56,872 nucleotides of DNA from a virus: IMG/VR virus record IMGVR_UViG_3300045988_079972, positions 1-56,872 of that record. The stretch is one strand, 5' to 3'. The position numbers were made by a program, and so were the translations under genes. The notes beneath the pieces were generated by a model. The model saw nothing but the letters and a program-made list of their open reading frames with translations. It did no database searches and was not told where the DNA came from. Shown here in pieces: positions 1 through 56,872 of this stretch. How positions within the stretch are numbered: position 1 is the stretch's first letter; every line of letters begins with the position of its first letter.

Positions 1-55
1 AGATATTGAGATACAATTAAAGAATTTTTAGCACATACTACACGCCATGCCGATG
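1..55. repeat. Terminal direct repeat copy A (exact 55-bp overlap with 56818-56872); circular-contig overlap
   Basis: agatattgagatacaattaaagaatttttagcacatactacacgccatgccgatg occurs at both ends; it contains the 3' end of the integrase ORF. Confidence 0.95.
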
Positions 56-72
56 GCAGTATGTTAGTGCTA
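29..72. other. 44-bp imperfect palindrome starting at the integrase stop codon; candidate attP core (or int terminator)
   Basis: TAGCAC-ATACT-ACAC-GCCAT-GCCG-ATGGC-AGTAT-GTTA-GTGCTA; nested inverted repeats, no downstream T-run. Confidence 0.35.
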
Positions 73-111
73 ATACCGTATTTATCGTACTTTTACAACT
101 AAATAAAATCT

Positions 112-153
112 AACTGTCGCTTTTATGTCGTAAAACTGTCGTTTTTATGTCGT
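112..153 (+). repeat. Tandem 20-bp direct repeat (AACTGTCG[C/T]TTTTATGTCGT x2, 22-bp period)
   Basis: 112-131 and 134-153 differ at one base; located in the int-to-cargo intergenic region. Confidence 0.8.
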
Positions 154-324
154 GTTCAGCGGCTTTTTTTGTGTGAAAATAAAATTACAAAAGGAGAGTG
201 ATTGAATTGTATGACGAAGATTTAAGAGAGCGATTACTCTCACGGGAACAAATACAAAAATTAGACTTAGTAACTCAAACAATATTGTTTAGTGTTATTG
301 AGGATGTATTAGAGGAGAGAGAAC

Positions 325-846
325 ATGATAAACAATCCTTATCAACAGCAAATGACTTATACTCCGGGTTATAACGCATATCCATATAACCCGATGCAAA
401 GATTTCAGGAGCAGCAATTACCGCAACAGCCAGTTCAACAAATGCAGCAACAACAGAATTTACAAATACAAGCAGGGATAAATGGCAGAATGGTGGCAGC
501 AGTTGAACAAATTGCAGCTAATGATGTACCTATGGATGGCTCAGTTGCATTTTTCCCTAAACAGGACTTGACGGAAATTTATGCAAAACAATGGGGTGCA
601 GACGGCTCGATAAAAACAGTCGTGTATAAGCCTTATACAGAGCCTAAAAACAGTCAAGGCATAAATAATACAGAAAATATCGAAAACTTGAAAATTGACC
701 TATCAGACGAAAGCACAGCGGTATTTATGCAGAAGTTTGATGAGATTTTTAATAAATTTGACGAGTTAGAAAACAAAATGTGTAAAAGTGCTACTTCTCA
801 AAGGAAAACTTCGACTTTAAAAAAGGAGGGCGGTGTAAATGAATAA
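325..846 (+). CDS. Hypothetical Gln/Tyr/Asn/Pro-rich protein (low-complexity N-terminus, globular C-half)
   Basis: 173-aa ORF, RBS gaggagagagaacATG; N-terminus NPYQQQMTYTPGYNAYPYNP...QQPVQQMQQQQNLQ. Confidence 0.7.
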   Translation: MINNPYQQQMTYTPGYNAYPYNPMQRFQEQQLPQQPVQQMQQQQNLQIQAGINGRMVAAVEQIAANDVPMDGSVAFFPKQDLTEIYAKQWGADGSIKTVVYKPYTEPKNSQGINNTENIENLKIDLSDESTAVFMQKFDEIFNKFDELENKMCKSATSQRKTSTLKKEGGVNE

Positions 847-1069
847 TCAGATTATGCAGATGTTAAATCAGATTAAAAATATAAAAAATCCAAAAGAAGC
901 CGCTATGAAAACATTAGAGCAAGCGGCAAATCAAGGAAATCCAATGGCAAAAAATATGTTGCAGAAAATAAACAGTGGCGACATGAATGGAGCACAGCAA
1001 ATTCTTGGTAATTTTATGAATGAACAGGGATTGAATATACAGGAAATTCAAAAACAAATTCAAAAATAG
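839..1069 (+). CDS. Hypothetical small Gln/Asn-rich helical protein
   Basis: 76-aa ORF; its start overlaps the upstream stop codon (translational coupling). Confidence 0.6.
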   Translation: MNNQIMQMLNQIKNIKNPKEAAMKTLEQAANQGNPMAKNMLQKINSGDMNGAQQILGNFMNEQGLNIQEIQKQIQK

Positions 1070-1145
1070 TACATATTAGGGTTTTGTCCGGACAATAAAA
1101 ACCAGTTCCCTATTTTGTAAATAAATCAAATGGAGGTAAACTAAT

Positions 1146-1925
1146 ATGTTTAACAACGGAGTTAGCCTTGCCGATATTGCGGCAGTAACAGGCAATAACA
1201 GAAACAATGACGGTATGTGGGGAGACGGTGCATGGTGGATTGTCATTCTTCTTATTTTCGGCTGGGGTGGTTTTGGTAACAACGGCTGGGGTAACGGTAA
1301 TGGAATGGGTTCTACTGCCGCCGCTTATACAGACAGTGCTATTCAGCGTGGATTTGATAATCAGGCTGTTGTTTCAAAACTTGATGGCATTTCTAACGGA
1401 CTTTGTGACGGTTTCTATGCTATGAACAACAGTATGCTTACTGGCTTTAATGGCATAAATACAAACATTATGCAGACAGGCTACGGCATCCAACAGGCTA
1501 TTAACGCTGATACAGTCGCTAATATGCAGAATACAAACGCTTTGCAGTCACAGATTGCTAACTGCTGCTGCGAGACGAGAGAAGCCATCCAAGGTGTAAA
1601 CTACAACATGGCTACTAACACTTGTGCTTTGCAGAACACCATGAACAACAACACGAGAGACATTATTGATAGCCAGCAGGCAGGAACGAGAGCCATCCTT
1701 GATTTCCTGACTAATGACAAGATTGCAACATTACAGGCAGAGAATAACGATTTGAGAAGAGCTGCTTCACAGGATAGACAGAACGCACTTCTGACTTCTG
1801 CCATGAGTGCACAGACACAGCAGATTGTCAACTCTGTAAATCCTACAGCTATCCCAGCCTATGTTGTGCCTAATCCTAATGCTTATGCTTATGGATGTGG
1901 TTGCAATACAGGATGTGGCTGCTAA
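1146..1925 (+). CDS. Hypothetical membrane-anchored Gly/Asn-rich protein with Cys-rich C-terminus
   Basis: 259 aa, RBS ggaggtaaactaatATG; hydrophobic WWIVILLIFGWGGFG segment, GNNGWGNGNG tract, internal CCC, C-terminal YGCGCNTGCGC. Confidence 0.7.
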   Translation: MFNNGVSLADIAAVTGNNRNNDGMWGDGAWWIVILLIFGWGGFGNNGWGNGNGMGSTAAAYTDSAIQRGFDNQAVVSKLDGISNGLCDGFYAMNNSMLTGFNGINTNIMQTGYGIQQAINADTVANMQNTNALQSQIANCCCETREAIQGVNYNMATNTCALQNTMNNNTRDIIDSQQAGTRAILDFLTNDKIATLQAENNDLRRAASQDRQNALLTSAMSAQTQQIVNSVNPTAIPAYVVPNPNAYAYGCGCNTGCGC

Positions 1926-2012
1926 AAGTAGCAGCTACGCAAAAATGAATAATTGAGTATCTTAATTGAGTTTAACTCGATTATGTCTGCTAAGCAGTAT
2001 TACTTATAATCA

Positions 2013-2045
2013 AAGGGCAGGCTATAATGTTTGCCCTTATTTTTA
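2013..2045 (+). terminator. Hairpin plus T-run between cargo genes 3 and 4
   Basis: AAGGGCA(2013-2019)/TGCCCTT(2032-2038) followed by atttttat. Confidence 0.5.
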
Positions 2046-2064
2046 TGAAAGAGAGGTAAATAAA

Positions 2065-2493
2065 ATGGCTGAATTTAGTAATGTAGCCGTACAGAATGTA
2101 GCTACAAACGGAAATGTATTATTTGCAGATACACCGACTTCAACTTGCAATAAAGGATGTATCACTCACCGCACAGGAAGTGGCTTAATCAATGTTAAGG
2201 GTGCGACAAATAATTGCCGTGCAAAGTACAGAGTAGAATTTAACGGAAATATTGCAGTTCCTGATGGTGGTACGGCAGGGGCTATATCACTTGCGATTGC
2301 AATAGAGGGTGAACCGGATTTATCGACACTGGCAATTTCTACACCGACAGCGGTTGAAGCATTTAACAATGTTTCTACGGCTACGGATGTATGGCTTTCT
2401 TGCGGATGCTGTCAGGCAATTTCTGTAAAGAACACATCTACACAGGAAATTAGTGTAGCAAATGCCAATATTACAGTTAATCGTGTTGGCTAG
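2065..2493 (+). CDS. C1q/TNF-like (BclA C-terminal-domain-like) beta-sandwich protein, putative
   Basis: Start refined to ATG 2065 (RBS gagaggtaaataaaATG). Alternating beta pattern NGNVLFAD...ITHRTGSGLINVKG...YRVEFNGNIAVP...AISLAIAIEGEP...ISVKNTS...ANANITVNRVG resembles exosporium BclA-C / C1q domains. Recognised by eye only. Confidence 0.45.
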   Translation: MAEFSNVAVQNVATNGNVLFADTPTSTCNKGCITHRTGSGLINVKGATNNCRAKYRVEFNGNIAVPDGGTAGAISLAIAIEGEPDLSTLAISTPTAVEAFNNVSTATDVWLSCGCCQAISVKNTSTQEISVANANITVNRVG

Positions 2494-2644
2494 GCTTGCT
2501 TGAAATGTATGCAAGAAGCGCATTGTCAACAATTTTGCTGATTGGTATTAGAGTTTGCTTGGAGTATTCTTTCAATTTCTTTTCAACCTCTTTGTTAAGA
2601 GTTGTCGAGAAACGGACGCGATTCTTCAGTTCATTTTTTGGCAT
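2477..2644 (-). CDS. Ribbon-helix-helix (CopG/Arc-like) DNA-binding protein
   Basis: Start refined to Met14 (RBS aaggtgg); RVRFSTTLNKEVEKKLKEYSKQTLIPISKIVDNALLAYI fits a beta-strand plus two helices; convergent 17-nt overlap with 2065-2493. Confidence 0.65.
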   Translation of the reverse strand: MPKNELKNRVRFSTTLNKEVEKKLKEYSKQTLIPISKIVDNALLAYISSKPSQHD

Positions 2645-2663
2645 ATTTGTACCACCTTTCATA

Positions 2664-2740
2664 AATTTAATTAAGTTTAACACATTTTTTTATTGAAAAC
2701 AAGAAAATAATTTGATATAATTTAATTAAAGTTAATTAAG
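2664..2740 (+). promoter_or_regulatory. Rightward sigma-A-type promoter with two copies of an AT-rich operator-like box
   Basis: TTGAAA(2693-2698), 17 nt, TGaTATAAT(-10 at 2716-2721); AATTTAATTAAGTTTAA at 2664-2680 and AATTTAATTAAAGTTAA at 2719-2735. Confidence 0.55.
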
Positions 2741-2752
2741 TGAGGTGCGAAA

Positions 2753-3406
2753 ATGGCTAGAAACAGTTTGTACAATGACTTGACAGGTATGAAATTTGGT
2801 GCACTAAAAGTATTAAAAAGGCACGAAGGGAAAACCGATATTTCAAAATCTTGTTACTGGATTTGTCAATGCGATTGTGGAAATATTGTAAGCAGAAGGA
2901 CATCGACATTAAAAAGGGCAAGTAAAGGCTCAATCCCTAATTGTGGTTGCTTAAATGCAAAAAGACTAAGGAAGTGTTCCTTATCAATGAAAAAACACGG
3001 CATGTCTAAAACAAGAATTTTTGGAATTTGGGAGAATATGCGCGACAGATGCAATAATCCTAATTCAAAGCTGTATTATTTGTATGGCGAGCGTGGAATT
3101 AAAGTTTGTGAGGAATGGTCAAATGATTTTTTGACTTTTTACAATTGGTCTATCAAGAACGGGTATAGGCAAGGATTATCCATTGACCGAATAGATGTAA
3201 ATGGAAACTATGAACCTAACAATTGTAGGTGGGCTACTGCAAAACAACAAATAAGAAACAGAAGAAATACGGTTTATGTCAATATAGGCGGCGTGAAAAA
3301 AACTTTAGGTGAACTTTCAGAAGAATATAACATTAAATACAACACCCTTTATGATAGGTATAGAAGACATAAAGGAGCATCGGATTTTAGCGATATAATT
3401 AAATAG
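2753..3406 (+). CDS. Zn-ribbon-repeat protein with degenerate HNH/NUMOD-like C-terminal DNA-binding module
   Basis: 217 aa; YWICQCDCGN...CGC repeats, then SIDRIDVNGNYEPNNCRWATAKQQIRNRR; N-terminus paralogous to 4934-5575. Confidence 0.55.
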   Translation: MARNSLYNDLTGMKFGALKVLKRHEGKTDISKSCYWICQCDCGNIVSRRTSTLKRASKGSIPNCGCLNAKRLRKCSLSMKKHGMSKTRIFGIWENMRDRCNNPNSKLYYLYGERGIKVCEEWSNDFLTFYNWSIKNGYRQGLSIDRIDVNGNYEPNNCRWATAKQQIRNRRNTVYVNIGGVKKTLGELSEEYNIKYNTLYDRYRRHKGASDFSDIIK

Positions 3407-3419
3407 GAGGCTTGATGAT

Positions 3420-4073
3420 ATGCACAAATGGGCTAAACAGATAATGGAATGCGTCAAGGCTAAGGTTGACGGAATTGGAATTGACAATTTTGAGGGGCAG
3501 AACCTTGACGATTTAAAGGATTTTACAGAAATAGCGAAGAATATAGCTTGCTTTGACAAGGATTACAGAATTGTTGAAGCTATGGAAAAGTCAGAAGATA
3601 ATGAGGATATTATGCGTATGCTTGAACAGTACGAAAATTATCCGGACAGAAGATACTATGACGCTTACCGCTATGCAAACGGCAGATTCGCCCCTAAAGG
3701 TCGTGGAACACGCAGAGGATATGAAGAACCGCCATATTATCATATGTACCCAGAAGCAGAGCATATGAGGGACATGGATAGGGATGATAGAGGAAAGATG
3801 TATTACAGCGAACCTGCAAGCAATGTGAGTGGTAGCAATAATATGTCAAGAAACTACTCTGAAAGCAACTATGACAGGGCAAAGCGTAACTATACAGAAA
3901 CAAAAGAGTTACACAAAGGGAACACTCAGGAAGATAAAGAGCATAAGATGAAATCCCTCGACGGATACATGAAAGAGTTGTCAACAGACATTACACACTT
4001 GCTCGGTGACATGACAGCAGAGGAAAAAAATCTTTTAAGAACAAAACTTAGTACACTTGTTTCTAAGATTTGA
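3420..4073 (+). CDS. Hypothetical Tyr/Arg/Asp/Asn-rich protein
   Basis: 217 aa; RRYYDAYRYANGRFAPKGRGTRRGYEEPPYYHMYPE...DRDDRGKMYY...SNVSGSNNMSRNYSESNY; no recognisable domain. Confidence 0.65.
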   Translation: MHKWAKQIMECVKAKVDGIGIDNFEGQNLDDLKDFTEIAKNIACFDKDYRIVEAMEKSEDNEDIMRMLEQYENYPDRRYYDAYRYANGRFAPKGRGTRRGYEEPPYYHMYPEAEHMRDMDRDDRGKMYYSEPASNVSGSNNMSRNYSESNYDRAKRNYTETKELHKGNTQEDKEHKMKSLDGYMKELSTDITHLLGDMTAEEKNLLRTKLSTLVSKI

Positions 4074-4097
4074 GAATAATATTTTCCGACAATCTAG

Positions 4098-4130
4098 GGC
4101 TATAGATAGCAATATCTGTAGCCTGTTTTT
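4098..4130 (+). terminator. Rho-independent terminator
   Basis: 11-bp stem GGCTATAGATA/TATCTGTAGCC (one G-U pair), GCAA loop, then tgttttt. Confidence 0.8.
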
Positions 4131-4163
4131 AAATAATAAAATCAATGTTTGTGAGGTGATTTT

Positions 4164-4484
4164 ATGTTTATAATAAATAATATAACGTGGCAAATTGTAT
4201 TTGTGCCAAGTGACAGTAATAAACTTATGCGTTCTGACGGTTCTATTAGCCTTGCTGTGACCGATTTTAACGACAAGGCAGTATATGTATCAGATAATGC
4301 AAAAAACGGCTATTTACGCAAAATAATGGCTCATGAATTATGTCATTGTTTTTGTTTCAGTTACAACATATATATGCCTATTCAGCAAGAGGAATATTTA
4401 GCAGACTGGATAAGCCTGTATGGGGCAGATTTGATATATTTACTTGACGATTTGATGATTACTTTAACAAGGAGTGTGGCATGA
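4164..4484 (+). CDS. Small HExxH zinc-metallopeptidase-like protein (ImmA/IrrE- or SprT-like, tentative)
   Basis: 106 aa, RBS gtgaggtgattttATG; motif MAHELCHCF. Confidence 0.5.
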   Translation: MFIINNITWQIVFVPSDSNKLMRSDGSISLAVTDFNDKAVYVSDNAKNGYLRKIMAHELCHCFCFSYNIYMPIQQEEYLADWISLYGADLIYLLDDLMITLTRSVA

Positions 4485-4651
4485 TGGACAATTTATTAAA
4501 GCAGATTCAAAAGACAAATCCTGATATGACAGTCGAAAAACTTATCTCTGAGATACAATATAATGACTATTTGACAGTGGCACTTATTATAAGCAAAGGA
4601 GTTGTAGAAAATGCAGAAAAATGTTACAATAGCAAACAAAAAAGGAGTTGA
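4481..4651 (+). CDS. Hypothetical small protein (56 aa)
   Basis: ATG overlaps the upstream TGA (ATGA coupling); below the ORF-track length cutoff; translated by hand. Confidence 0.4.
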   Translation: MMDNLLKQIQKTNPDMTVEKLISEIQYNDYLTVALIISKGVVENAEKCYNSKQKRS

Positions 4652-4657
4652 AAGATT

Positions 4658-4915
4658 ATGGCAGTAAAAAATGCTGATGGTGTACCTATTTCTTTTGAGT
4701 GCATGGATTTAATTAGAGAACTTGAAAGAGATATACAAGAGTTTGGTGAAGACAAGTTAATGGACGCAATAGTTGTGCATCAATGTGGGGTAGAGATTTG
4801 CAAAGATTATGACTTTTATCCGCTAGAGATGGAATTAAAAAAAGGTGAGCGAACAATAACAATGACTGCATCTGCATTGCTGGAAGTATTTAAAAAACAA
4901 AATTTAATGTTGTAA
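4658..4915 (+). CDS. Hypothetical protein
   Basis: 85 aa, RBS aaaaggagttgaaagattATG. Confidence 0.6.
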   Translation: MAVKNADGVPISFECMDLIRELERDIQEFGEDKLMDAIVVHQCGVEICKDYDFYPLEMELKKGERTITMTASALLEVFKKQNLML

Positions 4916-4933
4916 TTTCTAAAAAGGTGAATT

Positions 4934-5575
4934 ATGAAAAATATAGACGATATGATTGGGAAAAAATTCGGAAAATGGAGCGTTTTATCTCTTTCTGACA
5001 AAAAAGATGTAAGTAATAACAGATATTATAATTGTAGATGTGAATGTGGGAATACAGGTGTTGTAGCAGGTTGTAAGTTACGCAGTGGGAGGAGCAAGTC
5101 TTGCGGTTGTAATAGAACTCTTGATATGACAGGGGAGAAGATAGGAAATTTAACTTTTATAAAGCCAGTAGGGATGGAACAGGGACGGTATATTTGGGAA
5201 TGTCAATGTGATTGTGGGAATATCATCCGAAAAACAATATCAGATGCAAAAAACATTAAATCTTGCGGTTGCGTGCAGAAAAAATCAGCACAAAAAAGCA
5301 TAAAAGAAAATTCGAAAAGACTAACAAGAGTAGACAACACCTGTCTAAATAGTTTAACTCAAAAAACATCTAAAAATAACACTTCTGGAATCAAAGGCGT
5401 AAGTTGGAATTCTAAAAGAAAAAAATGGATTGCTCAGATAACATTTAAAGGGAAAAATTACGGTTTAGGGAGCTACTCAACTAAAGAAGAAGCGATACGA
5501 GCAAGAAAAGAAGCAGAAGAAAAATTGTTTAAACCAATTTTAGAAAAATATAATTATGAAAAGAAAGACGAGTAG
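4934..5575 (+). CDS. Zn-ribbon-repeat protein with C-terminal AP2 DNA-binding domain
   Basis: 213 aa; two CxCxCGN...CGC units; NTSGIKGVSWNSKRKKWIAQITFKGKNYGLGSYSTKEEAIRARKEAE matches the AP2/ERF-integrase fold signature. Confidence 0.65.
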   Translation: MKNIDDMIGKKFGKWSVLSLSDKKDVSNNRYYNCRCECGNTGVVAGCKLRSGRSKSCGCNRTLDMTGEKIGNLTFIKPVGMEQGRYIWECQCDCGNIIRKTISDAKNIKSCGCVQKKSAQKSIKENSKRLTRVDNTCLNSLTQKTSKNNTSGIKGVSWNSKRKKWIAQITFKGKNYGLGSYSTKEEAIRARKEAEEKLFKPILEKYNYEKKDE

Positions 5576-5618
5576 CGTGTTAGAATAAGTGCTTAGAAAA
5601 TATATCAAATAAATCATA

Positions 5619-5647
5619 TTGCAATCTTGTGAAAAGTTTGATATAAT
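5619..5647 (+). promoter_or_regulatory. Near-consensus extended -10 promoter for the DUF4417 gene
   Basis: TTGCAA(5619-5624), 17 nt, TGaTATAAT(-10 at 5642-5647). Confidence 0.6.
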
Positions 5648-5754
5648 ATACTTTATAAAGTAACATTTATTTTAATGTCTTGTTTATTTTGCACAATACA
5701 TAAATGACAGTATGCAAGTGCGGATGTGCAAATTGCTGAAAGTGAGGTGGCAAC

Positions 5755-6420
5755 ATGAGCAGTCCCGAAAATGATTTTATAATTGTAAACACGAAAGAAG
5801 ATGTATTGCGTGAAAGATACATTGCAGGAGCAGAGTTAGTCGGGAAATATGATTTCCCAAAGCTGCAATCAATTCGGGCAAATTTAGAAGATGTTGAGCC
5901 GGTACCATTTAATCTTGCAAGTAAAGAAAAGCATCCGAAAAATTGTGTTTGCCATTTTTTTATAGATGATGTACGGTTTGAGCGACTTTGGAACAATCCA
6001 AGTAAATACATGGATATACTGAAAAACTTTAAGTATGTATGCAGTCCCGACTTTACTTTCTATGATGATATGCCCCTTGCTTTGCAAATATGGCAGATAT
6101 ACAGAAGTCGGGCATTAAGCTATTGTTTAAACCGAGCCGGTTTGAAGATTATCCCGGCTGTAGGCTGGGGAAGTGAAGAAACATACGACTATTGCTTTGA
6201 TGGTTTACCAATACACTCCACGCTTGCGGTATCGACAAACGGATGCTTTTCAGCAGAGGGGAAAGAATGTTATAGAAAAGGATTTAAAGAAATGTGCAGG
6301 CGATTGGAACCGAAGCAAGTTGTTGTTTTTGGTTCTCAAATTGATGTTGATATAGATGTAGATATTGTTTATAAATCGAGCTACTGGCAACAAATGAGCG
6401 AACGGCTAAAAAAGAGGTGA
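5755..6420 (+). CDS. DUF4417-family protein
   Basis: 221 aa; CHFFIDDVRFERLWNNP...VCSPDFTFYDDMPLALQIWQIYRSRALSYCLNRAGLKIIPAVGW matches my recollection of the DUF4417 signature. Confidence 0.6.
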   Translation: MSSPENDFIIVNTKEDVLRERYIAGAELVGKYDFPKLQSIRANLEDVEPVPFNLASKEKHPKNCVCHFFIDDVRFERLWNNPSKYMDILKNFKYVCSPDFTFYDDMPLALQIWQIYRSRALSYCLNRAGLKIIPAVGWGSEETYDYCFDGLPIHSTLAVSTNGCFSAEGKECYRKGFKEMCRRLEPKQVVVFGSQIDVDIDVDIVYKSSYWQQMSERLKKR

Positions 6421-6424
6421 TTTG

Positions 6425-6571
6425 ATGGGTAGCAGGAGTGGACACAAAAAAGGCGGATATATTTATACGCCTGGCTTAAAAAAGATTGTATATATAGAAA
6501 ATAGAGGCGGCATCAAGATTATAAAAACTCGTTATAAATTCTTAAAACAACGGCGGTCAAAGAACAAATAG
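6425..6571 (+). CDS. Hypothetical very basic miniprotein (48 aa)
   Basis: ATG 4 nt after the DUF4417 stop; MGSRSGHKKGGYIYTPGLKK...KQRRSKNK; hand-translated. Confidence 0.3.
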   Translation: MGSRSGHKKGGYIYTPGLKKIVYIENRGGIKIIKTRYKFLKQRRSKNK

Positions 6572-6670
6572 CAACTATACAGCGGTTATTATATATATGG
6601 ATAGAAAAAACAAGGCTAAGAAGAAAAATGGCTATATAAAGCCGTAGCAAAGAGATAAAGAGACACGAAA

Positions 6671-6698
6671 AAAGAGACTTTTTACAGTCTCTTTTTTT
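6671..6698. terminator. Terminator between converging transcription units
   Basis: AAAGAGACT/AGTCTCTTT stem flanked by an A-run and a T-run. Confidence 0.75.
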
Positions 6699-6788
6699 CC
6701 AAAATGTATCTATTAAATTTGTTAATAGTTAAATATAAATTATTATTTACATCCCAAAATTGTTTCTATTAAATATATAGTATTACTT

Positions 6789-7004
6789 TTACTTTTTAAG
6801 CAAGTTTTGAATGTCAATTAAGATTTTTGACATAATAACTTGCTTTTCGCTGTCGTGCATTTCATCGTCAAGAATTCCTGCACTTTCTGAACTTGCGTCA
6901 ATATTCAACGCTGTACAGATACGAATATACGCATCTGCAAATTTTACGCTATCATGCTGTTCTTTTGCATTCAACATTTTTAAATATAATTCCTTATATT
7001 TCAT
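6789..7004 (-). CDS. Hypothetical small protein (leftward operon, gene 7)
   Basis: 71 aa, RBS aaaaggaggtgagag. Confidence 0.6.
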   Translation of the reverse strand: MKYKELYLKMLNAKEQHDSVKFADAYIRICTALNIDASSESAGILDDEMHDSEKQVIMSKILIDIQNLLKK

Positions 7005-7037
7005 GCTCTCACCTCCTTTTTTATTATATGTTATTTG

Positions 7038-7247
7038 CTAAAATTCAGCAATTAAATTTTCACTGAATTTTTCGGCTTCTTCTTTGCCCTCGCGAATAGT
7101 GTTTACAGAACATACACGAACCCACGCATTATATGCTCTATTAAAATATAGTAAATCATATTTCATATTAAATCTGTTTATTTCCAAACCGCCTGTAAAA
7201 CGATTTACAATGTTGAATTTTTCGCCATTTTTTCTAAATATTCTCAT
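7038..7247 (-). CDS. Hypothetical small protein (leftward operon, gene 6)
   Basis: 69 aa, RBS ttaaggaggtaaattgtt. Confidence 0.6.
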   Translation of the reverse strand: MRIFRKNGEKFNIVNRFTGGLEINRFNMKYDLLYFNRAYNAWVRVCSVNTIREGKEEAEKFSENLIAEF

Positions 7248-7265
7248 AACAATTTACCTCCTTAA

Positions 7266-7433
7266 TCACCAAAAAATCACTTTGCCGTCTTTATTCTTAT
7301 AATGCCACCATTTGCCCGATTGATACATTATACAAGTGTTACCGTTTTCGTCAATCCATGCTTTTTTGATTTCACCATGTTCCCAAGTGCCAAACTGGGA
7401 ACGATGGAAGTTGTAAAAATGCTTTGCTGTCAT
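7266..7433 (-). CDS. Hypothetical small Trp-rich protein (leftward operon, gene 5)
   Basis: 55 aa, hand-translated (MTAKHFYNFHRSQFGTWEHGEIKKAWIDENGNTCIMYQSGKWWHYKNKDGKVIFW); RBS aaaaagggggc. Confidence 0.5.
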   Translation of the reverse strand: MTAKHFYNFHRSQFGTWEHGEIKKAWIDENGNTCIMYQSGKWWHYKNKDGKVIFW

Positions 7434-7448
7434 ATTCAAGCCCCCTTT

Positions 7449-7829
7449 TTATGAATAAATCAAGTTGTAAGCATCTAAATATTCTGAATGTTTTTTGACA
7501 AATTCAATTTGTGCTTTTTGTGCTTCGTCTGAATTTTTGCCTGAATGCAAAATTTCATAAAACAAATTGACAAGCTCCATTTTTTGAGAGTTTACAATTT
7601 TGCATTTTTCACGCTCTTTTTTATCAAAAAGCATGAAGACCCAGGAATAAGCATTCCGCTCGCAGTCTATTCTGTGATTTTTGCAAAACTTTTCAATAAC
7701 AGGAGTGAATGCGATATATTCACTCTGGTTGTCGAACTTTATGTAGCAGCCGACGCCACCAACTGTATTTTTGAAAGTTTCGTATTTTAAATTATATTTT
7801 TTGCAAAAAACAATAATTTTATTTACCAT
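7449..7829 (-). CDS. Hypothetical protein (leftward operon, gene 4)
   Basis: 126 aa, RBS attaggagggcaaaaag. Confidence 0.65.
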   Translation of the reverse strand: MVNKIIVFCKKYNLKYETFKNTVGGVGCYIKFDNQSEYIAFTPVIEKFCKNHRIDCERNAYSWVFMLFDKKEREKCKIVNSQKMELVNLFYEILHSGKNSDEAQKAQIEFVKKHSEYLDAYNLIYS

Positions 7830-7856
7830 CTTTTTGCCCTCCTAATTTTATTTTAA

Positions 7857-7900
7857 AGCAAGCCGGGGAATCGAACCCCGGAAAAGTGCCGACACTTGCC
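7857..7900 (-). ncRNA. tRNA-like acceptor/T-arm minihelix (no D arm or anticodon arm) inside the leftward operon
   Basis: Minus-strand read GGCAAGT-gtcggcacttttc-CGGGG-TTCGATT-CCCCG-GCTTGCT-T: canonical T-loop; 7-bp acceptor-like stem (5 Watson-Crick and 2 G-U pairs). Confidence 0.45.
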
Positions 7901-8193
7901 TAAATACAACTTTTGAGTGCTAATCTTTTGACCTCTTCGCATTTGACATTAACAAGATATTTTGCTCGGTCAAAATTAACCTTTCCACCTGTGCAATTAA
8001 CAATGTAATTTGCACATTCTATGTATTTGTTAAATTCTTTTTCGTATGCCTTATCAAAGGCTTTTTCTAACTCTGCATCTTCTGGGTTCTTTTCCCACCT
8101 CTTTTCTATTGTGTCGCAAGTTCTTGCAAGCTCACAATATTCGTCAATCAGTTCATGTAATTTTTTCATCATATCAACCGTCCTTTCTGCCAT
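7900..8193 (-). CDS. Hypothetical protein (leftward operon, gene 3)
   Basis: 97 aa; start could instead be Met8 (8172), which has the better RBS aaagga. Confidence 0.55.
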   Translation of the reverse strand: MAERTVDMMKKLHELIDEYCELARTCDTIEKRWEKNPEDAELEKAFDKAYEKEFNKYIECANYIVNCTGGKVNFDRAKYLVNVKCEEVKRLALKSCI

Positions 8194-8196
8194 TTA

Positions 8197-8418
8197 TTAA
8201 ATTCCATAAATTAAGATTTCAAAAATGCCATTTTCGATATTTTCAAATTCGACTTTAAAAAACAAACCGCAATTCAAGTAGTCACATTCCAATGCTCCGA
8301 GATGTGAATATCTCCACGGGATGTTGTTTTTTTCAAACGCATCTATAGCGTTTGAATTTAAACTACCTTTTCCCCACTCAACTAAAAGTCCTGTCCTTGC
8401 CTTTTCTTCGTTTTTCAT
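8197..8418 (-). CDS. Hypothetical small protein (leftward operon, gene 2)
   Basis: 73 aa, RBS agaggaggtgtagaaat. Confidence 0.6.
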   Translation of the reverse strand: MKNEEKARTGLLVEWGKGSLNSNAIDAFEKNNIPWRYSHLGALECDYLNCGLFFKVEFENIENGIFEILIYGI

Positions 8419-8433
8419 ATTTCTACACCTCCT

Positions 8434-8556
8434 CTATTCATCTTCCAAGTGTGCGTATTCTTCGCACTCTTTTTTCTTTGGACATTCTGAACATCTGTCC
8501 TCGTATTTTTCACATATTTCTGTAAGCTCTCTTTCAAGCTCTTCAATTCTTGTCAT
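8434..8556 (-). CDS. Hypothetical acidic Cys-containing miniprotein (leftward operon, gene 1)
   Basis: 40 aa, hand-translated (MTRIEELERELTEICEKYEDRCSECPKKKECEEYAHLEDE); RBS taggaggtacaagatt. Confidence 0.45.
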   Translation of the reverse strand: MTRIEELERELTEICEKYEDRCSECPKKKECEEYAHLEDE

Positions 8557-8605
8557 AATCTTGTACCTCCTAAAATGTTTTATTTGTATTTCTTATCTTG
8601 TATAT

Positions 8606-8634
8606 ATAATAGCACATATATTGCACATATACAA
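8606..8634 (-). promoter_or_regulatory. Candidate leftward promoter of the small-ORF operon
   Basis: Minus-strand read TTGTAT (8634-8629), 17 nt, TGcTATTAT (-10 at 8611-8606); the spacer is occupied by two GCACATAT boxes. Confidence 0.4.
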
Positions 8635-8707
8635 TATACAAAATGCACAAATATTGCACATATATTATAAGGCTTTATTGTATAATATGTATAATGCACA
8701 TATACCA

Positions 8708-8736
8708 TTGACTTTATAATGCACATATGTTAATAT
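8708..8736 (+). promoter_or_regulatory. Promoter P1 (drives the RHH gene), inside copy 1 of the 42-bp repeat
   Basis: TTGACT(8708-8713), 17 nt, TAATAT(8731-8736). Confidence 0.6.
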
Positions 8737-8766
8737 ATAAAGAAAAAAAGATTGGAGGATAATAAA

Positions 8767-8961
8767 ATGAGTGAAAATAAAACAAGTGCTGCACAGCTTA
8801 AAGCGTCAAGAGAATACGAGAAAAGAAATGACAGGATAAATGTTGTATTCCCAGCAGGGACACGAAGCCGCATGAAAGCGTTAGGTATTGAAAAACCTAA
8901 CACATTTATAAAAGAAGTTGTTGCCAGCGAACTTGAAAAAATGGAAAAATATTCAAAATAA
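8767..8961 (+). CDS. Ribbon-helix-helix (Arc/CopG/omega-like) regulator
   Basis: Start refined to ATG 8767 (RBS ggagga); RINVVFPAGTRSRMKALGIEKPNTFIKEVVASELEKM fits a strand-helix-helix. Confidence 0.6.
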   Translation: MSENKTSAAQLKASREYEKRNDRINVVFPAGTRSRMKALGIEKPNTFIKEVVASELEKMEKYSK

Positions 8962-8974
8962 TGCACATATACCA

Positions 8975-9003
8975 TTGACTTTATAATGCACATATGTTAT
9001 AAT
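8975..9003 (+). promoter_or_regulatory. Promoter P2 (drives the acidic-protein gene), inside copy 2 of the 42-bp repeat
   Basis: TTGACT(8975-8980), 17 nt, TATAAT(8998-9003). Confidence 0.6.
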
Positions 9004-9051
9004 GTATTCAACAAATAAGAAAGGCAGCCAAGTGGCTGAAAGGTGGATATT

Positions 9052-9540
9052 ATGAGTAGAAGAGCATACACAGGTTACAGAGAAAGAGGTAATCAGCATT
9101 TATACAATGACTTTACAGAAATTGAAGCGGACGAGCTTCCAAAGGTCGGTGAGGAATGGAGGGACGGGATTGTTTACGCTGTCAATGAGGAGCAGCTTGA
9201 TTGTGAACAGCCGAACGATGATAATTTTAAATTTAACTATTATTATATAGAGTGGATAGACGGTGACGGCGATGATTGCGGCGAGTATGTTTGTTTTTTA
9301 GATTATGAGTATAAATTAGACGACGACATGGAATATATTCAAAAAGATTTATTTGAAAAATTAAAAGGCGATTCAAAATTATCAAATTGTGAAGATGCCA
9401 GCGACTTTGCGGAGTTTATAAACGAAGAAAACTCCGGTGGTAACCTTGAATTTTTAGCAACAACCGCACGAATGTTTGGAAATGAGGTTGTAGACAGCGT
9501 TATAAGCGAATACGATTATTCGCCCGAAATTTACAAATAA
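9052..9540 (+). CDS. Highly acidic hypothetical protein (candidate DNA mimic / anti-restriction, speculative)
   Basis: About 163 aa from ATG 9052 (RBS aaaggtgga); many D/E runs (IEWIDGDGDDCGEYVCFLDYEYKLDDDMEY). Confidence 0.6.
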   Translation: MSRRAYTGYRERGNQHLYNDFTEIEADELPKVGEEWRDGIVYAVNEEQLDCEQPNDDNFKFNYYYIEWIDGDGDDCGEYVCFLDYEYKLDDDMEYIQKDLFEKLKGDSKLSNCEDASDFAEFINEENSGGNLEFLATTARMFGNEVVDSVISEYDYSPEIYK

Positions 9541-9560
9541 AAAAAGTAAATGCAGTCAAA

Positions 9561-9588
9561 AGCGGCTTGAAATATAGCCGCTTTTTTG
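9561..9588 (+). terminator. Rho-independent terminator
   Basis: AGCGGCT/AGCCGCT stem followed by tttttt. Confidence 0.8.
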
Positions 9589-9633
9589 ATGCAAAAACAT
9601 AATTCTATTATTTCACAATATTCTTTATAATCT

Positions 9634-9854
9634 TACAGAAAATCGAGTAAAAGATAGGGTATATATCATTACTCGAAAATCTGTATAAATCTAGTCTAGT
9701 TTCTGTATAATTTTATAAACACGAACTCGAATTTCTGTATATTTTTAAAAAAACATTTTTATATTGCAGTTTTAACAAGTAAATAGAGATGCATACTATT
9801 TTATTTTGTGCAGTTATTACAAATATTATGCTATAAATATACAGATTTTTGAGT
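9634..9854. repeat. Five copies of a 17-nt iteron ACTCGAWWWTCTGTATA in both orientations
   Basis: 9634-9648(-), 9671-9687(+), 9698-9710(+, partial), 9725-9741(+), 9838-9854(-), within a 650-bp AT-rich non-coding region. Confidence 0.75.
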
Positions 9855-10071
9855 TTTGCTGATACCCCATACAAGCATCTGTTTCTGTTACTGTTATATC
9901 AAAGACTTTAACTCTTAGATAAAACTATAGTATTAGCCAATAAAGTATATTAAGCATAAATATATATATAAATATAGCCGGTACAGTATATTATAAATAT
10001 ATATACTACACTATACACATATAAAGCTAGTATGTAGATTTTATATAAAACAAAAAAATATATTTAGGGTA

Positions 10072-10100
10072 TTGACAGCAGTTATATTTAGCTGTATAGT
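10072..10100 (+). promoter_or_regulatory. Candidate promoter upstream of terS
   Basis: TTGACA(10072-10077), 17 nt, TATAGT(10095-10100). Confidence 0.55.
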
Positions 10101-10225
10101 AGATGCATAAATTAAATATTTAGCAGATTTGCACTTGAGAGATATAAACATATATAGCGTATATGCCATGTATAATATCTTTTCAGGTGCTTTTTTATTT
10201 ATATAACAATACTGGAGGTGAGAAG

Positions 10226-10873
10226 ATGGTAAAGGATGTAGAGCAAAACATAGATGTATTTGAAAATGATGTAGATAAATATTTACAGCTTTTTCTTGAA
10301 GAGCAAGGCATAGAAGACATGAGAAGCGAGCCGCAAAATGTGTGGAGTTCTGCATTGATGTATATTCAAAAGCATGTATTTAAAAATAATAAAATGTTAA
10401 AAATGACTACACCACCAGAGGGTTATATAAATAACAATTACGACAACGAGCATAGCAATCTTAATAAGAGTAACTGTAACGCATATGACTTAGAGCAAGT
10501 AAAACGTATATGTGATATATATATATATGAGTGTATGCTATATGATAAGATACCTACTCAGCAGGGTTTTATATATATGACAGGCATAACTGTAGATACT
10601 ATATGCAGGTGGAAGAAAGATAGTAGTGTACTAAGTAAAGCGGGTTCAGAGTTTTTGCAAAATCTTTATGACAGTGAGGAGGAAGCGTTAATGTCTAAAG
10701 CATTCTCGCTCAGGAATCCGACCGGAGCATTGGCTGCACTCAATCACAAGAAGGGCTGGAGAGAAGATGGCAAGCTGCACATACAGCAAGTCGAACAAAA
10801 GACAGCAGCAGAGCTTCCAAGACTTGACGCAATACCCCAAGATGTAGCGGTTATTGAGGATAAAAAACACTAG
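10226..10873 (+). CDS. terS: Terminase small subunit
   Basis: Start at ATG 10226 (RBS ggaggtg); HTH-like GFIYMTGITVDTICRWKK and C-terminal NPTGALAALNHKKGWRED, typical of TerS families. Confidence 0.6.
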   Translation: MVKDVEQNIDVFENDVDKYLQLFLEEQGIEDMRSEPQNVWSSALMYIQKHVFKNNKMLKMTTPPEGYINNNYDNEHSNLNKSNCNAYDLEQVKRICDIYIYECMLYDKIPTQQGFIYMTGITVDTICRWKKDSSVLSKAGSEFLQNLYDSEEEALMSKAFSLRNPTGALAALNHKKGWREDGKLHIQQVEQKTAAELPRLDAIPQDVAVIEDKKH

Positions 10874-10887
10874 ATGTTGTGCAAATT

Positions 10888-10921
10888 TTGATAAACTTTA
10901 AGATAAACAATAGTTTATCAA
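10888..10921. repeat. Perfect 10-bp inverted repeat TTGATAAACT/AGTTTATCAA (14-nt spacer)
   Basis: Seen directly, 15 nt after the terS stop; the spacer contains a further GATAAAC. Confidence 0.8.
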
Positions 10922-10929
10922 AGAGTTGA

Positions 10930-11038
10930 GAAAAGCCGGATGCCGTCACCAACGGCAGGGGGGTACCCCTCTGGTGAGCTTGAAAAAATCGCCCCACTAA
11001 GTCCCTCAAATATCCTCAAAAACAAAAACCGGCTTTTC
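10930..11038 (+). ncRNA. GC-rich structured element closed by a 10-bp stem (candidate cis-regulatory leader or small RNA)
   Basis: GAAAAGCCGG(10930-10939)/CCGGCTTTTC(11029-11038) encloses 89 nt containing the GCCGT/ACGGC hairpin, GGGGTACCCC, and CCCTC/CCTC tracts complementary to the downstream RBS ggaaaggag. Confidence 0.4.
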
Positions 11039-11055
11039 AGGGAAAGGAGTAGCCT

Positions 11056-11241
11056 ATGAGAAAATACACTGTAAAAGAATTGTTTTCGTTGAGACATAAT
11101 GGGATTGCAACAAAGTTTATCCTTGGAAAATTCTTACTGGTACAAAATCATATAGTTGATTGGCATTTCCCAAAAGATGGCAGTAGTCCTGAAAAAGCGT
11201 ATATTATTCTTAAAGGCGAACATTTAGCAAGATTAGTATGA
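11056..11241 (+). CDS. Hypothetical small protein
   Basis: 61 aa, RBS ggaaaggagtagcctATG. Confidence 0.55.
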   Translation: MRKYTVKELFSLRHNGIATKFILGKFLLVQNHIVDWHFPKDGSSPEKAYIILKGEHLARLV

Positions 11242-11248
11242 GGTGTAT

Positions 11249-11404
11249 ATGATAGCAGAGATTTTGAAAAGATTATTTTGTAAACATGAATGGGAGTTAA
11301 AACATTGTATTGCGATACAAGGAGAAAACGATAAAATTCCAGTCGGATATAAAGATGTTTATGTCTGTGAAAAGTGTTTGCGAAAGCATTTTATAAAATA
11401 TTAA
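11249..11404 (+). CDS. Hypothetical Cys-containing miniprotein (51 aa)
   Basis: Hand-translated MIAEILKRLFCKHEWELKHC...VYVCEKCLRKHFIKY; RBS tgaggtgtat. Confidence 0.4.
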   Translation: MIAEILKRLFCKHEWELKHCIAIQGENDKIPVGYKDVYVCEKCLRKHFIKY

Positions 11405-11422
11405 AGCAAAAGGAGAACAAAA

Positions 11423-11755
11423 ATGACTGGCAATGAGTATCAAAAGTTTGCAAACAGAACTTGCAGTATTACAGAAAACAAAACGGATATGCTGCATCAT
11501 GCAGTATTCGGTTTAACATCTGAGGCAGGAGAAGTAGCCGGGATGTTACAAAAGAAATATCAGGGGCACGAATTTGATATAGACCATTTCAAGAAAGAAT
11601 TAGGAGATTGTACATGGATGATTGCGGAAGCGTGTACTGCGGTCGGAATAACTCTTGACGATGTATTTAACACGAATATCAAGAAATTAAAGAAACGCTA
11701 TCCTGATGGTTTTACAACAGAAAATTCACTGCATAGGGCAGAAAATGATATATAA
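11423..11755 (+). CDS. mazG: MazG-like nucleoside triphosphate pyrophosphohydrolase
   Basis: EYQKFANRT...LHHAVFGLTSEAGEVAGMLQKK...KKELGDCTWMIAEACTAVGITLDDVFNTNIKKLKKRYPDGF matches the all-alpha MazG signature. Confidence 0.8.
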   Translation: MTGNEYQKFANRTCSITENKTDMLHHAVFGLTSEAGEVAGMLQKKYQGHEFDIDHFKKELGDCTWMIAEACTAVGITLDDVFNTNIKKLKKRYPDGFTTENSLHRAENDI

Positions 11756-11913
11756 GAGTGAGGTGAAGAGATATGGCAATTAGAGCACCAACAATTTAAA
11801 GTGAAACATTTTTTGAAACTTGTTTAACATTTGTATTTTAATTCATATCTTTAGTACTTCATAAAAATATTACATATCACACACCGCAAGGCGATAACAG
11901 TCTTGCGGAATAA

Positions 11914-11985
11914 TGGGGTATCGCCAAGAGGTTAAGGCATAGCACTTTGACTGCTACATCATGGGTTCAAATCCCATTACCCCAG
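11914..11985 (+). tRNA. tRNA-Gln (anticodon TTG)
   Basis: Hand-folded cloverleaf: acceptor TGGGGTA/TACCCCA, anticodon arm TAGCA-CTTTGAC-TGCTA, T-arm ATGGG-TTCAAAT-CCCAT. Confidence 0.85.
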
Positions 11986-12240
11986 TTTGGCAAGATGCCA
12001 TCTTTGTTTTTCTTCTTGCAAAATCGCGGAGAAAAACTCCTTTCCCACACTAGCGGAATGCTGATTAAAGAGCCATCGCACGGCTCGGTGTGGTTGTTCG
12101 GGTGTCTATCCCACGATGCCCGAACTTACATACTTTTTCCGTACTGGACTAATGTAGTTCCATTACAACTTTCACACCCACCCATAACACACAGGTGCTT
12201 GCATACCATCTTAAAGCCTATACATAGGTGTATGCAGTTT

Positions 12241-12312
12241 TGGCATATAGTTCAGTGGTAGAACGCCTGACTGTTAATCAGGATGTCGCAGGTTCGATAC
12301 CTGCTATGCCAG
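12241..12312 (+). tRNA. tRNA-Asn (anticodon GTT)
   Basis: Acceptor TGGCATA/TATGCCA, D-arm GTTC-AGTGGTA-GAAC, anticodon arm CCTGA-CTGTTAA-TCAGG, T-arm GCAGG-TTCGATA-CCTGC. Confidence 0.9.
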
Positions 12313-12318
12313 TTAAAC

Positions 12319-12371
12319 AGAGTAAGCATGGTGTAGAATGGTGGTTCGAGTCCACCTGTGAGCATAACTCT
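12319..12371 (+). ncRNA. Truncated tRNA-like element (canonical T-arm, no D or anticodon arm)
   Basis: AGAGT-aagcatggtgtagaat-GGTGG-TTCGAGT-CCACC-tgtgagcata-ACTCT; shares AGAGTA...ATGGTGT with the minihelix at 13197. Confidence 0.35.
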
Positions 12372-12430
12372 AGCGAAAAAGGTACTCACCGCTTCTTTCC
12401 TAATGTTCTTAGCGATATAAAGAAAATTAG

Positions 12431-12520
12431 GGGCGAACGGCAACGATTGGTGGTGTTGCGGCAGACTGTAAATCTGTTCCCATGTGGTAAACAATAGAGG
12501 TTCGATTCCTCTTTCGCCCA
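12431..12520 (+). tRNA. tRNA-Tyr (anticodon GTA), long variable arm
   Basis: Acceptor GGGCGAA/TTCGCCC, anticodon arm GCAGA-CTGTAAA-TCTGT, 18-nt variable arm, T-arm AGAGG-TTCGATT-CCTCT. Confidence 0.85.
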
Positions 12521-12523
12521 TTT

Positions 12524-12606
12524 GCAGATATGGTGTAATGGTATCACAGTAGCTTGCTAAGCTATCCAGTAGAAATGCTGTCAAGGTTCGAATCCTTGTG
12601 CCTGCG
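12524..12606 (+). tRNA. tRNA-Ser (anticodon GCT), long variable arm
   Basis: Acceptor GCAGATA/TGCCTGC (one A-C mismatch), anticodon arm GTAGC-TTGCTAA-GCTAT, 16-nt variable arm, T-arm CAAGG-TTCGAAT-CCTTG. Confidence 0.75.
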
Positions 12607-12799
12607 TTATGTCAACACTTGTGCAGAAACCAATGTCGGCAATGGAAGAACAGAAACTAGCTGTTGACATTATACTTTTACTCTCGACAAACATCAATAA
12701 GGATGGTTCGGGAACGGTATAACAAAGTCCGTATGAATTATACAAATATAGCAACAAAAATAATTCAATCCGTAAGTAGATGCTATGAGCTTACGGTTT

Positions 12800-12917
12800 C
12801 GGATAGTAGCTTAATGGCAGAGCTTCCTCGGAGCCGAAAGTGTAAGAATAAGGATGGTGCACACGAATTATTCTGAGAAAAAGCAGAGTGGCAGAGGTTC
12901 GATTCCTCTCTATCCGG
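12800..12917 (+). ncRNA. Oversized tRNA-like RNA (118 nt): intact acceptor, D and T arms but expanded, unfoldable core
   Basis: CGGATAG/CTATCCG acceptor, GCTT-AATGGCA-GAGC D-arm, AGAGG-TTCGATT-CCTCT T-arm (identical to tRNA-Tyr); 68 nt between the D and T arms, including the AGAATAA/TTATTCT hairpin; I could not fold a standard anticodon arm. Confidence 0.45.
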
Positions 12918-13016
12918 TTTATTTGGTCAGTGATATGCTGTTGGCTTAACTGGTGGTCTATGTCATGGCTGAATACAATACACGCCCACGCAAAAATACT
13001 AGTTACGACGCGGGTG

Positions 13017-13128
13017 GTAGATAGTGACGGAATAGGTAAACGGAATTGTCGTAGAGAATTGGGTGCAATCGACAACTTAGCTACCCAGGTTGCGCACTCC
13101 TGTGTGGTGCAAATCCACACCTATCTAC
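13017..13128 (+). ncRNA. Oversized tRNA-like RNA (112 nt) with 8-bp acceptor-like stem and 6-bp T-like stem
   Basis: GTAGATAG/CTATCTAC; GTGTGG-TGCAAAT-CCACAC; the core holds a long bulged hairpin TTGTCG..ATTG-GGTG-CAATCGACAA and the direct repeat ACGGAAT x2. Confidence 0.4.
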
Positions 13129-13196
13129 TTATCCCTGGCAATTACAAGGATAGCTGATAAACAGGCTTTTTAAAGCTCCTCCTAACAGTATGAAGA

Positions 13197-13243
13197 AGAG
13201 TAGACAGATGGTGTTTTATCCGGTTCGATTCCGGACTACTCTT
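13197..13243 (+). ncRNA. tRNA-like acceptor/T-arm minihelix (47 nt)
   Basis: AGAGTAG-acagatggtgtttta-TCCGG-TTCGATT-CCGGA-CTACTCT-T: perfect 7-bp acceptor stem and canonical T-arm; no D or anticodon arm. Confidence 0.5.
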
Positions 13244-13282
13244 TACTAAATTAACTTTAAAATATTAGAAAAGGAGTAAATA

Positions 13283-13798
13283 ATGGATAATTTACAGCAA
13301 CACAAACAGCTTTTACAACAAATACATGATACATATTTCAAGAAAAATCATGATTATGGCGATAGCTTTAGTCGTTCATTTAAGAAATATGGATTAGTAG
13401 CGGCTATGGTTCGCATGGAAGATAAATGGAACAGACTTGATAATATGGCATCAGGAGCAGAACAGAAAGTTGCTGACGAAACTATAAGAGATACGCTGTT
13501 AGACCTTGCTGGATATTGCGTTATGACAACGATGGAACTGGACAGAGAGAAAGACAACGCAAATCAAAAAGCATTTGAAGAACAGGTTCGGGATGAATAT
13601 GCCGAAGTTTTTGGAGAAGATAACGAGAACGAAAAAGAAACAGATACTTCTAATAAAACATCAGCGGAAAAGAGTTCTATTGATGTAGGCAAGGTAATGG
13701 CTTTACATAATGCCAAATGGTCGCAGGCAAAAATTGCTGACGAAATGGGATGTTCACAAAGCATGGTATGTAAGATTATTAAAAAATATAAACAGTGA
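13283..13798 (+). CDS. DUF1599-like all-alpha (MazG/NTP-PPase-superfamily-like) domain fused to a C-terminal HTH
   Basis: KKNHDYGDSFSRSFKKYGLVAAMVRMEDKWNRLDNM...IRDTLLDLAGYCVMT, then an acidic linker, then KWSQAKIADEMGCSQSMVCKIIKKY. Confidence 0.55.
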   Translation: MDNLQQHKQLLQQIHDTYFKKNHDYGDSFSRSFKKYGLVAAMVRMEDKWNRLDNMASGAEQKVADETIRDTLLDLAGYCVMTTMELDREKDNANQKAFEEQVRDEYAEVFGEDNENEKETDTSNKTSAEKSSIDVGKVMALHNAKWSQAKIADEMGCSQSMVCKIIKKYKQ

Positions 13799-13817
13799 GG
13801 TAAATTTGAGGTGCAAT

Positions 13818-14039
13818 ATGTGTAAGTTTTGTAATAATAAAGCTAAACCTATAATTTCAAATGTAGAACAAGACGGCATAATGGACGAGAAAGTACAAGT
13901 TTTTCAAGCTACAATAAAAAGCAATGAATTGATGTTTGAAATAGTTTCTAATCACTTATCAACTTACTTTAATCTTACAACATTAAAAAAACAAATATCT
14001 TATTGCCCTATGTGTGGCGAAAAATTGAGAGAGGACTAA
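13818..14039 (+). CDS. Zn-ribbon miniprotein (paralogue A)
   Basis: Start ATG 13818 (RBS gaggtgcaat); MCKFCNN...YCPMCGEKL. Confidence 0.6.
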   Translation: MCKFCNNKAKPIISNVEQDGIMDEKVQVFQATIKSNELMFEIVSNHLSTYFNLTTLKKQISYCPMCGEKLRED

Positions 14040-14041
14040 GT

Positions 14042-14260
14042 ATGTGTGAATTTTGTGACAAATATCATTCACAAAAAGGAATGATAACGGGAAAAGAAAT
14101 TGCAATCAATAAATGCGCAACAGAAACGGATTTGAAAGATTGCCAAGTATATCTTCATGGCGAAGATAATCCGTCAATCATTATTTGGGGTAAGAACGGA
14201 ATAGCGAGAGGATATTTTGAGATTGTGTTTTGCCCTATTTGCGGTAGAAAGTTGGTGTAG
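14042..14260 (+). CDS. Zn-ribbon miniprotein (paralogue B)
   Basis: Start ATG 14042; MCEFCDK...FCPICGRKL; same architecture as 13818-14039. Confidence 0.6.
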   Translation: MCEFCDKYHSQKGMITGKEIAINKCATETDLKDCQVYLHGEDNPSIIIWGKNGIARGYFEIVFCPICGRKLV

Positions 14261-14262
14261 TA

Positions 14263-14532
14263 ATGGCAGAACCTTTAAGTAAATTAGCAGAAAAATGTAA
14301 AAGTTGCCCTAAATCTGAAAAATGCGACCATAAAAGAATGGAGTTATGCGCTTTAGCGGATTTGCCACCGCAAAATCTTGCAAGTGCTACACAAGGTATT
14401 TTGATAGACAATATGTCACCTATATTGAGGGAAGAAATAAAAAGCCCTTTAAGTCCGTTTAGGTACAAAGACGAATTAGAAAAAGCACTAAATGATTTCC
14501 ATTTTGGGAATATGTTTATGCATGGTGCTTAG
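14263..14532 (+). CDS. Hypothetical protein
   Basis: 89 aa, tightly packed with its neighbours. Confidence 0.55.
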   Translation: MAEPLSKLAEKCKSCPKSEKCDHKRMELCALADLPPQNLASATQGILIDNMSPILREEIKSPLSPFRYKDELEKALNDFHFGNMFMHGA

Positions 14533-14547
14533 AAAGCTGGTAAAAGA

Positions 14548-14802
14548 ATGAATGAATTTTTAAAATTTTTTGACGATAAAGCAAAAGACTTTCCAATGCA
14601 TCTTGAAATTACTTATAGTAAAATATGTGATTGGAATATTTTGATTTATAAAAGAGGCTGCGCTGATGATTACCCTAAAGCTAGGTGTAATGGCGAAGAT
14701 GTAATAATTGTTGATGAAAGTAGTTGCGACATGGAGTTTTGCTTTGCTAAAGCGCATGTAAAACTGAAAGAATGGCTTTTGGAATTTAATGGCGGATATT
14801 AA
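14548..14802 (+). CDS. Hypothetical protein
   Basis: 84 aa; the junction agctggtaaaagaATGAA is repeated at 14801-14820. Confidence 0.55.
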   Translation: MNEFLKFFDDKAKDFPMHLEITYSKICDWNILIYKRGCADDYPKARCNGEDVIIVDESSCDMEFCFAKAHVKLKEWLLEFNGGY

Positions 14803-14814
14803 GCTGGTGGAAGA

Positions 14815-15120
14815 ATGAAACAAGAATTGCATATTTGCGACCGGTGCGGTGCAGAGATAAATATTCCAAAAGAGAAAAAATGGTATGATTGTATAACACC
14901 ACATTTAAGAAGAATGAAACTTAAAAAACCGGTTAGCTTGAGAGAGTATGAAACAAACATTCGTCAAAACATTGTTTTACCGGAACCAGAGCTAAATCAA
15001 ATTGATAGTATCAGAATTAAAGAATATTATTGTGATGAATTAAAAGACTTTGATTTATGCCATAAGTGCAGGAAAGATTTTGAGAGGTTTATGAGCAATG
15101 AGCATGGCAGATGTAATTAA
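14815..15120 (+). CDS. Zn-ribbon protein
   Basis: 101 aa; CDRCGAE...CHKCRKDF. Confidence 0.55.
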   Translation: MKQELHICDRCGAEINIPKEKKWYDCITPHLRRMKLKKPVSLREYETNIRQNIVLPEPELNQIDSIRIKEYYCDELKDFDLCHKCRKDFERFMSNEHGRCN

Positions 15121-15424
15121 ATCAATAGAGTGTGGAGCGTTTAGAGAGATACAGCCGCATAAAATAGGTGGTAGAAACGGTGAGCCTATAGATTGTTCCA
15201 CTTTAGAAGATGAACCTGTTATTGTGGCAGATAATGAAGCAGACAGACAAAAATTTTATGAATGTTTTTATAAGCAAGAGCCTATTGAGCCTAATAACAA
15301 AAAATGTAACCTGACCTTTTGCCGATATAATACAGACATGGAATGTACTAATGACGAAAAGAGAGAAGAATGTGTTGAAGTTTCAAGAAAGGTGTTGTTC
15401 ATAAATGAAGAAAACAAGAAGTAA
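15098..15424 (+). CDS. Hypothetical Cys-rich protein carrying a TerL-like YKQEPIE segment
   Basis: 108 aa; nt 15262-15290 are 26/29 identical to terL nt 17143-17171. Confidence 0.5.
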   Translation: MSMADVIKSIECGAFREIQPHKIGGRNGEPIDCSTLEDEPVIVADNEADRQKFYECFYKQEPIEPNNKKCNLTFCRYNTDMECTNDEKREECVEVSRKVLFINEENKK

Positions 15425-15647
15425 AATAATCATTAAAACAAGAGCTGGCGGTTACACAAAGATTTATGCCAATGGAAAATGGCAGAAGAAAGTATGTGTC
15501 ATTGACTATCACGCAGAATGTAGTAACAAAGGTGGTATAAAGGTTACTTGCGAATTTGATAGACTGAAAACTGATAAAAATGGTTCAGTTATCTACGATG
15601 AAGCTAAAAAAGATTTTGCAAAAGAACACATAGTTGCAAGGATTTAG
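15405..15647 (+). CDS. Hypothetical basic protein
   Basis: 80 aa, overlaps the upstream gene. Confidence 0.5.
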   Translation: MKKTRSKIIIKTRAGGYTKIYANGKWQKKVCVIDYHAECSNKGGIKVTCEFDRLKTDKNGSVIYDEAKKDFAKEHIVARI

Positions 15648-15658
15648 GGGGCGAGATT

Positions 15659-15940
15659 ATGAAGAAGAAAATTATAGCAGTTGTATTAGGATTAACATTG
15701 TGTTTTGGAATGACTGGATGTGCGTCATGGGACAGAGCGGTAACAGATATGAAAAGTGATGTAAATGGCGGTATGCAAAGAACAATTACTGTATACACGG
15801 CAGATGGTAAAGAACTTGCAACATATGAGGGCAAAATTGACCTTAGCACAAACGATGGTGGATATGTCAAGTTTGACTTTAATGGCAAGAGATATATCTA
15901 CTACAACTGCTTTGTAGAAAGCATTGCAGATATTGATTAA
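15659..15940 (+). CDS. Putative lipoprotein
   Basis: MKKKIIAVVLGLTLCFGMTGC: signal peptide plus lipobox Cys; RBS gggggcgagattATG. Confidence 0.7.
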   Translation: MKKKIIAVVLGLTLCFGMTGCASWDRAVTDMKSDVNGGMQRTITVYTADGKELATYEGKIDLSTNDGGYVKFDFNGKRYIYYNCFVESIADID

Positions 15941-16005
15941 GTGATTTTACCGGCTACAGATTGAATGTAGTCGCTACCCTAAAACAGTTATAGGCAGAGG
16001 TCTAT

Positions 16006-16041
16006 AAGCACCTTTGCCACAGAAAGCGAGGTGCTTTTTTT
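16006..16041 (+). terminator. Terminator-like hairpin overlapping the terL translation start
   Basis: AAGCACCT(16006-16013)/AGGTGCTT(16029-16036) followed by a T-run; the 3' arm contains the terL RBS GAGGTG and GTG 16031. Confidence 0.6.
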
Positions 16042-17764
16042 GGCATCTAAATATCTTAAAGAAACAATTCAAAGTTACGAAAAATACATAGAGAAAAATG
16101 GAATAGATGAAAGTGTTATTGATGCATACATAGAGGCGGCAGGAGTGGCAATAAATACAGAAAAGGATATTCAGTATGGATTGCAACTTGCAAAGCGTTC
16201 TAAGGGATTTGTAGAGCGTTTTTGCATGAAAAAAACAGGCGGCACAATATGGAAATTGGAAAAGTATGCGTTTGAGAATAAAGTTGAGTATGATTTAATT
16301 GATAAATATTATAAACCAACATTATATGAAGCTCAAAACAAAATTGTAGACAGTTATTTTCAGTACATAGAGAGAAAAAGAGAGCCTAAAGACAGATTTT
16401 ATATGCCACGAAGAAAGCAATTAGTAAAAATTGGGCTTATTGATGCATTACAAGGCATGATTGATGATAAATACGATATTTTGTGTGTCAGCTTAGTGCC
16501 GGGTGCTGGGAAAAGTACGGTTGAAAAGTTTTTTCATTCGGGCATAGCTGGTTGGTTTCCGAAAGATTATAGTTTGTTTTATTCTCATAGCGGTGATATT
16601 ACACGGATGTATTATGATGGCGTTTACGACATTGTGACAAATGACGAGGAATATGCATGGCATGAAATATTTCCAAAACTTTCAGTAACAAGCACAAATG
16701 CAAAGATGGAACAGTTTAACATAGGGAAATATAAACCGTTTCCAAGCGTACAATGCACATCTGTAGGAAGTAAAAATGCTGGTAAAGTCCGTGCGAGTAA
16801 ATTTTTACTTGTAGATGATATGATAGGCGGTATCGAGGAAGCCTTAAATCCAGTTATTCTTGATAAACTATGGAATAAGTATGCAGTAGACGCAAGACAG
16901 CGTAAAACACAAGACACGGACGGAAAGCCGTGCAAGGAGATACACATTGCTACTCGTTGGAGCGTACATGATGTTATTGGAAGAATACAAAATATGTATG
17001 AGGAAAATCCGAGGGTTAAAGTGATTGCAGTACCGGATGTTGACCCGGTTACAGGAGAAAGCAATTTTAATTACGAATATGGGGGCTTTACAAAAGAGTT
17101 CTTTGCAGACCAACAACTTTTAATGGATGAAATCTCTTATAGATGTTTGTATAAGCAAGAACCCATTGAGCGTGAGGGATTATTGTTTCCTGACGACAAA
17201 ATACGCAGATACCTTAATTTACCACACGGAGAACCGGAGATTATTACAGGACAATGTGATACAAAAGGAAAAGGAACGGATTATTTCGTATTACCGGTTC
17301 TTCAAAAGTATGGGGATGATTATTATTGCGTTGATTGCGTATGTGATAATACAGCGGACTATGAAGCACAATACAGAAACGCAGCGGGTGTGCTTGTAAA
17401 TAATAAAGTACAAGAATGTGAATTTGAGCGTAACGCTGGTGGAGACAGAGTTGCAATGGAAGTTAATAAGCGTGTTGAGAGTGTCGGATGGATATGTAAC
17501 ATCACTGACACCCCAACGGAAACAAATAAGGAAGCAAGGATATTCCAATGTTCTAACTGGATATTACAGCATATTATTTTTAAAGACGCATCACTTTATA
17601 AGCCTAATGAGCCATATGGAGTAATGATGTCATTATTAAAGCAGTATTCGGTGTCGAGTAAAAAACAATTAGATGATGTACCGGATGTTTTTTCAAACTT
17701 TGCATTAAGAATGACAAAAGGAAACAGAATAAAAAAGACAGTAATTATGTCAAGTCCAATATAA
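16031..17764 (+). CDS. terL: Terminase large subunit
   Basis: 577 aa; Walker A-like SLVPGAGKST, Walker B-like FLLVDDMIGG, C-terminal nuclease-type region. Start uncertain (GTG 16031 or TTG 16040). Confidence 0.85.
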   Translation: MLFLASKYLKETIQSYEKYIEKNGIDESVIDAYIEAAGVAINTEKDIQYGLQLAKRSKGFVERFCMKKTGGTIWKLEKYAFENKVEYDLIDKYYKPTLYEAQNKIVDSYFQYIERKREPKDRFYMPRRKQLVKIGLIDALQGMIDDKYDILCVSLVPGAGKSTVEKFFHSGIAGWFPKDYSLFYSHSGDITRMYYDGVYDIVTNDEEYAWHEIFPKLSVTSTNAKMEQFNIGKYKPFPSVQCTSVGSKNAGKVRASKFLLVDDMIGGIEEALNPVILDKLWNKYAVDARQRKTQDTDGKPCKEIHIATRWSVHDVIGRIQNMYEENPRVKVIAVPDVDPVTGESNFNYEYGGFTKEFFADQQLLMDEISYRCLYKQEPIEREGLLFPDDKIRRYLNLPHGEPEIITGQCDTKGKGTDYFVLPVLQKYGDDYYCVDCVCDNTADYEAQYRNAAGVLVNNKVQECEFERNAGGDRVAMEVNKRVESVGWICNITDTPTETNKEARIFQCSNWILQHIIFKDASLYKPNEPYGVMMSLLKQYSVSSKKQLDDVPDVFSNFALRMTKGNRIKKTVIMSSPI

Positions 17765-17777
17765 GAGGAGGATATTT

Positions 17778-18212
17778 ATGGTAACAAAGGAAGTTTTGTC
17801 ACAGTATTCAGACTTACAGGAAGAAGTAAAAGAAGTAAGGCTAAAGATAGAACGACTTGAAAAAGATATAAGTAAAATCGAAGCCGGAGAAAGGGTTATA
17901 GATTCTGTTAGCGGCGGCAATGGTGGCAAACAGCATTTTAAGATTGAGGGCATACCATTTCCAGAGTACAGTAGGAAGAAAACACTTCTCTATGCAAGAA
18001 AAGCCACATTACAGTTGCTTGAAGATGATTTATTGGAAAAAACAAATGAGGTTGAACAATTCATCGCAAGTGTTGATGATAGTAGAATAAGAAGAATAAT
18101 CAATCTTAGATTTTTAGAAAATAAATCATGGAATGAAGTAGCTGATTGCATAGGCGGTGGAAATACTGAGGATAGTGTAAGAAAAAGTTTTACAAGATTT
18201 TTTGAAAAATAG
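17778..18212 (+). CDS. Sigma-70 region-4-like / RinA-ArpU-type small transcription regulator
   Basis: 144 aa; N-terminal coiled coil; C-terminal IRRIINLRFLENKSWNEVADCIGGGNTEDSVRKSFTRF. Confidence 0.55.
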   Translation: MVTKEVLSQYSDLQEEVKEVRLKIERLEKDISKIEAGERVIDSVSGGNGGKQHFKIEGIPFPEYSRKKTLLYARKATLQLLEDDLLEKTNEVEQFIASVDDSRIRRIINLRFLENKSWNEVADCIGGGNTEDSVRKSFTRFFEK

Positions 18213-18300
18213 CAAGTTGTCCGATATGTCCGCTTTTATTAGTTTATTATTATATTGAGCAAAAGCAAACTTCATAAACATAAAACAACCCTTTATCAGA

Positions 18301-18335
18301 AAAACACCGTTGCTTAATTGTAGCAGTGTTTTTGT
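18301..18335 (+). terminator. Terminator-like hairpin plus T-run inside the packaging module
   Basis: AAACAC...GTGTTT stem with inner TGCT/AGCA pairs, then tttttgtt. Confidence 0.5.
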
Positions 18336-18354
18336 TATGTAACGAGGTGGAAAT

Positions 18355-18564
18355 ATGAATTTTTATATGAATAAAGATAAATCAATCATGTGTCCGAACT
18401 GCCGTAAGTTCTTAACTAAGGCAGACAGCAAAGACCCACGGACACATAAGTTAGCGTGTAAACATTGCTACAAATGGATTTGGTATGTGCCTAACAATAA
18501 TAGTAATTTTCAAATTAAGGAAATACCGGATAGCAGAACTTCAAGCGGTATGAGATTTTATTAG
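18355..18564 (+). CDS. Zn-finger miniprotein, Mu Com-like (tentative)
   Basis: 69 aa; CPNCRKFLTKAD...CKHCYKW; RBS cgaggtggaaatATG. Confidence 0.4.
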   Translation: MNFYMNKDKSIMCPNCRKFLTKADSKDPRTHKLACKHCYKWIWYVPNNNSNFQIKEIPDSRTSSGMRFY

Positions 18565-18575
18565 AGGTGTAGATA

Positions 18576-20168
18576 ATGCAGACAGGAAGAATTGTTATTT
18601 ATACAGGTGCAAAAGAAATAACATCTGACAACATAATACCAATTTTGCGTGAAGCAATTTTGGAACATGATATTAATTCCAACAGAATACAGTTTCTTCT
18701 TGATTATGATGCAGGAATACAACCAATAGTTAGGAAGAATCCAAAGACTTACAGACCAGATATCAATTGTTCATGTTGCGATAATGTGGCAAATGAAGCT
18801 ACGGAGTTTGCGCTCGGGTTCAAGTGGGGGAACCCTATAACACTGGTACAAAATGGTGATAACGAAGACCCTAACCTCGCAAAAGCTATAGCGGAATTAA
18901 ACAGTTGTTACGAATCGCAGAACGCAAGACAGAAGCAACAGGAACTTGCAAGATATGTTGAAATCGGCGGTGTTGGATATGTCCTTATTGATGTGAATAC
19001 AGAATATGAGGATGGGGAAAGCTATTTTACATATAATGTATTAGACCCAAGAACAACATTTGTTGTAAGGTCAACAGCTTATAGTGATAAGAGGGTTATT
19101 CTTGCAGGTACTTACATCAAAGACAAACATAGCGGTACAAGATACTACACTTGTTTTACCAAAGATACGCGGTATGAAATTACTGACGGAATAAAAATCA
19201 CTAACGGAAAAAGTAAAGGCAAAACAAAATGGGGGTTTTTAGAGAGAAGTGGAGAAGAAAACCCACTGCATAAAATTCCTATCATTGAATACACAAGGTC
19301 ATTCGACAGAATGGGGTGTTTTGAACGGCAAATATCTGAAATGGATAATTTAAACCTACTCATTTCAGACTTTACAAATGATGTCGAGCAGAATACACAG
19401 GCGGTGTGGCATACAAATGATGTTGATTTCCCAGTTGAACAGGAAACAACAGTTGATAAAGATGGAACTCAACGCATTACTGAAAAAGTAAGGAAACCAA
19501 AATCCGGAGAATGGATGCAGACATATACATCAGCAGATGGCAAAACTCCAATAGTTGAGCCGCTTGCAATCAATTATGATTACACAGGTATGCTTAACAA
19601 TATCCAATCAAGGCGACAGATAATCTTACAGAAATGCAATGTGCCACAACGAAATGATAGCAGCGGCGGTAGTACAGGAGTTGCAATGTCAGACGCTACA
19701 GGCTGGTCGCAGGCTGAAACAGCGGCGGCAAAACAGCAATTAATTACAGATGGCTGCAAAATGGAAGAGATAAAAGTTGTTCTTGCAGCTATCAAGCTGT
19801 CAAACAATGTTAATAGCAGCAACCCATTACTTAAGTTAAGGGCAAGAGATGTAAAGCCTAACATTAAGCGACAAAAAACTTATGAAATGTCAACCAAGGT
19901 TAATGCCATGGCAACATTGATAAGCCACGGATTTAGTCTTAAAGATACAGTTGATGCAATTCCATTCTTTGATGACCCTAACGATGTTGTAGCGAGAAGT
20001 GGAAAAATGGTTAAGGCATATCAAGACAGTATAATCAACAAAGATACACAGAACCAAGCAGAGGGCGGAGATGGGGAACAACCACCTAATAAAGACCGCA
20101 CAATGCAAGACTTATCAGACCAGACAGAAAATAGTCCGGTTATAGATAAGAACAGAACAGATAAATAA
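18576..20168 (+). CDS. Portal protein (SPP1 gp6-like)
   Basis: 530 aa, follows terL; LLDYDAGIQPIVRKNPKTYRPDINCSCCDNVANEATEFALGFKWGNPI matches the portal N-terminal signature. Confidence 0.85.
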   Translation: MQTGRIVIYTGAKEITSDNIIPILREAILEHDINSNRIQFLLDYDAGIQPIVRKNPKTYRPDINCSCCDNVANEATEFALGFKWGNPITLVQNGDNEDPNLAKAIAELNSCYESQNARQKQQELARYVEIGGVGYVLIDVNTEYEDGESYFTYNVLDPRTTFVVRSTAYSDKRVILAGTYIKDKHSGTRYYTCFTKDTRYEITDGIKITNGKSKGKTKWGFLERSGEENPLHKIPIIEYTRSFDRMGCFERQISEMDNLNLLISDFTNDVEQNTQAVWHTNDVDFPVEQETTVDKDGTQRITEKVRKPKSGEWMQTYTSADGKTPIVEPLAINYDYTGMLNNIQSRRQIILQKCNVPQRNDSSGGSTGVAMSDATGWSQAETAAAKQQLITDGCKMEEIKVVLAAIKLSNNVNSSNPLLKLRARDVKPNIKRQKTYEMSTKVNAMATLISHGFSLKDTVDAIPFFDDPNDVVARSGKMVKAYQDSIINKDTQNQAEGGDGEQPPNKDRTMQDLSDQTENSPVIDKNRTDK

Positions 20169-20295
20169 TTGATATTAAGCCACAGGATAGAAAATGCCTT
20201 GTGGCTTTTTTATATGCCCTAGAGAAAGGGCAATACAAATATCGCAAGAAGTTGAGAGAACAACAAAAAACGCAGAAAGCAGAGGTAAAGAAATT

Positions 20296-20874
20296 ATGGC
20301 AGATGTAACTAACACAACAACAGAACCAACAACTAATAATGAACCACAGAACGAAGAGCAGACACCTAGCGTAGAAGAGCTTATGGCACAGCTTGCTAGT
20401 GAAAGAGCTGAAAAAGAGAAGTATAAGAACGCTTCCGATAAAGCCAGTTCAGAAGCAGCTAAGTACAAGAAAGAACTTCGCTCAAAGCAGACAGCAGAAG
20501 AACAGGAAGCAGAAGCAAAGGCGGAAGCTGAAAAGTTGCAGGCTGAAAAGTTCGAGAACATGAGCAAAGAACTTAATCACATGAAAGCTGTTAACGCTTA
20601 TCAGACAGTTATAGGAGATGGAAAGGATATTGATTCTTTGATTGAGGCAGTTGCAGATGCAGACCATAGCCTTATAGCAACTGTAATTGCCAATGAAGTG
20701 CAAAGACAGGTTAAAGAAGCTAAGGCAGAGTGGCTTAAGTCAAGACCGGCTATTAATGCAGGCGGTGGAGAAGAAAGCACGATAACACAGGAACAGTTTA
20801 ACAAGATGAATTACCACGAAAGAGTGGAGTTCAAAAATAAGAATCCAGAACTTTATAAGAAGTTTACAGAGTAG
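20296..20874 (+). CDS. Capsid scaffolding protein (DUF4355-like)
   Basis: Start ATG 20296; coiled-coil, Glu/Lys/Ala-rich; lies between portal and capsid genes. Confidence 0.7.
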   Translation: MADVTNTTTEPTTNNEPQNEEQTPSVEELMAQLASERAEKEKYKNASDKASSEAAKYKKELRSKQTAEEQEAEAKAEAEKLQAEKFENMSKELNHMKAVNAYQTVIGDGKDIDSLIEAVADADHSLIATVIANEVQRQVKEAKAEWLKSRPAINAGGGEESTITQEQFNKMNYHERVEFKNKNPELYKKFTE

Positions 20875-20894
20875 AAAATGGAGGTAAATAAACT

Positions 20895-21926
20895 ATGCCA
20901 CAGACTAAGTTAACAAATTTAGTAGACCCACAGGTGATGGCTGATATGGTATCAGCTAAGTTACCAAAGAAGATTAAGTTCTCACCTATCGCAAGAGTTG
21001 ATACAACACTTGTAGGCAGACCGGGAAGCACAATCGTTGTGCCAAAGTATGCTTATATTGGCGACGCAGAAGATGTAGCAGAAGGTGTTGCTATGGGTAC
21101 AACAGTACTTACAACATCTACAACAGAAGCAAAAGTTAAGAAAGCAGGTAAGGCAGTAGAACTTACAGATGAATCAGTGTTATCTGGTTATGGCGACCCA
21201 CTTGGTACAGCTATTAATCAGATTGCTATGTCAATCGCTGCAAAGGTTGATAATGACAGCTATGACGCACTTTGCACAGCACCTATTGATTACAATGGAA
21301 CAGCAACACCTATCAGCTATTCAGCAGTTGTAGCAGCTAATAGCAAATTTGATGATGAATCAGATTCATCACTTACAAAGATATTATTCATCAATCCGGC
21401 ACAGGAAGCCACATTGCTTAATGACGCTGATTTCAAGAGCAATGACAAGTACCCACTTAATGTAATTATGAATGGTACTATCGGTTCTATTGCAGGAGCA
21501 CAGGTTGTTAAGTCTAAGAAAGTTAAGCTGGTTAAGTATGAGCTTGATGATTCAACAGGAACAATCAATGTTGTAGCTGATACAACAAGTGAGGATTCAA
21601 CTAATGTTCATCTTGACACAGCACTTGCACATACACTTAAGTCAAAGGACAAGGAAATCAAGGTAGGTAGCAAGTTAAAGGCTGTTACAACAGAGTTCTA
21701 CGCTTGTCCTATTGTTATCGTATCAGCAGAAGACCCTAACGAGGACACAGGTGCAGATGGCGTATCGGAGGAAGAGAACGCACTTACAATCTATATGAAG
21801 AGAAGCGTTGAGATTGAATCGGACAGAGATATTCTTGCAAAGACAACTGTTATCTCTGGTGATGAGCACTATACAGCAGTCTTAAGCAATGATTCAAAGG
21901 TTGTTCTTGCTAAGTTCGGAAAGTAA
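20895..21926 (+). CDS. Major capsid protein (HK97 fold, N4-gp56-like family)
   Basis: 343 aa, RBS ggaggtaaataaactATG; position after the scaffold; N-terminal LTNLVDPQVMADMVSAKL pattern. Confidence 0.8.
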   Translation: MPQTKLTNLVDPQVMADMVSAKLPKKIKFSPIARVDTTLVGRPGSTIVVPKYAYIGDAEDVAEGVAMGTTVLTTSTTEAKVKKAGKAVELTDESVLSGYGDPLGTAINQIAMSIAAKVDNDSYDALCTAPIDYNGTATPISYSAVVAANSKFDDESDSSLTKILFINPAQEATLLNDADFKSNDKYPLNVIMNGTIGSIAGAQVVKSKKVKLVKYELDDSTGTINVVADTTSEDSTNVHLDTALAHTLKSKDKEIKVGSKLKAVTTEFYACPIVIVSAEDPNEDTGADGVSEEENALTIYMKRSVEIESDRDILAKTTVISGDEHYTAVLSNDSKVVLAKFGK

Positions 21927-21937
21927 GAGGTGCTTAT

Positions 21938-22216
21938 ATGTTATTAAGACGACATAAAATCAACGCCGCAAAGCAGAGCGAAGAAGTAACAGCAGACAAT
22001 GTAAGACAGGAAGCTGTTTATGGAGATGAGCTTAAGTATGAGGAAGAGCAGGACAAGTTCCCTACTCAACCTACAAACGATTACACAAAGACAGCTATTA
22101 AACGTATGCCAACAGCGGACTTACAGACACTTGCCTTAGAACAAGGTATTGAGAACGCAATGGAGCTTACAGGAGCAGAACTTAAAGAACTGTTAATTGA
22201 GAAATTAATGTTATAG
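21938..22216 (+). CDS. Hypothetical head-module protein with C-terminal Rho-N/SAP-like motif
   Basis: 92 aa; TADLQTLALEQGIENAMELTGAELKELLIEKL. Confidence 0.5.
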   Translation: MLLRRHKINAAKQSEEVTADNVRQEAVYGDELKYEEEQDKFPTQPTNDYTKTAIKRMPTADLQTLALEQGIENAMELTGAELKELLIEKLML

Positions 22217-22227
22217 GAGCTGAAATT

Positions 22228-22605
22228 ATGGAATACACCACATTGGAGCAAGTTAAAATCCGACTTAAACAATTTCATATAGAGACTGTCGCAAATGAAG
22301 ATGAAACAACATCTGATGTGGTAGTGTTTGATAACAAAGAAGATGATTTGCTTATCGAACAGCTTATTAAGCAGGCTACAGAAGATGTCAAAAATAGAAG
22401 AAATTACCCCGACAGCTACACGGAAGAAATGATAACAGAGGACTTGAAACAATTTGAGGGAGTTATCGTAAATCTTGTTGTGTACGACCATTCACAGGCT
22501 GGGGAAGAATTTATGGCGAGTTTCGGTGAAAATGGTGTAAGTCGAACATGGAAAGACAGAGACAGCTTATTTGTCGGGGTATTCCCTTTTGTAAAAATGT
22601 TATAA
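22228..22605 (+). CDS. Head-tail connector (gp6-like DNA-packaging/connector protein)
   Basis: 125 aa; LEQVKIRLKQF...DDLLIEQLIKQATEDVKNRRNYP. Confidence 0.65.
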   Translation: MEYTTLEQVKIRLKQFHIETVANEDETTSDVVVFDNKEDDLLIEQLIKQATEDVKNRRNYPDSYTEEMITEDLKQFEGVIVNLVVYDHSQAGEEFMASFGENGVSRTWKDRDSLFVGVFPFVKML

Positions 22606-22720
22606 ATATTAAAAAGAAGATTGTGCGTTACCATATTCGTGAGGTTACGAAAATGGTAGCAGGCGGCACACAGTAAGGGTGGTGGGCAGTGTGCCATTAT
22701 TAAATCACAGGAGATATAAA

Positions 22721-23026
22721 ATGAAAGAGATTTTATTACAAACTTATACCGTAGTGTTGCCGATATTACTTAGCTATATAGTTTGGCTTCTGAAACAACA
22801 GAAAAAAGATAAGGATGCTAACAGTAAAGGCACAATGTTGCTTTTACGAGTGCAACTTATTGAATATCACGATAAGTACATGAAACTTGGTGAAATTCCC
22901 TCATATGCGTATCAGAATTTTTGTGAGATGTATGACGCATACCACGCACTCGGGGGGAATGGCATGGTAACAAAAATGAAAAACGAAATCCAAGAAATTC
23001 ATTTAGGCAAAGGAGGTAAAAACTGA
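22721..23026 (+). CDS. Single-pass membrane protein (holin-associated?)
   Basis: Start ATG 22721; N-terminal TM segment LLQTYTVVLPILLSYIVWLL, then a soluble domain. Confidence 0.5.
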   Translation: MKEILLQTYTVVLPILLSYIVWLLKQQKKDKDANSKGTMLLLRVQLIEYHDKYMKLGEIPSYAYQNFCEMYDAYHALGGNGMVTKMKNEIQEIHLGKGGKN

Positions 23027-23295
23027 TGGACTTTACGCAAGTACCTACAGTAGTTGCTATTATAGTGATTACTTATTTAATCGGATATGCTTCAAAGCAG
23101 ATACCACAGGTCAAAGACAATATTATTCCAGTTATCGTAGGTGTAGCCGGTGGAATACTCGGTATTGTTGGAATGTTTGTAATTCCAAACTATCCGGCAG
23201 ATAACATTCTTGACGCAATAGCAGTTGGAATTGTGTCAGGCATGGCAAGCACCGGTGTTAATCAGATTTACAAACAGGTAAAGAAAAATGCTTGA
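23026..23295 (+). CDS. Holin-like protein (multi-TM)
   Basis: 89 aa; hydrophobic segments VVAIIVITYLIGY, IIPVIVGVAGGILGIVGMFVI, AIAVGIVSGMAS; polar tail TGVNQIYKQVKKNA as in clostridial phage holins. Confidence 0.55.
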   Translation: MDFTQVPTVVAIIVITYLIGYASKQIPQVKDNIIPVIVGVAGGILGIVGMFVIPNYPADNILDAIAVGIVSGMASTGVNQIYKQVKKNA

Positions 23296-23752
23296 TATAA
23301 ACAAGCAGTCAATGAAGTATTCACAGCAAGGGGCACGCATCACAATTTACGAAAGAGACGATGACGGCAATATAATTTATGAGGGATATACCGATAGCGA
23401 TGGAAACTTTGTTCCTTATCTTGATGATGATGGAAATAAAATTCCTAAAATTATCGAAGAAAAAGTCGGTTTTTCAAAAGCTGCCGATTTTAGAGCGAAC
23501 ATAGCGTTCAGCGGCGGCGAAGCTAAAACAGAAGAGTTCGGCTTTGATGCCGCCGACTATGACGCAATAATGTTGACAGATAAAAATGAGTTCCCTTTAA
23601 AAAAAGGTGACTTAATATGGCTTGATAGTGAAGTAACTTACATTGACGAAGATACAGAAACAGTTGACGAAACATCGGCAGATTTTACTATAGTTGGAGT
23701 TAAACCGGCTTTAAAGTCGACAAAATATGTGCTTAAAGCAGTTGTAAAGTAG
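23288..23752 (+). CDS. Head-tail joining / head-closure protein (putative)
   Basis: 154 aa; position only. Confidence 0.4.
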   Translation: MLDINKQSMKYSQQGARITIYERDDDGNIIYEGYTDSDGNFVPYLDDDGNKIPKIIEEKVGFSKAADFRANIAFSGGEAKTEEFGFDAADYDAIMLTDKNEFPLKKGDLIWLDSEVTYIDEDTETVDETSADFTIVGVKPALKSTKYVLKAVVK

Positions 23753-23759
23753 GTGTTTT

Positions 23760-24302
23760 ATGGCAAAGCAAACAATAACACTGGGCTTGTCTCAAAAGTC
23801 TGTAGAAAAGGCTATAAAACAGCTTAGACAGTACAAACAATGGCTTAGAAACAAAACTACAGAACTTGTAAAGGCACTTGCGGATATTGGCATACCTGTT
23901 ATAGAAACGAATGTCGCTGACGCAAGTTATACATTTGACAGTAAAGGGGTTAGGAGTGGTTCTAACACCGAACATTATACCTATGTAAAACTTAATAACT
24001 TTGGAAGTTATGCACAGGCAAATCTTGTTGTAGAGGGCGAAGAAATTCTATTTATAGAGTTCGGGGCAGGTGTTTATTATAACGGTGAAGCCGGTACAAG
24101 TCCACATCCAAAAGGGCAGGAATTTGGCTTTTTAATTGGCTCATACGGAGCCGGTCATGGAGTGCAAAAGGTTTGGGCTTACTATGATGAAACAGGAGCA
24201 TTAGTAATGACCCGTGGTGTAGAAGCAACAATGCCTGTTTTAAAAGCGTATGAAAAGATTATAACTGATTATAAATCAGTGGTAAGGAGAGTGTTTGGGT
24301 GA
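23760..24302 (+). CDS. HK97 gp10-like tail-completion/neck protein (putative)
   Basis: 180 aa; position plus an N-terminal helical KAIKQLRQYKQWLRNKTTELVKAL pattern. Confidence 0.45.
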   Translation: MAKQTITLGLSQKSVEKAIKQLRQYKQWLRNKTTELVKALADIGIPVIETNVADASYTFDSKGVRSGSNTEHYTYVKLNNFGSYAQANLVVEGEEILFIEFGAGVYYNGEAGTSPHPKGQEFGFLIGSYGAGHGVQKVWAYYDETGALVMTRGVEATMPVLKAYEKIITDYKSVVRRVFG

Positions 24303-24712
24303 GAGCAAGAACGGCATGGGCTTTTAATTTAGAAAGTACAATATTTAACATTGTCAAAGCAAGAGCAGAAACAGGATTAAAAAAAACATATCCAAATATC
24401 CGTTTTACTAACGAAGAAGAAGCTGACGGAAATGCAGTTTTTCCAACTGTACTGATACAGTCTATGCAACCGTTAGAAAAAGTAGTAGATTTGGAAAAAA
24501 TAAATATTGACACAGTGCTTTATACAGCACAAGTTACAGTTACAACAAACAAAAGTCGAGCAGAAGCATTGAATGTGGCGAATGAGGTGGCAGGAAGATT
24601 TAAACAAATGGCGTTTACACTGAATCCAATGCCATTTGTGAGAAAAGAGAACAAAGTTTTTACAGCAACATTCAGGGCAACTCGTACTTTTGATTATAAC
24701 GATGTTTTATAG
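24299..24712 (+). CDS. Tail terminator/completion protein (putative)
   Basis: 137 aa, GTG start overlapping the upstream stop; position only. Confidence 0.4.
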   Translation: MRARTAWAFNLESTIFNIVKARAETGLKKTYPNIRFTNEEEADGNAVFPTVLIQSMQPLEKVVDLEKINIDTVLYTAQVTVTTNKSRAEALNVANEVAGRFKQMAFTLNPMPFVRKENKVFTATFRATRTFDYNDVL

Positions 24713-24757
24713 AACCATTAGGTTCTTATTTTTTTACAAAAAATTAGGAGGTAAAAC

Positions 24758-25255
24758 ATGGCAACAGGTTTAAAATCGAGAATTGCGTACAAAGAACCAA
24801 ATTCATCAGCAGTGGAAGGAGAGTATTGGGCTGGCACCTATAAATTACTTATGAGAGCTAAGTCGATACCATCTCCGTTCGGTTCTCAAAACATGGTAGA
24901 TACATCTACACTTGAAGATTTAGTCGAAACACAGGAGATGGGCAGGCGTGCGGCAGGCTCAATGGAAGTTCCGGGGGCGTTTGAAAAGAAATACAAAGAC
25001 GACATGGTAACAAATGAGGGCAAAAAACTTGACTTCATTATTCTTTACGGAACTGACGGAAAAGGTTCAGAGGGCATTTGTGGATTCATCGGGCAGGAAT
25101 CATTTGCACCTGACGAAGCAACAGACGACCACTTAACAGGTACTGCAACTATTTCAGTTCAGACAGTGCCGAAATGGATTGAAGATAACTATACAGTAAC
25201 AGTCACAGAAGATGAAAATGGTTATCCAACGGCGATTAAGTTGGCAAAAAAATAG
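24758..25255 (+). CDS. Major tail protein
   Basis: 165 aa, strong RBS aggaggtaaaacATG, followed by a strong terminator; position before the chaperones and tape measure. Confidence 0.75.
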   Translation: MATGLKSRIAYKEPNSSAVEGEYWAGTYKLLMRAKSIPSPFGSQNMVDTSTLEDLVETQEMGRRAAGSMEVPGAFEKKYKDDMVTNEGKKLDFIILYGTDGKGSEGICGFIGQESFAPDEATDDHLTGTATISVQTVPKWIEDNYTVTVTEDENGYPTAIKLAKK

Positions 25256-25357
25256 GTAGTCAGTCACTAAATAAAAGTAAAGCTGTAGTGCCTGACGAAA
25301 TAACAGAAACGGCTGACTATACTTATGATAAATAGCTAAAACAAAATGATTAAAAGA

Positions 25358-25386
25358 GGGGCAGTTTTCGGACTGCCCCCTTTCTT
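25358..25386 (+). terminator. Rho-independent terminator after the major tail gene
   Basis: GGGGCAGT/ACTGCCCC stem, then ctttctt. Confidence 0.75.
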
Positions 25387-25415
25387 ACAAAAAAGTAAGA
25401 GAAAGGGAAAATAAT

Positions 25416-25868
25416 ATGTTTAAAATTTTAAATATCAGTAACAAAGAATACAAACTTGAATACTCTCTCGAAGCATCACTTTATCCTGAGAGTACAGAAA
25501 GACTTTTGGAATTTATGTCATCAACAGATGCAGATAATGAGAATGACAAAATCAAAGGAATTATAAAAGGAATGTCAAATGTACCTCAGACAACATTGCA
25601 TATGTTCTATGCAGGATTGTTAGAACATCATGGAAATACTGAAAATGGCGACGGTACAGTTACATCACTTAGTGATGCAAAGGCACTGTTAAAACAGTAT
25701 ATTGCTGAAAATAAATCAAACTTTTATTCAGTCATGGAAATGATATTGGAGCAGATGAGGGAAGATCGTTTTTTAGAGTTGATAGGTCTGAACGAGATGT
25801 TACAGACAGAGGAAGAAACACCAAAGAAAGCATCGAAAGTTCCACAAGACCACATGAAGAAAAAATAA
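25416..25868 (+). CDS. Tail assembly chaperone (G-like)
   Basis: 150 aa, acidic; immediately upstream of the -1-frame ORF and the tape measure. Confidence 0.7.
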   Translation: MFKILNISNKEYKLEYSLEASLYPESTERLLEFMSSTDADNENDKIKGIIKGMSNVPQTTLHMFYAGLLEHHGNTENGDGTVTSLSDAKALLKQYIAENKSNFYSVMEMILEQMREDRFLELIGLNEMLQTEEETPKKASKVPQDHMKKK

Positions 25869-26236
25869 GTTTCAAAGATAACATAGAAAAAAATATCTTG
25901 CCTAGTGCTATAAAGGCAGGATTGACATATAAACAAGCTATGCACATGACGCCGAAAGCCATAGAAATGCACATAAAGGCATATACAGAAAGAGAACAAG
26001 AGAAAATAAAGGTATCTGAATATCTTTCGTGGTTAAACGGATATTATGTCGCGGAAGCAATAGCGTGTACTTTCGGAAAAGGAAAATATCCTAAAAATCC
26101 ATTACTTGAAGAAGAAAAAGAAAACAGGATAAAGAACAATCCCAACAAGGAAAGTCAAGAAGAAATAGCAGTATTTGAAATGAAACAAAGAATACGGCAG
26201 TTAAGAGAAAGCGGACTACCTGAAAGTCCTGATTAA
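25859..26236 (+). CDS. Tail assembly chaperone -1 frameshift extension (GT-like)
   Basis: The -1 frame is open from 25715 to 26236; an A6 run (aag aaa aaa taa, 25857-25868) lies at the end of the G ORF. Confidence 0.55.
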   Translation, partial: EKISFKDNIEKNILPSAIKAGLTYKQAMHMTPKAIEMHIKAYTEREQEKIKVSEYLSWLNGYYVAEAIACTFGKGKYPKNPLLEEEKENRIKNNPNKESQEEIAVFEMKQRIRQLRESGLPESPD

Positions 26237-26285
26237 AGACAGTGAGTAAAACTTGCTGTCTTTTTATTTTTGAGGTGAAAACAAA

Positions 26286-26978
26286 ATGAAAATGATTAAG
26301 AAAAACGCAAAAAGCATTAGCTATGGCGGTAAGCGCAGCTTAAACAACATAAAGTATATTGTCATACATTATACGGGAAATAAAGGCGATACAGCACTGA
26401 ATAATCTTGATTACTTTGCCAATGGCAATACAAGACAGGCAGGAGCACATTTTTTTGTTGATAAGGCAGGTAAGATAGGTAAATCAATAGCAATGAACCG
26501 TACAGCATGGGCGGTAGGCGGCGACCACAGAAGCGGAAGAAAAGGCGAAGCGGCTTATTTTGGCAAATGCACAAACGCAAACTCAGTGTCTATTGAATTG
26601 TGTGATATGTGCTTAAAAACAAACTGGGAACAGGTGTATGCGACAAGAAAACTTGTTAAATACATTCAAAGCAAGTGCCCTAATGCAAAAACAGTTATAA
26701 GACACTGGGATGTAAGCGGTAAAGAATGTCCTGCACCTTTTATTGGCACAAGTAACGAAAAGTGGATTGAATTTAAACGCTTTATAACAGCAGGATATAA
26801 ATTCAAGGCAAAAGTTACTAAAAATGCTACTTTGAGAAGTTCGGCAAAAATTTCAGCAACAAACAAAAAAGGAACTGTCAAAAAAGGAAGTGTAGTAAAC
26901 ATTGTAAAAATGCAAAATAACTTCGGTCTTACAAACGATGGTTATTGGGTAACACTTAATAAATTAAAAGAGATATAG
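26286..26978 (+). CDS. N-acetylmuramoyl-L-alanine amidase endolysin (Amidase_2/PGRP domain plus C-terminal SH3-like binding domain)
   Basis: IKYIVIHYTGNKGDTALNNLDYF...AGAHFFVDKAG...NSVSIELCD...IRHWDVSGKECPAPF. Confidence 0.85.
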   Translation: MKMIKKNAKSISYGGKRSLNNIKYIVIHYTGNKGDTALNNLDYFANGNTRQAGAHFFVDKAGKIGKSIAMNRTAWAVGGDHRSGRKGEAAYFGKCTNANSVSIELCDMCLKTNWEQVYATRKLVKYIQSKCPNAKTVIRHWDVSGKECPAPFIGTSNEKWIEFKRFITAGYKFKAKVTKNATLRSSAKISATNKKGTVKKGSVVNIVKMQNNFGLTNDGYWVTLNKLKEI

Positions 26979-26992
26979 AATGAGGTGATTTG

Positions 26993-29900
26993 ATGGAATT
27001 AGATAGCTTGGAATTAAAAGTATCGGCAGAAGCACAGTCAGCAGAAAAAGCACTTGACAGTCTTATAAGCAAATTGCAGAGCTTTTCAAAAACTTTAGGC
27101 GGTATAAACACTACTTCCATCAGTAAAAACCTTGAAAATCTTGCTAAAGTCGGCGGCTTGAAAACTGTCACTAAAGAGGTAGAGGACTTAGGAAAAACTG
27201 TAGACAATGTCAGTAAGAAGAAAACAAAGACTGAGGTTAAAGTCGATGTTAAACAAGGCTTAGAAGCTATTGCAGAGCTACAGAAAAAATATGCAAATGC
27301 AGGTAGAGGTGCACAATTCAATGGCACCACTACACAACTTGAAAAACAATATAGTAAACTATCTACCGACCTTGACAAACTCCTTTTGAAAGAAGATGAA
27401 TTTTTAAATCGAGGTAAAGCAAATATCAAAAGCACTTCTTTTGACGGGTTAGAGTATAAAATACAGGAAACTATAAATAAACTTGATATTTTAAAAGTCA
27501 AAATTGCAGAAGCACAGCAGGCTTCACAAAAAGGCTTCGTGAAAGAAGATGCAAGTAATTCAGCAATAATGATACCGCCTGAAAGTGAAATAAAAAAAGC
27601 CGTAAACACTTATCAGAAGAATATAGAAAAAATATCCGCAGACACATTACCTAAACATACAGGCTGGGATAGTCAAGCAGAACTCCTTAAAATGCAAAAA
27701 GAAGCGAGAGAGGGAATAGCAGGAGCATTAGAGGGATATGACGAAAGAATAAAGAAAGCCACAGCCGACCTTAAAGCGGTCGAAAAAAGTGGCAAGGGCA
27801 TGGGTACTGAGGAATGGGACAATGCTAGTATTACTTTACAAAAAGTTGTAGCAGAAGCTAAGTGGTATAAAAATACCTTAAAAGAAGCGGCTGCTGACCT
27901 TGATTTGAATGTCAAATCTATTAAGGAACTTGAAGCAGAAGAAAGCAAATTAGTACAAAAATCAAATCAGCTTGCTGGGAAAAAGTTAGTCGGAAGTGCT
28001 GATTATAACGAAACCATTTATCAACTTGGACGAGTTAGAGAAGAATTAGATAAGCAGAGAATAAAAATCACAGGTGCGAGCAGTGCTTTAAAAGGTTATG
28101 ACGAACGAATTTCACAGGCTAAAATCAATCTTGCTAATATACAAGCTAGTGGCAAAGGCATGGGAACTTCTGAATGGGACACTGCCAAAATGGCTTTAAT
28201 CAAGTTAGAAGATGAAGCAAGGCGGTATAAAGCGGCTTTAAATCAAAAAGCATTAGGACTTGATACCGACATAAAATCAACGGACAACCTCGAAACAAAG
28301 ATAAAGAAATTAAATCTTGCTATAGAGCAAATGAGAAATAGAGGTATTGGTTTTGGTGATACAAACTTTGATAAGCTGTATCAACAACTTAATCAAGCTG
28401 AAAAAGAACTTGCAGAATACAAAGCTAAACTTACAGAAAGTTCAACCGCAACACAAAATTTTGGAAGTATTATAAAAAATGCGGCATCGGGATTTAAAAA
28501 TTTTGTCGGTAAAATAAAAAACGCTGGAAGTGCAACACTTAATTTTGCTAAAAGTGTACGCAATATGAAATCGCCTTTAAAACTTGCACTCGGTCAAATT
28601 AGTAAATTAGGAAATTCAGTTGCAAGGCTGTATTTCAAGTACATGATGCTGTCGAGGGTTGCTGGTGCACTTGGTAAAGTTCTTGGCATATCAAGTGACT
28701 ATGTAGAGGAATACAACTATTTTCAAAAGGCAATAGATAAGATTGCACAGGAAAATAAAGGCAATTATAAAAAATACGGCTATGATGATGCTGAAAGCTA
28801 CGCAAATAGCTTTGAAGATAGATTGACAACCCTCACAGGTAAAATGACAGGTTACAAGATTGGCAAGGATGGAGATTTACTTGACACAGGTACAGCTAGT
28901 CTTGGACTTGACATTACACAGATAACAAACTTTGAAGCTCAAATCGCACAAATGACAAACTCTGTCGGAATGATGGGCGAGGCATCTATTGCAACCTCAA
29001 AAGCCATGACAATGCTTGCCGGGGATATGTCATCATTAACAAATATGCCACTTGATACTGTAATGAAGAATTTTTCAAGCGGTCTTTCGGGTGCGGCGAT
29101 GGCTGTAAAAAAATATGGCATGGACATATCAGTTGCGGCATTACAGGAAACAGCACTTGGGCTAGGTGTTAAGAAAAATGTTTCTGATATGACACAGGCT
29201 GAGAAAGAATACTTGCGTGTAATAACAATGTTGCAACAATCTAAAGTCGCATGGGGTGACTTAGCTAAGACTATCAATTCTCCCGCAAACCAATTTAGAA
29301 TGTTAAAGTCCAACATCAAACAGTGCGGCTTGATGCTTTCAAGATTGTTTATGCCTGGCATACAAAAAGTATTGCCATGGCTCAACGCAATGGCAATGGC
29401 TGTCAAAGATTTAATGAAACACATCGGTGACTTGTTTGGCTTGAAGTTTGATAGCAGCCTTGGTTCAACAGGCAGTGACACATCAGATACTTATGACGAT
29501 GTATCAGACAGTGCCGACAATGCGACAAACAGTATAAATGATGCGGCAGATGCACAGAAAAAGTTTAATAAGCAGCTGCAGGGATTTGATAAGTTAAATA
29601 ATCTTACGACAAACGAAACATCTAAGAAAGACAGTGACAAGGATAAAAACGGCACAGGAGATGTTAGTGGCGTATTATCTGATGCTCTTATAAATGCTGT
29701 CGAGGATTATGAAAAACGCTGGAATAAAGCGTTTAAAAGCATGACAAGTGATGCTGACAAGCTCAAAGAAAAGATTGAAAAACTGTTTACAACAGCATGG
29801 GACACAGGTGACGGAACAGAAATTGGTGAAGCACTTGCGACAACCTTAAATAAGGGCATTGACTGGGTGAATGAAAATACAAGCAAATGGGCTAAAGGCT

Positions 29901-32335
29901 TGAAAAAGATTACCTCAATTATGGGTACTTCTTTAAATGGTTTTGTTGAAAAATTCAAGTGGAAAGGTTTAGGAAAAGCTATAGGCAATTCTATTAAAGC
30001 CGCACTTGAAGCTGAAACAAACTTCTTTAAAAAAGTAAACTGGGTAAATCTTGGAAAAGGTTTGTCGAAAACTCTTAATTCAGCTATAAAAACAGGAGTT
30101 TTGCAGTCGTACTTTAAATCAATGGCAAGCAAGTTAAGGGCGGCTATTGAGACAGCGTTTGGAGCAATTACTACTTTTGATTTTAAAGGGCTTGGAAATG
30201 CGTTAGGACAAGGTATAAATGACTTTTTTAAGACAATGAATAAGAAAAATAAGCAGACTGGTCTTAATGGTTGGCAAGAACTTGGAAAAAGTTTAAGTGA
30301 TGGCATAAAAGGCATTGCAGATACATTAACTACAGCTTTAAAAAAGGTGAAGTGGGAGAAAGTCGGTCAAAGTATTGGAGATTTTATCTCAGCTATTGAT
30401 TTTAGCAAGGTAACATGGAGTTTACTTGGGCTGGCAAAAGCGTTAGTAAGTGCAATAGGAAGTGCTCTCAAAGGTTCATTTTCAAAAGCACCTATTGAGA
30501 CAGGTTTATTGGCGGCATTTGCATTGGTAAAATACACTGGCATAGGAAAGTTTATTGCTGGAGAAGTTTCTAAGAAAATGGCGGCTTCTTTAGCCGAAAA
30601 AATGGGCTTTGAAATCGCAAAAGACGCTGGAATAAGTACAGCTATCAAAACAGGACTTAAAGGGCTTATAGTAAAAGCAGGCTTAACAAGTTTAAGTGTT
30701 TCGGTAGGTGTAGTTGGGATAGCGGCAGCAACGGCAGCATTGGTAGCTTTCTATAACTATGTAGAAAGCAAGGCTGATGAAAAAATAAAGTTAGATATGT
30801 CAGAAGCTAATAAGGCATTAGGTGACTTAAATTCATCAGCAAAAGAATGTGAAAAAGCTGTCAACAAAACTAAAGATGCATTAAAAAAAGTCGAAGAAAG
30901 AGACGAAAACGCAGAAGCCAAAGGCAAAGAAGTTGAAAATTTAGCAAGTGCTTATTATAAACTTTCAAAAAAGGTCAACAAGACAAAAGCTGAAAAGGCA
31001 ACTCTTAAAAAGATGTCAAAAGAACTTTCAAAAGAAATACCGGGCTTAAAAAAGAATGTTGATAAAGAGACAGGAGCATACAAGGGTAGTTGGAAACAGC
31101 TAAAAAAACTTGTTGAAAAAACAAAAGAATATTATAAGGCAAAAGCGGCACAAAAAGACCTTGCGGATATAGGTAATAAACTTTATGAGAATGAAAAAAA
31201 GTTAGCAGAAGCGGCAAAGAAAAGTAAACAAGCAGAAGCAGTATTGAAAAACGAAAGAATAAATCTTGTTAATCGAACTAAGAGATTGAATGAACTTGAA
31301 GAGAAAAACTTAAAATGGAAAAGTGGTTCGGCTTCAATGACCAAATCCGAATATACGGAAATGGAAAAATTGCGTACAGAAGTGCCGAAACTTGCACAGG
31401 CATTACAAGACCAAGAAAAAGTTTATAAAGACCACAAAAAAGAACTGGGGGCACTTAAAGATACACAACAAGAACTCAACGAAAAGTACAATACAGCTTC
31501 TGACTATGTAGAGAAATATACAAAAAAGGTAGACAGTAATACTACTAGCACCAACAAACAAAAAGACGCTATAAAAGGTGTTGGGGAAGAAACCGATAAA
31601 TTGTCGGGCAAAAAAGCTACTGTATCTATAAATTCCAAAGGAGTTGAAAAGACTAAAAAAGATATTGACGGTATAAAGAGTAAAAAAGTTAAAGTTACCG
31701 CAAATGCCAAAAAAGGTAAAGATTTTGATAAAACTAAAAAGGACTATGACCATTTTAAGACTAAAAATGCAAATATAAAGCTAAATGTAAAAAATGCAGA
31801 CAAGTTAAAGGAAGTTACGAAAAATCCGTTGCTAACCGATATAGGCAAGAAAAGTACAATAAAAAGGAATGTAGAGATTACTTTTAAGATGAAAAACAAT
31901 TTCACTGACAATCTCTCTGATTTTTTAAATAAAATTTCGACTAGCAGTAAACCTAAAAAGAAAGCAAAAGGCGGTATATTTGAAAATGGCTCATGGCATA
32001 ATATAACAAAATATGCAAGCGGCGGTACTCCAAACATGGGTCAGCTTTTCTATGCAAGAGAAGCAGGCCCCGAACTGGTAGGCACGCTCAAAGGCAGAGG
32101 AACAGCGGTTATGAACAACGACCAAATAGTTACGTCAGTATCTCAAGGTGTGTCAGACGCAGTGTATAATGTTATGACACCTGTTTTAACAAGTCTTGTA
32201 TCAAGTATAAACCGTATGAACAGTAGCGGCACACCTCTTTATGTCGAGGGAGTTTCTGATGGCGATATAGTTAAGATAACACAGAACGCTAACGCTGATT
32301 ACAAGAAGCGGTACGGCAAACCTCTTTTCACTTAA
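26993..32335 (+). CDS. Tape measure protein
   Basis: About 1780 aa; coiled-coil rich, central hydrophobic/Gly-rich region; position after the chaperones. Confidence 0.9.
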   Translation: MELDSLELKVSAEAQSAEKALDSLISKLQSFSKTLGGINTTSISKNLENLAKVGGLKTVTKEVEDLGKTVDNVSKKKTKTEVKVDVKQGLEAIAELQKKYANAGRGAQFNGTTTQLEKQYSKLSTDLDKLLLKEDEFLNRGKANIKSTSFDGLEYKIQETINKLDILKVKIAEAQQASQKGFVKEDASNSAIMIPPESEIKKAVNTYQKNIEKISADTLPKHTGWDSQAELLKMQKEAREGIAGALEGYDERIKKATADLKAVEKSGKGMGTEEWDNASITLQKVVAEAKWYKNTLKEAAADLDLNVKSIKELEAEESKLVQKSNQLAGKKLVGSADYNETIYQLGRVREELDKQRIKITGASSALKGYDERISQAKINLANIQASGKGMGTSEWDTAKMALIKLEDEARRYKAALNQKALGLDTDIKSTDNLETKIKKLNLAIEQMRNRGIGFGDTNFDKLYQQLNQAEKELAEYKAKLTESSTATQNFGSIIKNAASGFKNFVGKIKNAGSATLNFAKSVRNMKSPLKLALGQISKLGNSVARLYFKYMMLSRVAGALGKVLGISSDYVEEYNYFQKAIDKIAQENKGNYKKYGYDDAESYANSFEDRLTTLTGKMTGYKIGKDGDLLDTGTASLGLDITQITNFEAQIAQMTNSVGMMGEASIATSKAMTMLAGDMSSLTNMPLDTVMKNFSSGLSGAAMAVKKYGMDISVAALQETALGLGVKKNVSDMTQAEKEYLRVITMLQQSKVAWGDLAKTINSPANQFRMLKSNIKQCGLMLSRLFMPGIQKVLPWLNAMAMAVKDLMKHIGDLFGLKFDSSLGSTGSDTSDTYDDVSDSADNATNSINDAADAQKKFNKQLQGFDKLNNLTTNETSKKDSDKDKNGTGDVSGVLSDALINAVEDYEKRWNKAFKSMTSDADKLKEKIEKLFTTAWDTGDGTEIGEALATTLNKGIDWVNENTSKWAKGLKKITSIMGTSLNGFVEKFKWKGLGKAIGNSIKAALEAETNFFKKVNWVNLGKGLSKTLNSAIKTGVLQSYFKSMASKLRAAIETAFGAITTFDFKGLGNALGQGINDFFKTMNKKNKQTGLNGWQELGKSLSDGIKGIADTLTTALKKVKWEKVGQSIGDFISAIDFSKVTWSLLGLAKALVSAIGSALKGSFSKAPIETGLLAAFALVKYTGIGKFIAGEVSKKMAASLAEKMGFEIAKDAGISTAIKTGLKGLIVKAGLTSLSVSVGVVGIAAATAALVAFYNYVESKADEKIKLDMSEANKALGDLNSSAKECEKAVNKTKDALKKVEERDENAEAKGKEVENLASAYYKLSKKVNKTKAEKATLKKMSKELSKEIPGLKKNVDKETGAYKGSWKQLKKLVEKTKEYYKAKAAQKDLADIGNKLYENEKKLAEAAKKSKQAEAVLKNERINLVNRTKRLNELEEKNLKWKSGSASMTKSEYTEMEKLRTEVPKLAQALQDQEKVYKDHKKELGALKDTQQELNEKYNTASDYVEKYTKKVDSNTTSTNKQKDAIKGVGEETDKLSGKKATVSINSKGVEKTKKDIDGIKSKKVKVTANAKKGKDFDKTKKDYDHFKTKNANIKLNVKNADKLKEVTKNPLLTDIGKKSTIKRNVEITFKMKNNFTDNLSDFLNKISTSSKPKKKAKGGIFENGSWHNITKYASGGTPNMGQLFYAREAGPELVGTLKGRGTAVMNNDQIVTSVSQGVSDAVYNVMTPVLTSLVSSINRMNSSGTPLYVEGVSDGDIVKITQNANADYKKRYGKPLFT

Positions 32336-32339
32336 AATA

Positions 32340-32375
32340 TTGCTATATTGTGCCGAATGTGGTATGATATAGCAA
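32340..32375 (+). promoter_or_regulatory. Promoter framed by a 9-bp perfect inverted repeat
   Basis: TTGCTA(32340-32345), 17 nt, TGgTATGAT(-10 at 32363-32368); TTGCTATAT(32340-32348)/ATATAGCAA(32367-32375). Confidence 0.6.
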
Positions 32376-32400
32376 ATATTTAAAAGGAGTGTGAACGGAT

Positions 32401-33219
32401 ATGAGAAAAAGTTTTTTTACAAAGATTGTAGCATTTTTAGGGATAGCAACTCTTGTTATCTCTAGTACCTATACTACATCTTATGCAGTATGTAATCACA
32501 GATGGGTTTTAGATTCTAGTTTTAGCGAAAAACCCACATGTTCTGAGGCAGGTTATAATTGGTATGATTGTTCTATTTGCGGCGATTCTAAGAAAGTGAC
32601 TGTTCCAGCGACAAGAATACATAAATGGACTGAATGGAAAGCTGATGGCTATTTATGTGAGGATGGAAAGTGGGAAAGATATTGCACTGAATGTTACAAA
32701 GAAGAAACAAAAGCAAGACAAGGTGATGGCTCACATTTATGGTCTAATTGGGAAGTATGGACAGAAGCTGACTGTTTAAACAAAGGGCAGGAAAGCAGAT
32801 ATTGTTATAATTGCTATCAAAGAGAATACAAGGATATTCCAGTTGATGACACGAAACATAATTGGAGCGAATGGAGCACAGGATGGGTATATTCTGCCGA
32901 GCCAACTATTTTTAAAGCAGGAAAGCAAACAAGATTTTGTTATACATGCTCAAAAGTTGAAGAAAAGAAAATACCTAAATTAAAGGCAACAGTTTCAATA
33001 TCATGCAAGAGCAAAACTTTAAAAGTAGGTGAAAAGCTGAAATTAAAAATAAAAAAAAGAACTTATCCCGATGTATTGAAAAAATGGACTACTGACAATA
33101 AAAAAGTTGCTACAGTCAATAAAAACGGAAAAGTTTTGGCTGTTAAAAAAGGGAAAGCTACAATAACTTTAAAAATGAAAAGTGGTTGTACAGCAACTTG
33201 CAAGATAAAAGTTAAATAA
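32401..33219 (+). CDS. Secreted protein: signal peptide, four Cys/Trp repeats, C-terminal Big_2 Ig-like domain
   Basis: MRKSFFTKIVAFLGIATLVISSTYTTSYA; repeats H.W..W...C...G....YC..C; KVGEKLKLKIKK...WTTDNKKVATVNKNGKVLAVKKGKATITLK. Confidence 0.75.
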   Translation: MRKSFFTKIVAFLGIATLVISSTYTTSYAVCNHRWVLDSSFSEKPTCSEAGYNWYDCSICGDSKKVTVPATRIHKWTEWKADGYLCEDGKWERYCTECYKEETKARQGDGSHLWSNWEVWTEADCLNKGQESRYCYNCYQREYKDIPVDDTKHNWSEWSTGWVYSAEPTIFKAGKQTRFCYTCSKVEEKKIPKLKATVSISCKSKTLKVGEKLKLKIKKRTYPDVLKKWTTDNKKVATVNKNGKVLAVKKGKATITLKMKSGCTATCKIKVK

Positions 33220-33241
33220 AACAAATATCATATAAAAACAC

Positions 33242-33268
33242 AAGACGGATTTAATATCCGTCTTTTTT
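33242..33268 (+). terminator. Rho-independent terminator
   Basis: AAGACGGA/TCCGTCTT stem followed by tttt. Confidence 0.8.
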
Positions 33269-33311
33269 GATGCAAAAAAATCATTAACCTTAAAAAGTTA
33301 GAGGTAGAATT

Positions 33312-33761
33312 ATGGCGTTTTCAAAGAGTAAAGGTCTTGTTTCCATTGCTACAGGATATAGCGGTGGAAACTACGAATACACAAAAATAGACCAATTCAT
33401 AGCGGCAGATAATTTGAGTATCACCGCTGACAGGGCACAGGATTTAGATAGTTATGTCAATGCAAACGGTCATTTAAAGAGAAATGTTTTAAAGCATATG
33501 CGTGATGGCATATCTTTTTCAACGGTCTATATGAATTATGACAAAAAAGAAAAGTTTATGACTATCATACGCAAAGCCATGAAACAAAAGGATTGTGCAG
33601 AACCGCCCGAAAAGAAAGTTCGTGTTAGGTACTTTAATGAATGGACTAACGATTACGAAACAGGATTTTTTTATATACCCGATGTTGAATGGAAATACGG
33701 CGGTACATATAAGGGAACACCTACCTATTTACCAACAACATTTGAATTTATCGAGTATTAG
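33312..33761 (+). CDS. Distal tail protein-like (putative)
   Basis: 149 aa; position between tape measure and Tal-like gene. Confidence 0.4.
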   Translation: MAFSKSKGLVSIATGYSGGNYEYTKIDQFIAADNLSITADRAQDLDSYVNANGHLKRNVLKHMRDGISFSTVYMNYDKKEKFMTIIRKAMKQKDCAEPPEKKVRVRYFNEWTNDYETGFFYIPDVEWKYGGTYKGTPTYLPTTFEFIEY

Positions 33762-33773
33762 CGAGGTGATAAA

Positions 33774-36365
33774 ATGCTTAATCTTACAGATAGCGAAAAA
33801 GAATGCTTTTACGGCAGAGGAACTTATTTTAATGACTATGAATTTAATTTTCCTGACTTAAATTTTACTATAGCAAACGAGACATTACATCAAGAGTCAG
33901 TAACAATTAAAGAAAGCATATGTGATAGTGAGGATTTACAACTTGGCGGCTGTATTGCATCATCGTGTGAGTTTGAAGTATCAGAACTTGTAGGAAAAGA
34001 ACTTGCAGGACTGGAATTTACGGCAAGATTATTAGTAAATGATGGCAAAGATGCAGTTGTACAAATGGGAAAATATCGTGTAGACAGTGCGAAGCGTGTA
34101 AATGACAAAGATTATCGGAAAATAACTGCTTATGATGCTTTATATGATGCTCAAATTGATGTTTCTGAGTGGTATAATAAAGTCTTTTATGTTGTATCAC
34201 AATATGAGGAATTAGTGGCAGTTGGCGATATTGACGATTTGTGGGAACATGGTGAATATACAATCGACAATTCGGGAAGTAAGCCCCCCGAAGTAGCTTT
34301 TTTCTTAAATGGTGCAGTACCCGAAGAAGCATATGACACAACATATCTTGATACATCAACAGGTAAATTGTATGAAGCACAAGATATTAACAAAGATGAT
34401 GATAGTAAGGACGAACTGTATCGTTGGGTTGAGATTTACCAATGCACAAGAAAGACAAAAACAAAGTACATTTACGCAACAACAACACTTAAGAAACTGC
34501 GTGAAAGTTTGCTAAATTATTTGAATATTCCTTTTGTTGAACAGGATATAATCAATGATGATATTACAATTTCAAGGACTATTGACACAAACGAAAACGG
34601 AGAACTGCTCGGAACGGATATGCTGAAATATATTTGTGAGGTTAATGCCGGTTTTGGCAAAATGAACAGAGAGGGAAAGTTTGAGGTCATTTCATTACTA
34701 AGCCCGGGACTATACCCGGAAGAAACATTATACCCGTCAGAAGAATTATATCCGGAAGACCATTACGAAGTCATTGCGAGTGATGAAAATTCAGCAAGCT
34801 ACATATCAACAAGCTACGAAGAATATGAGACAGAGGGCATCACGGGGATTATCATTAAAGGTGATAGTGATAATGTCGGGGAGCTTGCAGGCACAAAAGA
34901 TAATCCTTATGTAATCAGCGGAAATCCTCTTTTGTATGGCAGTACAGCCGAGAAACTAAAGGAAATAGGACAAAAAATTTATGAACAAATAAAAGGATAT
35001 ATATATCGTCCAAATACAACAACACTTGATGGACTTCCGTACTTGGAAACAGGTGATTATTTTGTATTGATAAAAGAAAACAGTGACGACATAGGCTCAT
35101 TCATTTTTTCTAGGACATTAAGTGGAGTACAAGCATTAAAAGACACTTATGAGAGCAAAGGAAACAAACTAAGAGTAAATGAAGATGTTCAAACATCAGA
35201 GCTAATGTATTTGCAATCAAGAACGGCTAAAATTCAAAAGAGTGTTGACGGCGTGTCGATTGAGTTGGCAAACTTAGACGAAAATACAAGCTCAAGATTT
35301 GAACAGACAGCAAGCAAAATTGAAGCTGAGGTAAAAAGAGCAAGCAACGCTGAGGGAGAACTTTCGGGCAGGATAACTGTTACAGCCGACCAAATAGCAC
35401 AGGAAGTAACAAGGGCAAAAGCCGAAGAAGCAACTTTAAGCGGTCGAATTACTGTTACGGCTGGTGAAATAACACAGGAAGTATCAAGAGCGACAAGTGA
35501 AGAAAATACGCTGCGTGCTTCAATTTCCTTAAAAATAGATAAAGACGATGACGGTCAAATTATATCTATGATAAACGAAAGTGCAGACGTAATCACTTTA
35601 AACTCTAACAGGTTGGTTGTGAATAGCACCAATTTTACTTTAGATAGAAATGGTGCAGGTTCAATAGGTGGATGGCAATTCGGAAAAGGATATATGTATT
35701 CAGACGGAGAGGCATTCATTTCGACACATTCAAGAACAAATTACTATAACTGGGATGGGTTCCCTTATAAAGCATCTATAATGCAAGGAAAACTTATATG
35801 TGGAATCCAAAGCGGAGCTTTAGACGAGGCTATTCCTGATACGACAAGGGGATATTGTGATTTTTCAGTTGCCGGAATTTTTGCTAAAGATAAAAAAATG
35901 AGCAGCGGGTATCTGTTTGCTGTGGGAGTTGAAAATGGAGTTGTGACAACAAACACAGGAGCATTTACGGCATCAGACAGACGATTAAAAACAAATATAA
36001 CTGAAATAGATGAACAATATGCCAATAATCTGATAGACGGATTGAAACCATCAACATACACAATGATAGATGGCAAAAGAACCCACAGCGGATTTATAGC
36101 AGATGAAGTTAAAATGACTGCTGAGAAAGTTTTGGGTACAGTAGATGATTTTGCAGCATATGCAACAGTTCAAATTGATGAAGATAAAAAAGACTATGCT
36201 GCATTGCGGTATGAGGAGTTTATCGCACCTCTGACGAAATATTGTCAGTGCTTAAAAAGAGATTTGAAGCAGGAAACAACGAAAAATCAGCAGTTACAAT
36301 TTCAGCTTTTGAACTTACAAAGCGAATTTACGATATTAAAACAACAACTTTTAGGAGGTAATTAA
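33774..36365 (+). CDS. Tail-associated/minor structural protein with C-terminal Peptidase_S74 intramolecular-chaperone domain
   Basis: 863 aa; repeats ELSGRITVTADQIAQEVTRA / TLSGRITVTAGEITQEVSRA; C-terminal SDRRLKTNITEID...HSGFIADEV. Confidence 0.8.
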   Translation: MLNLTDSEKECFYGRGTYFNDYEFNFPDLNFTIANETLHQESVTIKESICDSEDLQLGGCIASSCEFEVSELVGKELAGLEFTARLLVNDGKDAVVQMGKYRVDSAKRVNDKDYRKITAYDALYDAQIDVSEWYNKVFYVVSQYEELVAVGDIDDLWEHGEYTIDNSGSKPPEVAFFLNGAVPEEAYDTTYLDTSTGKLYEAQDINKDDDSKDELYRWVEIYQCTRKTKTKYIYATTTLKKLRESLLNYLNIPFVEQDIINDDITISRTIDTNENGELLGTDMLKYICEVNAGFGKMNREGKFEVISLLSPGLYPEETLYPSEELYPEDHYEVIASDENSASYISTSYEEYETEGITGIIIKGDSDNVGELAGTKDNPYVISGNPLLYGSTAEKLKEIGQKIYEQIKGYIYRPNTTTLDGLPYLETGDYFVLIKENSDDIGSFIFSRTLSGVQALKDTYESKGNKLRVNEDVQTSELMYLQSRTAKIQKSVDGVSIELANLDENTSSRFEQTASKIEAEVKRASNAEGELSGRITVTADQIAQEVTRAKAEEATLSGRITVTAGEITQEVSRATSEENTLRASISLKIDKDDDGQIISMINESADVITLNSNRLVVNSTNFTLDRNGAGSIGGWQFGKGYMYSDGEAFISTHSRTNYYNWDGFPYKASIMQGKLICGIQSGALDEAIPDTTRGYCDFSVAGIFAKDKKMSSGYLFAVGVENGVVTTNTGAFTASDRRLKTNITEIDEQYANNLIDGLKPSTYTMIDGKRTHSGFIADEVKMTAEKVLGTVDDFAAYATVQIDEDKKDYAALRYEEFIAPLTKYCQCLKRDLKQETTKNQQLQFQLLNLQSEFTILKQQLLGGN

Positions 36366-36366
36366 C

Positions 36367-36612
36367 ATGGTAAAATTAAATAAACAAACTACAGTGACAG
36401 GAGTGAGTGTACTGACTATTGACGGAGAGGAAAAACAGGTTGCGTACATGAACGCTTCAATTCCAGTCGGTGGTGCACCTAATATCAGTCGTGCTATTCA
36501 GAATGTAGAGTTGTTCAATGCAAACAAAGAGGAAGTGTTAAAAGACTTTGCGGCATTTGACAATTATGTATATAGCCTTATGGAAACAGAGGAAACAAAA
36601 ACAGCAGAATAA
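36367..36612 (+). CDS. Hypothetical tail-module protein
   Basis: 81 aa. Confidence 0.5.
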   Translation: MVKLNKQTTVTGVSVLTIDGEEKQVAYMNASIPVGGAPNISRAIQNVELFNANKEEVLKDFAAFDNYVYSLMETEETKTAE

Positions 36613-36625
36613 GAGGTGACGCACG

Positions 36626-38077
36626 ATGGCAGTAATAAAGGTTTACACCCGAATAAATTGGCTTAATAAGTCGGAAAGTCTGACAACACCGCTTGGTAAA
36701 ACAAACTTAAATAAGATGGATAAAGCAATAGACACTATAGACAACGAAGTAGTATCTATTTCAGCGACTGCGGAAAGTCTTGATACAACAAAAGCCGATA
36801 AAGACCAGCTTAACAACATGGTAACTGATATATCTTTTAATGACAAAAACGGTGTTATCAGTATAACAAAATATAACGGTACAGTATTGAATATTGATAC
36901 CGCAATGGAAAAAATAGCCGTAAACTTTGAGTATGACGCACAGACACAACAGCTTATACTTACACTTGAAAACGGTGAAAAGCAATACATTGATATGTCG
37001 GCTTTGATTACTCAGTATGAGTTTAAAGGCACTGATACGATAGCTTTTAGCATTGATAGTGATGGAAAAGTGAATGCGTCTATTAAACGCGGCAGTATAA
37101 CAAAAGCTATGCTGTCAAGTGAAGTTATGTCGGCTATAACATTATCAGAAAGTAATGCGGTTGCATCGGCACAGGCGGCGGCTCAATCGGCTACAAATGC
37201 TGATATGGACGCTAAGCTATCTCAGTCGTACAGCGTTGGTAAGAGTGGTATTCGTGACGGGGAAGATACTGACAATGCAAAATACTATTCAGAGCAGGCA
37301 GAAAAATTTGCGAAAGAAGCAGAAGATATTGTTGGCAGTAATTTTATAACTCAAGCTGAAAAAGGTGTTGCAAATGGTGTAGCTGTATTAAATGCTAACT
37401 TAGCAGTTGAAAAAGCGGTGGCAGATGAAGATGGTAACAACATTCAAAATACATATGCTAAAAAGACAGAAATAGGAGAAGTTATAGAAGTTGACAGCAA
37501 GTTATCGACAACAAGCACAAATCCAGTACAGAACAAAATAGTAACTGCTGCGATTAACAGTGCAAGCCGACAGGCAGATGTTGCGAACGGTACATTAGCT
37601 CAGTGGCAAGAACAAGGTAGAATACCAAATGGCATTGTAAACAACCTTGTTACGACCGAAGAGGGATATGCACTTGATGCAAGACAGCTAAATAAAAGTG
37701 TGGTGGGCAGTTTCGCCGAGAGTGTTGATAAAAGTATCTCTGCATTAAACAATGCCTTAAAACCATTCACATTTATAAATGTTGCTAGTGGAACCCGAAA
37801 TGTTATAGCATTTTATAATTCAATTACAAAAATGATGTTTGTGAGTTTTAATTATAGTATAGCTCGTGTAAATGAACCAACAAGTCTAGTTATACTTAAC
37901 GACAATGCTCATACCATAGATACTGATAAATATAGATTTCCCGTTAGTGCTTGGGATGGTACAACCGGAAATATAGTATTATCGTATGGATATGTATCCG
38001 GACAAAACATATGCATATATGCTCCGCCATGCAATGAATTTAATGCTTATGCTGCATTTTTTTACCATTGCAAATAG
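36626..38077 (+). CDS. Tail fibre / receptor-binding protein
   Basis: 483 aa; N-terminal INWLNKSESLTTPLGKTNLNKMDKAIDTID pattern, common in Bacillota phage fibres. Confidence 0.7.
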   Translation: MAVIKVYTRINWLNKSESLTTPLGKTNLNKMDKAIDTIDNEVVSISATAESLDTTKADKDQLNNMVTDISFNDKNGVISITKYNGTVLNIDTAMEKIAVNFEYDAQTQQLILTLENGEKQYIDMSALITQYEFKGTDTIAFSIDSDGKVNASIKRGSITKAMLSSEVMSAITLSESNAVASAQAAAQSATNADMDAKLSQSYSVGKSGIRDGEDTDNAKYYSEQAEKFAKEAEDIVGSNFITQAEKGVANGVAVLNANLAVEKAVADEDGNNIQNTYAKKTEIGEVIEVDSKLSTTSTNPVQNKIVTAAINSASRQADVANGTLAQWQEQGRIPNGIVNNLVTTEEGYALDARQLNKSVVGSFAESVDKSISALNNALKPFTFINVASGTRNVIAFYNSITKMMFVSFNYSIARVNEPTSLVILNDNAHTIDTDKYRFPVSAWDGTTGNIVLSYGYVSGQNICIYAPPCNEFNAYAAFFYHCK

Positions 38078-38113
38078 TATTTAACTCTATATTGATTTTA
38101 TATAAAGAAAGGA

Positions 38114-38473
38114 ATGACTATTATGAAAATCAAATTAAAAGACAACACGGAACTTACAGTAACAGATGCTTGCACATCAACATCAATAGTAGCTGAATTT
38201 ACATCAGCTGAGGAAATTGAAGATTTCAGAAAAAAACTTACAGACGAAAATTTATCATCTTTTGCATATGTAAATGACGACGGAACGATAGTAGGAGAAT
38301 ATAAAAACTGCACTTTTACAAATGTCACTTATGCAGAAAAAGGCGGCAAGTTTACGGCTACATACAACATCCGTCAGTACAGTGACATGGAAGTAAGATT
38401 AAATGTACTGGAAAAAGAACAGACCTTACAAGGCGATGCCATTGCAAGTATGTCAGAAACAGTATATTCATAG
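38114..38473 (+). CDS. Hypothetical protein (fibre-associated)
   Basis: 119 aa. Confidence 0.5.
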   Translation: MTIMKIKLKDNTELTVTDACTSTSIVAEFTSAEEIEDFRKKLTDENLSSFAYVNDDGTIVGEYKNCTFTNVTYAEKGGKFTATYNIRQYSDMEVRLNVLEKEQTLQGDAIASMSETVYS

Positions 38474-38487
38474 AAAGAGGTGATAAT

Positions 38488-38610
38488 ATGAATGGAATTG
38501 TAAAATTTTGGGCTTACAGAATAGGCTTTGATTTGTCGAGGATTGATGAAGTCCCAAACAAACTTAAAACACCAGTCAGCGAATACATAGCCCAAAGCAT
38601 GGCAGATTAA
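38488..38610 (+). CDS. XkdX-like miniprotein (tentative)
   Basis: 40 aa, hand-translated; RBS agaggtgataatATG. Confidence 0.35.
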   Translation: MNGIVKFWAYRIGFDLSRIDEVPNKLKTPVSEYIAQSMAD

Positions 38611-38757
38611 GTCACAAAATGTCGAACTATAACAGCCAAATCCTCTTGTTTCCCTTATCCTCAAGCCGTACAATAAACTTGTCAGAAGTTATCTGACAAC
38701 ATCAAGTTTTGGCAAGGGGCGGTGTAATTGGCGTTGCACTGCCCTGCATTGAGGGGA

Positions 38758-38786
38758 TTGACATAGAAGAACGGTTGTTCTATAAT
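38758..38786 (+). promoter_or_regulatory. Consensus sigma-A promoter
   Basis: TTGACA(38758-38763), 17 nt, TATAAT(38781-38786). Confidence 0.7.
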
Positions 38787-38804
38787 ATGTCGTAGGAGGG
38801 TTAA

Positions 38805-38924
38805 ATGGACGAGATAAAGAAAGAAATTTGTGAACTTGTAAACCAAATTGACAACGAAAAGATTTTAAAACTTATAGCAGGCTTTGTAAAAAGTGGCTAT
38901 AAAGAGGAACAGGCAGGGAAATAA
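38805..38924 (+). CDS. Hypothetical 39-aa peptide with its own promoter and terminator
   Basis: RBS taggagggttaaATG; MDEIKKEICELVNQIDNEKILKLIAGFVKSGYKEEQAGK. Confidence 0.5.
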   Translation: MDEIKKEICELVNQIDNEKILKLIAGFVKSGYKEEQAGK

Positions 38925-38941
38925 AACCCTGCCTTTTTTTG
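38911..38941 (+). terminator. Rho-independent terminator
   Basis: AGGCAGGG/CCCTGCCT stem followed by ttttttt. Confidence 0.8.
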
Positions 38942-38954
38942 TTTGACAAACTTT

Positions 38955-39329
38955 TTAATCAATAAACTTTTCAAAAAAATCACATAACACTTCTTTTTTA
39001 TCTGTTGATAACTTATCATACTTTATAATGAATTTCTTAAATCTTTCATCATGCAATCCTATTTTCATCACAATATCTGAGTATTCATCGTCGGTATCTT
39101 CAAATTGCTTTTCTTCTATCAAGTCGGTCATTCCTATATTGAAGTAATCCGCAATCTTTCTAAGTTTTCCAGTACCAGGAAGTGAATTACCTTTACACCA
39201 CATATTTAATGTTGTTGGCTTTTCATTCAAGTCTTTTGCAACATCTATCTGTTGCTTCTGATTTAAAGCTATATATTTGTTTAAGTTTTTGGCAAATATA
39301 CGCTTTGTTTCTTCCCTATCATCTGTCAT
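38955..39329 (-). CDS. CI-like XRE-family HTH repressor (no S24 peptidase domain)
   Basis: 124 aa; FAKNLNKYIALNQKQQIDVAKDLNEKPTTLNMWCKGNSLPGTGKLRKIADYFNIGMTDL; divergent from the Cro-like gene. Confidence 0.8.
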   Translation of the reverse strand: MTDDREETKRIFAKNLNKYIALNQKQQIDVAKDLNEKPTTLNMWCKGNSLPGTGKLRKIADYFNIGMTDLIEEKQFEDTDDEYSDIVMKIGLHDERFKKFIIKYDKLSTDKKEVLCDFFEKFID

Positions 39330-39373
39330 AGCTATCCTCCTTTCATTTTGTATTATATAACAAAATTAAAAAA

Positions 39374-39439
39374 AATTCAATATAAAATCCAATTATTTTG
39401 AATTTTAGTCTTGACAATTCAATGTGATTGAATTATAGT
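39374..39439. promoter_or_regulatory. Genetic-switch region: rightward promoter with AATTCAAT half-site operators
   Basis: TTGACA(39411-39416), 17 nt, TATAGT(39434-39439); 19-bp palindrome AATTCAATgtgATTGAATT (39416-39434); further half-sites at 39374-39381 and 39397-39404. Confidence 0.7.
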
Positions 39440-39470
39440 TGTATTATCAAATCAAGAAAGGAGTGGTTAG

Positions 39471-39674
39471 ATGCCGAAGATTTCTCTTGAAGCAGTAAGA
39501 GTAAATGCAAAAATGACACAGAAAAACTGGGCTAAATTGCTTGGTGTTTCGGTAGCAACAGTGATTAACTGGGAAAAAGGGAATACTGAGCCGAGCTTAT
39601 CTCATTTGAAAGAAATGAGCCGTTTATCTGGTATTCCAATGGATTTTATTTTTGTACCCGATAAATCCAATTAA
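39471..39674 (+). CDS. Cro-like XRE-family HTH protein
   Basis: 67 aa; MTQKNWAKLLGVSVATVINWEKGNTEPSLSHLKEMSRLSGIPMDFIF. Confidence 0.8.
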   Translation: MPKISLEAVRVNAKMTQKNWAKLLGVSVATVINWEKGNTEPSLSHLKEMSRLSGIPMDFIFVPDKSN

Positions 39675-39705
39675 ATTGAATTTTAAAGGTCGGAAAGGAG
39701 ATAAA

Positions 39706-40452
39706 ATGAACGATTTAAAAATTTTCAATAATGAAGAGTTTGGAGAAATCCGAACAGTAGTAGTAAATGAAGAACCAATGTTTTGCTTGACTGATATTTG
39801 CAAAGCGTTGGAAATGAGCAACCCGACAATGGTTGCACAGAGATTGGATGATGATGAACGCACTAAGTTAGACTTAGGGCGTCAGGGAGAAACAAATTTC
39901 ATAACAGAAAGCGGTTTATATGCAGTCATATTGAGAAGCGATAAACCGAATGCAAAGAAGTTTCGTAAATGGGTAACATCTGAGGTACTTCCATCAATCA
40001 GAAAAAACGGCGGTTACATAGCAGGACAGGAAAACATGACGGATGATGAACTCATGGCAAAAGCACTTATGGTGGCACAGAATAAGATTGCTGAGAGAGA
40101 CAAACAGATTGAACGTATGAAACCAAAAGAGATATTTGCTGACGCAGTATCGGCTAGTGAAACATCAATCCTTGTCGGAGATTTAGCAAAGCTGATTTCT
40201 CAGAACGGTTACAAAATCGGACAAAAGAGGTTGTTTGAATGGTTAAGAACGAATAACTTCCTTATTAAATGTGGTTCATCAAGAAATATGCCACAGCAGA
40301 GGTTTGTTGAACAGGGATTGTTTGAAGTCAAAGAAAGCAACATTCAGAACCCCGATGGCAGTGTGAGAATAACACGCACAACTAAGGTCACAGGCAAAGG
40401 GCAGATTTACTTTGTTAATAAGTTTATGCAGAAGTCAGAAGTGGCGGTATAG
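39706..40452 (+). CDS. Antirepressor (BRO-N plus KilAC/ANT domains)
   Basis: LKIFNNEEFGEIRTVVVNEEPMFCLTDICKALE...FRKWVTSEVLPSIRKNGGY, then a KilAC-like C-terminal half. Confidence 0.85.
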   Translation: MNDLKIFNNEEFGEIRTVVVNEEPMFCLTDICKALEMSNPTMVAQRLDDDERTKLDLGRQGETNFITESGLYAVILRSDKPNAKKFRKWVTSEVLPSIRKNGGYIAGQENMTDDELMAKALMVAQNKIAERDKQIERMKPKEIFADAVSASETSILVGDLAKLISQNGYKIGQKRLFEWLRTNNFLIKCGSSRNMPQQRFVEQGLFEVKESNIQNPDGSVRITRTTKVTGKGQIYFVNKFMQKSEVAV

Positions 40453-40466
40453 AAAGGAGATAAAAC

Positions 40467-40712
40467 ATGGATAAACAGAGATACGGCATTGTAGACAAAA
40501 CAGGTAAAAATATTATTGTTAAAAAAGACAATGCCCGCTACATCGGTATTGATGAACTGGTACAGCATATAGCAATGGATATTATCGAGGATTATCAGGA
40601 CATAATAAAAGGCGATAAGAAAATTGATGAAACAAACATAAAACTGTCAATCAAAGTTCTTAACGCCATAACCCCAGTAGTTGAAACTTTTAATAGTGTT
40701 TCACGCTACTAA
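40467..40712 (+). CDS. Hypothetical protein
   Basis: 81 aa, RBS aaaggagataaaacATG. Confidence 0.6.
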   Translation: MDKQRYGIVDKTGKNIIVKKDNARYIGIDELVQHIAMDIIEDYQDIIKGDKKIDETNIKLSIKVLNAITPVVETFNSVSRY

Positions 40713-40760
40713 ACAAGTGTGATATTACAACTTAATACGAAAGGAAAGTGAGGTTAAAAG

Positions 40761-40985
40761 ATGAATGAGCAGACAAAGACATTGAAAGAAACAATGTGCA
40801 AAGATATTGATGGAGCAAACTTCTTCTTTAAATACCACAGAAACGGACAGGAGATAGATAAGCTGACAAAAGATGTGTTAAATCTTATCGCTGAACACTC
40901 CATGACCGTTTCTGAAATTAAAGGTTTCTTGGAATATATGAAAATTATTGTGGATAATCGTTCATATCTTCCTCAGCGGAAATAA
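40761..40985 (+). CDS. Hypothetical protein
   Basis: 74 aa, RBS gtgaggttaaaagATG. Confidence 0.6.
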   Translation: MNEQTKTLKETMCKDIDGANFFFKYHRNGQEIDKLTKDVLNLIAEHSMTVSEIKGFLEYMKIIVDNRSYLPQRK

Positions 40986-41175
40986 CCTTGATTGAAGTTT
41001 CTCCAAACGCTTCATTGTCGGGTATTTCTTTGGCAGTCTTGAGTATCGACAATACTTTGGCAGAGTAAGGATATTCAAGATTACAGTTAGGACAAATTAT
41101 CTTGTCAGTATCAATATTTTCGTTTACAGAATACTTGCAATGACAAGCACAGGAAATTTGAAACTTTAAAAACAT
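40945..41175 (-). CDS. Zn-ribbon miniprotein (isolated minus-strand gene)
   Basis: Start refined to MFLKF (RBS agaggtg); CACHCKYS...CPNCNLEY. Confidence 0.55.
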   Translation of the reverse strand: MFLKFQISCACHCKYSVNENIDTDKIICPNCNLEYPYSAKVLSILKTAKEIPDNEAFGETSIKVISAEEDMNDYPQ

Positions 41176-41240
41176 GGTGTTCACCTCTTTTCTATATTGA
41201 AGATAGAGGAATTATATCACAGAAAGTGAGGAATATAAAT

Positions 41241-41336
41241 ATGTTCGTAAACCCGTTTATTTTAGGAATTTTGGCAACTTTATTCACGGAGATGGCTTTG
41301 TTCATTGTTTGGGCGTGGATTTCAAGTAAAAAATAG
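41241..41336 (+). CDS. 31-aa hydrophobic peptide (single TM helix, C-terminal SSKK)
   Basis: Hand-translated MFVNPFILGILATLFTEMALFIVWAWISSKK; RBS gtgaggaatataaatATG. Confidence 0.4.
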   Translation: MFVNPFILGILATLFTEMALFIVWAWISSKK

Positions 41337-41349
41337 AAAGGAAAAAGAT

Positions 41350-41478
41350 ATGAGTAAGATTGTTACCGATATAAATGAATTATCAGTTTTTGAAATAGAA
41401 CAGTTAGCAAAAGTGCTGAGGTTTGAACTTGTTATTAACAACGGTAACGAGATAAAGATTGTTAGAAAGGAGAAATAA
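41350..41478 (+). CDS. Hypothetical 42-aa protein
   Basis: Hand-translated; tightly spaced between neighbouring ORFs. Confidence 0.35.
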   Translation: MSKIVTDINELSVFEIEQLAKVLRFELVINNGNEIKIVRKEK

Positions 41479-41481
41479 TAG

Positions 41482-41877
41482 ATGATAGACGCAAGTAGAA
41501 GTGTGGACAAGCCGACTGAAAATGTCGGAGTGCCGTTTGATGAATATAACAAACTTTCGAGCATATCAACAAAAGTTGATATTATAGTTGACTTGATGTG
41601 TCATGGAACGCTGATGTCAGATGATGTCTCGAGAATATTGAAAGTTGACACATCTTTCCCGAAAGGAAAAACATTTGAAAGAGATATAGTGGTTTCGGTG
41701 TGTATTTATAATAATCTTTTAGATTTAAAAGTGCGTGTAGATGTTCTGCTAGATATGCTGGAAAACAACGACTATGTATCAACAGACGAGATTTTAAGAA
41801 CACTTGGCACAGAGTTGGCGATTGAAGAAGCCGACAGATGGGAGAAAAAGAAAAATGAAAGGTCTGACAATAAGTAA
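41482..41877 (+). CDS. Hypothetical protein
   Basis: 131 aa, RBS aaaggagaaataatagATG. Confidence 0.6.
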   Translation: MIDASRSVDKPTENVGVPFDEYNKLSSISTKVDIIVDLMCHGTLMSDDVSRILKVDTSFPKGKTFERDIVVSVCIYNNLLDLKVRVDVLLDMLENNDYVSTDEILRTLGTELAIEEADRWEKKKNERSDNK

Positions 41878-42661
41878 TAAAGAGTATCGAGCAAGAGATG
41901 GAGTAAGTAGCACAGACTTAAAGAAGATTGCAAAGTCCCCAGCCCATTTCCGTTACTGGAAAGATAATCCCGAAGAAAGCACCCCAGCGTTGCTTTTCGG
42001 CAGAGCAGTACATAAATATGTATTAGAGAAAGAAAAATTCAATGAGGAATTTGCCGTTGCGCCCGAAGTGAGCAAAAGAACCAAAGAGGGCAAGGCTCAG
42101 TGGCTTTTATTTCAAGACCAAAACGAGGGTAAAGACATAATTTCGCTTGATGATTTTGAAAAGATAAAAGACATGAGAGAAACATTATATCAGACACCTT
42201 TTGTAAGCCAATTATTAAAAGGCAAAAAAGAAGCATCTTACTTTACGGAAGATGATGAAACAGGCTTAACTGTAAAGTGCCGTCCCGACTGTCAGACACA
42301 GGTTGGAGATACACATATTCTTATTGACTACAAATCTTGTGCAGATGCCAGCAGTGACAAGTTCATGCGTGACGCAATCAACTTAATGTATGATTTGCAG
42401 ATGGCATTTTATAAAGACATTATGGATAAAGTGACAGGGCACGAACACTCTGTAATCTTCATAGCACAGGAAAAAACACCACCATATTGTGTGAATATTT
42501 TAGAAGCAAATGAATACTTTTTACGAAGTGGTAGGGATATGTATAGAACTTATCTCAATGCTTATAAAGAGTGCTTAGAAACCGGGAATTGGTATGGTTA
42601 TACCAACGGTGCTATTAACACACTTGGGTTGCCGAATTGGTTACAGAAACAATATGAATAG
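41855..42661 (+). CDS. PD-(D/E)XK recombination exonuclease (RecE/Cas4-like, DUF3799-type)
   Basis: SNKEYRARDGVSSTDLKKI...GRAVHKYVLE...ILIDYKSCADAS...QMAFYKD. Confidence 0.7.
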   Translation: MKGLTISNKEYRARDGVSSTDLKKIAKSPAHFRYWKDNPEESTPALLFGRAVHKYVLEKEKFNEEFAVAPEVSKRTKEGKAQWLLFQDQNEGKDIISLDDFEKIKDMRETLYQTPFVSQLLKGKKEASYFTEDDETGLTVKCRPDCQTQVGDTHILIDYKSCADASSDKFMRDAINLMYDLQMAFYKDIMDKVTGHEHSVIFIAQEKTPPYCVNILEANEYFLRSGRDMYRTYLNAYKECLETGNWYGYTNGAINTLGLPNWLQKQYE

Positions 42662-42677
42662 AAAAGGAGAATAGAAC

Positions 42678-43523
42678 ATGAATGAAGTGAGTAATAATAA
42701 CAATCATGTACCTTTTAACAACATAAATCAAGGTACAGTCGCAGTTGAAAGTAGCAGAGCAATAACAGAAGCACAGGGAAAATTGTTACTTGCAAAGCAG
42801 TTTCCGAGAAATTATACAAACTGCTATGCAACAGCTATTGAAGCGTGCCAGCGTAAAGGGTTTGCGGATAAAGCATTTTTTGCATATCCACGAGGGGGAC
42901 AGACGGTAACAGGAGTGACAATTAGATTTGCCGAGGAATTAGCAAGATGTTATGGCAACCTTGATTATGGAATAAAAGAGTTGTCGCACGAAGATGGCAA
43001 GTCAGAAATGCAGGCATACGCTTGGGATTTGGAAACAAACACAGTATCAAGTCAGAACTTTACAGTCGAGCATATCATGGAAACACGAAACGGCAGCAGA
43101 AAGTTGACAAGCCAGCGTGATATTTACGAGAGAACAGCTAATGACGGTGCAAGGAGATTAAGAAGCCGTATTTTGGCAATCTTACCGCCCGATTTGGTTG
43201 AGGACTGCATAAAAGAGTGCAAAAAGACACTTGCAGGGCAGAACGGCATTCCTTTTAAAGATAAAGTTAAAAATATGGTTGTAGCTTTTGCTAAATACGG
43301 TGTTACAAAGGAAATGCTTGAAAAGAGATTAGACCACACTGTCGAGAGTATCAGTGAAGATGAACTGACAGAGTATATCGGTATTTTCAATGGTTTGGCA
43401 CAGAAAGAAACAACGGTTTCAGATTGGTTTGAACAGCCAAAAACAGCAAGTCAGATGACTGCATTGCTCGAAGAAGCGGAGAAAGAAGAAAAAGTCAAAG
43501 AAAAGAAAGAGGAAAAGAAGTAA
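42678..43523 (+). CDS. Single-strand annealing protein (RecT/Red-beta-type, tentative family)
   Basis: 281 aa, directly after the exonuclease; QGKLLLAKQFPRN...IRFAEELARCYGNLDYG...YAWDLETN. Confidence 0.55.
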   Translation: MNEVSNNNNHVPFNNINQGTVAVESSRAITEAQGKLLLAKQFPRNYTNCYATAIEACQRKGFADKAFFAYPRGGQTVTGVTIRFAEELARCYGNLDYGIKELSHEDGKSEMQAYAWDLETNTVSSQNFTVEHIMETRNGSRKLTSQRDIYERTANDGARRLRSRILAILPPDLVEDCIKECKKTLAGQNGIPFKDKVKNMVVAFAKYGVTKEMLEKRLDHTVESISEDELTEYIGIFNGLAQKETTVSDWFEQPKTASQMTALLEEAEKEEKVKEKKEEKK

Positions 43524-43930
43524 TGACATACAAAGTGATGATTGATAAGAAAAACAATACATTCCCTTTAAAAGGTTTAAATGAATTGTTGGGTGCGAGA
43601 TTATACAACCCACGCACAAAAAGATATACAAATTCTGTCAAGACTTCAAATGACAGAACTTGTTTAAAGGCAATAAAAAAATGTCTGCCAGCAGTACACA
43701 TTGATAAGCCTATCAGATGCACTTATTGCATCTATACGGCAGATAAAAGGCACGACAGAAGTAATTTATATGCCGCAATAGAAAAGTCGTTCTTAGATGC
43801 GTTGCAGTTGGCGAAAGTTATTAAAAATGATGGCTGGGATGATGTTTACGACAGCGTTTTTCACACGAATATAGACAAGGAAAATCCGAGAGTTGTAGTG
43901 GAAATTGAGGTTTTAGGAAAGGAGAAATAA
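43523..43930 (+). CDS. rusA: RusA-like Holliday-junction resolvase
   Basis: 135 aa; RHDRSNLYAAIEKSFLDALQLAKVIKNDGWDDV. Confidence 0.6.
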   Translation: MTYKVMIDKKNNTFPLKGLNELLGARLYNPRTKRYTNSVKTSNDRTCLKAIKKCLPAVHIDKPIRCTYCIYTADKRHDRSNLYAAIEKSFLDALQLAKVIKNDGWDDVYDSVFHTNIDKENPRVVVEIEVLGKEK

Positions 43931-44275
43931 TTGAAAATAGTGAGAAATAAAAGTCAGTATGACTTTTTAATAAAAATTAAAAATGAATATGTTACTATAG
44001 CATGTCTCCGACCATGGTTGCTTGAAAGAAAATACAATTTATATTTTTATTATTATGGTGAAGAACATGAAGCAGGAACATATGCTTGCAACCACTTTAT
44101 TAATGGCAATGTGAGTATTGTTGTTTGGGAAAAGGAAAACGAACTTTTTAGAGATTTTCTTGTAAGAGTGGAGCATATGATATTAAAAAAATTGTATGCT
44201 ATAGGAACTTCAATACTTGAAGAAACAAAAAATATTGATGATTCGGATTTAAAAAGTTGGGAAAAAAGAAAGTAG
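43931..44275 (+). CDS. Hypothetical protein
   Basis: 114 aa, TTG start, RBS aaaggagaaataa. Confidence 0.5.
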   Translation: MKIVRNKSQYDFLIKIKNEYVTIACLRPWLLERKYNLYFYYYGEEHEAGTYACNHFINGNVSIVVWEKENELFRDFLVRVEHMILKKLYAIGTSILEETKNIDDSDLKSWEKRK

Positions 44276-44283
44276 GTGAGAAT

Positions 44284-44526
44284 ATGACAGTATATGATTT
44301 AATACAGGAATTAAGTCAGTATGACGCAGATACAGAAGTCGAGTTTCATTGCGAAGCTGTATATGACACCGATGTTGAAGCAGAATTTGACAGAGAGGAC
44401 GAAAATGACATACAGGAAGTGACAGTTAGTGCAGAGTTTGATGATGATGTGAGCTACGAGGGCATCCATGAATGCAAAACGGTAATAGGGGCGATGCCAT
44501 ACATTACCATCAACTTAATATATTAA
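44284..44526 (+). CDS. Hypothetical acidic protein
   Basis: 80 aa from ATG 44284 (RBS gtaggtgagaat). Confidence 0.55.
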   Translation: MTVYDLIQELSQYDADTEVEFHCEAVYDTDVEAEFDREDENDIQEVTVSAEFDDDVSYEGIHECKTVIGAMPYITINLIY

Positions 44527-44537
44527 GGAGTAAGAAT

Positions 44538-44927
44538 ATGAAATCAGCAAATTTAGAACAGATGATGGCTGATATGAATAATGGCACTTATGACTTGACC
44601 TGCAACGGAGAGTGTACTCAATGTGGTAATTGTTGCAGTAACTTACTTCCTATGACAGAAGATGAAATTGCAACAATCCGCAGGTACATCAAAAAACATC
44701 ATATTAAGGAACACAGACATAATTATCCGACAGCTACACCAACAATGGATATAACTTGTCCATTTCTTAATGATGATAAGTTAAAAGAAAAATGCGAGAT
44801 TTATTCAGTCAGACCTAGGATTTGCAGAGAGTTTATCTGCTGTCCGAGTAAAAGACCGCCGATTGATGATTGGGGTTATAAATTAAAGTGTAAGGCAGTT
44901 GATGTCAGAAAGGAGTTTTTCAAATGA
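44538..44927 (+). CDS. YkgJ-family Cys-cluster (CxxCxxCC) Zn/Fe-binding protein
   Basis: CNGECTQCGNCCSN...CPFLNDDK..CEIYSVRPRICREFICC. Confidence 0.65.
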   Translation: MKSANLEQMMADMNNGTYDLTCNGECTQCGNCCSNLLPMTEDEIATIRRYIKKHHIKEHRHNYPTATPTMDITCPFLNDDKLKEKCEIYSVRPRICREFICCPSKRPPIDDWGYKLKCKAVDVRKEFFK

Positions 44928-45211
44928 GAGTTATATCACAGGACGGAACAATGGATGTTCCTTATGAAATGGTAGTTATTCAGAGGTTCAAAGAAGATGT
45001 TTATTTTTTAAACCGTAATTTAACAGGAGTAGAAGACTTGGTTAATGACATTAGGTTGGCTAAATACTCCACCGAAGCAAAGGCAATTAAGGCTATGGAA
45101 ATGTTGAGAGAAACATGGATAAATGAAACCGTAGAATTTGAGGATGGAATTTACCATAGAAATATTATCTTTCAGTTTCCAAAGGATAGCGAAATCGAGG
45201 TGAGTAAATGA
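44924..45211 (+). CDS. Hypothetical protein
   Basis: 95 aa, start overlaps the upstream stop. Confidence 0.55.
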   Translation: MRVISQDGTMDVPYEMVVIQRFKEDVYFLNRNLTGVEDLVNDIRLAKYSTEAKAIKAMEMLRETWINETVEFEDGIYHRNIIFQFPKDSEIEVSK

Positions 45212-45420
45212 CACTTAGAGAGCGAGTTATTGTAGAAGCCTATACAGGATATTGTATGACAACAGGTGAGGATAGGAACGCATTTAACAAGTATGTAGCG
45301 GAAATTATGGGGAGACCGATTTTTACTCACGAGTTAGCAGACGATAATATGCAAAACGAAATACATGACAAATCCAAAGCAGATTTTATTAAACTTTGTA
45401 TATGCGATGATAGTGAATAG
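45208..45420 (+). CDS. Hypothetical protein
   Basis: 70 aa, start overlaps the upstream stop. Confidence 0.55.
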   Translation: MTLRERVIVEAYTGYCMTTGEDRNAFNKYVAEIMGRPIFTHELADDNMQNEIHDKSKADFIKLCICDDSE

Positions 45421-45439
45421 CGGAATAGCGAGGTGTAAT

Positions 45440-45886
45440 ATGGATAAAATGGATGTTATAGAAACTGCTAAAAGACTTTTTAAAGATAGAGAAGAATATT
45501 TCAAAGAACTTGAAGCGTTAAAAGAGGATATAAGTTTCTTTGATATGTATATGAAAAGGAACAAGAAAAGTAAGGCTAAATTTGCAGTAAGAATTTCTTA
45601 CAAATGTGCATTCGGAGCTTTTGATGATATTTGGAAAAAGCATAGTTATCATAAGTCCGATATAGAAATAGTTTTTTCAGAGTTTATAGTTTTGGAAGCT
45701 ATTATACAAGATATTTACGCAGATACAAACAGTTTTACTAAAAATACAAAGAAAGAATTTATAGATTATTTTGAGCAGTACGGAGATACTATGGTAGAAG
45801 ATTATGTTTCAGAATTTATTGGTTGTAGCAGAGGCTGTATGGCTGTACTTGGAAAAATTCAGCAAATTAAAGCTGAGCAAATCTAA
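45440..45886 (+). CDS. Hypothetical protein
   Basis: 148 aa from ATG 45440 (RBS gcgaggtgtaat). Confidence 0.55.
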   Translation: MDKMDVIETAKRLFKDREEYFKELEALKEDISFFDMYMKRNKKSKAKFAVRISYKCAFGAFDDIWKKHSYHKSDIEIVFSEFIVLEAIIQDIYADTNSFTKNTKKEFIDYFEQYGDTMVEDYVSEFIGCSRGCMAVLGKIQQIKAEQI

Positions 45887-45908
45887 AAACTAAGGAGTTG
45901 AACTACAA

Positions 45909-46472
45909 ATGAGTGCAAGGAGAGCGGCTATGCGTCGGGAACGATTGCAAAGGAACAAAATTGACAAGAAAAAATGTGCTATGGCTGAACTGGAAAGAGC
46001 AAAAGAGCAAGGCATTATTGATGGCAGAGCGATAGGTGTTAGTGCGTGCCTTGAAGTGTTGCACAGCAAATACAAGTTTAGCAATAGTAAAGCACAACAG
46101 TTACTCAATGTTATGGGGAGAGAAAGTGCAAGACTTGATGATACAGGTGTTAGATTTGTTGCAAATTACTATGCTGAGAAGTTTGAAAAGAAACTAGATG
46201 TACTGGGAATGTATCAAGATATAGCTGATATTCCTACAAAGATTTATTGTGCATCAAAGCATGAGTTGTTTGTAACATCGGTCGCAATAGCTTTGATGGT
46301 GCTAAATGAATTATGGAATTTTAGCAGTAACGATAAAAACACTGGTCGGCTTGATTACATCATGGAGTATTGCACAAATCGGTATTTAGAAATGCAACTT
46401 GACCCCGATATTAACACAGCAGAATATTACTTTGAGCGAATGTTAAGACGGACTGGTTATAAGTTGCATTAA
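45909..46472 (+). CDS. Hypothetical protein
   Basis: 187 aa, RBS ctaaggagttgaactacaaATG. Confidence 0.6.
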   Translation: MSARRAAMRRERLQRNKIDKKKCAMAELERAKEQGIIDGRAIGVSACLEVLHSKYKFSNSKAQQLLNVMGRESARLDDTGVRFVANYYAEKFEKKLDVLGMYQDIADIPTKIYCASKHELFVTSVAIALMVLNELWNFSSNDKNTGRLDYIMEYCTNRYLEMQLDPDINTAEYYFERMLRRTGYKLH

Positions 46473-46481
46473 GAGGTAAAT

Positions 46482-46652
46482 ATGATAGACGAAAAGAAGA
46501 TTATTAAGAAAATCGAAAACAGGATAGATACTTATATAAAAGAATATCCTGAAAAGAAAAACTGTGAATATGTAGAAACACAAAGAGAATTTATACATAT
46601 ATTACAGATTGAAGCAAGAGAACAAAGCAAATCCGATTTAAGAAAGGAATAA
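46482..46652 (+). CDS. Hypothetical 56-aa protein
   Basis: Hand-translated; RBS aagaggtaaatATG. Confidence 0.45.
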   Translation: MIDEKKIIKKIENRIDTYIKEYPEKKNCEYVETQREFIHILQIEAREQSKSDLRKE

Positions 46653-46657
46653 CGAGT

Positions 46658-46751
46658 ACCCGGTAAACCGGGTTGATGCAGAGGGTGTATAACTGCTAGC
46701 GAAAAATCCTAATTAGTAGAGTGTAAAAAGCGTGTGAAGCCATTTAGGATT
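46658..46751 (+). promoter_or_regulatory. Structured 130-nt leader upstream of the PP-loop-like gene
   Basis: ACCCGG-taaa-CCGGGT hairpin (46658-46673) and the 8-bp AATCCTAA/TTAGGATT stem (46705-46712 / 46744-46751). Confidence 0.35.
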
Positions 46752-46782
46752 ATCCATGTTACGGTATTTGTAGCGTGGTGTT

Positions 46783-47523
46783 ATGACAAAACTAAAAGTA
46801 TGTTGGATAAGTGCAGGAATATCAAGTTTTATGGCTGGATATTTAGCAGGGAATGTAGATAAATGGATTTATATTGACATTGCCGACCAACATCAGGACA
46901 GTATCAGATTTATCAAAGATTGTGAGAAAGCAATCGGAAAGAAAATAGAAATTTTAAGTAGTGCAGAGTATAAGAGTGTCGAAGATTGCGTCAAGGTTTT
47001 TGGCGGTTTTAGAAATCCTAGTAACAACTTTGCACCATGTACAAACTGGCTTAAAAAGAGAGTGAGAAAGGAGTGGGAAGAACAACACAAAGATTGTGAA
47101 TTGACTTATGTGTGGGGATTTGACTTGAAAGAGAAGAACCGAGCAGAACGAACCATTGAAGCCAATCCGCAAGCAAATCATGAGTTTCCACTTATTGACA
47201 AATGCTTGTCTAAGGAAGAAGTGCATGGACTATTTGAACGGACTTTTGATTTTAAGCGACCGAAAATGTACGAATTAGGTTACCCAAATAATAACTGCAT
47301 CGGATGTGTAAAAGGTGGCATGGGTTACTGGAATAACATCCGCAAGGATTTCCCTAAGGTATTTGAAAGCAAAGCCAAGTTGGAAAGAGAAGTTGGCTAC
47401 TCGATACTGAAAGACAGTGACGGCAAACCTATATTTCTTGACGAATTAGACCCGAAACGAGGGAATATGAACACTGAAATTTTTCCTGACTGCGGCATAA
47501 TGTGTTATTTGAATTTAGAGTGA
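46783..47523 (+). CDS. Adenine-nucleotide alpha-hydrolase / PAPS-reductase-like (PP-loop superfamily) protein, tentative
   Basis: 246 aa; N-terminal KVCWISAGISSFMAG (degenerate SGGxDS position); C-terminal Cys pairs NNNCIGCVKGG and PDCGIMC. Confidence 0.4.
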   Translation: MTKLKVCWISAGISSFMAGYLAGNVDKWIYIDIADQHQDSIRFIKDCEKAIGKKIEILSSAEYKSVEDCVKVFGGFRNPSNNFAPCTNWLKKRVRKEWEEQHKDCELTYVWGFDLKEKNRAERTIEANPQANHEFPLIDKCLSKEEVHGLFERTFDFKRPKMYELGYPNNNCIGCVKGGMGYWNNIRKDFPKVFESKAKLEREVGYSILKDSDGKPIFLDELDPKRGNMNTEIFPDCGIMCYLNLE

Positions 47524-47532
47524 GGTGAGAAC

Positions 47533-47715
47533 ATGACAGTAGACGAATTTAAGCTACTTGCGGTAGATACTAAGATTTCAGTGCGTGATATACGAACTGG
47601 AAAGTATCTTAAAGATAAAAAAGAATACGGCAGGCGAAAGGTACAAAGTTTGTATGCAAGAACGCACAGGTATCAAGGCGATTGTGAAGCTAATATTGTA
47701 TTGATGGTGAGGTGA
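47533..47715 (+). CDS. Hypothetical protein
   Basis: 60 aa, RBS gagtgaggtgagaacATG. Confidence 0.5.
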   Translation: MTVDEFKLLAVDTKISVRDIRTGKYLKDKKEYGRRKVQSLYARTHRYQGDCEANIVLMVR

Positions 47716-47719
47716 TTTG

Positions 47720-48109
47720 ATGAAAGATAGATACTTATTCAAGGCAAAAACTTGTAATGGAGAGTGGGTTACAGGATTTTTGCATTGCAAAGATGATAAA
47801 TGGTATATAAGTAATAAAGCAGGTTCGCCATTTGCGTATGAAGTAAGACCAGATACAATTTGTCAATGCACAGGTTTGAAAGACAGGAACGGTAATCTGA
47901 TTTGGGAGCATGACATTATGGTTGCAAATTTAGACGAATCATGTCCAGATGATAAGACTTATCAAAAGGTTATTTGGAATGAAAGTGGATTTCATTCAAA
48001 AGAAAAAGGAAGCGAAGACATATACCCGATTGGTAGGCTTGAACAAGAGTGTTTTGAGGTTGTTGGAAACATATTTGATAACCCTGAATTATTAGAAAGC
48101 GAGGAATAA
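47720..48109 (+). CDS. YopX-family protein
   Basis: GEWVTGFL...VRPDTICQCTGLKDRNGNLIWEHDIM...FEVVGNIFDNPELLE. Confidence 0.75.
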   Translation: MKDRYLFKAKTCNGEWVTGFLHCKDDKWYISNKAGSPFAYEVRPDTICQCTGLKDRNGNLIWEHDIMVANLDESCPDDKTYQKVIWNESGFHSKEKGSEDIYPIGRLEQECFEVVGNIFDNPELLESEE

Positions 48110-48167
48110 AGATGGCAAGAAGAAAAGATTGACGAAATAGCAGAACAGTTGAAAGGAGCAAAACAGA

Positions 48168-48443
48168 ATGAAGATTTTAAGCAAGAAGAAATATAATAAA
48201 CTCATTGAAGATTTTGAGAAATCGCAGAAAAAGGTCGAGGAACTCAAAAGGATAAATGAAAGCCTTGGAAAAAAGTTAGAGGATAAAAAGACAAGTTGCA
48301 AGCTGAATAACGGTAAGGATTTCTGCTTTAAATGCAAAAATTCTTACAGATACAAGACATACTGGGGAGCGACAGAATACGAAAAATGCGGTTGCTTACT
48401 TGATGTGCCTTGCGAGAATTTTAAGAGAAAAGAAAGCGAGTGA
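48168..48443 (+). CDS. Hypothetical coiled-coil/Cys protein
   Basis: 91 aa. Confidence 0.55.
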   Translation: MKILSKKKYNKLIEDFEKSQKKVEELKRINESLGKKLEDKKTSCKLNNGKDFCFKCKNSYRYKTYWGATEYEKCGCLLDVPCENFKRKESE

Positions 48444-48449
48444 TTTAGA

Positions 48450-48635
48450 ATGAATTTACTTGAACACTATGTAACAAATATAACTCACGAAGAACCTATC
48501 GAAAAGTACGGAATGTTATTTTTCAAGGTTGTATGTGATGTTGATTGCTATGGTAACAAAGAGGTTCAGACAGAAGTTTTACTTACCGAAGATGATTATG
48601 CGGAAGCGAAAAGCAAAGGCTATTATTTAGCCTAA
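48450..48635 (+). CDS. Hypothetical protein
   Basis: 61 aa. Confidence 0.5.
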   Translation: MNLLEHYVTNITHEEPIEKYGMLFFKVVCDVDCYGNKEVQTEVLLTEDDYAEAKSKGYYLA

Positions 48636-48695
48636 AAACCAAAGAAAGGAATAGGTTGTCGCGACATAAAGCTGAGGTTTCCTTTTGGTGATGAA

Positions 48696-49109
48696 ATGAA
48701 TTTTGATGATTATATTTGTGACGGTCAAATTAGTATGTTTGATTTTACGAATGATGCATCTGATAACACCGATATTGAATTTAACCCCTTAAAGTCCCTT
48801 GCGTTGCATGGTACTGGGATTCGTAACGGTATGAAGCGTATAAAAGAGTATTTTTCAGAAAGTCATACTTTAAGAGAAAAAGTTGCTTTTCTTAAAAGTG
48901 AATATGGTACTGGCGGTTTCGGTTCATGTAATAAAAAACCTTGCTATATACACCAAATGTGTACTTCTATATCGCAAAAATTGATTGAATATGAGTATTA
49001 CGATGAAGATATGCAGAATGTGAAAAAATATTGCAGTTGGGTTGATTTAGCAAACATAATTTCAGAAATGGTTGCAAAAGATGAATATGTTTATAAGGAC
49101 GGTGATTAA
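48696..49109 (+). CDS. Hypothetical protein (LKSEYGTGGFG motif)
   Basis: 137 aa. Confidence 0.55.
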   Translation: MNFDDYICDGQISMFDFTNDASDNTDIEFNPLKSLALHGTGIRNGMKRIKEYFSESHTLREKVAFLKSEYGTGGFGSCNKKPCYIHQMCTSISQKLIEYEYYDEDMQNVKKYCSWVDLANIISEMVAKDEYVYKDGD

Positions 49110-49895
49110 ATGGCAATTTACAGAAATGTACGCTTATCGTTTTGGACTGATAATAAGGTGATAGACGAGTTCACACCCGAAGATAAGTATTTTTATCTGT
49201 ACTTGCTCACAAACCCTCAGACAAATTTGTGCGGTTGTTATGAGATAAGTTATAAAAGCATGAGTGAAGATACAGGATATAACAAAGATACTTGTTTGAG
49301 GTTGTTAAAAAGATTCGACGAAGTACATAATGTTATCAAATTTAATGAGAGTACAAAAGAAGTGCTGATTCTGAATTGGTATAAATATAACTGGAGCAGT
49401 TCGGCAAAGACTTTGTCAGGGGTTATGGCTACAGCGAAGTACATAAAATGCGAAAAATTTAGAAATTATGTTTTAAGTGTTGCAGAAAGTGCGAAGAATG
49501 GTAATAAAGAGCCAATTAGATACCCCATAGAAGCATCTGTATCTGATACTGTATCTGATTCTGTTACTGAAACTGATACTGTAAATAATAAAAAGAACAT
49601 TACAGGAGAATATATAAAGGAAATTGTTACTTATCTGAATAAAAAATGCGGCACGCATTACAGATGTAACACAGCAAACACTAGAAAGCATATAACGGCG
49701 AGATTTGCTGATGGCTATACGATTTCTGATTTCATGACAGTGATTGATAAGAAGTCCGCTGAATGGCAAGGTACTAAATTTGAATTGTATTTACGACCCG
49801 ATACTTTGTTCGGGAGTAAATTTGAAAGTTATCTGAATCAGCAGATTAAGCAGAAAGATAGCACAAAAGAATTTTTGGGCGGTTGGGGGTTGTAG
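49110..49895 (+). CDS. Replisome organiser / DnaD-like replication initiation protein (phage conserved C-terminal domain)
   Basis: FWTDNKVIDEFTPEDKYFYLYLLTNPQTNLCGCYEIS...; C-terminal IVTYLNKKCGTHYRCNTANTRKHITARFADGYTISDFMTVIDKKSAEW. Confidence 0.75.
   Translation: MAIYRNVRLSFWTDNKVIDEFTPEDKYFYLYLLTNPQTNLCGCYEISYKSMSEDTGYNKDTCLRLLKRFDEVHNVIKFNESTKEVLILNWYKYNWSSSAKTLSGVMATAKYIKCEKFRNYVLSVAESAKNGNKEPIRYPIEASVSDTVSDSVTETDTVNNKKNITGEYIKEIVTYLNKKCGTHYRCNTANTRKHITARFADGYTISDFMTVIDKKSAEWQGTKFELYLRPDTLFGSKFESYLNQQIKQKDSTKEFLGGWGL
49537..49584 (+). repeat. Four tandem 12-bp repeats inside the replisome-organiser gene (candidate origin iterons)
   Basis: CTGTATCTGATA CTGTATCTGATT CTGTTACTGAAA CTGATACTGTAA; encodes the interdomain linker SVSDTVSDSVTETDTV. 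Confidence 0.6.
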
Positions 49896-49898
49896 CTT

Positions 49899-50552
49899 AT
49901 GACAGAAAAAGAAGTAAGGCAATTACTTGCCATGACACAGGCTGTATATCCTAACTACAATCCACCCAGCAGAGAAGCGGCGGTAAATGCGTGGCTCATG
50001 TGTTTAAGCGAGTATGATAACAATGTTGTCATGGCGGCATTTAAAGCATACATGACTACGAATACAAGTGGTTTTGCACCTGCACCGGGGCAACTTATAG
50101 AAATATTGCAGACTTTGACACAACCGTCTGAGCTGAACGAACTGGAAGCGTGGTCGATAGTCAGAAAAGCGTTAAGAAATTGTGGTTACAATTCTGAACA
50201 AGAGTTTGCAAAGTTGCCGACAGTAGTGCAAAAAGCTGTCGGGACACCACAGCAATTAAAGATTTGGGCTTGCGATAGTGAATTTAATGAAAATGTTGTG
50301 AGCAGTAATTTTATAAAGACATATAGAACAGAGGTCAAGCGAGCAACAGAATTAAATAAAATGCCTGAGAATGTAAGGAAACTTATAGAAATGGTAAACA
50401 CAAATTCTGCATCGGCTCAAATAGCAAGCGAAAACAAAAGGACTATATCTTTATCACTTGAAGATAAAAAAACCGAGGAAACAGGCAAAATGGAAGTTAG
50501 AAACAGTGTTCTTATGCCTGAGAAATATAAAAAAGAATTTGGCATTAAATAA
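49899..50552 (+). CDS. G39P-like replicative helicase loader
   Basis: VRQLLAMTQAVYPNYNPPSREAAVNAWLMCLSEYDNNVVMAAFKAYMTTNTSGFAPAPGQLIEIL. Confidence 0.65.
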   Translation: MTEKEVRQLLAMTQAVYPNYNPPSREAAVNAWLMCLSEYDNNVVMAAFKAYMTTNTSGFAPAPGQLIEILQTLTQPSELNELEAWSIVRKALRNCGYNSEQEFAKLPTVVQKAVGTPQQLKIWACDSEFNENVVSSNFIKTYRTEVKRATELNKMPENVRKLIEMVNTNSASAQIASENKRTISLSLEDKKTEETGKMEVRNSVLMPEKYKKEFGIK

Positions 50553-50583
50553 TGAGTTTAAAGAAAGGAGATGAACCGCCGTT

Positions 50584-50799
50584 TTGAGAATTGAAAAGTT
50601 AATTAAATTTTTGAAAGAAAGATTTGAAAGCGGAATACAGATGTTTGATACACCGTCTCTTGTAAATGATTACAGAAAACCTATCTATGTCGAAGACGAC
50701 ATAACTGTACTATATGCACCGTCTTGGAATTACATAGAGATATTTGGCATTTCTGACGAAGAGTTTGAAAGAGTTATGAAAGAAGCAAAAGGATATTAG
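50584..50799 (+). CDS. Hypothetical protein
   Basis: 71 aa from a TTG start; start uncertain. Confidence 0.4.
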   Translation: MRIEKLIKFLKERFESGIQMFDTPSLVNDYRKPIYVEDDITVLYAPSWNYIEIFGISDEEFERVMKEAKGY

Positions 50800-50827
50800 T
50801 GAGTGTCCGTTTTAGAAAGGAGATTAT

Positions 50828-51310
50828 ATGATTTTTAGTAATTTATATCCAACAAATAAAGATGGATTTGATTCTTTGATTAAGAAAATTAAAAAAGAAA
50901 AAACATTAGACATATTAGTTTCTTCATTTGAGAGTTTTTGCACAGGCTATTCTTGCAAGCCCGACAGAGAAGAATATCCTTATCCAAGAGGAACTGATAT
51001 TATTGATGAATATGAATCTGTTAAATGGAACAGAGAAGAGGTTCGAAGATTAAGAAGAGCTTTTGAAAATAGAGCTGAGGAGCTTACCCGATATAAAAAT
51101 CTGATTTCTAGTGCTTTTGAAGGTAAAATTATTGAAATCTTAGCAAGTGATAACAGCATATCAATAGAGGAGAGTCGGAAAATATGGAACTACGCTTATT
51201 CAGAAGGGCACAGTTGTGGGATAAGAAATGTTATTTCCTACTACGAAGAATTTGTTAGCGTATATGCTGATTTATTAAAAATCAGAAAGGAGCAGAAATG
51301 GAGAGATTAA
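50828..51310 (+). CDS. Hypothetical protein
   Basis: 160 aa, RBS aaaggagattatATG. Confidence 0.6.
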   Translation: MIFSNLYPTNKDGFDSLIKKIKKEKTLDILVSSFESFCTGYSCKPDREEYPYPRGTDIIDEYESVKWNREEVRRLRRAFENRAEELTRYKNLISSAFEGKIIEILASDNSISIEESRKIWNYAYSEGHSCGIRNVISYYEEFVSVYADLLKIRKEQKWRD

Positions 51311-51729
51311 CAAACAGAGAATATGAAGAAATTTCTTGCACAGGCAGAGAAATACCATGCAGTTCATTTTGTAATAACTGTTCTCAGGGTACAGGTAATT
51401 GCGAGATTGTAAAAAGAATGGTTGAGAAGTTAGCTGAATACGAGGACTTAGAAGAACAAGGCAGACTTCTGAAACTGCCTTGTAAGGTAGGAGATACAAT
51501 ATATGCTGTTGGCGAAATAGTAAAAGAATACAAAGTAATAAGCGTGGGTTATCATAGCGATAAAGCAACTAACAGAATCAAATTTTGCATTGAAACATTG
51601 CCTGTCAATGGCTCAAGAGTAGTTGCGGCTTTTTATGACAAGGAATTTGGAAAGAATGTATTTCTCACAAAATCCGAAGCAGAAGCAAAACTGGAAGAAT
51701 TGAGAGGTAATCAGAATGGAAAAGTATAA
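51298..51729 (+). CDS. Hypothetical protein
   Basis: 143 aa. Confidence 0.55.
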   Translation: MERLTNREYEEISCTGREIPCSSFCNNCSQGTGNCEIVKRMVEKLAEYEDLEEQGRLLKLPCKVGDTIYAVGEIVKEYKVISVGYHSDKATNRIKFCIETLPVNGSRVVAAFYDKEFGKNVFLTKSEAEAKLEELRGNQNGKV

Positions 51730-51943
51730 ATGTATTAAAGAATTTTATGTTTCAAAATATGACGAGAACGACAGCCCTACTGACGAATATATAACAATTC
51801 ACAAAGGGAGTATATACGAGTACACAGAGGGCTATATAGGTGAATCGGATATACGATTGTATTTAGAAGATGGAGACGATGACTGTGGTTATCTCGATAT
51901 TTCCTATGAAACATTAGAAAAGTATTTTGAAAGGATTGCATAA
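51716..51943 (+). CDS. Hypothetical acidic protein
   Basis: 75 aa. Confidence 0.55.
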   Translation: MEKYKCIKEFYVSKYDENDSPTDEYITIHKGSIYEYTEGYIGESDIRLYLEDGDDDCGYLDISYETLEKYFERIA

Positions 51944-51962
51944 AAACAGAAAGAATTGAGAG

Positions 51963-52406
51963 GTGAAAGTATTGAGAACAGCTGAAAATAATATCATTTC
52001 ATTTAAAGTTTTGAAAATTGAAAAAGGTAGGGATAAACTGTGCAAATGCGACCCACCACATTACGAAATTGATACCGTAAACAGAATTATAACTTGCTCA
52101 GATTGCGGTGCTGTAATAGACCCTTTTGAAGCATTAGTAACACTTTGTAGGTATGAAGATAAATTTACAGAATATCAGGAAAAAGCATTTGAAAGGGCAA
52201 AAGTATATGCAGAAATGGCGGATAAAGAATACCGCAGGAGAATAAAAAATGCTGTATTTAAAAATATGGACAGTAATTATCGAAAAGATTTATATCCAAT
52301 TTGTCCTGAGTGTAAAAAAATAATAAATCCTATAGAAATTACAAATTATGCAAACAAGAGGTTTTATGATGAATTGAGAGGTGGAGAAAATGGCTCAATG
52401 GAATAA
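51963..52406 (+). CDS. Zn-ribbon protein
   Basis: 147 aa; CKCDPP...CSDCGAV and CPECKKI; GTG/TTG start uncertain. Confidence 0.5.
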   Translation: MKVLRTAENNIISFKVLKIEKGRDKLCKCDPPHYEIDTVNRIITCSDCGAVIDPFEALVTLCRYEDKFTEYQEKAFERAKVYAEMADKEYRRRIKNAVFKNMDSNYRKDLYPICPECKKIINPIEITNYANKRFYDELRGGENGSME

Positions 52407-52761
52407 AAATACGGTGCCAAAATGTAAGATTAAAAATTGTTCAGATGAAGTTTTGGCAACGGTAGAACACACAGGATATGGTGGAAAACTTTATAGGAGA
52501 GTGGTTAAGGCGGTTTACTTTCCATATCATCATTGCACTGTTGAAGATATGGGACGGAATATGCGTGATGGTGTTTTTGATGATTGGGAATATTGTGAAG
52601 AGGATGATTCATATTGGATTCCGCAAGGTTGGTATGAAGTATGCGATTACTTTGAGGACTATTCCTATTCGCAAATTACAGATTGCGTAAAAGCTTGGAT
52701 GAAGTTACCTAAACCATATGAACCAAGAGTTAAAGAGTTTGGAGGTGGAGAAGATGAGTGA
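52390..52761 (+). CDS. Hypothetical protein
   Basis: Start refined to ATG 52390 (RBS ggtggag). Confidence 0.55.
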   Translation: MAQWNKNTVPKCKIKNCSDEVLATVEHTGYGGKLYRRVVKAVYFPYHHCTVEDMGRNMRDGVFDDWEYCEEDDSYWIPQGWYEVCDYFEDYSYSQITDCVKAWMKLPKPYEPRVKEFGGGEDE

Positions 52762-53179
52762 TAAACAGAGCAATCTCACAGACAAAGAAATGGAAGATTT
52801 ACAGAGCATAGTAACTGACACATTAGCAAGTGTATGTGCTATGGCAGATAAGCACAACATCGACAGAGATAGTATGCTGAAATACTTTGCTGATATGCTC
52901 ACAGCTTTTGCAAAAGCGGCAAGCATACAGAATTATGAAACTAACCACACTTGCAACTGCAAGCACAACAGCAATTTAAGAGATAATGAACCTTGTTGCA
53001 GATGTGATAGCAGACAGACCCATGCTAACAGGATAAGGAATATGTCGGATGAAGAGTTAGCAGAATGGATTAATACAAAAAATACATGCGACCAATGTGC
53101 CTACGAACCGGACAGGTTATGCATGAAAGAAACTTGTGCAAATGGCGTATTACAATGGCTTCAATCAGAAGCGGAATAG
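52754..53179 (+). CDS. Hypothetical Cys-rich protein
   Basis: Start ATG 52754 (RBS ggaggtggag). Confidence 0.55.
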   Translation: MSDKQSNLTDKEMEDLQSIVTDTLASVCAMADKHNIDRDSMLKYFADMLTAFAKAASIQNYETNHTCNCKHNSNLRDNEPCCRCDSRQTHANRIRNMSDEELAEWINTKNTCDQCAYEPDRLCMKETCANGVLQWLQSEAE

Positions 53180-53187
53180 GAGAGAAT

Positions 53188-53514
53188 ATGGAAGAAAAAG
53201 CAAATGTGGAAATAAAAAAAGCGATAGATAGTTTAGAATTTTTAATTGACGAGGATTGTTCTGATACACAGTTTGACTATATCGAAGAAATTGAAAGTGC
53301 AATCAAGGCACTTACAGAACTTCAACAGTACCACGCAATCGGCACACCGGAAGAGTGCCGGACGGCGAGAGAAAAGCAGATACCTAAGAAACCCGATTTT
53401 ACAGAAGATAAGGAGTTTGCTTTATGTCCTTGTTGTAATGGTAATGGATTAGCTGATAAGCAGGAATATTGTGATAATTGCGGTCAGAAATTAGATTGGA
53501 GCGGTGAAGAATGA
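53188..53514 (+). CDS. Hypothetical protein with C-terminal Zn ribbon
   Basis: Start ATG 53188; CPCCNGNG...CDNCGQKL. Confidence 0.55.
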   Translation: MEEKANVEIKKAIDSLEFLIDEDCSDTQFDYIEEIESAIKALTELQQYHAIGTPEECRTAREKQIPKKPDFTEDKEFALCPCCNGNGLADKQEYCDNCGQKLDWSGEE

Positions 53515-53738
53515 GCGAAGAACTTAAACCATGCCCGTTCTGTGGACACAGTATAGATATTGAAAAAGATGTGTATGAACCGAGTAGGGATTGGCACCCG
53601 ACATTTATTGACCCAGATAGTGGTGGCGACCCCATTAACATTCATTGCGAATGTGGTTTAGAGTTTTGCACTGGTACATATAACTGGGGCGAATTTGTAG
53701 AAGCATGGAACAGGAGGGTGAACGATGAGACTGATTGA
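53511..53738 (+). CDS. Lar-family restriction-alleviation-like protein
   Basis: LKPCPFCGHS...IHCECGLEF...EFVEAWNRR. Confidence 0.6.
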   Translation: MSEELKPCPFCGHSIDIEKDVYEPSRDWHPTFIDPDSGGDPINIHCECGLEFCTGTYNWGEFVEAWNRRVNDETD

Positions 53739-53994
53739 TGCAGATAATATTTACAATGTTGGAAATTTCGTCATATTGGATGAAGATGGTAATGCTTATG
53801 TATCACTTGCTGATTTATGTAAAATAATTGATATTCAACCGACCGCCTATGATGTAGATAAGGTTGTAGAGGAATTGGAGGGTGCAATGTGGCTTACAAC
53901 AAATGATGATGGAGAAACCAATAAATTATCTATTCAAGTTGTTTCGTTTGATGATGCAATCGAGATAATAAAGGCAGGTAGTAAGGATGAATAA
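53725..53994 (+). CDS. Hypothetical protein
   Basis: 89 aa. Confidence 0.55.
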   Translation: MRLIDADNIYNVGNFVILDEDGNAYVSLADLCKIIDIQPTAYDVDKVVEELEGAMWLTTNDDGETNKLSIQVVSFDDAIEIIKAGSKDE

Positions 53995-54035
53995 TGAGCA
54001 GTTAAAAAATAAGAATTTAGCGAGGTGATTATACA

Positions 54036-54176
54036 ATGAATGATTGCAAAGGATGTAAATATGAGAACATCACAGATATAGAGATATGTTTAGAATTTTG
54101 TACAAATTGTAAAAGAGCCTATTCTAATGAAGAAGATAGAGAATTTCACGAAGATAAGTATGAGATTGCAGACTAA
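54036..54176 (+). CDS. Cys-rich miniprotein (46 aa)
   Basis: Hand-translated MNDCKGCKYEN...CLEFCTNCKRAY; RBS gcgaggtgattatacaATG. Confidence 0.4.
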   Translation: MNDCKGCKYENITDIEICLEFCTNCKRAYSNEEDREFHEDKYEIAD

Positions 54177-54240
54177 GCTAAAACTAAGAAAGGAGTAAGA
54201 GTTTTGTGCACAGTAAAAACCGGTTTTACTCCATAAAATT

Positions 54241-54897
54241 ATGTATAGCGAGAATAAAAAGAAGTGGCTTAAAGAGCGTTATCGTCAAAGAAAAGAACAT
54301 AGCTTATGTACCAAGTGCGGTAAACCTGCAATGACAAACAAAACTCTATGCAAGGAATGTGCCGAAAAAAGAAAGAAGAAATATCGAGAAGATAGAGAAT
54401 TTTTCAAAGCACAGGGATTGTGCCCAAAATGCGGCAAAAGCAAATTATTTGGCAGTGAAAAAACTTGTCCTGAGTGTTTAGCGTATGCTGAAAAAGTAAA
54501 TGCTAAACACGCAAATAAAGTAGCTGGTAGTAAAGAAGCATATTATAAACAGCTTTATCAAAAAGCAAGACAGCGTTACGATGAGCAAAATCTTTGCGTA
54601 ATGTGTAAAATAAGACAGCGTGCAGAGGGACATATACACTGTGAAGAATGTCTCGAGAAAAGACGCAAGAAAGGCAGAGAAATACGAAAACAGCAAGAAA
54701 AAGTAGGTATAACAAGAAGCGAAAGACCAGCTTACGGACTTTGCTATCGCTGCGGAAACCCACTTGATAGAGACGGGAAGTTGTGCGTAAAGTGTGCAAC
54801 AAAAGCTGTAAGCTGTTTACCTAAATTTAGAAATACAGATGTATGGAAAAAGAATAACAATCTATTATTTGGAGGTAAGCAAGATGATAAAATTTGA
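54241..54897 (+). CDS. Protein with four CxxC(G)...CxxC zinc-ribbon repeats separated by basic helices
   Basis: CTKCGKPAMTNKTLCKEC / CPKCGKSKLFGSEKTCPEC / CVMCKIRQRAEGHIHCEEC / CYRCGNPLDRDGKLCVKC. Confidence 0.6.
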   Translation: MYSENKKKWLKERYRQRKEHSLCTKCGKPAMTNKTLCKECAEKRKKKYREDREFFKAQGLCPKCGKSKLFGSEKTCPECLAYAEKVNAKHANKVAGSKEAYYKQLYQKARQRYDEQNLCVMCKIRQRAEGHIHCEECLEKRRKKGREIRKQQEKVGITRSERPAYGLCYRCGNPLDRDGKLCVKCATKAVSCLPKFRNTDVWKKNNNLLFGGKQDDKI

Positions 54898-55078
54898 AAG
54901 TGAATGTATTGACTGCCCCAACGAAATAGGTTGCCTTGGGGATAATTGCCCGAAACGCAATATACCTCACTTTATATGCGATTGTTGTGGTGAAGATGTA
55001 GAAGAATTGTACGGATATGACGGAGAGCAGTTGTGTAAAGACTGCTTGCTTGATGCAGTACCAAAAGTAGAAATATAG
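54884..55078 (+). CDS. Cys-rich miniprotein
   Basis: Start ATG 54884 (RBS ggaggtaagcaag); CIDCPNEIGCLGDNCP...CDCCGED...CKDC. Confidence 0.55.
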   Translation: MIKFESECIDCPNEIGCLGDNCPKRNIPHFICDCCGEDVEELYGYDGEQLCKDCLLDAVPKVEI

Positions 55079-55090
55079 GAGAAATGGCTT

Positions 55091-55300
55091 ATGAAGTTTT
55101 CAGAACTTACTAAGCCGGAACTTGATGAAATTTTAGAAAACGCCAATTTTACAGAGGAAGAAGAGAATATATTTACAATGCTTGCAAGAGGAAAAACACT
55201 TACAGAAGTTGCACAAAGAAATATGATATGTGAACGAACTGTACAGAGAAAAGTTGACAAGATAAAAGTAAAGATTGAAAAATTGGAGGTTTTGAAATGA
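55091..55300 (+). CDS. Small sigma-70 region-4 / LuxR-type HTH regulator
   Basis: 69 aa; NIFTMLARGKTLTEVAQRNMICERTVQRKVDKIKVKI. Confidence 0.6.
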   Translation: MKFSELTKPELDEILENANFTEEEENIFTMLARGKTLTEVAQRNMICERTVQRKVDKIKVKIEKLEVLK

Positions 55301-55392
55301 TTAAAATAACAATAAATGGAAACGAGATAAAAGCAGAGGATGTAACTTTATCTGCCGATATTGTAAAAATCATAACATCATGCCTTGATTGA
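55297..55392 (+). CDS. Hypothetical 31-aa peptide
   Basis: ATG overlaps the upstream TGA; RBS ttggaggttttgaa. Confidence 0.3.
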   Translation: MIKITINGNEIKAEDVTLSADIVKIITSCLD

Positions 55393-55417
55393 CATTGTGT
55401 TTTAAAAAGGTTAGAAT
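55389..55417 (+). promoter_or_regulatory. Integrase promoter
   Basis: TTGACA(55389-55394), 17 nt, TAGAAT(55412-55417). Confidence 0.6.
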
Positions 55418-55454
55418 GTGTCGTAAGTACGATAAATGCGGCACATTCTTTTTA
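55413..55454 (+). terminator. Terminator-like hairpin whose 5' arm overlaps the int promoter -10
   Basis: 11-bp stem AGAATGTGTCG(55413-55423)/CGGCACATTCT(55439-55449), 15-nt loop, then tttt. Confidence 0.55.
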
Positions 55455-55474
55455 TATAAAAGGAGGATTTGAAG

Positions 55475-56848
55475 ATGGAATGTGTTGCGTACATGAGAGT
55501 ATCGACAGAAAAACAAGCAGAAGATGGAAACGGGCTGGAAAGTCAAAAAAGAGATATTGATAATTACTGCAATAAGAACGGTTATATAATCAGTGATTAC
55601 TATATTGACGATGGCTATACAGGAGCAAACATGGATAGACCGGAATTACAACGGCTTATTAGTGATTGCGTTGCAAAAAGAATAAAATGTGTAGTTGCTT
55701 TTAAATTAGACAGGTTGTCACGAAGCATGGTTGATGGAATATATATCATCGAACGAGTGTTTCAAGCAAACAACATCTTGTTTAAATGTGTGCATGACAG
55801 TATAAGCTACGACAGTCCGATGGAGCAAGCATATACTCAGATGATGGCAGTTTTTGCACAGCTTGATAAAAATACAATGATGTTGCGTATGCGTGGCGGT
55901 ATGTTGGAAAGAGTAAAGCAAGGCTACTGGATGGGTGGTGGTAACACTCCTTATTGTTATAAGTATGATAAGGAAAAAGGAATTTTAGTACCTATACCTG
56001 AACGGAAAGAGCAGGCAAATCAAGCATTAGATTTGTTTATTGACGGCTATTCGGATGTTGCAATTAAAAAAATGCTTAATTTTACGCATGAGCATACTGT
56101 TAAAATGGTTTTAACAAGTCCAGTAAACATCGGCATGATACCATATAAGGGCAATTTATATAAAGGTTTGCATGAGCCTATTTTTGATAAAGATAGATTT
56201 CAGCTTGCACAGGAAGCGAGGAAAAACAGAAGAAAAAAGAAAACAGTTAGCCTTAACAAAGAACCAAATTTATTGACAGGTTTATGTTATTGCGGTGTGT
56301 GTGGATGTAAAATGCGTTATCAAAAATGGGGAAGTGAATCTGATGCACCTAAAAAAATTTACTGTTGCTCACGAAACAAAGATTTATTTTATTTGCCGAA
56401 TTACAATAAAGACTGCGATAATTCAATAGAATGGGCTACCGACATTGAAAAACAAGTCGAAGCTGAGATAATAAAAATATCTTTAAATTTGTCATCGCAA
56501 AAACCAATCGCAAAGCAGAGTAAAATTGATATAATACAGTCGCAAATCAAAAAGGAAAAATATCGCCGCAAAAGGCTTTTTAATCTTTACGCAGATGGAA
56601 ATGACGATGTTTTGAATATAATAAAACAGTCAGACGATACTATCAGTAGTTTAAAAGAACAACTTGAAATTGAATTATTAAGTAAAGAAGCAAATAAAAA
56701 GAAAAGTATTGCCTATGAGAACATCAAAAAAATTGCCGATGTTTGGGACAGCATCGACAAAAGAAATAAAAATATGATACTTAAAACTATAATTGACAAG
56801 ATAATAATTGTCAATGGAGATATTGAGATACAATTAAAGAATTTTTAG
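55475..56848 (+). CDS. int: Large serine recombinase (integrase)
   Basis: Start ATG 55475 (RBS aaaggagga); AYMRVSTEKQ catalytic Ser motif, DRLSRS, recombinase domain, Zn ribbon CYCGVCGCKM, C-terminal coiled coil. Confidence 0.9.
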   Translation: MECVAYMRVSTEKQAEDGNGLESQKRDIDNYCNKNGYIISDYYIDDGYTGANMDRPELQRLISDCVAKRIKCVVAFKLDRLSRSMVDGIYIIERVFQANNILFKCVHDSISYDSPMEQAYTQMMAVFAQLDKNTMMLRMRGGMLERVKQGYWMGGGNTPYCYKYDKEKGILVPIPERKEQANQALDLFIDGYSDVAIKKMLNFTHEHTVKMVLTSPVNIGMIPYKGNLYKGLHEPIFDKDRFQLAQEARKNRRKKKTVSLNKEPNLLTGLCYCGVCGCKMRYQKWGSESDAPKKIYCCSRNKDLFYLPNYNKDCDNSIEWATDIEKQVEAEIIKISLNLSSQKPIAKQSKIDIIQSQIKKEKYRRKRLFNLYADGNDDVLNIIKQSDDTISSLKEQLEIELLSKEANKKKSIAYENIKKIADVWDSIDKRNKNMILKTIIDKIIIVNGDIEIQLKNF

Positions 56849-56872
56849 CACATACTACACGCCATGCCGATG
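56818..56872. repeat. Terminal direct repeat copy B (identical to 1-55)
   Basis: Exact 55/55 match to the window start. Confidence 0.95.

Follow-up and report, generated by a model that had tools for sequence, protein, structure and literature searches.

The window, by which we mean the whole 56,872-nucleotide stretch of DNA analyzed here, is a complete, circularly assembled phage genome of 56.8 kb. The phage is temperate and siphovirus-like, encodes a serine integrase and probably infects a gut bacterium of the Clostridia or Lachnospiraceae. At positions 6668–9587 it carries a module made up of seven small leftward genes (6789–8556), a regulator gene that faces the opposite way and a gene for a strongly acidic protein. 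The leftward operon is ended by a hairpin terminator with a 12-bp stem (6668–6697), identified in a terminator scan, which is also suited to stop the upstream rightward DUF4417 operon, suggesting bidirectional use. The rightward unit is closed by an intrinsic terminator (9562–9587, plus strand), recognized by reading the sequence, in which a GCGGCT/AGCCGC stem is followed by TTTTTT. Downstream of the module, both the window and its sister phages carry a terS-like gene and a MazG gene. A CI-like repressor (124 aa) and a Bro/ANT antirepressor are encoded near 39 kb of the genome; with the CI-like repressor located there, the module is not the main immunity switch.

Encoded on the minus strand, the leftward operon begins with orf40 (40 aa, 8434–8556), whose acidic product shows the cysteine spacing C-X6-C-X2-C-X5-C, and continues with orf73 (73 aa, 8197–8418), orf97 (97 aa, or 90 aa if translated from an internal ATG whose ribosome-binding site is better, 7900–8193), orf126 (126 aa, 7449–7829), orf57 (57 aa, 55 from the ATG, 7266–7439), the basic orf69 (69 aa, 7038–7247) and, as the last gene, orf71 (71 aa, 6789–7004). 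The tightly packed operon of seven ORFs of 40–126 aa described in an earlier note on this DNA was recovered in full, with gaps of 3–33 nt between genes save for one of 70 nt. The strong ribosome-binding sites ascribed to it, of the GGAGG type, were found upstream of six of the seven ORFs; the exception, orf97, is separated from the preceding orf73 by 3 nt, and its translation may be coupled to that of orf73. Wherever divergence from homologues in related loci exists, dN/dS is about 0.04–0.2 (0.07–0.10 for orf71, 0.14 for orf57, about 0.1 for orf126 and 0.1–0.2 for orf73), so the leftward ORFs are real genes. As the note had also stated, the seven leftward proteins have no recognizable domains, and none of the eight cargo proteins of the window, the acidic protein included, matched an anti-defence, defence or toxin-antitoxin family in searches that included Pfam, NCBIfam and PADLOC. 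A weak PADLOC match of orf57 to Cas11d (E=0.0047) was judged spurious. An assignment of orf97, a helical protein with six cysteines, to ArdA was likewise rejected, as its Pfam match, at 18.6 bits, fell short of the cutoff (27) and the PDB search returned no ArdA match.

The 70-nt gap upstream of orf126 contains a tRNA-like mini-helix (7857–7900, minus strand) with an acceptor-like stem and a perfect T-arm, lacking an anticodon arm. The Rfam mascRNA-menRNA model scored it at 23.6 bits (E=0.14), under the gathering score, and ARAGORN made no tRNA call there. The mini-helix is kept together with the orf126 module in four relatives.

The regulator gene (8767–8961, plus strand) encodes, from the ATG at 8767, a predicted DNA-binding protein of 64 aa, one residue shorter than first reported. 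It matches phrog_31631 (E=8.5e-24), for which the PHROG function label is "unknown". The ribbon-helix-helix (RHH) fold previously assigned to it was not confirmed by Pfam, NCBIfam, PDB or Foldseek, none of which gave a match. The AF2 model (pLDDT 64) consists of a helix, an extended DRINVVFPAG segment and two further helices, and an hhalign comparison in register with a ParG sequence gave E=0.012 at a probability of 3.5 %. The regulator is probably of the RHH type.

The box GCACATAT occurs nine times in the window as against 2.6 expected, a count reached in none of 100 shuffles, and seven of the nine copies lie on the plus strand within 8612–8995. At 8645 lies an eighth box, the variant GCACAAAT; the eight same-orientation boxes of the earlier note are therefore seven exact copies and one variant, and they do overlap all three promoters, as direct repeats placed at the -35 element or in the spacer. 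The leftward promoter P_L (8606–8634, minus strand), predicted from the sequence, has a -35 element TTGTAT (8634–8629) and a -10 element TATTAT (8611–8606) separated by a 17-nt spacer that is filled by two boxes. These belong to the operator set O_L (8612–8663, plus strand), which comprises two tandem box pairs with 11-bp spacing, at 8612 and 8623 and at 8645 (the variant) and 8656. Because the -35 element is weak, matching at three of six positions, P_L was missed by the automatic promoter scan, which listed an alternative, TATACA-18-TATAAT, at 8693–8664. The position of P_L is conserved in relatives, with the same layout in locus L042, and its -10 side is kept across all regulator alleles as the conserved TTGTATATATAATA; P_L is the leftward promoter to which the earlier note referred. 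On the plus strand, P_R1 (8691–8736; TTGACT-17-TAATAT, extended TG, boxes at 8696 and 8721) is predicted to drive the regulator gene and P_R2 (8958–9003; TTGACT-17-TATAAT, extended TG, boxes at 8963 and 8988) the acidic gene. The 43 nt of promoter and operator at 8691–8733 are duplicated exactly at 8958–9000, each copy having one box immediately upstream of the -35 element and one in the spacer, so that P_R2 appears to be the acidic gene's own repressible promoter, as the note had it. The 5' UTR of the acidic gene includes a 5-bp hairpin (9025–9038, plus strand), located 4–6 nt ahead of the Shine-Dalgarno sequence, whose structure is preserved in relatives despite different stem sequences.

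Four regulator alleles were identified, each with its own box (GCACATAT, GCACTTAT, CACGCACTTAT and TAAGGCACAA) in the same promoter layout. The window-type allele is paired with GCACATAT, an allele 73 % identical to it with GCACTTAT, one 44 % identical with TCACGCACTTAT and one 41 % identical with TAAGGCACAA, while an HTH_26 protein that substitutes for the regulator is accompanied by none of these repeats. This covariation of regulator and operator argues that the regulator is an autorepressor of P_L, P_R1 and P_R2, and agrees with the earlier description of a compact autoregulator attended by orphan cargo.

The acidic protein (9052–9540, plus strand; 162 aa from the ATG at 9052 rather than the 163 first given) contains 42 D+E and 14 K+R residues, for a net charge of -28 and a pI of 4.05. 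Modelling and structure searching, which the note had recommended, yielded a confident AF2 model (pLDDT 94.7) with an N-terminal five-stranded beta domain, bearing an LDCEQ motif, and a C-terminal five-helix domain, but no family match and no Foldseek match at E<0.07 in PDB or BFVD. The protein resembles ArdA and Ocr in its small size, extreme negative charge, early-type promoter and occurrence on phage and conjugative elements. Unlike them, however, it has no match to Pfam ArdA, to a PDB sequence or in Foldseek, and given the confident model it is therefore not ArdA or Ocr; the suggestion of a DNA mimic of that type is not upheld, and the label "DNA mimic" has charge as its sole basis. With dN/dS of 0–0.04 (dN 0 at dS 0.11), the protein is under strong purifying selection. 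The contig collection lists an identical protein in 204 blocks; these include two conjugative elements that have unrelated backbones and encode a relaxase and a type IV coupling protein. The protein is the conserved anchor of the module. Sister phages, however, can have unrelated cargo in place of the acidic gene, still governed by the same regulator. A homologue 34 % identical to the acidic protein is encoded in a matching local arrangement; an AcrVA2-like gene, with an HTH_26 regulator gene next to it, lies 5 kb away.

Both temperate phages of Clostridia and conjugative elements carry the module. Its flanks are conserved and the region 6696–8998 is shuffled between loci one gene at a time. 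On its left side the mosaic region breaks at the terminator (6668–6697), the homology of relatives ending at 6696; elsewhere homology between loci breaks exactly at -10 hexamers, and in relatives with a different regulator it restarts exactly at the -10 element of P_R2 (8998). We counted 19 cargo families across the 13 loci with the acidic gene, and 287 families (median length 86 aa) across 118 loci. The commonest cargo family is that of orf57, with tblastn matches in all 13 loci with the acidic gene and homologues 62–68 % identical in a second phage family; orf73 is near-core (10 of 13 loci, one of them a conjugative element). The slot of orf97 is occupied in turn by an unrelated 84-aa gene, and the orf71–orf69 pair, constant companions across loci, is swapped as a two-gene module with a 176-aa gene. 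The relatives of the orphan orf126 are all at least 88 % identical, with no others among 5.8 billion proteins. In sister phages with a regulator 83 % identical and the same GCACATAT boxes, the leftward operon ends with an AcrVA2-like gene, whose product matches PDB 7ci1 (E=1.4e-8); such genes are present in just two of the 80 IMG/VR loci with the regulator. The cassette of the syntenic sister phage L013 encodes a full-length orphan Cas5b (PADLOC E=2.8e-21), no other recognizable cas gene being detected in the 12.5 kb examined.

Taken as a whole, the interpretation that we favour, with a probability of roughly 0.55, is that 6668–9587 forms a self-contained module of accessory genes that spreads horizontally, and that it is a repressor-gated establishment or counter-defence regulon akin to those of Reg_p576 and Aca14. 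P_L would drive the seven-gene operon, P_R1 the repressor gene and P_R2 the acidic gene, with the repressor acting on eight direct-repeat operators at the -35 element or spacer of these three sigma-70-type promoters. On infection or conjugation the module DNA would enter a naive cell devoid of repressor, so that all three promoters would fire; as repressor built up it would fill the boxes and switch the module off, leaving the lysogen with low expression after a short early burst. By association, the likeliest target of the eight small proteins would be the recipient cell, in which they would serve counter-defence or establishment, and the strongly conserved acidic protein would inhibit a host nucleic-acid-binding or immune protein. 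The anti-defence reading put forward in the earlier note gains independent comparative support from the AcrVA2-like gene and orphan Cas5b of sister loci and from the conjugative elements, although no protein of the window itself falls in any anti-defence family.

It is possible, if distinctly less probable, that the module is a general moron or conflict hotspot, with the repressor platform serving as a neutral site for the expression of whatever accessory genes it receives. The cargo of the window would then act in the lysogen, for example by excluding superinfecting phages, by defence that the prophage encodes, by addiction of a toxin-antitoxin-like kind or by modulating the host, and not through anti-immunity at entry. 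Regulators 88 % identical to that of the window, with the same boxes, drive toxin-antitoxin-type pairs (HicAB, DUF4160/DUF2442 and DUF4258), and other loci on this platform hold a membrane protein and Rha/ORF6N-like (antirepressor-like) genes; the slot is therefore not exclusively a counter-defence one. In an 80-kb phage family the module adjoins the integrase at the prophage end, a classic moron position, and the tight, inseparable acidic/basic pair of orf71 and orf69 also fits such a role. Yet PADLOC, Pfam and NCBIfam gave no defence or toxin-antitoxin match for any window protein, the leftward proteins are, at 40–126 aa, below the size of most defence effectors, and the recognizable cargo of the homologous leftward cassettes examined is only of anti-CRISPR type. 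Retention of an identical acidic protein by conjugative elements and phages speaks for a function exerted on entering a new host.

That same retention, on unrelated backbones, makes it improbable that the module is a secondary immunity switch in which the small repressor gates the acidic protein as an antirepressor that inactivates the CI-like repressor and so controls induction. The precedent is P22 immI, where small RHH-type repressors (Mnt/Arc) at divergent promoters gate a downstream effector (Ant); the small RHH-like repressor, divergent promoters and repressed downstream gene of the window resemble mnt/arc-ant, and antirepressors are often small and acidic. The window, however, differs from immI in that its effector, which unrelated genes can replace, is mobile cargo that conjugative elements also carry, its variable seven-gene operon has no counterpart there, and the main immunity region, with an antirepressor already at hand, lies elsewhere. 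Least probable of all is a partition or maintenance cassette in which the regulator serves as a centromere-binding protein for segregation of an episomal prophage. Small RHH proteins on direct-repeat arrays are typical of ParG and omega, the best in-register alignment of the regulator, a weak one, is to ParG, and the contig assembles as a circle, but there is no ParA- or ParM-type ATPase adjacent to the module, the boxes all lie on promoter elements and form no separate centromere, the flanking cargo is hypervariable and the phage has its integrase.

The favoured regulon has close parallels in layout. Reg_p576 (EGeRS2) of the pLS20-family conjugative plasmids is an RHH repressor that controls variable establishment genes by binding dual direct repeats, which are found at four strong promoters (PMC8708921). 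As in the window, a small RHH-type autorepressor with short direct repeats at -35 elements regulates its own gene and, besides it, separate operons of highly variable, mostly uncharacterized small genes, short inverted repeats occur in 5' UTRs, and the burst-then-shut-off on entry is that proposed here. The operators differ (TTATCCCnnTTATCCC as opposed to (T)GCACATAT), and p576 always has ardC whereas the window has no known anti-restriction gene. The present module, moreover, resides in a phage as well as on conjugative elements, its promoter-operator unit is exactly duplicated on either side of the regulator gene, and its regulator and operator alleles are exchanged as cassettes. Aca14, again compared by layout, is an RHH regulator, where HTH Aca proteins are usual, that represses its own and an adjacent putative anti-defence operon (PMC13551039), as we propose for the window regulator; in both cases HTH and RHH(-like) regulators are interchangeable at the same position and structured 5'-UTR motifs are present. 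The Aca14 site, however, is an inverted repeat over the -10 element and not direct repeats at the -35 or spacer. The gene for Aca14 follows the acr genes within one operon, while that for the window regulator diverges from the leftward cargo operon and precedes the acidic gene; the window has no validated Acr. Orphan viral cas genes are known to anchor anti-defence loci, AcrIB3 being a Cas5 homologue (bioRxiv 10.1101/2023.06.24.545427). Like these loci, the module is a cluster of small uncharacterized genes in prophages and mobile elements, and the L013 cassette has an orphan cas gene of the same kind, although the window has no cas homologue.

The kind of system thus seems to be known already, while its cargo, as far as similarity searches go, belongs to no known family. 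Sister viruses and conjugative elements drive anti-CRISPR-type genes from the same switch, and the eight small genes of the window are credible, if unproven, candidates to encode new inhibitors of bacterial immune systems.

The first 55 nucleotides of the window (1–55) are an exact direct repeat of positions 56818–56872, and this terminal overlap identifies the contig as a circular assembly and therefore as a complete genome of about 56.8 kb. The genome is that of a temperate, siphovirus-like phage, with an SPP1-type portal, a large terminase and a capsid protein, as well as a serine integrase (55469–56848), a Bro/ANT antirepressor (39652) and a CI-like HTH repressor (38955–39329). Its GC content is 36 %. 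The host is probably a gut Clostridia or Lachnospiraceae bacterium, because relatives of the small regulator discussed below are labelled in their sources as Clostridium sp., Anaerobutyricum soehngenii and Eubacterium sp. A host search with the acidic protein and DUF4417 in two scans of genome contigs returned no match, and neither did a search of phages with the DNA at 6500–9800. Transcription runs rightward across almost the whole genome, and the seven-gene cassette at 6789–8556 is among only three leftward units with strong ribosome-binding sites. A cluster of four tRNA genes (Gln, Asn, Tyr and Ser) is found at 11914–12607, downstream of the MazG gene.

All the elements listed in the earlier note are present in the module, namely a leftward operon of seven ORFs, a divergent regulator (64 aa, 8767–8961, +), an acidic protein (9052–9540, +) and an array of boxes. 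The module is bounded on the left by a terminator at 6668–6697, found by a terminator scan, and on the right by one at 9562–9587, read from the sequence. The leftward ORFs encode proteins of 71, 69, 57, 126, 97, 73 and 40 aa, are separated by 3–33 nt except for one gap of 70 nt, and are preceded by GGAGG-type ribosome-binding sites in six of the seven cases. These ORFs are real genes, with dN/dS of 0.04–0.2 wherever divergence from homologues exists. Once a spurious PADLOC hit is set aside, the sole match for the nine module proteins in Pfam, PHROGs, PADLOC and NCBIfam was that of the regulator to phrog_31631, a family of unknown function, so the eight cargo proteins (the seven leftward products and the acidic protein) belong to no family recognisable in these databases. 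Neither a toxin or antitoxin family in a coupled pair (Pfam, NCBIfam, PADLOC) nor a significant homologue of a validated Acr or other anti-defence protein (Pfam, PHROGs, PADLOC, NCBIfam) was detected among the window proteins.

Two candidate assignments were rejected. The only PADLOC match of the window proteins, orf57 to Cas11d (E=0.0047, 15.4 bits), is weak, and the W/Y/K/G-rich sequence of 57 aa does not resemble the helical Cas11, as judged by eye. Likewise, orf97 matched the ArdA family PF07275 at 18.6 bits (E=0.003), below the Pfam gathering threshold of 27 bits and over profile positions 61–123 only; the match was not reproduced in the PDB, where the hits were spurious ones to cullin. 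orf126 is a strict orphan. The 70-nt gap that separates it from orf97 contains a tRNA-like mini-helix (7857–7900, −) that lacks an anticodon arm but has an acceptor-like stem, a small arm and a perfect T-arm (CCGGGGTTCGATTCCCCGG). It was not called by ARAGORN, its Rfam match to mascRNA-menRNA (23.6 bits, E=0.14) is below threshold, and the Rfam scan of 6400–10300 yielded nothing above gathering scores. The mini-helix accompanies the orf126 module in four relatives and may represent a captured tRNA 3' half, an internal attenuator or a signal for processing by RNase P/Z. The acidic 40-aa peptide orf40 (8434–8556) has four cysteines spaced C-X6-C-X2-C-X5-C, as in the EndoIII/MutY 4Fe-4S cluster loop; its sole matches are weak ones to the cluster regions of MutY and Fe-hydrogenase.

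The box GCACATAT occurs nine times in the window, as opposed to 2.6 expected, and seven of these copies are on one strand within 384 bp. Eight boxes had been counted in the earlier note; eight do fall on the promoters, but seven are exact and the eighth is the variant GCACAAAT. A 43-nt unit at 8691–8733, comprising in order a box, TTGACT, a 17-nt spacer that holds a second box, and a -10 hexamer, recurs exactly at 8958–9000. This duplication creates two near-consensus extended -10 promoters, predicted before the regulator gene (P_R1) and before the acidic gene (P_R2). The leftward promoter, P_L, is predicted as TTGTAT-17-TATTAT (8634–8606), with a spacer formed by two boxes and a further tandem pair just upstream. 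In P_L, P_R1 and P_R2 alike, boxes are found within or adjoining the -35 element and spacer. At the sequence level the module shares with acr–aca loci a small predicted autoregulator whose operator overlaps the operon promoter, but there the regulator gene is downstream in the acr operon, whereas here it is transcribed away from the seven-gene operon and precedes the acidic gene. Bidirectional arrangements have been described for Aca11 and Aca13, and a multi-operon arrangement for Aca14 (PMC13551039).

Two further elements accompany the acidic gene. A 5-bp hairpin (9025–9038) lies in the 5' UTR that follows the second rightward promoter, 4–6 nt upstream of the Shine-Dalgarno sequence, and also occurs in the compared loci L003, L004, L013, L023 and L042. 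Its stems differ at the same position (CAGCC/GGCUG, CAGUC/GACUG, GCGGC/GCCGC, GCACC/GGUGC and GCCCC/GGGGC), indicating that the hairpin is kept by compensatory change, whatever the regulator or cargo. Similar UTR repeats of p576 are thought to stabilise mRNA (PMC8708921). Past the acidic gene, the non-coding stretch 9586–9881 carries about five copies, in both orientations, of a 17-mer like ACTCGAAAATCTGTATA. Since this stretch is kept with the acidic gene in two conjugative elements, it is not simply a phage pac region and may serve as an array for protein binding, as an origin or in promoter control.

Across loci that encode an identical acidic protein, the regulator slot is occupied by one of four alleles, each paired with a distinct repeated motif that takes up the same positions on the promoters: the window-type regulator with 6–7 copies of GCACATAT, a 44 %-identical paralogue with four copies of TCACGCACTTAT, a 41 %-identical paralogue with 5–6 copies of TAAGGCACAA, and an unrelated HTH_26 protein with none of these motifs. 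Regulators with 88 %, 83 % and 73 % identity are found in three further phage or mobile-element families, in which six boxes are likewise laid out over three promoters and a duplicated promoter follows the stop codon of the regulator gene; the operator of the 73 %-identical allele differs by one base (GCACTTAT). Besides the window type, operator alleles include GCACTTAT, CACGCACTTAT and TAAGGCACAA; a GCAC core is common to all operator types, and GCACATATATTGCACATAT is a candidate target DNA of the window regulator. Between loci with different regulators, homology stops and restarts exactly at the -10 hexamers, which means that the regulator, the -35 elements and the operators move as one cassette. 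The covariation of regulator alleles with their operators, which are direct repeats at a spacing of 11 or 25 bp, is strict and provides strong evidence that the regulator would repress all three promoters, its own among them, in a sequence-specific manner.

The earlier note had assigned this regulator to the ribbon-helix-helix (RHH) proteins. Its predicted role as a promoter-linked small repressor is upheld by the covariation, but the fold assignment found no match in sequence or structure searches: no significant similarity to an RHH family model or a solved RHH protein was detected, searches of Pfam, NCBIfam and PDB (phmmer and profile) were negative, two distant regulator alleles had no match in Pfam, and Foldseek retrieved nothing with the AlphaFold2 monomer. 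This low-confidence model (pLDDT 63.9) has a helix at residues 8–21, an extended segment at 22–31 (DRINVVFPAG) and helices at 32–39 and 44–63, an order that would fit an RHH protein carrying an N-terminal extension. In hhalign comparisons with provisional sequences of ParG, Arc and omega, only ParG gave an alignment with the strand and both helices in register, at a probability of 3.5 %. Direct-repeat operators at 11-bp spacing may also suit an RHH protein better than an HTH protein.

The acidic protein (162 aa) contains 42 D+E and 14 K+R residues (26 % D+E, net charge -28, pI 4.05) and is the conserved anchor of the module, with dN of 0 at a dS of 0.11 over phage and conjugative copies. A word-based homologue search retrieved only relatives with at least 95 % identity, and an exhaustive HMMER search detected 34 relatives among 1.84 billion representatives; the majority are stand-alone proteins of about 90 aa with acidic tails that match the N-terminal 85 residues (motif LDCEQ). 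These relatives belong to no Pfam or PHROG family, and the protein itself had no match in the PDB, by sequence or by profile, or in tblastn searches of PLSDB plasmids and INPHARED phages. Its AlphaFold2 model (pLDDT 94.7) has five strands in the N-terminal domain and five helices in the C-terminal one, with no significant Foldseek match (best PDB E 0.16, TM ≤ 0.21; best BFVD E 0.076). It is therefore not a member of the ArdA or Ocr families, the DNA mimics to which the earlier note had likened it; the Pfam ArdA model does not match it either, and its bulk charge is what would suggest a DNA mimic. Given its charge and size, its early-type promoter and its presence on two kinds of invading DNA, it may inhibit by mimicking nucleic acid or by binding a host protein. 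A full-length homologue with 34 % identity is encoded in the same layout, in which small genes run leftward, an HTH regulator is divergent from them, and a single further gene precedes the acidic one. Another AcrVA2-like gene, adjoined by a gene for an HTH_26 regulator, is 5 kb away.

The segment 6696–8998 is a gene-by-gene mosaic between conserved flanks. The leftward cassettes of 13 loci with the acidic gene contain 19 cargo families, with alternative genes at fixed slots, and a rough census of 118 regulator loci gave 979 cargo ORFs, which fall into 287 families and have a median length of 86 aa. Many contigs encode an identical acidic protein (it is listed in 204 blocks of the collection), and the module from the AP2-domain gene (4934–5575) to about 340 bp past the acidic gene is common to two elements carrying genes for a relaxase and for a VirD4/TraG coupling protein, indicating that it moves between phages and conjugative elements. 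The AP2-domain protein has repeated CxCxCG motifs, and by eye the same Cys motifs recur in a 225-aa ORF inside the leftward cassette of L011 (4341–5018).

Several sister loci carry recognisable cargo. In L042–L047, L076 and L082, a 347-aa AcrVA2-like gene occupies the far end of a leftward array (e.g. 546–1589, −, in L042) that starts at the 83 %-identical regulator with the same GCACATAT boxes, and these phages have a terS-like gene and a MazG gene downstream, as in the window. The assignment comes from precomputed Pfam (PF26125) and from a match to PDB 7ci1 (E=1.4e-8) that spans the conserved C-terminal KxPHxRRGHWHxxW motif; our local Pfam copy did not recover it, and PDB 7ci1 confirmed it. 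The leftward cassette of L013, a phage syntenic with the window, encodes a full-length orphan Cas5b homologue (3497–4198, −; 233 aa; PADLOC Cas5b E=2.8e-21), and no further cas gene could be recognised within the 12.5 kb of contig covered. The validated anti-CRISPR AcrIB3 is a Cas5 homologue, and orphan viral cas genes mark anti-defence loci (10.1101/2023.06.24.545427), which makes the L013 protein a candidate AcrIB3-like anti-CRISPR. In L033–L041 the 88 %-identical regulator, which has the same boxes, would drive toxin-antitoxin-type genes to its right (HicA/HicB, DUF4160/DUF2442, DUF4258); these are interchangeable and are placed at the end of a prophage, adjoining bacterial genes. Other loci encode a membrane protein and Rha/ORF6N-like genes. 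In an 80-kb element family with the 73 %-identical regulator, a Tad2-like gene (PF11195) lies in the early region about 4.4 kb to the right of the regulator (L025 and L028), and one leftward cassette encodes a 311-aa DUF4121 protein.

Comparison of these loci shows one predicted repressor, whose cognate operators are distributed over three promoters, and, to either side, cargo that is mobile and shuffled. Upon entry into a cell that lacks the repressor, all three promoters would fire; as the repressor accumulates it would shut them down, leaving a transient burst of cargo that acts on the recipient cell. The same logic has been demonstrated for Reg_p576, an RHH repressor that binds dual direct heptamers placed at the -35 elements in four strong promoters and controls variable establishment genes including ardC (PMC8708921), and it holds for Aca proteins, among which the RHH-type Aca14 represses two operons (PMC13551039). 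The module belongs to this known class of repressor-gated establishment or anti-defence regulons, and it is unlikely to be either an immI-like antirepressor switch or a partition cassette. It is set apart by the previously unclassified regulator family, the swapping of regulator-operator alleles, the exactly duplicated promoter, the sharing between phages and conjugative elements, and the wholly unrecognised cargo, among it a protein whose fold is predicted with confidence but has no known relatives.

While the regulatory architecture is well founded, a counter-defence role of the window genes is plausible by association. Three associations point to it, namely the AcrVA2-like gene, the orphan Cas5b and the remote acidic homologue. 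The anti-defence locus proposed in the earlier note accordingly retains its regulatory architecture and gains anti-CRISPR-type genes in sister loci, but no family match ties the window cargo to that function. An exclusively counter-defence reading is weakened by the toxin-antitoxin, membrane-protein and Rha/ORF6N-like cargo and by the presence of AcrVA2-like genes in only 2 of 80 IMG/VR loci with the regulator. The toxin-antitoxin cargo shows that the platform admits more than one kind of gene; these families were confined to the rightward slot in one sister phage family. The main rival, possible if doubtful, is a general accessory socket in which the window cargo serves the lysogen via exclusion, defence or addiction. 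The counter-defence reading in its broadest form, to which we give roughly three chances in ten, is that the 64-aa repressor and its duplicated promoter-operator unit form a portable 'plug-and-play' early-expression socket that passes between temperate phages and conjugative elements in gut Clostridia, that its regulator and operator alleles swap together against cross-repression between co-resident elements, that the hundreds of tiny cargo families driven by it are largely undiscovered counter-defence proteins, and that the ultra-conserved acidic protein founds a new structural class of broad-spectrum immune inhibitor.

Type I-B CRISPR systems are common in this group of Clostridia and, to our knowledge, few anti-defence proteins are known from it. 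Should the cargo prove to act in counter-defence, the regulator together with its readily recognisable operator layout would provide a sequence handle for harvesting candidate inhibitors, with a pool of 287 small-protein families at 118 loci in human-gut Clostridia phages and conjugative elements. A regulator-guided strategy of this same kind has recently expanded the set of Aca-linked genes (PMC13551039). For biochemical follow-up, the best single candidate is the acidic protein, which is kept identical over phage and conjugative backbones and whose fold, predicted with confidence, is without a known relative. The allelic sets of regulator and operator constitute a natural specificity series for studying operator evolution by small repressors, and even if its cargo is not counter-defence, the locus would still be a clear case of an accessory hotspot that is mobile and gated by a repressor.

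Follow-up and report, generated by a model that had tools for sequence, protein, structure and literature searches.

A phage tRNA island in which four canonical tRNAs stand beside conserved tRNA-like units lacking an anticodon arm

INTRODUCTION

Why would a phage tRNA cluster include units that resemble the upper half of a tRNA and have no usable anticodon arm? The question is raised by a virus sequence of 56,872 nucleotides, the whole of which we call the window, from what is described as a gut phage. A prediction made from the sequence alone had placed there four canonical tRNAs, at least four aberrant tRNA-like units, and long structured spacers. The nearest record to the TerL of this phage is Dulem virus 39 (78%), and a blastn search for cultured close relatives gave tRNA-level matches only. 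The array lies after the early/nucleotide-metabolism module (MazG) and before the start of the packaging module. It consists of co-oriented small RNA genes, which are probably co-transcribed.

RESULTS

Four tRNAs and four units that standard tools do not fold

ARAGORN called four tRNAs in the entire window, the same four that had been predicted. The Rfam tRNA model agreed on Gln, Asn, and Ser, giving three tRNA hits in the window at gathering thresholds; for tRNA-Tyr, the best match in the Rfam clan was tRNA-Sec, at 35 bits, under the threshold.

11914-11985, + strand: tRNA-Gln(UUG), first unit of the array (ARAGORN; Rfam tRNA, 63.9 bits)
12240-12313, + strand: tRNA-Asn(GUU), canonical (ARAGORN; Rfam tRNA, 74.4 bits)
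12431-12520, + strand: tRNA-Tyr(GUA), class II, with an unusually long 6-bp D-stem (ARAGORN)
12523-12607, + strand: tRNA-Ser(GCU), canonical class II (ARAGORN; Rfam tRNA, 54.3 bits)

A strict scan for T-arms (5-bp stem and loop T[TG]C[AG]ANN) found eight on the + strand between 11961 and 13219, seven with GGTTCRA-type loops and one with a TGCAAAT loop. The remaining ~55 kb gave six matches, five of them AT-rich chance matches and the sixth a real T-arm on the minus strand at ~7880. Hence, the cluster is far beyond chance. The original prediction had counted nine T-arms. Eight were recovered, including the one with the TGCAAAT loop, whereas the ninth was absent from the strict scan and presumably corresponds to a degenerate GTTCGGG site at ~12096 or ~12705. 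The four aberrant units were all located exactly as predicted:

12319-12371, + strand: 53-nt unit, with the T-arm GGTGG-TTCGAGT-CCACC (12340-12356) within AGAGT/ACTCT
12800-12917, + strand: 118-nt tRNA-like RNA, with the acceptor CGGATAG/CTATCCG, a normal D-arm, and a T-arm
13017-13128, + strand: 112-nt unit, member of a "UGCAAAU-loop, tRNA-Leu-like chassis" family
13197-13243, + strand: 47-nt minihelix, with the 7-bp acceptor AGAGTAG/CTACTCT, a 15-nt D-loop-like linker, and the T-arm TCCGG-TTCGATT-CCGGA

None of these was called by ARAGORN at default settings, and the 112-, 53-, and 47-nt units had no match to the Rfam tRNA model even at E<=10. Standard tools thus do not fold them as ordinary tRNAs. 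The prediction had also linked the four decoded amino acids to the composition of the proteins encoded at 325-4073. This holds for Asn (10.3 versus 6.1%) and Gln (5.1 versus 3.5%), which are enriched, but not for Tyr (4.8 versus 4.4%) or Ser (6.1 versus 6.6%).

A mosaic of exchangeable cassettes

The array had been proposed to grow by duplication and divergence, since the 118-nt unit shares its T-arm with tRNA-Tyr. The identity of the two T-arms is exact (AGAGGTTCGATTCCTCT), and these 17 nt are the sole similarity between the two units. Local duplication is not the main story: in related phages the island is a mosaic of exchangeable cassettes, and the 112-nt unit belongs to a family that is widespread in unrelated Firmicutes phages and reaches some bacterial chromosomes. 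The tRNA-Gln is 96 to 100% identical across 20 related loci. The position of tRNA-Asn is a variable slot, which holds a tRNA-Trp(CCA) in two relatives (L001 and L004); where relatives have tRNA-Asn, it is 84 to 100% identical. The tRNA-Tyr sequence recurs without change (100%) in L005 and L018.

The 118-nt unit is invariant, being 100% identical in 10 loci, with variable sites at 0/118 positions versus 22/192 in the adjacent spacer. One locus (L146) has its 5' half attached to another insert and T-arm, which points to modular recombination. The perfect 7-bp acceptor stem abuts the T-stem, and the unit scores 40.7 bits with the Rfam tRNA model (gathering score, 29), with 61 nt inserted where the model has 15 anticodon stem-loop positions. 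This insert includes a 7-bp hairpin, AGAAUAA/UUAUUCU. The unit has a single sequence variant, or nearly so, so that its internal fold is a predicted one, and its MFE z-score is only -1.1.

Could the long units be intron-interrupted tRNA genes, spliced to give decoding tRNAs? The Rfam tRNA model takes 12800-12917 with one large insertion, and ARAGORN, run with the intron option and a lowered threshold, proposes a tRNA-Ala(UGC) with a 27-nt intron. However, this solution requires a mismatched stem and a threshold of 70 to 80% and is implausible, and neither the 118-nt nor the 112-nt unit can be refolded to restore an anticodon arm (5-bp stem and 7-nt loop). In the family of the latter, the insert takes the place of both the anticodon and the variable arms, down to ~10 nt, and Rfam gave no group I intron or other ribozyme at E<=10 in 11700-13400. 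The hosts are Firmicutes, in which no tRNA splicing endonuclease is known. We find splicing scarcely credible.

A covarying three-helix motif in the Gln-Asn spacer

The Gln-Asn spacer had been described as long and structured. It is structured, but it is itself the site of a conserved, covarying RNA motif that had been overlooked. The two GC-rich stems quoted for the spacers (the last two lines below) were both found in place.

12037-12093, + strand: three-helix mini-cloverleaf motif (core 12045-12093, 49 nt), with the leader CUCCUUUC at 12037-12044
12045-12050 and 12088-12093: P1 of the motif, CCACAC pairing with GUGUGG
12051-12063: P2 of the motif, UAGC-GGAAU-GCUG
12070-12086: P3 of the motif, GAGCC-AUCGCAC-GGCUC
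12096-12125, + strand: GC-rich hairpin directly after the motif, GTTCGGG (12096-12102)/CCCGAAC (12119-12125)
12609-12671, + strand: conserved 9-bp inverted repeat at the head of the post-Ser spacer, ATGTCAACA (12609-12617)/TGTTGACAT (12663-12671)

The 49-nt motif recurs, at 77 to 90% identity, in many tRNA islands of IMG/VR phages that are otherwise unrelated; blastn found no match in cultured phages, and Rfam gave none at E<=10. In an alignment of 25 distinct sequences, 98.4% of cells pair, compared with 86.1% after shuffling (0/500), and 7 of the 15 pairs show double changes. Since there are 33 G-U pairs against a single A-C mismatch, the motif is an RNA of the + strand. A small ORF on the minus strand, through GAAAGGAG (the complement of the leader), was considered and rejected: clades do not share its start codon, and the G-U pattern is that of the + strand. 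The spacer fold containing the GC-rich hairpin has a z-score of -3.94, and other clades have a different hairpin at this site. Over its first 66 nt, the spacer after tRNA-Ser is 97 to 100% identical among relatives, although the downstream content differs.

The 112-nt unit belongs to a large family with interchangeable inserts

The 112-nt unit is built as follows (all on the + strand):

13018-13024 and 13121-13127: acceptor strands
13025-13026: U8-G9
13027-13043: D-arm
~13044-13101: cargo insert
13102-13120: T-arm, GTGTGG-TGCAAAT-CCACAC
13128: discriminator C

This copy has an 8-bp acceptor stem. The build of the family is a 7-bp acceptor, a tRNA-Leu-like D-arm, a 6-bp T-stem, and an invariant UGCAAAU loop, and a variable insert stands where a tRNA has its anticodon and variable arms. 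The elements range from 60 to 262 nt, and the shortest inserts have ~10 nt. An anticodon arm (5-bp stem and 7-nt loop) was seen in 0/112 members, and the family, including the 112-nt unit, had no ARAGORN call and no Rfam match. Exact seeds of the T-arm and the D-arm each match at least 119 to 120 IMG/VR contigs. Unbiased extraction yielded 126 distinct scaffolds, among which there are 74 acceptor sequences and 27 T-stem sequences. In spite of this diversity, 104 of the 126 form all seven acceptor pairs and 113 all six T-stem pairs. Pairing reaches 96.4% of cells versus 68.6% after shuffling (0/500), double changes affect 14 of the 16 pairs, and the covariation score is 0.709 versus at most 0.17 in slid controls. 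The given strand is the functional one, as indicated by 53 G-U pairs against 15 A-C mismatches.

The family is found in SPP1 and phi3T (Bacillus), in phages of Listeria, Enterococcus, Leuconostoc, and Latilactobacillus, in gut metagenomes, and in some bacterial chromosomes. The chromosomal copies of Listeria have their own promoter and terminator, which flank the acceptor stem, and a convergent gene faces them. Full-text literature searches found no published description of the family, the re-annotation of the SPP1 genome mentions no RNA between genes 9 and 11, and a match in the cabRNA paper proved to be incidental. It is thus, apparently, a large, unannotated, and undescribed family. Its elements are either unannotated or lie under spurious small ORFs, such as "gene 10" of SPP1, phi3T_57, and LPLmcIH18_0065.

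The inserts are exchanged independently of the ends. Close relatives of the 112-nt unit have identical ends and wholly different inserts, and the same class of insert, itself showing compensatory changes, occurs in chassis with different acceptor stems. One class (cargo class A) is common to the Enterococcus phage VEsP-1, gut phages, and a Lachnospiraceae MAG, and 20 of its 45 predicted pairs still pair through double changes. In one member (L045), a block resembling the 53-nt unit lies inside the insert. The cargo of the window has one sequence variant, or nearly so; its fold is a prediction with an MFE z-score of only -1.0. An antisense role of the inserts on the phage's own genome was rejected: the 112-nt cargo has no match of at least 11 nt elsewhere in the window, and the insert of the 118-nt unit has a lone 12-nt direct repeat, in the neighboring spacer.

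CCA is encoded in only 3 of 130 elements of the family, and position 74 is U in 58%. CCA-less tRNA precursors are substrates of RNase Z in B. subtilis, and these features fit precursors of this kind. As discriminator, 73 of 130 elements (56%) have A and the others U, G, or C, with U in the Listeria copies. A73 is an identity element for LeuRS in bacteria, and we rejected family-wide leucylation given this lack of conservation and the C at 13128 of the window copy. Position 55 of the T-loop is G, where U is nearly universal in tRNA, so the elbow may differ from that of a real tRNA.

The neighbors of the family are co-oriented throughout, with YopX, MazG, and HTH regulators upstream and HNH, TerS, and TerL downstream. 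We rejected a dedicated protein partner because clustering of these neighbors returned only generic module-boundary genes; neither a tRNA-related enzyme nor another dedicated partner is consistently encoded near family members.

Minihelices at gene boundaries

The 47-nt minihelix is the last unit of the array. It is present in nearly all relatives, at 85 to 100% identity; its stem changes are compatible with G-U pairing, and loop variants occur. SPP1 has an analogous minihelix after its UGCAAAU-loop element. The isolated T-arm on the minus strand of the window belongs to a second, unrelated minihelix:

7857-7900, - strand: minihelix with the acceptor GGCAAGU/GCUUGCU (two G-U pairs) and the T-arm CGGGG-TTCGATT-CCCCG

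Its family (GGCAAGC ... CGGGG-TTCGATT-CCCCG-GCTTGCT) includes five other loci (L051, L139, L028, L036, and L138). More generally, anticodon-less units shorter than 69 nt number 40 in phage tRNA islands versus 11 in the control and form several independent families.

The positions of the minihelices suggest another role. The tRNA-like units, the minihelices above all, may be cis punctuation, i.e., signals for RNase P and RNase Z that separate the array from adjacent mRNAs and set the 5' end, the stability, or the translation of the downstream (late/packaging) message, the excised RNA being functionless. In mitochondrial transcripts, tRNAs serve as such punctuation. The 47-nt minihelix ends ~25 nt before the ribosome binding site (RBS) of the ORF at 13283-13798, and the one on the minus strand fits exactly between the stop codon of the ORF at 7900-8193 and the RBS of the ORF at 7449-7829, both on that strand. 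An ORF starts within 80 nt downstream of 16/36 short anticodon-less units versus 16/247 canonical tRNAs, although a few families weigh heavily in these counts, which lack independence. The UGCAAAU-loop family also lies directly upstream of HNH, TerS, and TerL. However, punctuation explains neither the structured nature of the inserts, nor their conserved classes and their exchange between phages, nor the Listeria chromosomal copies with their own promoter and terminator facing a convergent gene. We see it as a possible but rather unlikely account.

Conservation, decay, and other identities

The original prediction would have given way to decaying pseudogenes had the units lacked conservation or covariation and given no stable RNAs. 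Functionless tRNA pseudogenes or recombination scars would fit an island that is a recombination mosaic. They would also fit the minihelix of L018, which has a 4-nt deletion in its 5' acceptor strand, and the 53-nt unit, which is present in three loci in all (its relatives are L005 and L018 only). The latter has a good T-arm, but its AGAGT/ACTCT helix is out of the tRNA register, there is no abutting acceptor stem, and the fold z-score is -0.62. Yet decay is contradicted by strong covariation for both the family of the 112-nt unit and the 49-nt motif, and the 118-nt and 47-nt units are conserved, the former invariant beside a variable spacer. A family spanning phages of Bacillus, Listeria, Enterococcus, Leuconostoc, and Latilactobacillus as well as gut metagenomes, with chromosomal copies that have their own promoter and terminator, makes decay very improbable as a general explanation.

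Several known identities were tried and rejected. The tmRNA mode of ARAGORN gave nothing in 11700-13400 or in the window, and there was no Rfam tmRNA match. A group I intron in a tRNA gene finds no intron or ribozyme family at E<=10 in 11700-13400, and inserts reach down to ~10 nt. An attP site or partial tRNA fragment does not fit several tandem units beside packaging genes in which both acceptor strands are present and covary. ROOL, GOLLD, and other Rfam phage RNAs were dismissed because the window matches only tRNA, with nothing else credible at E<=10. For YrlA or Y RNA, there was no Rfam match and no TROVE among the conserved neighbors (part of the window ORFs was scanned), and the ends of the elements flank the acceptor.

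DISCUSSION

We think it reasonably likely that the array combines four decoding tRNAs with at least four selected, non-decoding mimics of the tRNA upper half, excised as stable RNAs. These mimics are the 12045-12093 motif and the 118-, 112-, and 47-nt units, and none has a usable anticodon arm. The arm is absent outright in the minihelix and the mini-cloverleaf, and the 118- and 112-nt units have a structured cargo domain instead. The mimics retain the acceptor stem, U8, the G18-G19 of the D-loop, the T-arm, and the coaxial acceptor/T helix. In detail, we found a 7-bp acceptor abutting the T-stem, U8, the D-loop GG, and a 7-nt T-loop, the exceptions being the 6-bp T-stem and G55 of the 112-nt family. 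The retained parts are those recognized by RNase P, RNase Z, the CCA-adding enzyme, and elbow-binding factors. The 53-nt unit fits neither the mimics nor the chassis.

The analysis shows conserved structures, covariation, strand specificity, discrete structured insert classes, and a conserved genomic position; co-transcription, processing, accumulation, and any role in trans are what we infer. The host tRNA-maturation enzymes (RNase P and RNase Z) would excise each unit from the precursor. Addition of CCA is proposed because it is not encoded, and the excised products, unable to decode, would build up as stable RNAs. The tRNA part could then be a chassis for processing and stability and the interchangeable insert an effector, which is a guess, since no consistent protein partner is encoded nearby. 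A broader and more tentative proposal is that a chassis derived from tRNA-Leu (acceptor stem, D-arm, and UGCAAAU T-arm) serves Firmicutes phages and some of their hosts as a natural "tRNA scaffold" to display interchangeable structured RNA domains, which would be released by host tRNA-maturation enzymes and would target host or phage molecules in trans. Minihelices and mini-cloverleaves would be its empty or minimal versions.

The mimics could instead be decoys. It is established that phage tRNAs can counter tRNA-cleaving defenses, and these units might titrate host factors that bind the acceptor end or the elbow, thereby protecting real tRNAs or rewiring host regulation. We hold this to be unlikely; candidate targets would be tRNA-targeting defense nucleases or toxins, nucleotidyltransferase-type sensors, and T-box leaders. 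Conservation is confined to the parts of tRNA that such factors contact, independent families lacking the anticodon arm appear repeatedly in phage tRNA islands, and cassettes turn over fast between close relatives, as in an arms race. Still, the idea is entirely inferential: no defense or anti-defense gene is linked to the units, the anticodon loop needed by anticodon nucleases is missing, and neither the complex conserved cargo folds nor the chromosomal copies of Listeria are explained.

If the scaffold proposal holds, these RNAs would be a general class of phage effector RNAs in SPP1, phi3T, and A118-like Listeria phages. They would also give a route to a 50-year-old question, that of T4 RNAs C and D. 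The passenger RNAs of the T4 tRNA cluster have been known since the 1970s, still without an assigned function. The window leads to a large and strongly covarying RNA family with the T4 logic, a tRNA body minus the decoding arm. The question becomes testable because the systems are tractable: SPP1 and phi3T in Bacillus subtilis, Listeria and Enterococcus phages, and the chromosomal genes of Listeria sensu lato. A natural tRNA carrier of structured RNA domains would be relevant to RNA engineering and to the evolution of phage tRNA islands. The family also matters for annotation, where its elements are missed or masked by spurious small ORFs.

Comparison with known systems

By analogy, the closest precedent is T4 RNA C. 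The stable RNAs C and D of T4 (species 1 and 2 RNA; rnaC and rnaD) have an unknown role (PMC3014915, PMC9697503) and, like the units of the window, are non-tRNA genes co-oriented with a phage tRNA cluster; those of T4 lie at the end of it. The prediction that the odd units are passengers in this sense is borne out by their conservation and by the T4 sequence, since rnaC likewise has no anticodon arm: it ends in an 8-bp acceptor-like helix beside a canonical CCGGG-TTCGAAT-CCCGG arm, with ~60 nt standing for the D/anticodon region. The likeness to the UGCAAAU-loop family is architectural only, with no sequence similarity. In RNA C, ~46 further nt precede the acceptor helix, and the T-loop is normal, whereas the family has a tRNA-Leu-like D-arm, the UGCAAAU loop, a 6-bp T-stem, and interchangeable cargo and is found in Firmicutes phages and chromosomes.

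Among tRNAs, the family resembles class II tRNA-Leu in U8, the D-arm GCGG-AAUAGGUAGA-CGC, A14, A15, G18-G19, and a U before the T-stem (A15-U48-like), and a search with its 20-nt D-arm seed also brings up about seven genuine tRNA-Leu genes of 81 to 84 nt. It differs in having neither an anticodon arm nor a regular variable arm, and in the UGCAAAU loop, the 6-bp T-stem, and a discriminator that is A in 56%.

YrlA and bacterial Y RNAs are tRNA-mimicking partners of Ro60 (PMC4201824). YrlA is also non-coding and joins a tRNA-like module (T-arm, D-arm, and acceptor-like stem) to a second functional module. However, YrlA ends in the Ro-binding stem, its "acceptor" is a closed stem-loop (a permuted arrangement), and its gene lies beside Ro60/TROVE, whereas in our family the ends flank the acceptor stem and TROVE is not among the conserved neighbors. 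ROOL and GOLLD are large structured RNAs of unknown function, typically beside tRNAs in Firmicutes prophages (PMC5737381), and one ROOL RNA (L128) lies beside a UGCAAAU-loop element in the same type of island. They differ in size (580 to 800 nt) and are not tRNA-shaped, and their own Rfam models have no match in the window.

The design itself is closest to an engineered one. In the "tRNA scaffold," an aptamer is built in where the anticodon arm would be, so that the chimera goes through tRNA processing and gains the stability of a tRNA. Those scaffolds are artificial, whereas the same design would here be natural and carry many classes of cargo.

Organization of the tRNA island

The window is the genome of a siphovirus-like phage with a GC content of about 36%. 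The large terminase shares 78% identity with its counterpart in Dulem virus 39, with more distant relatives in phages of Clostridium, Streptococcus and Lactococcus and in human-gut contigs, and the cultured phages searched included no close relative. All four tRNA genes that ARAGORN calls in these 56.9 kb fall inside the flagged region, and ARAGORN and Rfam together bear out the original count of four canonical tRNAs:

11914-11985, + strand, tRNA-Gln-UUG (ARAGORN; Rfam tRNA model at gathering threshold)
12240-12313, + strand, tRNA-Asn-GUU (ARAGORN; Rfam tRNA model at gathering threshold)
12431-12520, + strand, tRNA-Tyr-GUA (ARAGORN)
12523-12607, + strand, tRNA-Ser-GCU (ARAGORN; Rfam tRNA model at gathering threshold)

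The original prediction had also placed here four aberrant tRNA-like units (53 nt, 12319-12371; 118 nt, 12800-12917; 112 nt, 13017-13128; and a 47-nt minihelix, 13197-13243) and GC-rich stems in the spacers (GTTCGGG 12096-12102 with CCCGAAC 12119-12125, and another near 12609-12670). Sequence, folding and a T-arm scan locate all of them at these positions, and the T-arm of the 118-nt unit (12893-12909) is the same as that of tRNA-Tyr, as had been claimed. The strict scan finds eight T-arms on the + strand between 11961 and 13219 and only six matches in the other ~55 kb, of which five are AT-rich chance matches and the sixth is a further real element. The tRNA-Tyr has an unusual 6-bp D-stem (GCAACG/UGUUGC), and its best Rfam clan match is tRNA-Sec (35 bits, below threshold), not the general tRNA model; the human-gut phage contig MT835739 has a copy at 81% identity.

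The island is bounded by genes for a MazG-like pyrophosphatase (11423-11755) and a DUF1599 and HTH protein (13283-13798), with packaging genes downstream. DUF1599 is "nucleotide modification associated domain 1", and proteins with DUF4417 and AP2 domains lie farther upstream (5755-6420 and 4934-5575), which hints at a nucleotide or DNA modification module. The first two ORFs (325-1925) encode low-complexity proteins rich in Gln, Asn and Gly, e.g., MINNPYQQQMTYTPGYNAYPYNPMQRFQEQQLPQQPVQQMQQQQ. The suggestion that the four decoded amino acids are over-represented in the proteins at 325-4073 stands for Asn and Gln, which are more frequent there than in the rest of the phage, and falls for Tyr and Ser.

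Comparison with 25 related IMG/VR loci, retrieved with the downstream protein, reveals a mosaic of cassettes. The tRNA-Gln and the 254-nt spacer behind it are kept in about 20 related loci at 91-99% identity; the Asn slot is occupied by tRNA-Trp in some; Tyr, Ser, Leu and the 118-nt and 53-nt units are variably present or absent; and the 47-nt minihelix is the last unit of the array in almost all.

A family of tRNA-Leu-like RNAs with variable inserts

In close relatives of the 112-nt unit, the first 26 nt and the last 31 nt are kept, and the intervening 60-110 nt are entirely different. A 33-nt leader hairpin (CGCCCACG ... CGCGGGUG, 12984-13016) immediately 5' of the unit is 97-100% conserved in relatives irrespective of this cargo. 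At least 119 viral contigs contain the exact T-arm GTGTGGTGCAAATCCACAC, where it adjoins many different acceptor 3' strands, and among the matches listed the complementary acceptor 7-mer lies in every case immediately 5' of UG-GCGG-AAUAGGUARA-CGC. The D-arm is that of class II tRNA-Leu. Used as a seed, it recovers at least 120 further contigs; among the matches listed, about seven are ordinary tRNA-Leu genes and most others terminate in N6-UGCAAAU-N6' followed by the acceptor 3' strand. Some D-arm-seeded loci (L284, L230, L242, L200, L245, L207 and L175) have a normal 5' half and acceptor stem and a 3' end ...CUCG(U/G)CAAAUCCCUGC, with the 5' strand of the T-stem non-adjacent, as if the insert lay inside the T-loop or the arm were split.

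To avoid presupposing base pairing, we extracted elements with a regular expression for the D-arm and took the first downstream TGCAAAT. The 126 distinct scaffolds obtained (60-262 nt, median 130) comprise 74 acceptor and 27 T-stem sequences, and yet all 7 acceptor pairs form in 104 of them and all 6 T-stem pairs in 113. In the alignment of the chassis, 96.4% of cells pair; shuffles give 68.6% (0/500). Double changes are seen at 14 of 16 pairs, and covariation scores 0.709, compared with at most 0.17 for slid controls. G-U pairs outnumber A-C mismatches (53 vs 15), which identifies this strand as the functional one. Little or no variation is seen at U8, A14, A15, G18, G19, the U just ahead of the T-stem or the UGCAAAU loop. 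That the units of the array are pseudogenes is largely excluded.

CCA is encoded in 3 of 130 elements, and 58% have U at position 74. The discriminator, A in only 56% of elements, varies across the family, which makes uniform leucylation unlikely. Neither ARAGORN nor Rfam calls family elements.

The inserts are not random. Those of two comparison loci (L007 and L015) are homologous and differ by compensatory changes in hairpins, and the same insert class is found in chassis with different acceptor stems. One class, common to phage VEsP-1, gut phages and a Lachnospiraceae MAG, combines long single-stranded blocks that do not vary with a conserved fold of several helices, 20 of whose 45 predicted pairs are kept through double changes. 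Spliced tRNAs are largely excluded as an explanation.

Distribution and genomic neighbors

Cultured phages contain members of the family, all without annotation.

Family members in cultured phages
Bacillus phage SPP1: between genes 9 and 11 (NC_004166 about 6645-6745), T-stem GCUAGG/CCUAGC, then a minihelix (both together L173 1493-1660; NC_004166 about 6645-6812)
Bacillus phage phi3T: after yonN
Listeria monocytogenes phage LP-LmcIH1-8: after lmaC
Enterococcus phage VEsP-1: after an ArpU-family regulator
Leuconostoc phage Ln-9: after an HNH gene, then a terminator
Latilactobacillus phages: intergenic, about 2 kb upstream of HNH and small-terminase genes

The SPP1 member and its minihelix follow the same order as positions 13017-13243 of the window; a dubious minus-strand annotation, "gene 10", overlies the SPP1 RNA. 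Scans of bacterial genomes added members in Enterococcus, Pediococcus, Latilactobacillus and Lachnospiraceae, and at least the Enterococcus faecalis copy adjoins terminase and portal genes. Nine Listeria sensu lato species have a copy with its own promoter and terminator, just downstream of azlC-azlD and with a convergent DUF1361 gene opposite (L153 about 4530-4680 in Listeria cornellensis; L154, L160, L161, L163, L165, L167, L168 and L172). The azlC-azlD genes serve branched-chain amino-acid export; finding a tRNA-Leu-like RNA beside an exporter related to leucine could be coincidental or not.

In 172 non-redundant contexts, all conserved neighbors are co-oriented with the element: YopX, MazG and HTH regulators upstream, and HNH and the small and large terminase subunits downstream. 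The element is therefore a marker of the border where the early module gives way to the packaging module. No tRNA-related enzyme or dedicated partner was found among these conserved neighbors. ARAGORN calls tRNAs of suppressor type (UUA, for the UAA stop) at L044 1304-1389 and L045 1521-1606 and, directly upstream of family members, tRNAs with a 4-nt anticodon (GUGC) at L060 4216-4295, L096 536-615 and L050 570-648. Tests of the islands of related phages also revealed known RNAs:

L128 9230-9810, ROOL RNA (338 bits)
L094 6448-6531, RAGATH-27 RNA
L101 7964-8029, type II hammerhead ribozyme

Phage tRNA islands thus appear to be general hot-spots for structured RNAs.

A second covarying motif in the Gln-Asn spacer

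Folding of the 254-nt spacer is much better than that of its shuffles (z = -3.94). Many islands that are otherwise unrelated contain its central part at 77-90% identity, always about 45-60 nt downstream of a tRNA or a UGCAAAU-loop family member and usually preceded by the leader CUCCUUUC. The core is a three-helix junction (12045-12093):

P1, CCACAC paired with GUGUGG
P2, AGC paired with GCU, loop GGAAW
P3, GAGCC paired with GGCUC, 7-nt loop NUCRCAM

Pairing reaches 98.4%, against 86.1% in shuffles (0/500), with double changes in 7 of 15 pairs and 33 G-U pairs vs one A-C mismatch. With its 6-bp "acceptor", a D-arm-like hairpin with GG in the loop and a T-arm-like hairpin placed directly against the 3' strand of the acceptor, the motif may be read as a cloverleaf, i.e., a tRNA without its anticodon arm. 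It has no match in Rfam or in cultured phages.

Short and anticodon-less units

The 118-nt unit scores 40.7 bits with the Rfam tRNA model, only with 61 nt replacing the anticodon stem-loop, and no anticodon arm can be reconstructed. It is 100% identical in ten relatives, having no variable site in 118 positions when the adjacent spacer has 22 in 192. The calculated chance of this at the spacer's rate is below 1e-6, which implies purifying selection or a very recent sweep. In one other locus (L146), its 5' half is joined to another insert and T-arm, adjoining yet another anticodon-less unit.

The 47-nt minihelix is 85-100% identical in relatives; its stem changes are G-U-compatible, several loop variants exist, and in one relative the 5' strand lacks 4 nt. 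A second minihelix, of 44 nt, is encoded elsewhere in the window:

7857-7900, - strand, acceptor and T-arm, GGCAAGU ... CGGGG-UUCGAUU-CCCCG-GCUUGCU

It exactly fills the gap between the stop codon of ORF 7900-8193(-) and the ribosome-binding site of ORF 7449-7829(-), and its family is also found in L051, L139, L028, L036 and L138. Several independent families of short anticodon-less units are present in the loci compared, which contain 40 units below 69 nt, against 11 in the control. An ORF starts within 80 nt downstream of 16 of 36 short units and of 16 of 247 canonical tRNAs, counts that are not independent. For the minihelices, cis-punctuation of the adjacent mRNAs is an attractive possible role. 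The 53-nt unit has three homologues and no tRNA register, with only partial resemblance to a block inside one UGCAAAU-loop family insert.

Possible roles of the units

The array contains members of at least two RNA families that covary and are strand-specific, as well as a tRNA-like unit without variation and a minihelix that is conserved. All retain the upper half of a tRNA without the decoding arm, are co-oriented with real tRNAs and hold a conserved genomic position. On the best-supported explanation, the units would be excised as stable non-decoding RNAs by the RNase P, RNase Z and CCA-adding enzyme of the host. The tRNA part could then be a chassis for processing and stability, and the insert, where present, the effector. 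More specifically, the units may act in cis as punctuation of adjacent mRNAs or may be decoys for factors that bind tRNA bodies.

Comparison with known systems

The UGCAAAU-loop family has no entry in Rfam 15, and our literature searches found no description of it, although papers beyond the collection searched could hold one. We rate it as belonging among the tRNA-like non-coding RNAs. Its wide distribution, strong support and occurrence in tractable model phages make it of high interest. The closest precedent is RNA C and D of phage T4, two stable RNAs whose role is unknown and which are encoded where the tRNA cluster of that phage ends (PMC3014915, PMC9697503). In T4 rnaC (species 1 RNA; L299 1409-1547), the 3' ~93 nt fold into an acceptor-like helix of 8 bp (ACGGAACG/CGUUUCGU) that adjoins a canonical T-arm, with no anticodon arm. 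In Rfam it gives only a weak tRNA-Sec alignment (17.5 bits). YrlA RNAs likewise join a tRNA-like module to a second module, but their topology is permuted and they are associated with Ro60 (PMC4201824). Finally, ROOL and GOLLD RNAs occupy the same genomic niche as the units described here (PMC5737381).

Follow-up and report, generated by a model that had tools for sequence, protein, structure and literature searches.

A conserved acceptor/T-arm minihelix at the end of a phage tRNA island and its relatives between genes of gut phages

Main finding

The final T-arm of a 1.5-kb non-coding tRNA island (11756-13282) in a viral genome from IMG/VR belongs to a short element, M1, which is not a chance match and which we regard, with a probability of about 0.85, as a real, selectively maintained tRNA-like RNA element. 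M1 occupies positions 13197-13243 (plus strand) of the window, by which we mean the entire 56,872-nt stretch of DNA analyzed, and is a minihelix lacking an anticodon arm, in which a linker of 15 nt connects a 7-bp acceptor stem to a canonical T-arm. It belongs to a superfamily of intergenic minihelices in temperate siphovirus-like gut phages, whose members lie in sense orientation between genes. The prophages most closely related to these phages reside in Lachnospiraceae genomes. As a working model that we hold at somewhat less than even odds, M1 would act in cis as a site recognized by host RNase P and RNase Z, punctuating polycistronic RNA.

Genomic setting of M1

The window has the appearance of a complete genome of a temperate, siphovirus-type phage; among its genes are a large serine recombinase, a CI-like repressor, an antirepressor, a G39P-type loader, YopX, a large terminase, and a tape-measure-sized ORF. 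No close relative of this genome was detected by megablast/blastn among 50,697 deposited phage records. Close relatives were found as 55-60-kb contigs in human-gut metagenomes and in IMG/VR, and more distant homologues of the gene downstream of M1 are found in Lachnospiraceae genomes (Butyribacter intestini, Jutongia, and Clostridium sp. CAG:253).

The tRNA island is flanked by a MazG-like ORF on one side and, downstream, by a 171-aa ORF with DUF1599 and HTH domains. Within the island, where ten-base T-arm motifs are clustered, ARAGORN identified tRNA-Gln, Asn, Tyr, and Ser, and at 12800-12917 Rfam identified a further tRNA, which contains a 61-nt insert. M1 was called as a canonical tRNA (RF00005) neither by ARAGORN nor by Rfam cmscan at E<=10. 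It lies on the same strand as the flanking tRNAs and the downstream gene, and sits in sense within what would be a single transcript, where one functional RNA gives way to the next. A terminator-like hairpin followed by T5 precedes M1 at 13153-13171.

A paralogous M1-like unit is located at 12319-12371 on the plus strand and reads AGAGTA..ATGGTGT, followed by a T-arm (GGTGG/TTCGAGT/CCACC), 10 extra nt, and ACTCT. The resemblance to M1 in AGAGTA..ATGGTGT that the earlier note pointed out is real, and the unit is conserved in one related contig (L017). As a coaxial minihelix it was rejected on account of the 10 extra nt between its T stem and ACTCT. The CAGAT-GGTGT portion of the M1 linker also resembles the 5' part of the neighboring tRNA-Ser (CAGATATGGTGT).

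Anatomy of the element

Read directly from the sequence, the acceptor 5' strand AGAGTAG (13197-13203) leads into the linker ACAGATGGTGTTTTA (13204-13218), after which come the T stem 5' strand TCCGG (13219-13223), the T-loop TTCGATT (13224-13230), the T stem 3' strand CCGGA (13231-13235), and the acceptor 3' strand CTACTCT (13236-13242), all on the plus strand, with the whole T-arm spanning 13219-13235. The earlier note had described a perfect 7-bp acceptor stem stacked on a T-arm without D or anticodon arms, a description that holds on this reading; its term “free-standing” does not quite apply, nor is M1 quite unique, given a vestigial D-like hairpin, a second copy in the window (M2), and a family in more than 100 contigs. 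The hairpin, ACA-GATGG-TGT (13204-13214, plus strand), appears in the minimum free energy (MFE) fold and has a loop ending in GG; it is followed, at the place of a variable loop, by the U-rich spacer TTTA (13215-13218, plus strand).

The coaxial stack amounts to 12 bp (7+5), and positions 13222-13232 (GGTTCGATTCC) fit the tRNA T-loop consensus GGTTCRANYCC. The discriminator position is a U followed by UA (13243-13245, plus strand), and no CCA is encoded. Immediately upstream, positions -2 (G13195) and -1 (A13196) on the same strand can pair with U74 (U13244) and U73 (U13243), respectively, so that the helix is effectively 9 bp long. These additional pairs are possible in every relative: the -2/74 pair is present in 15/15 distinct M1 sequences (G-U in 13 and A-U in 2), as is the -1/73 pair (A-U in 14 and G-U in 1). 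The leader of the downstream gene (13246-13282, plus strand) contains a weak A/U hairpin and the Shine-Dalgarno (SD) sequence AAGGAG (13271-13276), with the ATG at 13283, and the 3' strand of M1, UACUCUUU, is complementary over 8 bp to the SD region AAGGAGUA of this gene.

The folding energy of M1 shows a modest gain over shuffled sequences (z = -1.6), and for this reason the case for the element rests on its relatives rather than on folding energy. A strict scan for the architecture, defined as a 7-bp acceptor stem with G-U allowed, a linker of 4-22 nt, a perfect 5-bp T stem, and a TTCRANN loop, returned exactly two elements in the 56.9-kb window, M1 and M2. First-order Markov simulations yielded a mean of 0.07 elements per window, with at least two in 3/300 simulations, which bears out the original judgment that the acceptor complement is unlikely to have arisen by chance.

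Conservation of M1 in related phages

M1 was recovered in 21 distinct haplotypes of related gut-phage contigs, always approximately 30-40 nt upstream of the same gene. The site upstream of this 171-aa gene carries M1 in every close relative except L001, L014, and L039, where a different tRNA-like element occupies it. A degenerate M1 pattern matched only 17 contigs in IMG/VR, all of them from this lineage. The element is kept despite the replacement of its flanks, as the upstream sequence is unrelated in L003 and L005 and the downstream leaders are of two unrelated types. The paired 7-mers, whose lack of conservation was named in the earlier note as a finding that would speak against the element, are kept in all relatives that have M1.

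Nucleotide diversity (pi), computed over the 21 distinct haplotypes, is 0.020 in the acceptor stem, 0.061 in the T stem, and 0.037 in all stems combined, the last being 4-fold below the value of 0.142 for the adjacent, homologous upstream spacer. The linker has a diversity of 0.12, and codon positions 1, 2, and 3 of the adjacent gene have values of 0.044, 0.030, and 0.089, respectively. Within the T-loop, positions 54-58 show a diversity of 0.055 and positions 59-60 one of 0.43: T54, T55, and A58 are invariant, C56 is present in 20/21 haplotypes, position 57 is a purine, and positions 59-60 alternate between TT and CC. Judged from the alignment, this pattern of constraint is that of a genuine tRNA T-loop.

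Changes in the M1 stems are G-U wobbles, with the exception of one C.A mismatch and one variant with a 4-nt deletion, which are the variants carried by L017 and L043; the deleted variant is present in two independent assemblies. In the acceptor 3' strand the sole change is C to T, giving a G-U pair (L004 and L050). In the mini hairpin, ACA/TGT is replaced by GCA/TGC or GCG/TGC in L003, L005, L049, and L017, the first pair changing from A-U to G-C in these four haplotypes. Across the alignment, pairing holds in 97.6% of cells, as compared with 40-51% when the 3' partners are slid. Covariation within M1 was not significant: a single pair, in the mini hairpin, changes on both sides, and the signal did not exceed that of the shuffle control. 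Because the M1 sequences are too similar for covariation, our case is built on diversity ratios and on the excess of elements at the family level.

A second minihelix in the window

M2, found by the strict scan at 7856-7900 on the minus strand, reads GGCAAGT-GTCGGCACTTTTC-CGGGG-TTCGATT-CCCCG-GCTTGCT-T and sits between the ORFs at 7900-8193 and 7449-7829, both on the minus strand. Its linker is 13 nt long, and its 12-bp stack can be read as 6+6 or 7+5. The element begins at the stop codon of a small ORF and ends approximately 27 nt before the next start codon. In the window copy, UUGCUUU can pair with AGGGCAA, overlapping the SD.

The best Rfam match of M2 is mascRNA-menRNA (RF01684), at 23.6 bits against a gathering score of 42.5, in an alignment that covers the acceptor, a GUG-UCGG-CAC hairpin, and the T-arm; the tmRNA model matches only an 18-nt T-arm fragment (11.9 bits). 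A covariance model built exclusively from M2-family copies, with the window M2 among its seeds, scores the latter at 58.4 bits and retrieves M1 as the best non-self full-length match in the window, although weakly (15.3 bits, E ~0.12). We take this retrieval as supportive, though not decisive.

A search pattern consisting of the M2 T-arm and 3' strand, with the 5' strand left out, matched more than 116 IMG/VR contigs. The 5' strand is Watson-Crick in 61/95 distinct contexts and carries G1.U72 in 27/95. Departures from Watson-Crick pairing comprise 30 of the G.U type and 3 of the A.C type, an excess that speaks for selection acting on the RNA of the sense strand. The region around M2 is hypervariable and holds small accessory genes, and a weak ArdA-like ORF adjoins the window copy. 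Its flanking proteins fall into 33 downstream and 17 upstream protein clusters, mostly of 50-130 aa, and across these differing flanks a 25-mer of M2 shows extreme conservation of primary sequence.

The wider minihelix family and its gene context

The search for the same architecture in related phage DNA that the earlier note had suggested returned 204 matches in 1.6 Mb, distributed among approximately 30 stem classes with unrelated acceptor and T-stem sequences, where second-order Markov simulations predict about 5. Among 185 distinct T-arms outside ARAGORN tRNAs in the loci examined (166 lie inside called tRNAs), 132 have a 6/6 complement to the 3' strand located 6-24 nt upstream, and shuffled 3' strands used as a control find such a complement in 10%. 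The phages of these loci also carry many other non-canonical tRNA-like RNAs.

Family members share further features with M1. Their linkers contain GG in 92% of cases, compared with 69% when shuffled, and the longer linkers form 4-bp hairpins with NNNGG loops on stems such as TGCA/TGCA, GGCA/TGCC, CGCG/CGCG, and ACCG/CGGT; the ACA-GATGG-TGT hairpin of M1 is the same feature. In tRNA, G18-G19 contacts the T-loop, and the linker GG could act in the same manner. Spacers before the T stem are 3-6 nt long and mostly pyrimidine-rich, as in M1. Position 73 is T in 97/135 members, an encoded CCA is absent, and T-rich trailers follow the elements just as they follow the true tRNAs of these phages, whose ends as given by ARAGORN are approximate (+/-1). 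The M4 and M5 stem classes, found in relatives, have GC-rich 3' strands without a U-tract.

The combination of the M1 or M2 acceptor with its T-arm occurs in none of 173 distinct phage tRNAs from the fetched loci, a few of which share the T-arm core CCGGTTCGATTCCGG only, and one ARAGORN “tRNA-Leu” call in L128 just overlaps an M2 copy. We therefore rejected an origin by deletion from a co-resident tRNA, as no phage tRNA in these loci matches acceptor plus T-arm. An attP/attL-type tRNA fragment was likewise rejected: the 5' complement is present, the integrase is a serine recombinase encoded far from M1 (55469-56848), and no phage tRNA in the fetched loci matches.

Placement relative to genes is equally regular. 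A same-strand ribosome-binding site (RBS) and ORF start lie within 200 nt downstream in 133/144 distinct contexts (median 45 nt), compared with 33% in a random control. The stop codon of the gene preceding M2 ends at -2 or +1 of the element in 57/90 contexts and lies within a few nucleotides in 87/90. A hairpin of at least 4 bp is present in 86/144 contexts, mostly 3-4 nt past the acceptor strand, as compared with 16% of random positions, and the stems of these hairpins vary widely from copy to copy. In two other stem classes, a hairpin with a T-run lies directly 5' of the element. In L075, three successive small genes are set apart from one another by minihelices.

Databases and literature

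No Rfam family reaches its threshold for M1 or M2 in Rfam 15. The mascRNA-menRNA model did not report M1 at E<=10, and the bacterial Y RNA model (YrlA) matched neither element. When the island, M1, and an M2 consensus were compared with the 50,697 phage records, only tRNA-Asn matches, noise at E=5, or nothing was obtained. Full-text literature searches yielded no account of phage minihelix elements. A 2023 screen that listed 10,006 candidates for structured viral RNAs mentions tRNA-like ones among them, as well as small RNAs expressed at high levels in Lachnospiraceae and Blautia phages; M1 or M2 may have been detected there earlier as an anonymous candidate. While tRNA-like processing elements are already known in the form of t-elements, mascRNA, herpesvirus vtRNAs, and T4 stable RNAs, a 40-50-nt version that lacks the anticodon arm and is repeated between phage protein genes is apparently undescribed.

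Comparison with known tRNA-like elements

Plant-mitochondrial t-elements carry the GGTTCRANYCC motif and are cut by RNase P and RNase Z to form mRNA ends, with RNase P generating the 3' end of the upstream mRNA and RNase Z the 5' end of the downstream mRNA; some are located at or within the end of a reading frame, and released ones gain non-templated C/A (PMC1920247). They resemble M1 in their non-canonical tRNA-like fold, the same T-arm motif, and their sense placement between cistrons. They differ in belonging to organellar mRNA precursors rather than to phages or bacteria, in that cleavage is demonstrated for them and proposed for M1, and in usually being imperfect cloverleaves of approximately 70 nt, whereas M1 has 47 nt and lacks the anticodon arm. 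Similarly, RNase P and RNase Z excise mascRNA/menRNA (RF01684) and thereby mature the long RNA that flanks it, and mascRNA has a 3-bp D-like hairpin and a T-arm, as in M1 and M2. Unlike these, it is vertebrate and nuclear and retains an anticodon-like stem; the resemblance is one of the way of working and not of homology.

In model minihelix substrates, a 12-bp coaxial acceptor/T stack with a T-loop is the minimal unit, which M1 and M2 match. Minihelices are also substrates of some aminoacyl-tRNA synthetases. The models are laboratory constructs, whereas M1 is genomically encoded and conserved, lacks known minihelix identity elements (no G3.U70), and has two extra pairs at 73 and 74. Among viruses, the tRNA cluster of phage T4 produces stable tRNA-like RNAs, species 1 and 2, and murine gammaherpesvirus 68 has tRNA-like vtRNAs that direct tRNase Z processing. 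Like M1, these are viral non-decoding tRNA-like RNAs in or near tRNA clusters, and they are processed by host tRNA enzymes, as proposed for M1; they are larger (~70-140 nt) and have more complete cloverleaf-like folds. We know of no case in which T4 species 1/2 or vtRNAs serve as repeated intercistronic punctuation between protein genes. Promoter-early stem-loops (PeSLs) of T4-type phages are mobile cassettes of a promoter and a stem-loop without tRNA mimicry, and M2 resembles them as a short, conserved, structured intergenic module beside variable small accessory genes.

A possible role in RNA processing

Bacterial RNase P, RNase Z, and the CCA-adding enzyme all accept acceptor/T-arm minihelices as substrates, and in Firmicutes precursors without CCA follow the RNase Z route. 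Given that the anatomy of M1 matches the minimal unit of these processing enzymes and that its placement is t-element-like, we propose that it is cut from a transcript. From the structure, conservation, family membership, orientation, and gene context described above, we infer the following sequence of events. M1 would be transcribed in sense as part of a phage polycistronic RNA; host RNase P would cleave on its 5' side and, as the element lacks an encoded CCA, host RNase Z would cleave behind the discriminator-position U. Cleavage would split the RNA of the tRNA island from the downstream mRNA for the DUF1599 and HTH protein, which would gain a defined 5' end at 13244, possibly affecting its expression. 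In other family members, the new 5' end would lie 2-3 nt before a hairpin that may be protective; in Gram-positive bacteria, a short 5' tail before a stem-loop protects mRNAs from 5'-end-dependent decay.

The fit to processing enzymes lies in the 12-bp stack, the tRNA-consensus T-loop, the absence of an encoded CCA, and the U-rich trailer. Of the roles originally suggested for M1, namely a relic, a processing or stability signal, and a decoy, a processing or stability signal appears to fit the genomic context best. A Pfam scan of approximately 40 window proteins recognized no phage-encoded tRNA-processing enzyme.

Some observations point away from processing. With its helix lengthened by the -1/73 and -2/74 pairs, M1 might be a poorer substrate for RNase Z and be cleaved less efficiently, or at a displaced site, by RNase P. 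A cut on the 5' side of M2 would leave the upstream mRNA ending 0-2 nt past its stop codon, which looks costly. In addition, a signal acting through structure alone would not need the M2 25-mer to be so strongly conserved. The lack of significant covariation within M1 and the low score of M1 under the M2 covariance model also weigh on this side.

Alternative explanations

M1 could also act without being cut, as a cis structure in the 5' UTR or intercistronic RNA that serves either as an exonuclease roadblock or as a translational switch, the acceptor 3' strand alternating between its 5' partner and the Shine-Dalgarno region. In many relatives the MFE fold favors the UACUCUUU/AAGGAGUA pairing with the T-arm retained, the UUGCUUU/AGGGCAA pairing of the window M2 overlaps its SD, the 9-bp extended stem of M1 buries U73 and U74, and the elements are always just upstream of an RBS. 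We nevertheless consider both versions unlikely, since in most M2 copies the SD (GGAGG) is separated from the element by a hairpin and lacks complementarity to CTTGCT, the M4 and M5 classes have GC-rich 3' strands, and the strict conservation of a tRNA-type T-loop goes unexplained where a plain hairpin would suffice; SD sequestration, although seen in M1 and in the window M2, was demoted to a rival because it is absent across the M2 family. Quite unlikely, in our estimation, is a trans-acting small RNA, the form in which the decoy function raised for M1 would operate: an excised, CCA-tailed mini-tRNA would accumulate and titrate or decoy a tRNA-binding factor, with AbiE/MenT-type nucleotidyltransferases, acceptor-stem nucleases, the CCA-adding enzyme, and EF-Tu as candidates. 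The conservation of M2 across many flanks suggests sequence-specific recognition beyond shape, its hypervariable accessory neighborhood includes the weak ArdA-like ORF, and these phages contain many other non-canonical tRNA-like RNAs. Without an anticodon arm, however, such an RNA would be useless against the common anticodon nucleases, a decoy does not need the tight, oriented placement between stop codon and RBS, and no partner protein was recognized among the approximately 40 window proteins scanned.

At the DNA level, the minihelix might be a PeSL-like homologous-recombination module that shuffles accessory cassettes, with the RNA fold being secondary. The 33 downstream and 17 upstream protein clusters around M2 are consistent with this, as are mosaic junctions that coincide with the M1 borders (the two leader types and the upstream flanks of L003 and L005); the large excess of G.U-type over A.C-type departures and the strict sense orientation point instead to selection on RNA, and recombination homology does not require unrelated sequences to keep one architecture. 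We judge this reading rather improbable, while noting that a DNA-level role could coexist with an RNA function. A neutral relic, that is, a tRNA gene minus its D and anticodon arms conserved only through close kinship, would agree with the other odd tRNA-like units in the island, with a linker whose resemblance to the 5' part of tRNA-Ser makes a tRNA origin plausible, and with the 4-nt deletion and C.A mismatch carried by L017 and L043. It is very improbable when set against the diversity data, in which the stems (0.037) are 4-fold less diverse than the adjacent spacer (0.142) and also lie below third codon positions (0.089), while T-loop positions 54-58 are conserved and 59-60 vary freely. 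Together with the recurrence of the architecture on unrelated stems, at 7856-7900 and in approximately 30 stem classes, this pattern disfavors the relic that had been suggested, and M1 furthermore survives the replacement of both flanks. An intrinsic transcription terminator, formed by the T-arm hairpin and a U-rich tail, is scarcely probable at all: a simple scan does flag TCCGG..CCGGA plus CTACTCTTTA in M1 and CCGGGG..CCCCGG plus CTTGCTTTAA in M2, but the U-tract is short and interrupted, other family members with GC-rich 3' strands lack one, a better terminator-like hairpin with T5 already lies upstream of M1 (13153-13171), and neither the conserved 5' complement nor the T-loop consensus would be explained.

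Significance

mRNA ends defined by tRNA enzymes are known from organelles, from MALAT1/mascRNA, and from a herpesvirus, and we found none described for bacteriophage operons. If the minihelices are cut as the processing model proposes, phages of a dominant human-gut bacterial family would borrow host tRNA-maturation enzymes to make mRNA ends. At only 40-50 nt, the minihelix is directly testable and could be a compact processing tag. The family is abundant, with more than 116 IMG/VR contigs for one sequence type, and a large number of the tRNA-derived RNAs of phage genomes escapes tRNA finders. In a broader reading, which we regard as quite doubtful, temperate gut phages would punctuate their operons with mini-tRNAs and the excised, CCA-tailed minihelices would act in trans as decoys for host factors or defense toxins that recognize the tRNA acceptor end. 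If true, such punctuation of phage operons would be the bacterial-virus counterpart of mitochondrial tRNA punctuation.

tRNA-like elements within the tRNA island

Within the 1.5-kb non-coding tRNA island, a tRNA-like "shell" at 13016-13129 (plus strand) comprises an acceptor stem of 8-9 bp (GGTAGATAG / CTATCTACT), a D-arm and a 6-bp T stem closed by an unusual loop, TGCAAAT, with an insert of 55-110 nt at the place of the anticodon arm. The D-arm stem carries a compensatory change among relatives (GCG/CGC versus GTG/CAC), and the insert is wholly different in three of the loci fetched from related gut-phage contigs (L006, L014 and L017). This shell was recognised by neither ARAGORN nor Rfam.

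The plus-strand element at 12800-12917 matches the Rfam tRNA model with 40.7 bits and has normal acceptor, D and T arms, with an anticodon region of 61 nt instead of the expected 15 nt; ARAGORN made no tRNA call here. At the equivalent place L014 holds a normal tRNA-Leu(UAA), and the acceptor CGGATAG/CTATCCG is common to both.

The unit at 12319-12371 (plus strand) resembles at its 5' end (AGAGTA..ATGGTGT) the minihelix M1, which lies at 13197-13243 and consists of a 7-bp acceptor stem, a 15-nt linker and a T-arm. It has a good T-arm (GGTGG/TTCGAGT/CCACC), but 10 extra nucleotides separate the T stem from the ACTCT strand. The unit is conserved in L017, where the T-loop differs, and its predicted fold was no better than that of shuffled sequences (z = -0.5). 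Also within the island, the roughly 250-nt spacer that separates tRNA-Gln from tRNA-Asn (11986-12239, plus strand) is well conserved in relatives such as L003 and L006, and no ORF support was found for it.

Related elements in the window and in other phages

A second minihelix with the M1 architecture lies on the minus strand at 7856-7900, between two small minus-strand ORFs, and begins where the upstream ORF ends, at its TAG stop codon. The T-arm and 3' strand of this minihelix have matches in more than 116 IMG/VR contigs, where they are flanked by many different genes.

In three loci, a tRNA-like element of about 130 nt takes the place of M1 upstream of the 171-aa gene (DUF1599 and HTH domains). 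This element, found at L001:3830-3950 and in L014, L016 and L039, and, as a separate group, in L098, L099 and L114, reads AGTTGCT ... GTGGG/TTCGACT/CCCAC/GGCAACT, its acceptor 5' strand preceding the T-arm by about 95 nt; a homologue elsewhere shows a compensatory acceptor change (TAGCGGCA/TGCCGCTA versus TAGCGGTA/TACCGCTA). Two other minihelix classes (L083, L100, L119, L068, L072 and L117) have a terminator-like hairpin and T-run directly 5' and a second hairpin 3', so that the minihelix sits between two stem-loops and not directly after a stop codon.

Among the 173 distinct phage tRNAs called by ARAGORN in the fetched loci, there were six distinct "tRNA-Stop" genes (for instance, the one in L143 with the anticodon tta), a single tRNA-SeC and four of undetermined type. 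Several calls were of "tRNA-Val(tac)" of 85-86 nt with long inserts.

Sequence surrounding M1

Two hairpin features occupy 13130-13171 (plus strand), between the shell and M1. One hairpin shows a compensatory stem difference among relatives (TATCCCTG..CAAGGATA versus TATCCTC..GAGGATA), and a small hairpin followed by a T-run (GCTGATAAACAGGC-TTTTT) may be the terminator of the tRNA island. Downstream, the acceptor 3' strand of M1 and its trailer (13238-13245, plus strand; UACUCUUU) are complementary over 8 bp to the Shine-Dalgarno region at 13271-13278 (AAGGAGUA). This pairing is preferred in the minimum-free-energy folds of many relatives, and an analogous pairing is present at the second minihelix of the window.
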